In this document: in pieces, positions 1-5,876 of the stretch
Layout of the letters: every line of letters starts with the position of its first letter
Position numbering within the stretch: position 1 is the first letter of the stretch
Translations under genes and position numbers: made by a program
IMG/VR virus record: IMGVR_UViG_3300023496_000090
Span: 1-5,876 of that record
Length of the DNA stretch: 5,876 nucleotides
Direction: 5' to 3' (one strand)
Source: a virus
Notes under the pieces: model-generated
Seen by the model: the letters and a program-made list of their open reading frames with translations, nothing else
Told to the model about the DNA's origin: nothing
The model's database searches: none

Positions 1-55
1 ACTTTTCGCATGATTTCACCTGTTTTTACTATCATGCCTGGTACGTAGTCATCAT
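1..55. repeat. Terminal redundancy, left copy, identical to 5822..5876; marks a circular 5,821-nt genome
   Basis: ACTTTTCGCATGATTTCACCTGTTTTTACTATCATGCCTGGTACGTAGTCATCAT occurs at 1-55 and again, base for base, at 5822-5876. The minus-strand reading frame runs across this junction without a stop. Confidence 0.95.
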
Positions 56-323
56 CATACGTTAGTGTTATAAACCATACTTCTTCCTTCGGATAGTTTC
101 GTGCTTCCAGCTCTATGCGTGTTGTCCAGTCCTCTCGTTGTCTTATTCTGCATCCTATACATTGTCCGCATGGTATTAGCATGACTTTTGGATTATACAT
201 TAAATCTTCATATTTTAGCTGTTTCCCATTTAGCTGTGAAAAGCGGGCGAGTGTATATACTCGTCCGCTTTGCTCTCTGTCATTTGGGTTGTACAGCCTG
301 ATTAATGGCTTGTAACAACTCAT
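1..323 (-). CDS. Replication initiation protein VP4 (HUH rolling-circle endonuclease), N-terminal part; continues at 5821..5125 across the circular junction
   Basis: Hand translation of the minus strand from ATG 323..321 gives [96 protein letters not shown]. This joins in frame to MIVKTGE... of the 5125..5856 ORF. There is an in-frame stop upstream at 335..333. It carries the CGxCxGCR cysteine cluster and RCR motif 1 (FITLTY) typical of microvirus VP4. The ORF track missed it because it runs off the window edge. Confidence 0.9.
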
Positions 324-1204
324 CTTAGATAATCACCCGGCTTTCTTTTTTGACCGTAGTTCCCTGTTTTGTCCTGCATTGGGTTGTTCGGTTTGTTTCC
401 TATTTTGTTACTGCCTGCTGCTTTTTTGCTCATTTTATCGGTTTCTTTTTCGATTGTTTCATCTGTTTTGTTTCCGATGTTGGTTAGTGCTTTCTGTAGG
501 CCGTATGGACTTAGATGTGTTTCACTTAGCATCTGATTCCAGCTTTGTGATGCATTATACCAATCTGATTTACTCCAGCTCGTGCTGCTGTATGAGTTTG
601 GAACAAATCCGCCGCTTCTGCTGATTCCTAGTGCGCTGCTGCTTGCTAGTCCCATACTTGCCCCGCTGATTGTTGCTGCTGAGCCTCCCGGTGTGCTCGC
701 TCCACCGTTTGCAAATGCTAGAATTGGGTTTATACCTGCTTTTTTCATGTCTTCAACGGTTCTTTGGTATGCTGTGCTGCTCATTCTTTCTTGGAATTCT
801 CTGTTTGCTAGTGCTTCGGCGCTGTTATAATTCATTGCGGCTGTGTTTTCGATGTGGTTGTAAATGCCTTGTGTGATGGCCTGCATCGTGTTGTATCCCA
901 TCTGTTGCAGCATGCTTTTTTGGTTGTATTTTTGCTGTGCTATGCCTTCTGCACTTTGGTATCCGTATGCTTGTTGCAAATATTTTGCGATTTGTTCATC
1001 GTTTGTTCCTGATTGACTTCCGCTTACAGATGCTCCACCGCCTTGACTTACACTTTCGCCGCTACTTTGACCTTTTCCTTCATTTCCCCAACCGCCGAAA
1101 TTGCCAGCAATGTTTTTTGCGGCGCTTGTTATGCTTCCGATACTTGATGCAACATTGCCAAGTACGTTTACTCCTTTTAGAATTGCTCCCCATGGAATTG
1201 CCAT
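320..1204 (-). CDS. VP2 minor capsid / DNA pilot protein (294 aa)
   Basis: It sits immediately after the capsid gene. It has a hydrophobic N-terminus, a Gly/Ser-rich low-complexity stretch, and the conserved core [31 protein letters not shown] that I recognise from microvirus VP2/pilot proteins. Its TGA stop (322..320) overlaps the VP4 ATG (323..321) as ATGA. Confidence 0.85.
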
Positions 1205-1212
1205 TTGAAAAT

Positions 1213-1232
1213 AGCCGGGTTTTGGCCCGGCT
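1213..1232 (-). terminator. GC-rich hairpin between VP1 and VP2: candidate partial intrinsic terminator and/or a structure bringing the SD close to the VP2 start
   Basis: The minus strand reads TAA AGAAAGGAGGA AGCCGGG CCAAAA CCCGGCT ATTTTCAA ATG. That is a 7-bp stem (5 G:C, 1 C:G, 1 A:T), a 6-nt loop, then ATTTT. Confidence 0.5.
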
Positions 1233-1243
1233 TCCTCCTTTCT

Positions 1244-2917
1244 TTACAGTTTTTCCAGACCCGGCACGCTATACAGCGGCATGCAGCGAGTTGTTTTGTT
1301 CATTACTCGGATTGCACCGAAGAACTGCGGTTCATTTTGTTCGATTAGTGTCCGTGCGATTTCGGTTTTTCCTTCTTTCATCCATTCTTGGCTGAGTGTT
1401 GGCACGGTGTCGTAGTTGTCCGCATAGTGCCAGAAGTCCAGTGTTCCGTTTGCATTGCTTCGCATTTTGCCGCTTACACGGTTCGGTTTCATGCGATAGT
1501 CTGCCCAAGCTTCCTGATAGCCGAAAATTTCATCATCTGTGCTTTTGCCTGTCAGCATGATTTCCTTCTTCTTTACAGGCTGTTCGCCGATGTTTGCGAA
1601 CTGCGGGAAATAGTAGTCTAATCGGTCGCTTCGGCTCCAAAATCGTTCAAGTCCCTGCTGGTAGCTGTGGTCGTGACGTACACACATAACACCAATTACA
1701 AAGCCGTGTTCCTCAAAGCTCTTTGTAAAGGTACTTTCATTGATAGGAGTTACTGACATTGCGCCAGTTTCGCCGATAGGCGTTCCGTTGTTTGCTCCCT
1801 GGCCGCTGGTCTGTACGATTTGGTTCATGTTGACGTGATACCGTCCACCGCCTAGGTATTCCGGAATCTGAACAGTTTTGTCACTGATGCTTACGCCAAA
1901 CAGCGCCCGCACCTGCTCACGGTATCTGCTGCCGCCACGTGCCAGCGCTTCATAATAGTGCTGAACTGCAAAGGCTTGGCGTAACTGGTTAATTGTTGTG
2001 GCTTCAATGCTTGATAAATTTGCTCCAATGTAGGTTAGCAGCATTTTGTCTCCGAGTGTGTTTTTTCCTACCACTTCGGTTGGCCTTTGTGCTCCTGCTT
2101 CCATTTGGCCGAACTCGTTGTTAAAGTATATGCTTCCAAACCATGGGTCTGTTAGTTTTTCGTCGCTGTATAATTGTACAGGTGCATTTCCGTTTAGTGC
2201 AATTGTCACTTCCGGTCCTCGCTGCGGATACGGTAGGCATGAGCTGAAATAGTCGTGGAATCGGTTTACCGGTAAGCAGTATCCTCCTACGTGTGCGTTT
2301 GCCAAGATTTTTTCTTCTGTTACTTCACTTTCATTTCCACTTCCTGCTCGATATTCTTCGTCTTCGTCTCCGGTGTTTAATACTGCTGGGTTTCCCACAT
2401 TTTGGTCTCTGAAAAATTCATTCCAGATTTTTACGTATGCTCTAATTGGAAGTGCGTTGATTTCGATTCTTCCTGTTTTTCCGGTTTGGATTACTTTTGT
2501 TGGTACGCCCATGTGGTCCAAAATTGTGTTTTCGTCCGGGTATCCTCTTGTAGCTCCCCCTTCTTCATTTTCGATTATGATTTTGGGTACTTTGTATGTT
2601 TTCGTTGGAATCCACGGTGTATCATCTGCTTCGCCCATGAAGCGTTTGAAGTTGTCCCACAGGATACGGTTCGGACAGTAGAAGTAATAGAAGTCGATGT
2701 ATGCATCGTCCATTACAGGATATTTTGGCGTTGTCATTCGGATGATTGCCGCTGTATCCACGTTGAATGTGTCGCCCGGTAATACTTCATCAACGTAAAA
2801 CGGAACCAGCTTGCCTGCATCGAAGGTTGTGAGTATGTTTTGGTCTCGTTTGAAACGTGTTCGGCTTACGTGAGTTTCTGGTACACTGTTAAAGTGTCTC
2901 TCATTATTCCTGTTCAT
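1244..2917 (-). CDS. VP1 major capsid protein (F-protein family, 557 aa)
   Basis: It is the largest ORF. The N-terminus, RHFNSVPETHVSRTRFKRDQNILTTFDAGKLVPFYVDEVLPGDTF, matches the conserved microvirus major-capsid N-terminal signature. The Shine-Dalgarno is AGGAGAAGAAGA-ATG. Confidence 0.95.
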   Translation of the reverse strand: MNRNNERHFNSVPETHVSRTRFKRDQNILTTFDAGKLVPFYVDEVLPGDTFNVDTAAIIRMTTPKYPVMDDAYIDFYYFYCPNRILWDNFKRFMGEADDTPWIPTKTYKVPKIIIENEEGGATRGYPDENTILDHMGVPTKVIQTGKTGRIEINALPIRAYVKIWNEFFRDQNVGNPAVLNTGDEDEEYRAGSGNESEVTEEKILANAHVGGYCLPVNRFHDYFSSCLPYPQRGPEVTIALNGNAPVQLYSDEKLTDPWFGSIYFNNEFGQMEAGAQRPTEVVGKNTLGDKMLLTYIGANLSSIEATTINQLRQAFAVQHYYEALARGGSRYREQVRALFGVSISDKTVQIPEYLGGGRYHVNMNQIVQTSGQGANNGTPIGETGAMSVTPINESTFTKSFEEHGFVIGVMCVRHDHSYQQGLERFWSRSDRLDYYFPQFANIGEQPVKKKEIMLTGKSTDDEIFGYQEAWADYRMKPNRVSGKMRSNANGTLDFWHYADNYDTVPTLSQEWMKEGKTEIARTLIEQNEPQFFGAIRVMNKTTRCMPLYSVPGLEKL

Positions 2918-3299
2918 TCTTCTTCTCCTGTTCCTTTGACTCGTTTGTTGTGCTTTCCTTCATCTGCTGCAGCTTCATCTTGTTGACTTGTGCTGTTGCT
3001 ATCATTGCGTGATACTCGTGAATGTTGGTTGGCCACTCCGTGATGTCTAAGGTTTCGTCTGTTTTTGCGCTGTCCATCAGACTTTTAGCAAACTCTGGGT
3101 CGAAACTTGCTTTTCGGACGATATTTTTAATATCACATTCGTCTGCATAGCTTTCGATTTCTGCTTGAATGTCAATTGGCTCAGTTTCGATTAACTTCTT
3201 TTTGCCTTTTTCGTCTTTGCTCCATACGTATTGTTTTCTCAGTTTTTCGCCTGGATTTGAAAAGAAGGGCTTGCGCCCTTCCTCATATCGTTTATTCAT
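2904..3299 (-). CDS. VP3-like internal scaffolding protein (131 aa, start trimmed from the 191-aa track ORF)
   Basis: The internal ATG at 3299..3297 is preceded by GGGAGGGTAAAGCAC and overlaps the upstream ORF's stop (ATGAATAA). The product MNKRYEEGRKPFF...ESYADECDIKNIVRKASF... contains the ECDI-N-IV motif I associate with gokushovirus-type VP3 scaffolds. The acidic C-terminus overlaps the VP1 start by 14 nt. Confidence 0.7.
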   Translation of the reverse strand: MNKRYEEGRKPFFSNPGEKLRKQYVWSKDEKGKKKLIETEPIDIQAEIESYADECDIKNIVRKASFDPEFAKSLMDSAKTDETLDITEWPTNIHEYHAMIATAQVNKMKLQQMKESTTNESKEQEKKNEQE

Positions 3300-3534
3300 G
3301 TGCTTTACCCTCCCACACTTTCTCCGGTTCGATGCTCTGAAACTCTCCGGTTTCATCGTTGAAGTCTGCGATGTGGTAGCTCTTGTAGTCTTCGGGGCTC
3401 TGTCCAAGGAACGTTTTATTGTCTTCTGCCATAATTTTGCACATTCGTGCGAAGGTTTCGTCGCTCTTGCTCTCGCCAATGTAGCAGTAGCTCTTTGCTA
3501 CGCTGTCGTAGATGCCGTAGTAATTGTGAATCAT
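3292..3534 (-). CDS. Small non-structural protein, VP5/ORF5-like (80 aa)
   Basis: It has a strong SD (TAAAGGAGAAAAAC-ATG). The pattern YGIYDSVAKSY...ETFARM...SPEDYKSYHIADFNDETGEF resembles the conserved YD-K-..Y / PEDY / FD..TG pattern of the small ORF5-type proteins of gokushovirus-like phages. That resemblance is recalled from memory and not searched. Confidence 0.6.
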   Translation of the reverse strand: MIHNYYGIYDSVAKSYCYIGESKSDETFARMCKIMAEDNKTFLGQSPEDYKSYHIADFNDETGEFQSIEPEKVWEGKAHE

Positions 3535-3545
3535 GTTTTTCTCCT

Positions 3546-3647
3546 TTACAGTCGGATGCCGCCCCTCATGGGTTTCTGGCTTAGGTTGATACTCTTCGTT
3601 TTGCGTGCCGTCACGTTGAACATGCGCTTGTCAGTTTTCATCGGCAT
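3546..3647 (-). CDS. Small highly basic protein (33 aa), candidate J/ORF8-like DNA-condensing packaging protein
   Basis: It is absent from the ORF track because it is under 60 aa. Hand translation gives MPMKTDKRMFNVTARKTKSINLSQKPMRGGIRL, with 9 K/R against 1 D. It fills the otherwise empty 120-nt gap between the 73-aa and 80-aa ORFs. The C-terminal RGG-R-hydrophobic ending resembles small basic proteins of SpV4/gokushovirus-type phages. The SD is weak, and the start could instead be the second ATG at 3641. Confidence 0.6.
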   Translation of the reverse strand: MPMKTDKRMFNVTARKTKSINLSQKPMRGGIRL

Positions 3648-3654
3648 TCTCTGT

Positions 3655-3876
3655 CTATGCTTCATTGCTGTACTCCCTTCGGATTAGTTCTAACTGGATG
3701 TCGTTCGCCCATGATTTCATTATCCAGATTCTGTCAATGATTTTATGAGCTTCTTCTATGTCTGAAATTTTCTTCATCAACTTGTATTCGTTTTCGATTT
3801 TGTGGTATAAATTATCCACTTCCAGCCTTAAATCTTTTTCGGTCTGGTCTCTGACGTTCCATGTCTTGTGTAACAT
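3655..3876 (-). CDS. Hypothetical protein (73 aa), predicted helical, no recognisable family
   Basis: The ATG is preceded by AAAGGAGTAAAGACG. It is on the same strand as its neighbours and tightly packed with them. The sequence is rich in charged residues in a heptad-like pattern. Confidence 0.6.
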   Translation of the reverse strand: MLHKTWNVRDQTEKDLRLEVDNLYHKIENEYKLMKKISDIEEAHKIIDRIWIMKSWANDIQLELIRREYSNEA

Positions 3877-3881
3877 CGTCT

Positions 3882-3986
3882 TTACTCCTTTTCCTTTAGG
3901 ATGTGGTAAATCTCGTCCAGCTTCTCAAGTACTTTTTTAATCATCTGGACCGCTTCCCGTAGGTCTTTGACCTTAATCAGTGCCAT
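3882..3986 (-). CDS. Hypothetical small protein (34 aa), amphipathic helix
   Basis: It is absent from the ORF track. The ATG at 3986..3984 lies 3 nt after the peptidase stop, with AAGGGGGTGTAACCA upstream. The TAA at 3884..3882 lies 5 nt before the next ATG. Translation: MALIKVKDLREAVQMIKKVLEKLDEIYHILKEKE. It fills the gap exactly. Confidence 0.5.
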   Translation of the reverse strand: MALIKVKDLREAVQMIKKVLEKLDEIYHILKEKE

Positions 3987-3989
3987 TGG

Positions 3990-4373
3990 TTACACCCCCT
4001 TTCTGTATCGTTCTTCACGTACGTCCACGTGTGTAAAGTTTGTGTATCTGATTACTCCGCCCTGTTCCATGGTACTGTCTGCGTATTTTGCAACTTCTCT
4101 GCTGTTGTGTCCTTTCACTACGATGTCTGCTGCCATTCCTTTGCAGTGGTATGAATTTGGCGCTCCGTTTACTTTGCTGTTCCAGCTTGGTGTTCTGTAT
4201 CCGCTGTTTATGATGACTGGTGCGTTGAAATGGTTTCTGATTTTTTCCAGTGTGTCAAGTAGTTCGGTTGCAATCAGTATTCCATCGGTTTTGTCTTTGC
4301 ATTGAAACTCCTTTGCTTTGAAGTGCTCGCTTACTTTTCCGAAGTCTGCTTTTACATAGTTCACGTGTTTCAT
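3990..4373 (-). CDS. Zinc D,D- or L,D-peptidase of the M15 family (127 aa), putative endolysin
   Basis: It carries the signature SGYRTPSWNSKVNGAPNSYHCKGMAADI...FTHVDV, that is SGYR...N...S-H-x-x-G-x-A-x-D...H-x-D. The expected zinc ligands are H76, D83 and H115. An upstream EF-C motif (KEFQC) is typical of the family. The SD is GGAAAGGAAACCGC-ATG. Confidence 0.85.
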   Translation of the reverse strand: MKHVNYVKADFGKVSEHFKAKEFQCKDKTDGILIATELLDTLEKIRNHFNAPVIINSGYRTPSWNSKVNGAPNSYHCKGMAADIVVKGHNSREVAKYADSTMEQGGVIRYTNFTHVDVREERYRKGV

Positions 4374-4433
4374 GCGGTTTCCTTTCCGTCGTGCGGAGCG
4401 CGGCTATTTTTTTTCATTGTCAGATTAACATAA

Positions 4434-4460
4434 AAACCCGGAGTTGTCAACTCCGGGTTT
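4434..4460 (-). terminator. Rho-independent terminator between the 60-aa ORF and the peptidase gene
   Basis: The minus strand reads AAACCCGGAGTT GAC AACTCCGGGTTT followed by TTATGTT. It is a perfect 12-bp stem with a 3-nt loop running into a 5-T stretch, and it starts 3 nt after the upstream stop codon. Confidence 0.75.
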
Positions 4461-4463
4461 GGT

Positions 4464-4646
4464 TTATTCCTTTTCGGTGAAATACGTTTCTACTAATTCT
4501 ACTTTTCGTAGGCTGTACAGTCCTGGATGCTGGTTTGCGTAGTCTGCTGCTTTTCGTTTTGCACTTTTTGGTTCTTCGTTTAGTATCAGTACCGTGGTCA
4601 TGCTGTCGTCATTTTCAAGTTTTCTGAGTTCGTACGTGTGCTTCAT
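4464..4646 (-). CDS. Hypothetical protein (60 aa; start moved to ATG 4646 from the track's GTG 4655)
   Basis: It is the first gene after the promoter. AGAAAGGAAGGTGCAAAAG-ATG gives good SD spacing for the ATG. The GTG at 4655 lies inside the SD itself. Product: MKHTYELRKLENDDSMTTVLILNEEPKSAKRKAADYANQHPGLYSLRKVELVETYFTEKE. I recognise no family. Confidence 0.55.
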   Translation of the reverse strand: MKHTYELRKLENDDSMTTVLILNEEPKSAKRKAADYANQHPGLYSLRKVELVETYFTEKE

Positions 4647-4673
4647 CTTTTGCACCTTCCTTTCTCTGATTAT

Positions 4674-4702
4674 ATTTTATCATATTTTTCTGATTTTGTC
4701 AA
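4674..4702 (-). promoter_or_regulatory. Near-consensus sigma70/sigmaA-type promoter driving the minus-strand gene train
   Basis: The minus strand reads TTGACA (4702..4697), then a 17-nt spacer AAATCAGAAAAATATGA, then TAAAAT (4679..4674). The spacer ends in TGA, giving an extended -10 (TGnTAAAAT). It lies about 30 nt upstream of the first SD/ATG. Confidence 0.7.
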
Positions 4703-4731
4703 GATTTTTTTAGAAGAATTTTTCATTATAT

Positions 4732-4778
4732 GGCCGCTGTTGCGCGCTACGCGGCGCAACTTTCAGCGAAGCGCGGCC
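4732..4778. other. G+C-rich nested inverted repeats (structured ssDNA element)
   Basis: GGCCGC (4732-4737) pairs with GCGGCC (4773-4778). An inner hairpin pairs GTTGCGC (4739-4745) with GCGCAAC (4754-4760) around an 8-nt loop. The block is embedded in A+T-rich non-coding DNA. Confidence 0.6.
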
Positions 4779-4813
4779 GTAGCTTTCCCGTTCGATTCCG
4801 GATTGCTTCTATT

Positions 4814-4980
4814 AGTTTTCAACATTTTCAACATAGTTTTCAACATTTCAACATTGTTAAACTTTAACACAACAGAGTGTTTCAACTTTTCAACAAGTTT
4901 TCAACATAGTTTTCAACATACAATTATCCTTATTTATCACGTGATAACGTAGAATTATTCATACTTTCAACTTTTCCACA
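4814..4980 (+). repeat. Same-orientation array of TTTTCAACA(T) repeats (iteron-like, DnaA-box-like), ending in a TTTTCCACA box
   Basis: Exact TTTTCAACA occurs at 4816, 4825, 4837, 4887, 4898 and 4910. The 12-mer AGTTTTCAACAT occurs at 4814, 4835, 4896 and 4908. Degenerate copies are ATTTCAACA at 4845, TTTAACACA at 4863, GTTTCAACT at 4879 and CTTTCAACT at 4964. TTTTCCACA lies at 4972-4980. Spacing within the clusters is 9-12 nt. Confidence 0.9.
4934..4947. promoter_or_regulatory. Perfect 14-bp palindrome TTATCACGTGATAA (candidate dimeric-protein operator)
   Basis: The sequence equals its own reverse complement. It is located inside the repeat array region of the intergenic region. Confidence 0.5.
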
Positions 4981-4985
4981 TACCC

Positions 4986-5000
4986 TACTACTACTACTAC
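4986..5000. repeat. (TAC)5 trinucleotide microsatellite
   Basis: TACTACTACTACTAC, read directly from the sequence; it is non-coding. Confidence 0.9.
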
Positions 5001-5016
5001 AACAAGTTATATTATA

Positions 5017-5067
5017 ATACGTGCGCACGCGTGCGCGTGTAGCTTTTCGCGTGCACGTGTGTGCGCG
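5017..5067. other. Two perfectly alternating purine-pyrimidine, G+C-rich tracts (25 nt and 20 nt) containing a 14-bp perfect palindrome
   Basis: 5017-5041 (ATACGTGCGCACGCGTGCGCGTGTA) and 5048-5067 (CGCGTGCACGTGTGTGCGCG) alternate R/Y without a break. GCGCACGCGTGCGC (5023-5036) is a perfect palindrome. It extends to a 24-nt near-palindrome (5018-5041) if two G:T pairs are allowed. Confidence 0.85.
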
Positions 5068-5081
5068 ATTAGAATAATAAT

Positions 5082-5111
5082 GCCCAGTACCTTACTTGAT
5101 AGGTACTGGGC
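5082..5111 (-). terminator. Perfect 11-bp-stem hairpin directly downstream of the VP4 stop (terminator candidate; alternatively an origin stem-loop)
   Basis: GCCCAGTACCT (5082-5092) pairs perfectly with AGGTACTGGGC (5101-5111) around an 8-nt loop. On the minus strand the hairpin starts 13 nt after the VP4 TAA (5127..5125). It is followed by ATTATTATTCT, which is T-rich but not a clean T-run. Confidence 0.55.
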
Positions 5112-5124
5112 TAGGTGACACCGA

Positions 5125-5876
5125 TTATAAAATACCGCTCTTTTTTGTTTGTTTTTTCGTGACACGCTCTTTGGTCTCTAAGACGGTTTTATAATCTTGA
5201 TCCTCTAACTGTAGTCTCTTCTGCTGCATTGCGTTTTTTTGTCGGTTCTGTTTAATTCTCCACAATCTTTGTGGGTTTTCTGCTTCCATTTGTTTTTCAT
5301 AGTATCTTGGTATTTGTGCTCTTTTTCCGTTGGTACACTGAATGTAGCCTTGTCGCCAGATTTCTGCCTTGTGCTCTTGATAGTATTTATCTCCGAGCCC
5401 CGGCTTTAAGCTCATGCAAGCGAATGGTTTTGTTTGCCCTAGCTTGTAGTATGCGTTAGCTTTTTCACCGTTTATTTCGTACATTTTTTTTGTAACGTAC
5501 CCTGCAACATATCTATATGTTTCTGGTACTGCTTGTGCTATCTGGATTTGACCCATTCCCCAGAGGTCTGCTAGCCATTTACTGGTATAGTATCCGTTGT
5601 GGTGAATCTTGTATAGATTTTCTAGGTCTGTCGGTTTCCAGCCATATAGTATCATGTGGTAATGTGGTCTTGCTGTTTGTTCTCCGTACTCGCCCGCTAT
5701 AAAATAGCGTAATTTGCCCCTATAAGCCTTTCTGAGACGTTTTATAAACTTTTGAATATCTTCATACAGCAATATTTGAACACTGCTAGGCTGCTTCTCT
5801 CCCGGTTTCCACGTGTATTGTACTTTTCGCATGATTTCACCTGTTTTTACTATCATGCCTGGTACGTAGTCATCAT
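5125..5876 (-). CDS. Replication initiation protein VP4, C-terminal part (unique sequence 5125..5821; 5822..5876 duplicates 1..55)
   Basis: The HUH motif in ARPHYHMILYG has its H-Y-H codons at 5664..5656. The double-tyrosine catalytic motif is YVAGYVTKK, with the Tyr codons at 5511..5509 and 5499..5497, comparable to YVAKYVNK of the phiX174 A protein. The track's Met at 5856 is internal; the true start is at 323. Confidence 0.92.
   Translation of the reverse strand, partial: DDYVPGMIVKTGEIMRKVQYTWKPGEKQPSSVQILLYEDIQKFIKRLRKAYRGKLRYFIAGEYGEQTARPHYHMILYGWKPTDLENLYKIHHNGYYTSKWLADLWGMGQIQIAQAVPETYRYVAGYVTKKMYEINGEKANAYYKLGQTKPFACMSLKPGLGDKYYQEHKAEIWRQGYIQCTNGKRAQIPRYYEKQMEAENPQRLWRIKQNRQKNAMQQKRLQLEDQDYKTVLETKERVTKKQTKKSGIL

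Follow-up and report, generated by a model that had tools for sequence, protein, structure and literature searches.

A conserved M15 zinc peptidase as the probable holin-less lysis enzyme of a clade of gut gokushoviruses, and its putative terminator/promoter element

Organization of the locus

The window (i.e., the whole stretch of 5,876 nt that was analysed, IMG/VR record IMGVR_UViG_3300023496_000090) represents the circular genome of a gut gokushovirus of 5821 nt followed by a 55-nt assembly overlap, and every gene of this genome is carried on the minus strand. The peptidase gene comes first in the gene block, followed by small ORFs and then by VP5, VP3, VP1, VP2 and VP4. A first-pass annotation, made from the letters of the sequence, had described a peptidase, a hairpin, promoter elements and a mini-ORF in this region, and we found each of them where that annotation had placed it. 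The features of the locus are the following:

3882..3986, minus strand: ORF34, starting 3 nt after the peptidase stop, with its Shine-Dalgarno sequence GGGGGTG within the peptidase 3' end
3990..4373, minus strand: peptidase ORF, 127 aa, single-domain M15A zinc peptidase (Pfam Peptidase_M15_3), based on Pfam and PHROG profile matches
4370..4417, minus strand: mini-ORF of 15 codons, MKKNSRAPHDGKETA, containing an A8 run and overlapping the start of the peptidase by ATGA; judged a chance feature
4374..4421, minus strand: leader sequence, which contains an A8 run and, 6 nt ahead of the ATG of the peptidase, the Shine-Dalgarno sequence AAGGA (4384..4380)
4422..4450, minus strand: putative promoter P2, with -35 TTGACA (4450..4445), a 17-nt spacer, TG (4430..4429) and -10 TAATCT (4427..4422), at a position conserved in relatives
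4434..4460, minus strand: intrinsic-terminator-type hairpin with a 12-bp stem and 7-bp GC core, then UUUUUAUGUU, based on consensus scan, folding and covariation
4464..4646, minus strand: ORF60, located next to the peptidase on its upstream side; the listed form has 63 aa and starts at GTG 4655, while its homologues start at ATG 4646
4674..4702, minus strand: putative promoter P1, TTGACA-17-TAAAAT with TG, ahead of ORF60 (11/12 match)

The peptidase and its conservation

The 127-aa product matched Pfam PF08291 (Peptidase_M15_3) in a profile HMM search with E = 1.2e-25 and a score of 90.2 bits (curated gathering threshold, 23.2), with residues 17-117 aligning to profile positions 2-108 of 108 (i.e., a match to the full-length model), and it also matched PHROG 894 "endolysin" with E = 9e-38, which confirms the M15 family call of the first pass. 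Following the published motif definition, that is, SxHxxGxAxD plus a third His in (W/F)xH and a nearby acidic residue (PMC13461873), the first zinc motif of the peptidase reads S74-Y-H76-C-K-G79-M-A81-A-D83 and the second F113-T-H115-V-D117; by motif and alignment, H76, D83 and H115 are assigned as the zinc triad, D117 as the catalytic residue and R60 as the carboxylate-binding residue. All five residues are invariant in 165 of 165 homologues, and the three zinc ligands proposed previously are supported.

The best PDB match of the peptidase, both by sequence and by fold, is 1LBU (the Zn D-Ala-D-Ala carboxypeptidase of Streptomyces albus G and type enzyme of MEROPS M15A), with which it has the zinc motif and the substrate-binding Arg in common; in the phmmer alignment, which covers the SGYR...SYHxxGxAAD region, NSGYR60T lies opposite NGGFR138S of 1LBU, where R138 is the substrate-carboxylate-binding Arg. 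However, 1LBU is secreted by its bacterium and, unlike the window peptidase, has two domains, one of which binds peptidoglycan, and the identity between the two is ~21% (fold alignment). The predicted structure of the peptidase is of moderate quality (pLDDT 77, with loop 60-77 below 50), and its top Foldseek matches (1LBU, VanXY, VanY and Hedgehog-N) are consistent with the Hedgehog/DD-peptidase (LAS) fold as weak matches (best E = 2e-3, TM ~0.45) and not as independent proof of it. Peptidase forms of 142-176 aa with a longer N-terminus are artefacts of gene calling, the start having been placed at the TTG of the -35 box or at an ATG that overlaps the -10 box.

To assess how widely the gene is distributed, we used clade genomes picked by capsid similarity alone (n = 80, of which 74 are complete, i.e., at least 5.3 kb). 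The peptidase gene is found in 77 of the 80 genomes, always on the coding strand, and in every contig of at least 5.3 kb (74/74). Its dN/dS against 22 relatives is 0.06-0.3. The computation establishes the enzyme family, the active-site motifs, purifying selection and fixation of the gene in the clade. We infer that the product is a small soluble, zinc-dependent M15A peptidoglycan peptidase with muralytic activity.

Known relatives and origin of the gene

M15_3 peptidases of human-gut Gokushovirinae and Alpavirinae were published by Roux et al. in 2012 (PMC3394797), who read them as endolysins acquired from holin-endolysin cassettes, and Kirchberger et al. (2022) described this peptidase gene and grouped the peptidases as lysis-associated accessory genes. 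Homologues have also been annotated routinely, as "peptidase M15" in the Human gut gokushovirus records KX513868, KX513864, KX513876 and KX513877 of GenBank and as "similar to peptidase" in Microviridae records MG945xxx. Since such peptidases have been reported in such phages from 2012 on, the window peptidase is nothing new in kind but an ordinary representative of a group already known, and the novelty implied by the first-pass annotation was overstated. The window enzyme belongs to the same Pfam family as those of the gut Gokushovirinae and Alpavirinae and shares subfamily and habitat, its proposed role is alike, and a holin is likewise absent. Its gene also occupies the same position, between VP4 and VP5/VP3, as in the gut gokushovirus records; the window differs from KX513868 and many others only in sequence (peptidase amino-acid identity is 45-73% to deposited genomes and at most 97% to contigs of IMG/VR) and at the upstream junction, where it has ORF60 and the terminator/promoter hairpin and the others have different neighbours. 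In our literature search, we came across no microviral M15 peptidase that had been tested biochemically or genetically.

Outside the microviruses, tailed phages that infect Vibrio, Proteus, Klebsiella and Faecalibacterium carry homologues with an endolysin annotation, and endolysins of related Proteus phages are ~44-45% identical to the peptidase (tblastn). A characterised counterpart is LysPM1 of Proteus phage Homer, a 116-aa single-domain M15_3 protein that has been experimentally verified as a Zn-dependent endolysin (PMC13461873); LysPM1 and the M15A endolysins of phages ST79 and Spp001 are, like the window enzyme, single-domain proteins of about 115-130 aa of the Peptidase_M15_3/M15A type (PMC13461873). 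The SxHxxGxAxD and (W/F)xH motifs are common to LysPM1 (H63/D70/H104) and the window enzyme (H76/D83/H115), with equivalent Arg and Asp residues. In contrast, the sources of LysPM1, ST79 and Spp001 enzymes are tailed dsDNA phages with separate membrane-disrupting lysis proteins, whereas the window is a 5.8-kb ssDNA phage without any. Searching bacterial genomes for a host revealed no prophage copy and no close homologue; the nearest cellular homologue, 44% identical, sits in a phage-like contig of a Christensenellaceae MAG, with a holin-like TM ORF nearby. The gene probably came from tailed-phage lysis cassettes, arriving without their holin, and Roux et al. (2012) reached the same view of its origin.

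Transcription and translation of the gene block

The hairpin begins 3 nt past the ORF60 stop codon and reads, from 4460 to 4434, AAACCCGGAG-TTGACAA-CTCCGGGTTT, with the T-run next. Its folding energy is -18.1 kcal/mol (z = -4.94), with 0 of 200 shuffles folding as well, and across 9 distinct relatives 91.7% of the cells pair, with 6 of the 12 pairs changed on both sides, compared to 30-59% pairing in a control in which the partner was slid. Where present in relatives, the hairpin lies directly 3' of the ORF60 stop and is followed by a T-run. That is, a GC-rich stem-loop and a U-tract follow a stop codon, as expected for an intrinsic terminator, and the low-energy fold and the covarying stem support the terminator that had been proposed at 4434-4460, at which transcription would presumably end. 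A DNA-pattern search of IMG/VR for more copies of the hairpin/-35 combination returned 8 matches, of which 4 are microviruses already in our set and the other 4, on contigs of 37-113 kb, have no T-run and no -10 box and represent chance matches.

Alternatively, the hairpin might be mainly a DNA-level element of the ssDNA genome (e.g., for complementary-strand priming, or a recombination junction), with the T-run being a mere promoter spacer. The packaged strand carries the hairpin in this sense and the flanks of the peptidase gene are mosaic; one relative (L004) has a breakpoint precisely at the -35 box and is without ORF60 and the 5' arm, the non-coding region being joined to TTGACA. However, many viable-looking relatives are entirely without the hairpin, and it is therefore not essential for replication; its placement after the ORF60 stop and its T-run represent a terminator arrangement; and the far more conserved hairpin after VP4 is a better candidate for a replication element. 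For these reasons, we consider the DNA-level alternative unlikely and favor the hairpin as an intrinsic terminator.

The -35 box of P2 lies in the loop of this hairpin, and the 3' arm plus the T-run make up the P2 spacer. The first pass had regarded TTGACA/TAATCT as a possible weak secondary promoter, and the comparative support turned out to be stronger than was supposed: TTGACA, the TG and the T-A---T of the -10 box are invariant among 11 aligned relatives, and relatives have TATAAT, TACAAT or TATAGT at this position (10-12/12 match), the L005 version being a perfect TTGACA-17-TATAAT. The window's own -10 box is degraded, and its P2 scores 9/12, which is below the threshold of the consensus promoter scan. 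Across 45 loci, promoter sites of at least 11/12 number 54 on the sense strand vs. 1 on the antisense strand, and 38 of the sites at this score are located no more than 300 nt upstream of the peptidase; the relatives have sites homologous to P1 between positions -243 and -341, counted from the peptidase. P2 would thus be a sigma-70-type promoter, near consensus in the relatives and degraded in the window, and its transcript, assuming the usual 7-nt spacing, would start near 4415/4414.

P2 probably serves the whole downstream gene block rather than the peptidase alone, because the next ORF is 3 nt away and there is no terminator between the two; for the same reason, the peptidase does not form an insulated module of its own, as had been suggested. 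Consistent with this, the start of ORF34 and its Shine-Dalgarno sequence within the peptidase gene show that there is no insulation on the downstream side of the peptidase. One relative (L060) has a predicted homologous ORF of 34 aa, and a Shine-Dalgarno sequence precedes every downstream gene. We propose that the sigma-70-type P2 would drive the block from the peptidase to VP4, and that the terminator would halt P1 transcripts coming through ORF60 and probably also transcripts that have circled the genome once. Since the -10 box of P2 has decayed to TAATCT in the window, expression of the peptidase there probably depends on a weakened P2 plus read-through of the terminator. phiX174 likewise has sigma-70 promoters (pA, pB and pD) and leaky intercistronic hairpin terminators between genes on a single coding strand, but, unlike phiX174, the window places the -35 box in the terminator loop and the U-tract doubles as promoter spacer. 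A terminator loop holding the -35 box of the next promoter, on a covarying stem, represents a compact and comparatively well-supported candidate regulatory element in phages whose transcription has hardly been studied.

The leader of the window showed no significant structure upon folding (z = +0.58). A second GC-rich leader hairpin (GCCGCGC-TTC-GCGCGGC in L006) reached a z of -1.8 at best and was rejected, its mismatches being uncompensated in L004, L005, L007 and the window. The coupled or delayed expression suggested for the mini-ORF did not hold up either: its ATG (4417) arises from a window-specific 4-nt insertion plus substitutions and has no Shine-Dalgarno sequence upstream, whereas the peptidase has its own AAGGA. 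The mini-ORF is missing from L004-L007, and its frame and position vary among the remaining relatives; in L059 the corresponding ATG is made up of the end of TATAAT and a G, and P0023 and P0003 have it in the reading frame of the peptidase, one homologue, which is GenBank-derived, being fused in frame. The mini-ORF also lies at or upstream of the predicted transcript start. Judging from these comparisons, we take the mini-ORF to be a chance feature that would play no part in translation of the peptidase, which would proceed from its own Shine-Dalgarno sequence.

Route to lysis and alternative roles

phiX174-type microviruses lyse their hosts by means of E, a small overprinted inhibitor of MraY, whereas no counterpart of an E-type amurin was found in the three sense frames of the window or of 73 complete clade genomes. 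Among the window's sense-strand ORFs of at least 25 aa in all three frames, overprinted ones included, none has a Kyte-Doolittle 19-residue mean of at least 1.6; the most hydrophobic segment of a real window protein is the VP2 N-terminus, at 1.2. The N-terminus of the peptidase (MKHVNYVKADFGKVSEHFKAKEF) is hydrophilic, without a signal peptide or SAR segment, and its maximum 19-residue hydropathy is 0.31. Across the 73 complete clade genomes, 5 of 2127 sense-strand ORFs reach 1.6, and all five are artefacts, of two classes. That is, the hydropathy scan found no holin in the window or the 73 genomes and, in terms of spanins, no signal-like or anchor-like hydrophobic segment in any ORF, so that the lack of a signal peptide, TM segment or holin noted for the window in the first pass holds clade-wide.

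Two candidates for a lysis protein were considered and rejected. ORF52 (5165..5007, minus strand), a candidate holin, recurs in relatives and reaches a hydropathy of 1.56 in the window and 2.95 in L022, but it overlaps a conserved non-coding hairpin and an ATT-repeat tract, has a hydrophobic core of 9 residues in the window, and its frame is broken between relatives by 1-nt and other non-triplet indels. A hydrophobic ORF in an alternative frame of VP1 occurs in a few genomes only (L008, L017, L020, L022 and L028), and its window version (25 aa, VLCVYVTTTATS) is not hydrophobic.

From the family, the fixation in the clade and the annotated homologues, we infer a role of the peptidase in lysis; it would be the endolysin that a clade of gokushoviruses from animal and human guts has fixed as its lysis enzyme. 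As the enzyme has neither a signal peptide nor a SAR domain and no holin goes with it, it cannot take the canonical endolysin route, and the lysis role is therefore mechanistically incomplete. Taken as a whole, a holin-less M15A lysis endolysin expressed through the P2/terminator scheme is, in our view, the probable explanation of the locus. The presence of the gene in 74/74 genomes and the lack of any TM protein in 73 sharpen the question of how a soluble 14-kDa wall hydrolase works in a 5.8-kb phage without a holin, and this question is addressable in any member of the clade, including relatives with stronger promoters.

It might be argued that no export is needed, that is, that the enzyme acts in the cytoplasm on precursors (D-Ala-D-Ala, UDP-MurNAc-pentapeptide or lipid II stem peptides), similar to VanX/VanXY, so that wall synthesis is starved and growing cells lyse, as an enzymatic counterpart of the "protein antibiotics" phiX174 E and Qbeta A2. 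That neither the window nor the 73 genomes have a TM ORF, a holin or a signal peptide fits such a scenario, as does the fact that blocking precursor flow is the lysis mode of other microviruses; the M15 clan contains cytoplasmic precursor hydrolases, with VanXY, VanY and VanX among the top fold matches, and the invariant R60, aligned to the carboxylate-binding Arg of 1LBU, fits recognition of a free C-terminus. Yet the nearest characterised relatives (the LysPM1, ST79 and Spp64 M15A enzymes) degrade the mature wall from without, holins accompany the tailed-phage homologues, and the peptidase has no VanX-type dipeptidase-specific sequence feature, its best match being the secreted 1LBU enzyme, all of which makes cytoplasmic action very improbable. 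We give only the slimmest of chances to its specific form, in which the M15 enzyme, having lost its holin, stays in the cytoplasm and lyses the cell by trimming the D-Ala-D-Ala end or stem peptide of UDP-MurNAc-pentapeptide or lipid II; if true, it would be the first enzymatic "protein antibiotic" lysis, converging with phiX174 E, Qbeta A2 and M Lys.

The lack of an export route for late lysis in the same genomes could also point to an enzyme of the virion that opens the wall locally for DNA delivery at entry instead of at lysis, and the homologue in the Christensenellaceae phage-like contig adjoins large structural-looking ORFs. Nonetheless, the VP5-VP3-VP1-VP2 morphogenesis block does not include the gene, the members of PHROG 894 are annotated endolysins in tailed phages, and the whole 127 aa are taken up by the catalytic domain, which leaves no extra domain for capsid attachment. 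Gokushovirus virions consist of a T=1 shell of VP1 with VP2, and we know of no accessory enzyme reported in them. An entry role is hence highly unlikely as well, and we favor the lysis endolysin.

The upstream neighbour

ORF60 has been considered as an export chaperone similar to Ms6 Gp1, an idea that is without support; ORF60 is present in 9 and absent from 71 of the 80 clade genomes. It has no Pfam or PHROG match and no PDB fold match (best E = 0.39), and is an accessory orphan protein. Its homologues form 25 clusters, all on microvirus-sized contigs and with a conserved alignment, and the structural model (pLDDT 93) predicts a small soluble beta-beta-alpha-beta protein.

Gene layout and relatives

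Nucleotides 1-55 of the window are identical to nucleotides 5822-5876, and we therefore treat the window as a circularly assembled genome with a true unit of 5821 nt, the repeated end being assembly overlap. Every recognisable gene lies on the minus strand (43% GC overall; coding strand 39% A and 18% T), and VP4 crosses the circle junction, so that a linear ORF list shows only a truncated "VP4" of 243 aa. By megablast the genome falls among gut Gokushovirinae of human, pig and monkey faeces; the best match covers half of the genome at 76-78% identity.

Genes and predicted elements around the peptidase
ATG 323 across the junction to 5125, minus: VP4 replication initiator, 339 aa
4464-4646, minus: ORF60, small ORF upstream of the peptidase
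4460..4434, minus: hairpin AAACCCGGAG-TTGACAA-CTCCGGGTTT followed by a T-run, predicted terminator
4450..4422, minus: putative promoter P2
4373..3990, minus: M15 peptidase, 127 aa
between peptidase and VP5, minus: small ORFs
3534..3292, minus: VP5 (Phage_ORF5)
about 3299..2904, minus: VP3 scaffold (Chlamy_scaf)
2917..1244, minus: VP1 capsid (Pfam Phage_F, 3e-135)
1204..320, minus: VP2 pilot (PHROG 8742)

A conserved M15 peptidase

The coordinates given in the first-pass annotation all hold. The peptidase carries S74-x-H76-xx-G79-x-A81-x-D83 and F113-x-H115-x-D117, which include the zinc ligands H76, D83 and H115 named there, and its assignment to the M15 family is borne out by profile searches: the whole Pfam Peptidase_M15_3 model is matched (90.2 bits against a cut-off of 23.2; E = 1.2e-25), as is PHROG 894, "endolysin" (9e-38). 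Motif definitions and residue roles were taken from LysPM1, an experimentally characterised Proteus phage endolysin, which is a zinc-dependent, single-domain M15_3 enzyme of 116 aa with the triad H63/D70/H104, R47 and D106 (PMC13461873). In the PDB, sequence search matches 1LBU alone, the Zn D-Ala-D-Ala carboxypeptidase of Streptomyces albus that is the type enzyme of M15A, and the alignment spans SGYR...SYHxxGxAAD. The AlphaFold model rests on a shallow alignment and is moderate (pLDDT 77; residues 60-77 poor), and its fold matches in the PDB (1LBU best, then VanXY, VanY and Hedgehog-N) suggest the expected LAS/DD-peptidase fold, at weak scores.

That a microvirus encodes an M15 lysis peptidase, the central claim of the first-pass annotation, has been published before and also stands in database annotation. 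For human samples, Roux et al. 2012 described M15_3 peptidases of five Gokushovirinae and six Alpavirinae, located the nearest homologues in prophage holin-endolysin cassettes, and proposed an endolysin role, set against phiX174 E. Peptidases are likewise described as lysis-associated accessory genes of microviruses (Kirchberger et al. 2022) and of marine Occultatumvirinae isolates (Zhang et al. 2024), and GenBank gokushovirus records name a gene in the same place, between VP4 and VP5/VP3, "peptidase M15" or "similar to peptidase". The literature searched contained no experimental test of a microviral peptidase.

An alignment of 165 homologues, drawn from 44 IMG/VR loci and 120 database clusters, shows no variation at S57-G58-Y59-R60, H76, G79, A81, D83, H115 and D117; that is, the zinc ligands H76, D83 and H115 are kept in 165/165. 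Compared with 22 microviral relatives, the gene has a dN/dS of 0.06-0.3. Among 80 IMG/VR genomes chosen by VP1 similarity alone (68-84% identity), 77 carry the peptidase, always on the coding strand; the remaining three are short contigs (4.2-5.1 kb), and every one of the 74 contigs that are 5.3 kb or longer has the gene. Given the invariant ligands and this distribution, neither ligand loss in homologues nor a passenger gene absent from relatives, which the first-pass annotation had named as grounds against its reading, is seen.

Peptidase identity within the clade is 39-92% (median 47%), far below that of VP1, and the flanks are mosaic, with at least four upstream junction types across the clade-wide set (L067-L143). 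The low identity and varied junctions together mark the peptidase region as a hot spot of recombination within genomes that are otherwise collinear, which fits the account by Kirchberger et al. 2022 of peptidase regions being exchanged through recombination.

No membrane protein in the window or its clade

In all three sense frames of the window, ORFs of 25 aa or more stay below a 19-residue Kyte-Doolittle mean of 1.6 (maxima: peptidase 0.31; VP2 N-terminus 1.2). Across 73 complete clade genomes, 5 of 2127 sense ORFs exceed that value, and these fall into two classes, both of which were rejected. One is an alternative-frame ORF within VP1 whose window version is not hydrophobic. The other, 52 aa long, overlaps the VP4 stop; its "IIILI" core is a translated ATT-repeat tract adjoining a conserved non-coding hairpin, and frame-shifting indels among relatives mark the ORF as not coding. 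Hence, the absence of a holin, proposed from the window only, extends to the whole clade, and nothing encoded in the genome explains how the peptidase passes from the cytoplasm to the wall. Long hydrophobic ORFs do occur antisense to genes on the plus strand (e.g., 112 aa opposite the peptidase, 3967-4305), but these are expected artefacts of the T-rich complement of an A-rich coding strand, not membrane proteins.

A predicted terminator with the -35 box of a putative promoter in its loop

The hairpin at 4460..4434 begins 3 nt past the ORF60 stop codon and folds at -18.1 kcal/mol (z = -4.94), which 0/200 shuffles equal. Nine distinct relatives have a hairpin at the same position and, in an ungapped alignment anchored on TTGACA, pairing holds in 91.7% of cells, vs. 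30-59% with the 3' partner slid. Six of 12 pairs are changed on both sides (e.g., CCCGGAG/CTCCGGG, ACCGGAG/CTCCGGT, GACGGAG/CTCCGTC, CCGGGG/CCCCGG), and no shuffle reached the covariation score. The stable fold, covarying stem and T-run all speak for the predicted terminator of the first-pass annotation.

The weak secondary promoter proposed within it fared less evenly. Its elements are as described (TTGACA 4450..4445, 17 nt, TAATCT 4427..4422 preceded by TG-n), and in the aligned relatives the loop TTGACA, the TG and the -10 T-A---T are invariant, with the -10 box (TATAAT, TACAAT or TATAGT) 17 nt downstream and a score of 10-12/12; the window's own copy scores 9/12, under the scan threshold. 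Across 45 related loci (209 kb), promoter sites of at least 11/12 number 54 on the coding strand and one on the other. Of the coding-strand sites, 38 fall in the 300 nt upstream of the peptidase, and at 18 loci there is one no more than 100 nt away. Judged by its sequence, then, the hairpin is a predicted terminator whose loop, 3' arm and U-tract would also supply the -35 box and spacer for the promoter that follows, with P2 of the window a putatively weakened copy. The small new points of this analysis are two: such a covarying predicted terminator with the -35 box of the following promoter inside it, and a peptidase fixed in a clade from which transmembrane proteins are absent throughout.

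P2 is probably not private to the peptidase, since the next ORF starts 3 nt past the peptidase stop, the downstream genes each have their own SD, and no further strong promoter or terminator comes between the peptidase and VP1; the notion of an insulated module belonging to this gene is therefore not upheld. Nor do all relatives share the module: some have ORF60 directly against the peptidase, its last codons (GAAAAGGAG) forming the peptidase SD, and elsewhere the peptidase is preceded by another ORF or directly follows the non-coding region. L004 is a natural deletion variant that has lost ORF60 and the hairpin 5' arm, with the junction at the -35 box. ORF60 itself is a conserved orphan, with homologues in 25 clusters, all from microvirus-sized contigs, and no Pfam, PHROG or PDB match; it has a confidently predicted soluble beta-beta-alpha-beta fold (pLDDT 93) and is accessory (9/80 clade genomes).

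The mini-ORF of the leader exists (15 codons, 4417..4370; it contains an A8 run and overlaps the peptidase start by ATGA), but the coupled expression suggested for it finds no support. Its ATG, which arises from a 4-nt insertion and substitutions directly 3' of the -10 box, is missing in L004-L007, among five relatives with the same leader; the counterpart ATG in L059 consists of the final AT of TATAAT and a following G, and in two database homologues the ATG is in frame with the peptidase. No Shine-Dalgarno precedes ATG 4417, the peptidase has its own (AAGGA, 6 nt upstream), and transcription from P2 would begin near 4415/4414 if the start lies the usual 7 nt from the -10 box, i.e., at or after the mini-ORF ATG. 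Neither leader structure in the window (z = +0.58) nor the GC palindrome of relatives' leaders is significant.

In one subclade (L003, L030-L032, L034, L035, L037, L039, L040), codons of ILDKGG...RYTN form an 11/12 promoter-like TTGACA-17-TATACT within the 3' coding part of the peptidase (+301 to +304); the window, with TMEQGG, lacks it.

A probable lysis role and its alternatives

We consider it probable that a soluble, Zn-dependent peptidoglycan peptidase is the lysis enzyme of this clade. Its gene would head the late block, with transcripts coming from P2 and from terminator read-through, and would be translated from its own SD. The sequence observations of the first-pass annotation are confirmed and its interpretation partly supported. 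An enzyme that hydrolyses precursors in the cytoplasm, in the manner of VanX/VanXY, would have no need of the missing route to the wall and has the VanXY fold match on its side, yet next to the 1LBU match and the prophage cassette homologues it appears very unlikely. We give as little credence to a virion-borne enzyme acting at entry, which would also do without a holin and faces the PHROG endolysin assignment. As to the hairpin, we regard a role at the DNA level, rather than termination, as unlikely beside the T-run.

Other elements of the genome

Between VP1 and VP2, a GC hairpin (GCCGGG-CCAAAA-CCCGGC then TATTTTC, 1214-1231, minus; AAAGGAGG immediately upstream) is absent from the consensus terminator scan output and looks like a possible leaky intercistronic terminator or stabiliser of the phiX174 kind.

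Directly 3' of the VP4 stop lies the hairpin GCCCAGTACC-TATCAAGTAA-GGTACTGGGC (5082-5111, minus; -21.8 kcal/mol, z = -6.1), conserved even in distant relatives with an invariant loop and compensatory stem changes (GCCTAG/CTAGGC, GCCAAG/CTTGGC, GTCCAG/CTGGAC). The reverse complement of its loop contains ACTTGATA, which we take to resemble the phiX174 origin nick-site core, though here on the non-coding strand; the hairpin may serve as replication origin, as a site recognised by VP4 or as the main terminator. Next to it, at about 4985-5075 (minus), an alternating purine-pyrimidine tract (CGCGCACACACGTGCACGCG ... CACGCGCACGCGTGCGCACG) is followed by TATAATATAAC and a (TAG)5 run, a stretch kept in relatives with many indels. 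Finally, the non-coding region between VP4 and ORF60 holds nine copies of GTTGAAA(A) at 4817-4971 (minus), where 1.2 are expected genome-wide and 0/200 shuffles reach 10; these repeats look iteron-like and are also present in relatives.

Follow-up and report, generated by a model that had tools for sequence, protein, structure and literature searches.

The closest described counterpart of the element analysed here is the basal unwinding system (BUS) of Firmicutes chromosomes, represented by boxes 6/7 of B. subtilis incC with their trios and AT-rich DNA, and by C. difficile oriC2. Published search rules for such units specify a DnaA box within the allowed number of mismatches (no more than two), an optional second box in tandem (the commonest arrangement), a spacer no longer than 16 bp with a GC-rich gap of some 4 bp, and three trios or more, 3'-GAT-5' being seen most often (PMC8287927). 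The trio sequence of C. difficile oriC2 is 5'-CACCTACTACTATTACTACTATGA-3', and DnaA-dependent melting beside such a trio has been demonstrated at this clostridial origin (PMC7561715).

Host DnaA is also used by extrachromosomal elements. The plasmid and prophage origins P1 oriR, pSC101, F, RK2 and R6K recruit it through origin boxes, although no role for DnaA-trios or for DnaA on ssDNA has been shown for plasmids (reviewed in PMC10797057). At these origins a few boxes assist an element-encoded Rep that binds iterons. A different arrangement is the A site of the R6K ABC primosome, an ssDNA hairpin holding a DnaA box, which needs a duplex stem on one specific strand. Iterons are found beside the nick site in CRESS-DNA viruses and rolling-circle plasmids, and these repeats co-vary with Rep and differ from host origin sequences. 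For Rep-nicked rolling-circle replication the microviruses are the standard textbook example, and they already possess a complete Rep-dependent system.

We analysed a 5,876-nt stretch of viral DNA (the window) representing a gokushovirus-type microvirus in which every gene lies on the minus strand. The ends of the window overlap by 55 nt as a terminal repeat, and the genome is circular with 5821 nt. The source habitat of the phage is the mammalian gut. Between the Rep/VP4 gene and the late promoter, in the main non-coding region of this 5.8-kb microvirus, lies a cassette consisting of two clusters of TTTTC[A/C]ACA boxes in the same orientation, a spacer, a tandem box pair, a 4-nt spacer, five 3'-GAT-5' trios and an AT-rich stretch. 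From the comparisons below we judge, with a probability of roughly 0.6, that the repeats are host DnaA sites within a cassette of about 205 bp (4816-5019) that copies the dnaA-dnaN half of the origin in the probable hosts, Clostridia of the Oscillospiraceae/Ruminococcus group.

Anatomy of the cassette and its surroundings

The features of the region are as follows, with positions numbered from the start of the window.

4674..4702, minus strand: sigma-70-type promoter (TTGACA, 17 nt, TAAAAT, with TG extension; 11/12 matches)
4730..4800, minus strand: left flank, a GC-rich element between cassette and promoter (read from the sequence)
4816..4853, plus strand: DnaA-box cluster 1, with TTTTCAACA at 4816-4824, 4825-4833 and 4837-4845
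4845-4853, plus strand: degenerate box ATTTCAACA, the last of cluster 1 (read from the sequence)
4855..4878, no strand: inter-cluster spacer with the palindrome TGTTAAACTTTAACA (4855-4869), including TTTAACACA at 4863
4879..4918, plus strand: DnaA-box cluster 2, with TTTTCAACA at 4887-4895, 4898-4906 and 4910-4918
4879-4887, plus strand: degenerate box GTTTCAACT, the first of cluster 2 (read from the sequence)
4919..4963, no strand: AT-rich spacer of about 45 nt with the palindrome TTATCACGTGATAA (4934-4947; inverted repeat I1)
4964..4980, plus strand: trio-proximal tandem box pair, conserved and alike in host oriCs
4964-4972, plus strand: degenerate box CTTTCAACT, first of the pair (read from the sequence)
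4972-4980, plus strand: degenerate box TTTTCCACA, second of the pair (read from the sequence), with a full fit to TTWTNCACA
4981..4984, plus strand: 4-nt spacer TACC, at the position of the BUS 'GC cluster' (read from the sequence)
4985..4999, minus strand: five DnaA-trios, 3'-GAT-5' (CTA x5 on the plus strand; TRF array 4985-5000)
5000..5008, no strand: invariant, phage-specific CAACAAGTT, directly after the trios
5000-5006, no strand: CAACAAG, separating the trios from the AT-rich stretch
5007..5019, no strand: AT-rich stretch TTATATTATAATA, candidate DUE; AT-rich in relatives with varying exact sequence, and host oriCs are AT-rich there
5020..5068, no strand: right flank, GC-rich palindromes in which purines and pyrimidines alternate, CGTGCGCACGCGTGCGCG ... 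CGCGTGCACGTGTGTGCGCG (repeats D4 and I6)
5082..5111, minus strand: terminator-like stem-loop with an 11-bp stem, just past the Rep stop codon (inverted repeat I3; fold z -5.7)
5125..5876, minus strand: 3' part of the Rep/VP4 gene (matches to phrog_942 and PF23343)
323..1 and then 5821..5125, minus strand: full Rep/VP4 gene of 339 aa, read over the circular junction by way of the 55-nt terminal repeat

The six exact copies of TTTTCAACA begin at 4816, 4825, 4837, 4887, 4898 and 4910, all on the plus strand. Only 0.13 copies are expected, none of 200 shuffles reached six, and the window holds no other copy. Four degenerate boxes in the same orientation bring the total to ten, in agreement with a mean of 10.4 boxes per cassette among 63 relatives. 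The preliminary description of this region, which reported six exact and at least four degenerate 9-mers pointing the same way, is confirmed in this respect, as is its statement that the last box of the array fits TT(A/T)TNCACA completely. Other details needed adjustment. Box starts within clusters are 8, 9, 11 or 12 nt apart, which is close to the 9-12 nt first given. The array had been delimited as 4814-4980; the boxes do end at 4980, but the unit continues through TACC, five CTA triplets, CAACAAG and AT-rich DNA to 5019. Finally, TTTAACACA at 4863, earlier proposed as a variant box, was not counted because the palindromic spacer that contains it varies or is replaced in relatives.

The end of the array reads TTTCAAC-TTTTCCACA, TACC, five CTA triplets and the AT-rich stretch. 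Each element named in the BUS search rules has a counterpart here: TTTTCCACA is among the two commonest boxes of the candidate host oriCs, CTTTCAACT is a tandem second box upstream in the same orientation, the spacer TACC measures 4 nt, and the five 3'-GAT-5' trios are perfect. The composite TTTTCMACA-N4-CTACTACTA occurs once in the window, against 0.00 expected. As judged from its sequence, the combination of array, trios and AT-rich stretch has the layout of a bacterial basal unwinding system. It lies on a phage and not in the rpmH-dnaA-dnaN context of a chromosomal origin, so that it is best called BUS-like in anatomy. The trios lie on the minus strand, which has the coding sense and is presumably packaged.

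The phage shares with the Firmicutes BUS its tandem co-oriented boxes and short GC-type spacer, and likewise has at least three 3'-GAT-5' trios, with a candidate AT-rich element beyond them; its TACC-CTACTACTACTACTA is closely similar to the C. difficile oriC2 trio. It differs in being a 5.8-kb ssDNA phage instead of a dnaA-dnaN region, in having TTTTC[A/C]ACA boxes and not TTATCCACA, in its short AT-rich part preceded by CAACAAGTT, and in having no upstream box cluster of the rpmH-dnaA type. Unlike the plasmid origins named above, it has no separate iterons, encodes an HUH rolling-circle Rep and carries what looks like a whole chromosomal unwinding module.

The full-length Rep/VP4 translation holds HYHMIL and YVAGYVTKK. 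Downstream of the promoter at 4674..4702, which is directed outward from the cassette, towards ORF63, the peptidase and the structural genes, is an SD-like AGGAAGG. The left flank folds no better than shuffled sequences (z -0.7) and exists in several alternative versions among relatives, while a GC-rich palindromic block like the right flank is present in most of them, also with a fold not above shuffles. The loop of the hairpin at 5082..5111 is conserved (ACTTGAT on the plus strand), and in distant relatives its stems show compensatory changes, with CTTGATAG retained. Two further candidates were rejected. The sequence GTTCGATTCC in the left GC-rich element resembles a T-loop, but ARAGORN finds no tRNA; Rfam gives only two sub-threshold chance matches, to SorY and mir-3149.

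Conservation and orientation among relatives

At least 132 distinct contigs of gut microviruses, with Rep proteins of only 37-95% identity, carry the cassette, as do 49 GenBank microvirus records, in which the region is unannotated. Conservation of the array in related metagenomic microviruses, which the preliminary description had proposed to check, is thereby established. A chimeric assembly with host DNA was rejected in view of these GenBank records and of the at least 132 contigs of microvirus size (mostly 4-6 kb). Terminal overlaps were seen in many of the cassette-bearing contigs checked.

Among 63 distinct relatives, no columns of the cassette vary less than those of the trios and the trio-proximal boxes. 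Columns of the box pair are mostly at least 90% conserved, the exception being the last base of the second box (~60-70%). The first ten bases of the trio region (three trios and the next base) are at least 97% invariant, and so is CAACAAGTT, which is retained in distant relatives too. The gap between box and trios is 4 nt in all inspected phage relatives and host oriCs save L232, which has a degenerate proximal box; the spacer itself varies, reading tact, gccc, ttgc or tcct in relatives and tacc, gccc, cccc or tccc in hosts. Cluster 1 is kept in relatives, homologous boxes switch among TTTTCAACA, TTTTCCACA and TTATCCACA, and one distant relative (L096) has the canonical DnaA box TTATCCACA at the homologous site of cluster 2. 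The inter-cluster spacer is altered or exchanged for another in other sub-clades, and the AT-rich spacer at 4919..4963 is variable in sequence and roughly constant in length. Small ORFs adjoining the cassette vary among relatives. Promoter-proximal sequences differ widely, whereas the cassette does not.

In the classical gokushoviruses phiMH2K, Chp2 and SpV4, box matches are no more than scattered and at chance level, and trios are missing; the cassette is therefore not a general gokushovirus feature. No box-plus-trio unit was found in any non-microvirus contig among those retrieved. The 11 contigs listed in this check are microvirus-sized and carry the phage-type cassette, and the contig names of at least four recur among the loci already in the set. 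In PLSDB no plasmid carries the cassette, and there were short spurious Acinetobacter matches only.

Relative to the coding strand, the cassette has the opposite orientation in 17 of the 132 contigs, which belong to several lineages. CAACAAGTT flips along with it. The hairpin motif keeps a constant orientation relative to Rep and never flips, and in the inverted-cassette genomes L026, L045 and L059 the left flank keeps, on comparison by eye, the orientation seen in close relatives whose cassette is not inverted. An inverted cassette beside a fixed hairpin points to a function at the level of the duplex. Because of the inversions we also rejected a Rep nick site within the cassette, considered because the invariant region, which reads ATAACTTGTTGTAG on the coding strand, resembles the phiX174 origin CAACTTG^ATA.

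These data bear on the suggestion, made in the preliminary description, that DnaA loads a primosome on ssDNA. The incoming strand would present a box, in the manner of the R6K A site, and recruit DnaA for complementary-strand synthesis. Both cases would involve the use of DnaA by a replicon with a single-stranded stage, and the majority orientation, that of the window included, places the trio strand (5'-TAG-3' repeats) on the coding-sense strand. However, the boxes are all co-oriented and cannot pair with one another. Folded as ssDNA, the array (z -0.9) and the trio region (z +0.5) do no better than shuffled sequences and form no hairpin. The 17 inverted cassettes among 132 genomes would put the complement on the packaged strand. 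Thus the phage array, unstructured and found in both orientations, has neither the box in an ssDNA stem nor the fixed strand that define an A site, and we regard this suggestion as hardly probable.

Inversion similarly disfavours a role in transcription. DnaA is a transcription factor in Firmicutes, and the array lies ~115-280 nt upstream of the near-consensus promoter that points away from it, so that DnaA bound upstream of promoter 4702-4674 could tie the lysis and structural genes to the replication or growth state of the host. Inversion would swap the end that faces the promoter, yet inversions persist in several lineages. Regulation has no need of trios and an AT-rich element, and the promoter-proximal sequence diverges among relatives while the cassette stays. 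We consider transcriptional control by DnaA very unlikely.

Correspondence with bacterial origins

A comparison with the DnaA boxes of the predicted host's oriC, recommended at the outset, returned the same 9-mer and its variants from dnaA-dnaN spacers. The host loci were retrieved by searching with the motif itself, which gave at least 120 matches, of which 11 listed have dnaA in the retrieved flanks. Arrays of TTTTCAACA thus adjoin dnaA in at least 11 loci of the genome scan, labelled Oscillospiraceae, Ruminococcus, Eubacterium or Eubacteriales. A dnaN homologue lies at the far side of the array in 10 of the 11 dnaA loci among the matches listed, and Pfam confirmed the identities of dnaA and dnaN in the tested loci. 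Features that were not part of the query (spacer, trios and AT-rich DNA) match as well in 8 of these 11, again among the matches listed. Several other genome-scan matches (L201, L225, L263, L268 and L297) are coding tandem repeats and not origins. A prophage origin of the bacterial matches was rejected, as VP1 or Rep is encoded in none of the 120 loci listed.

The resemblance extends over the whole unit. The phage cassette is colinear with the entire dnaA-dnaN spacer of L276 (71% identity over 212 nt), and cluster 1 matches the start of the corresponding spacer of an Oscillospiraceae MAG (L229) with 93% identity and equal spacing. Host oriCs carry a spacer of similar length at the site matching phage 4919..4963, the same tandem pair in the corresponding place, and (CTA)n after the last box. 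Host arrays end, for instance, in TTTTCCACAGTTTCAACA-tacc-CTACTACTACTACTA followed by AT-rich DNA, and the phage has TTTCAACTTTTCCACA-tacc-CTACTACTACTACTA. The spacers of Oscillospiraceae, Ruminococcus and Eubacteriales (L276, L209, L214, L219, L229, L232 and L252) share with the phage the 9-mer, the variant frequencies and the spacings, as well as the tacc or gccc spacer, (CTA)4-5 and the colinear layout. They differ in having more boxes (7-37), some of them in reverse orientation, and longer AT-rich tracts, and they are without CAACAAGTT, which is not present after the trios of the host oriCs inspected, and without the GC-rich palindromes that flank the phage cassette.

Box matrices built from 658 phage boxes and 164 host boxes are nearly identical. 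At position 6 the phage boxes have A at 0.83 and C at 0.14, and the host boxes A at 0.86 and C at 0.12. The top-ranked box of both is TTTTCAACA, followed in each by one shared set of four variants. The recognition helix of the host DnaA reads RDHST(I/V)VY(A/S) in 9 of the 11 loci among the matches listed, whereas every matched solved DnaA has RDHTTV; this altered helix fits a lineage-specific box. Because the same 9-mer, variants, spacer, trios and layout fill host dnaA-dnaN spacers, TTTTCAACA appears to be the preferred DnaA box of the Oscillospiraceae/Ruminococcus lineage itself and not a degenerate form. The 9-mer had been described as differing from the DnaA consensus by one mismatch (C6 to A). 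Its reading as a DnaA box gains strong support from the comparison, but it would be the preferred box of the probable host lineage and not a mismatched form of the E. coli consensus.

The match to host origins also weighs against a role as iterons bound by VP4, the phage Rep, or by a small phage protein, another of the roles first proposed. HUH Reps of other ssDNA replicons bind iterons, and the phage resembles CRESS-DNA viruses, rolling-circle plasmids and iteron plasmids in carrying short direct repeats in the main intergenic region, here adjoining the Rep gene. Iterons normally co-vary with their initiator. The 9-mer spectrum is unchanged while Rep falls to 37% identity, the small ORFs beside the cassette are variable, and identical boxes and trios occur in bacterial dnaA-dnaN spacers that have no microvirus genes. 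Repeats that remain constant across Rep identities of 37-95% and equal the boxes of host oriCs are not specific to the phage's own initiator, which leaves very little room for an iteron role.

A different protein acting at host oriC, such as Spo0A, might instead bind the repeats and so give the phage a means of detecting sporulation. Numerous members of the candidate host group are spore formers, phi29 senses sporulation, and the reverse complement TGTTGAA matches the 0A box (TGNCGAA) at 6 of 7 bases. Conservation nevertheless spans the full 9-mer, including positions 2-3 outside this 7-mer, and the forms TTTTCCACA and TTATCCACA found at homologous sites come closer to a DnaA box and stray further from a 0A box. 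A box lying 4 nt from trios is what defines the DnaA arrangement, and we assign a Spo0A-type reading only a slim chance.

Proposed action on the replicative form and its meaning

If the repeats are host DnaA sites, DnaA-ATP would occupy the boxes on the double-stranded replicative form and spread from the trio-proximal box onto the trio strand, opening the adjoining AT-rich DNA. The host helicase-loading machinery could then enter the opened DNA, and the replicative form would be copied, or at least opened, through host chromosomal initiation alongside rolling-circle replication by the phage HUH Rep. Architecture, conservation, the match to host oriCs and orientation independence are direct observations; from them we infer that DnaA binds and unwinds the DNA, that helicase is loaded, and which host is involved. 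An action of this kind on the duplex through host DnaA (theta-type initiation or opening) is the reading we favour.

The boxes might also act simply as a sink. The ten or so boxes on each copy of a multi-copy replicative form would soak up host DnaA, with no initiation on phage DNA, and so block or delay initiation of the host chromosome or affect DnaA checkpoints such as sporulation entry. Box regions of B. subtilis oriC inhibit chromosomal initiation when cloned on plasmids, hence their names incA, incB and incC. Ten boxes per genome of the same type as in host oriC agree with such a role, and orientation independence is expected of a sink and is seen. A sink, however, needs boxes alone. In a datA-like comparison the box cluster is present together with conserved trios, spacing and AT-rich element, and the parts of the cassette that are conserved best, namely the trios, their exact distance of 4 nt from the last box and the AT-rich stretch, mirror an unwinding module. 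We therefore regard titration of DnaA as an unlikely explanation.

Several observations temper the proposal of DnaA-driven duplex opening. Given rolling-circle replication by the microviral Rep, a second, theta-type route is not obviously needed. The AT-rich stretch TTATATTATAATA is short (13 nt of pure A/T), set off from the trios by CAACAAG and bounded by GC-rich DNA, and the invariant CAACAAGTT is unmatched in host origins. Origin function in Firmicutes usually needs the box cluster upstream of dnaA as well, and the phage has only the module of the downstream type.

The preliminary description also held that a DnaA-box-like array would be new for a microvirus. The comparative evidence supports such an array, and the literature searched holds no account of a DnaA-box or oriC-like cassette in Microviridae or any other phage; papers that connect microviruses and DnaA are unrelated, and those that mention DnaA-trios and phage together describe no such element. 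A gut gokushovirus lineage may have captured, or convergently rebuilt, the DnaA unwinding half of its host's origin, which would make the phage duplex a DnaA-controlled mini-chromosome. We put this forward tentatively, as a possibility with somewhat less than even odds. It would imply a plasmid-like carrier state that is coupled to the cell cycle and requires no integration.

If the assignment is correct, this would be the first virus known with a full origin module of the chromosomal type (boxes, trios and DUE). As a 'barcode', the box type would place uncultured phages with Oscillospiraceae/Ruminococcus hosts, and the cassette provides a testable prediction of Gram-positive hosts from this group for gut phages that are abundant and uncultured. 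Among Gram-positive genomes, a 2022 survey found no more than two complete microviral prophages and called them the first Gram-positive cases (PMC9239249). The lineage-specific box TTTTCAACA and the altered recognition helix of DnaA are relevant to origin prediction in gut Clostridia, and a compact cassette of ~200 bp that is found in either orientation may offer a minimal test bed for BUS function. For the microviruses themselves, the cassette would represent a second step of the life cycle that depends on the host initiator, whether in duplex replication or opening, in a carrier state or in control of the host cell cycle.

Gene layout and anatomy of the intergenic cassette

All sizeable ORFs in the window lie on the minus strand and match microvirus proteins. 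An exact 55-nt terminal direct repeat (1-55 = 5822-5876) indicates that the genome is a 5821-nt circle and that the window was cut inside the VP4 gene, whose full translation carries HUH (HYHMIL) and tyrosine (YVAGYVTKK) motifs. The closest public records are gokushoviruses from mammalian faeces (human, pig, monkey and others), at about 72-75% nucleotide identity.

Features of the window
1204..320, minus: VP2 pilot protein (microvirus protein match)
2917..1244, minus: VP1 major capsid protein (Phage_F, E = 3e-135)
3479..2904, minus: VP3 scaffold (microvirus protein match)
4373..3990, minus: M15 peptidase
two small orphan ORFs, minus
323..1 then 5821..5125, minus: VP4 replication initiator (Rep), 339 aa across the circular junction
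5124..4656: single large non-coding region, between the VP4 stop codon and the promoter; holds the cassette
4816-5019: the cassette (box clusters and terminal box pair on the plus strand, 4-nt spacer, CTA trios, AT-rich stretch)
promoter: near-consensus sigma-70-type (TTGACA, 17 nt, TAAAAT), reading into the remaining genes

Two hairpins lie elsewhere. A perfect 12-bp hairpin at 4434-4460 (AAACCCGGAGTTGTCAACTCCGGGTTT), between a 63-aa ORF and the M15 peptidase gene, has a terminator-like score on both strands, with a similar ccggagttgtcaactccgg in the relatives L001 and L021. The other, inside the VP4 coding region, accounts for a sub-threshold Rfam SorY match at 241-306 (27 bits versus a gathering score of 111) that is probably due to chance.

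The preliminary description reported six exact and at least four degenerate copies of a 9-mer resembling a DnaA box, and both counts were reproduced. TTTTCAACA occurs six times, all on the plus strand and nowhere else in the window (0.13 expected), and four degenerate copies in the same orientation (at 4845, 4879 and 4964, plus TTTTCCACA at 4972) give ten boxes in total. They form two clusters and a terminal pair, with start-to-start distances of 8-12 nt, so that the 9-12 nt first proposed holds roughly. An additional proposed box, TTTAACACA at 4863, was discarded; it lies inside a palindromic spacer and is not kept as a box in relatives.

The array makes up one end of a larger unit with a precise order. 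Downstream of the last box, the plus strand reads TACC, five CTA triplets, CAACAAG and TTATATTATAATA, and the triplets read 3'-GAT-5' on the opposite strand, the consensus DnaA-trio. Under published search rules for the basal unwinding system (BUS) of bacterial oriC, a DnaA box, often doubled in tandem, is followed by no more than 16 bp of spacer, of which some 4 bp form a GC-type gap, and by three or more trios (PMC8287927). Every one of these is present in the window, and for the composite box-spacer-trio pattern shuffled sequences give an expectation of 0.00. The trios also closely resemble the trio region 5'-CACCTACTACTATTACTACTATGA-3' of the Clostridioides difficile dnaA-dnaN spacer, beside which DnaA-dependent melting was shown (PMC7561715). 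The AT-rich element of the phage cassette is short.

Conservation and orientation among microviruses

Nearly all of 80 relatives fetched through VP4 (82-95% identical) carry 8-11 motif copies (at most one mismatch) within the 700 nt that follow VP4, invariably in a single orientation. Conservation, which the preliminary description had proposed as a check, extends from these to distant microviruses (VP4 37-54% and VP1 39-60% identical), in which the cassette recurs at 68-82% nucleotide identity. The cassette is present in 49 GenBank microvirus records, almost all of which leave it unannotated; it is absent from the classical gokushoviruses phiMH2K, Chp2 and SpV4, and no carrier was found among PLSDB plasmids.

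When 63 distinct cassettes were aligned, invariance was highest (at least 97%) at CTACAACAAGTT and at the ten bases that open the trio run. In the trio-proximal box pair most columns are kept in at least 90% of cassettes, and the spacers and flanking promoter region vary freely. Homologous boxes toggle between TTTTCAACA, TTTTCCACA and, in the relative L096, canonical TTATCCACA, so that variation stays within DnaA-box space. The main rival explanation is a pure DnaA sink, in which the boxes simply soak up DnaA, but this leaves the most conserved part, the trios and spacing, unexplained.

Directly after the trios, CAACAAGTT (5000-5008) is at least 97% invariant in the 63 relatives and inverts along with the cassette. 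It has no counterpart after the trios of host origins and may bind a further host or phage factor.

Of 132 distinct microvirus contigs that bear the cassette, 17, drawn from several lineages, have all of it, from the boxes through the trios and CAACAAGTT to the AT-rich stretch, inverted with respect to the coding strand (L026, L045, L059 and 14 more, e.g. L084, L181, L193, L327 and L350). The flanking-hairpin motif CTTGATAG is never found in the opposite orientation relative to Rep (the exact 8-mer is present in six of the 17 inverted genomes and absent in the other 11), and the GC-rich flanks of L026, L045 and L059 are as in normal-orientation relatives. When folded as ssDNA, the region of array and trios does not outperform shuffled sequence. 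The inversions, the fixed flanking motif and the lack of an ssDNA fold favour a function on double-stranded DNA, and we argue that the cassette would act on the replicative form. The primosome role first suggested, with DnaA boxes presented on ssDNA, is less consistent with the inversions and poor folding. The same results speak against any strand-specific ssDNA signal, be it a DnaA-box hairpin primosome site, a complementary-strand origin or a Rep nick site within the cassette.

Several neighbouring elements were recorded. Reading through the inverted cassettes of L026, L045 and L059 reveals GC-rich brackets, gcgctgtgcgcg on one side and, in L026 and L059 and absent in L045, cgcgcgtgcgcg-type palindromes on the other; these might mediate inversion. 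In the window, a pair of GC-rich palindromes in which purines and pyrimidines alternate (CGTGCGCACGCGTGCGCG / CGCGTGCACGTGTGTGCGCG, 5020-5068) could form a cruciform or Z-DNA, and a similar block adjoins the AT-rich stretch in most relatives. A very stable stem-loop (5082-5111, minus; fold z -5.7) lies just past the VP4 stop. Its loop motif ACTTGAT / CTTGATAG (plus strand) is kept in the distant relatives L096, L138 and L155, with compensatory substitutions in the stems, and the stem-loop may act as a terminator, as a Rep recognition site or in both roles. The 8-mer ACTTGATA of this region is identical to the phiX174 origin nick region but lies on the non-coding strand here. Finally, a GC-rich element between cassette and promoter (4730-4800, minus) contains a tRNA T-loop-like GTTCGATTCC; ARAGORN and Rfam searches of it found nothing. 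It has at least four alternative versions among relatives, keeps its orientation in the three inverted-cassette genomes inspected, and is a candidate complementary-strand origin whose fold is not better than shuffles.

Correspondence with chromosomal origins of the probable hosts

One genome per bacterial species was scanned for three TTTTCAACA copies at short distances, giving at least 120 loci, many of the matches listed being labelled Oscillospiraceae, Ruminococcus or Eubacteriales. None of 120 loci among the matches listed encodes microvirus VP1 or VP4. A dnaA homologue adjoins the array in at least 11 loci, with a dnaN homologue on the opposite side in at least 10 of these; Pfam confirmed dnaA in six of six loci tested and dnaN in four of four. 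In Firmicutes, the oriC unwinding region lies at this site between the two genes. Placement at dnaA is demonstrable for only 11 of 120 loci among the matches listed; the others include some coding repeats.

Because the host loci were found through the motif itself, independent evidence is confined to what the query did not contain: the trios, the spacer, the layout, the dnaA-dnaN context and the DnaA helix. Features of this kind end eight of the at least 11 host arrays in the same order and orientation, and with the same 4-nt spacer, as in the phage.

Ends of two host arrays
L209: TTTTCCACAGTTTCAACA-tacc-CTACTACTACTACTA-AT-rich
L214: GTTTCAACA-gccc-CTACTACTACTACTA-AT-rich

The phage cassette is colinear with the entire host spacer of L276 (71% over 212 nt) and matches the first box cluster of host L229 at 93%. 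The preliminary description had proposed comparing the motif with DnaA boxes of the predicted host's oriC, and position frequency matrices of 658 phage and 164 host boxes are almost the same (position 6: A 0.83 / C 0.14 in phage, A 0.86 / C 0.12 in host). The commonest box in both is TTTTCAACA, and both share their next four variants. The DnaA-box reading of the preliminary description is supported, and sharpened to a probable host-oriC mimic with a complete unwinding module. VP4 iterons, transcriptional control by DnaA and Spo0A-type binding are less consistent explanations of the array.

Mesoaciditoga MAGs (L228 and L267) and an Anaerolineae MAG (L205), from distant phyla, likewise have CTA/TTA trios after TTTTCAACA-type boxes, so the box variant is not exclusive to Oscillospirales. 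In Mesoaciditoga, a pair of box-trio units is arranged face to face, with an AT-rich stretch between them.

The DnaA recognition helix reads RDHST(I/V)VY(A/S) in nine host loci (L200, L207, L209, L214, L219, L221, L232, L252 and L276). All solved DnaA structures that were matched (B. subtilis, E. coli, M. tuberculosis and Aquifex) have RDHTTV instead. Relative to RDHTTV..HA of the B. subtilis and E. coli structures, Thr is changed to Ser and His to Tyr, and the Pro of the SLPxIG turn is likewise replaced in genomes with TTTTCAACA oriC boxes. In the E. coli domain IV-DNA structure, Thr435 and His439 presumably contact bases; if so, the substitutions would be in keeping with a shift in box preference. 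The altered helix may explain, in structural terms, why the lineage has a DnaA box of its own.

Proposed function and significance

The anatomy, conservation, host-oriC match and orientation independence of the cassette are observed here. It is very probable that the boxes are DnaA boxes modelled on host oriC. The full proposal, that host-oriC-type DnaA boxes serve unwinding or initiation, we hold at a probability of about 0.6. Host DnaA-ATP would fill the boxes on the replicative form and extend from the trio-proximal box onto the 3'-GAT-5' strand. Adjacent AT-rich DNA would then be opened, admitting the host helicase-loading pathway. The predicted outcome is a replicative form that starts theta-type replication or, at the least, is opened.

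The cassette is alike in anatomy to the Firmicutes oriC BUS, the nearest examples being Oscillospiraceae/Ruminococcus dnaA-dnaN spacers, although by location it is not a chromosomal origin. It also differs from plasmid and prophage origins, whose few DnaA boxes serve as an aid to an iteron-binding Rep and for which no role of DnaA on ssDNA has been demonstrated (PMC10797057). Full-text literature searches turned up no paper that connects Microviridae with DnaA boxes, in agreement with the preliminary description, and no description of trios in a phage. The cassette appears to be a variant on a known kind of element, the oriC BUS, in an unexpected carrier, a microvirus.

Shine-Dalgarno-like motifs precede several phage genes and, with the sigma-70-type promoter, are compatible with a Firmicutes-like host. 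A diversity survey of microviruses reports complete microviral prophages from Gram-positive genomes in just two instances, the first on record (PMC9239249). Given how few these are, the predicted Gram-positive host, of the Oscillospiraceae/Ruminococcus lineage, would be of interest in its own right.
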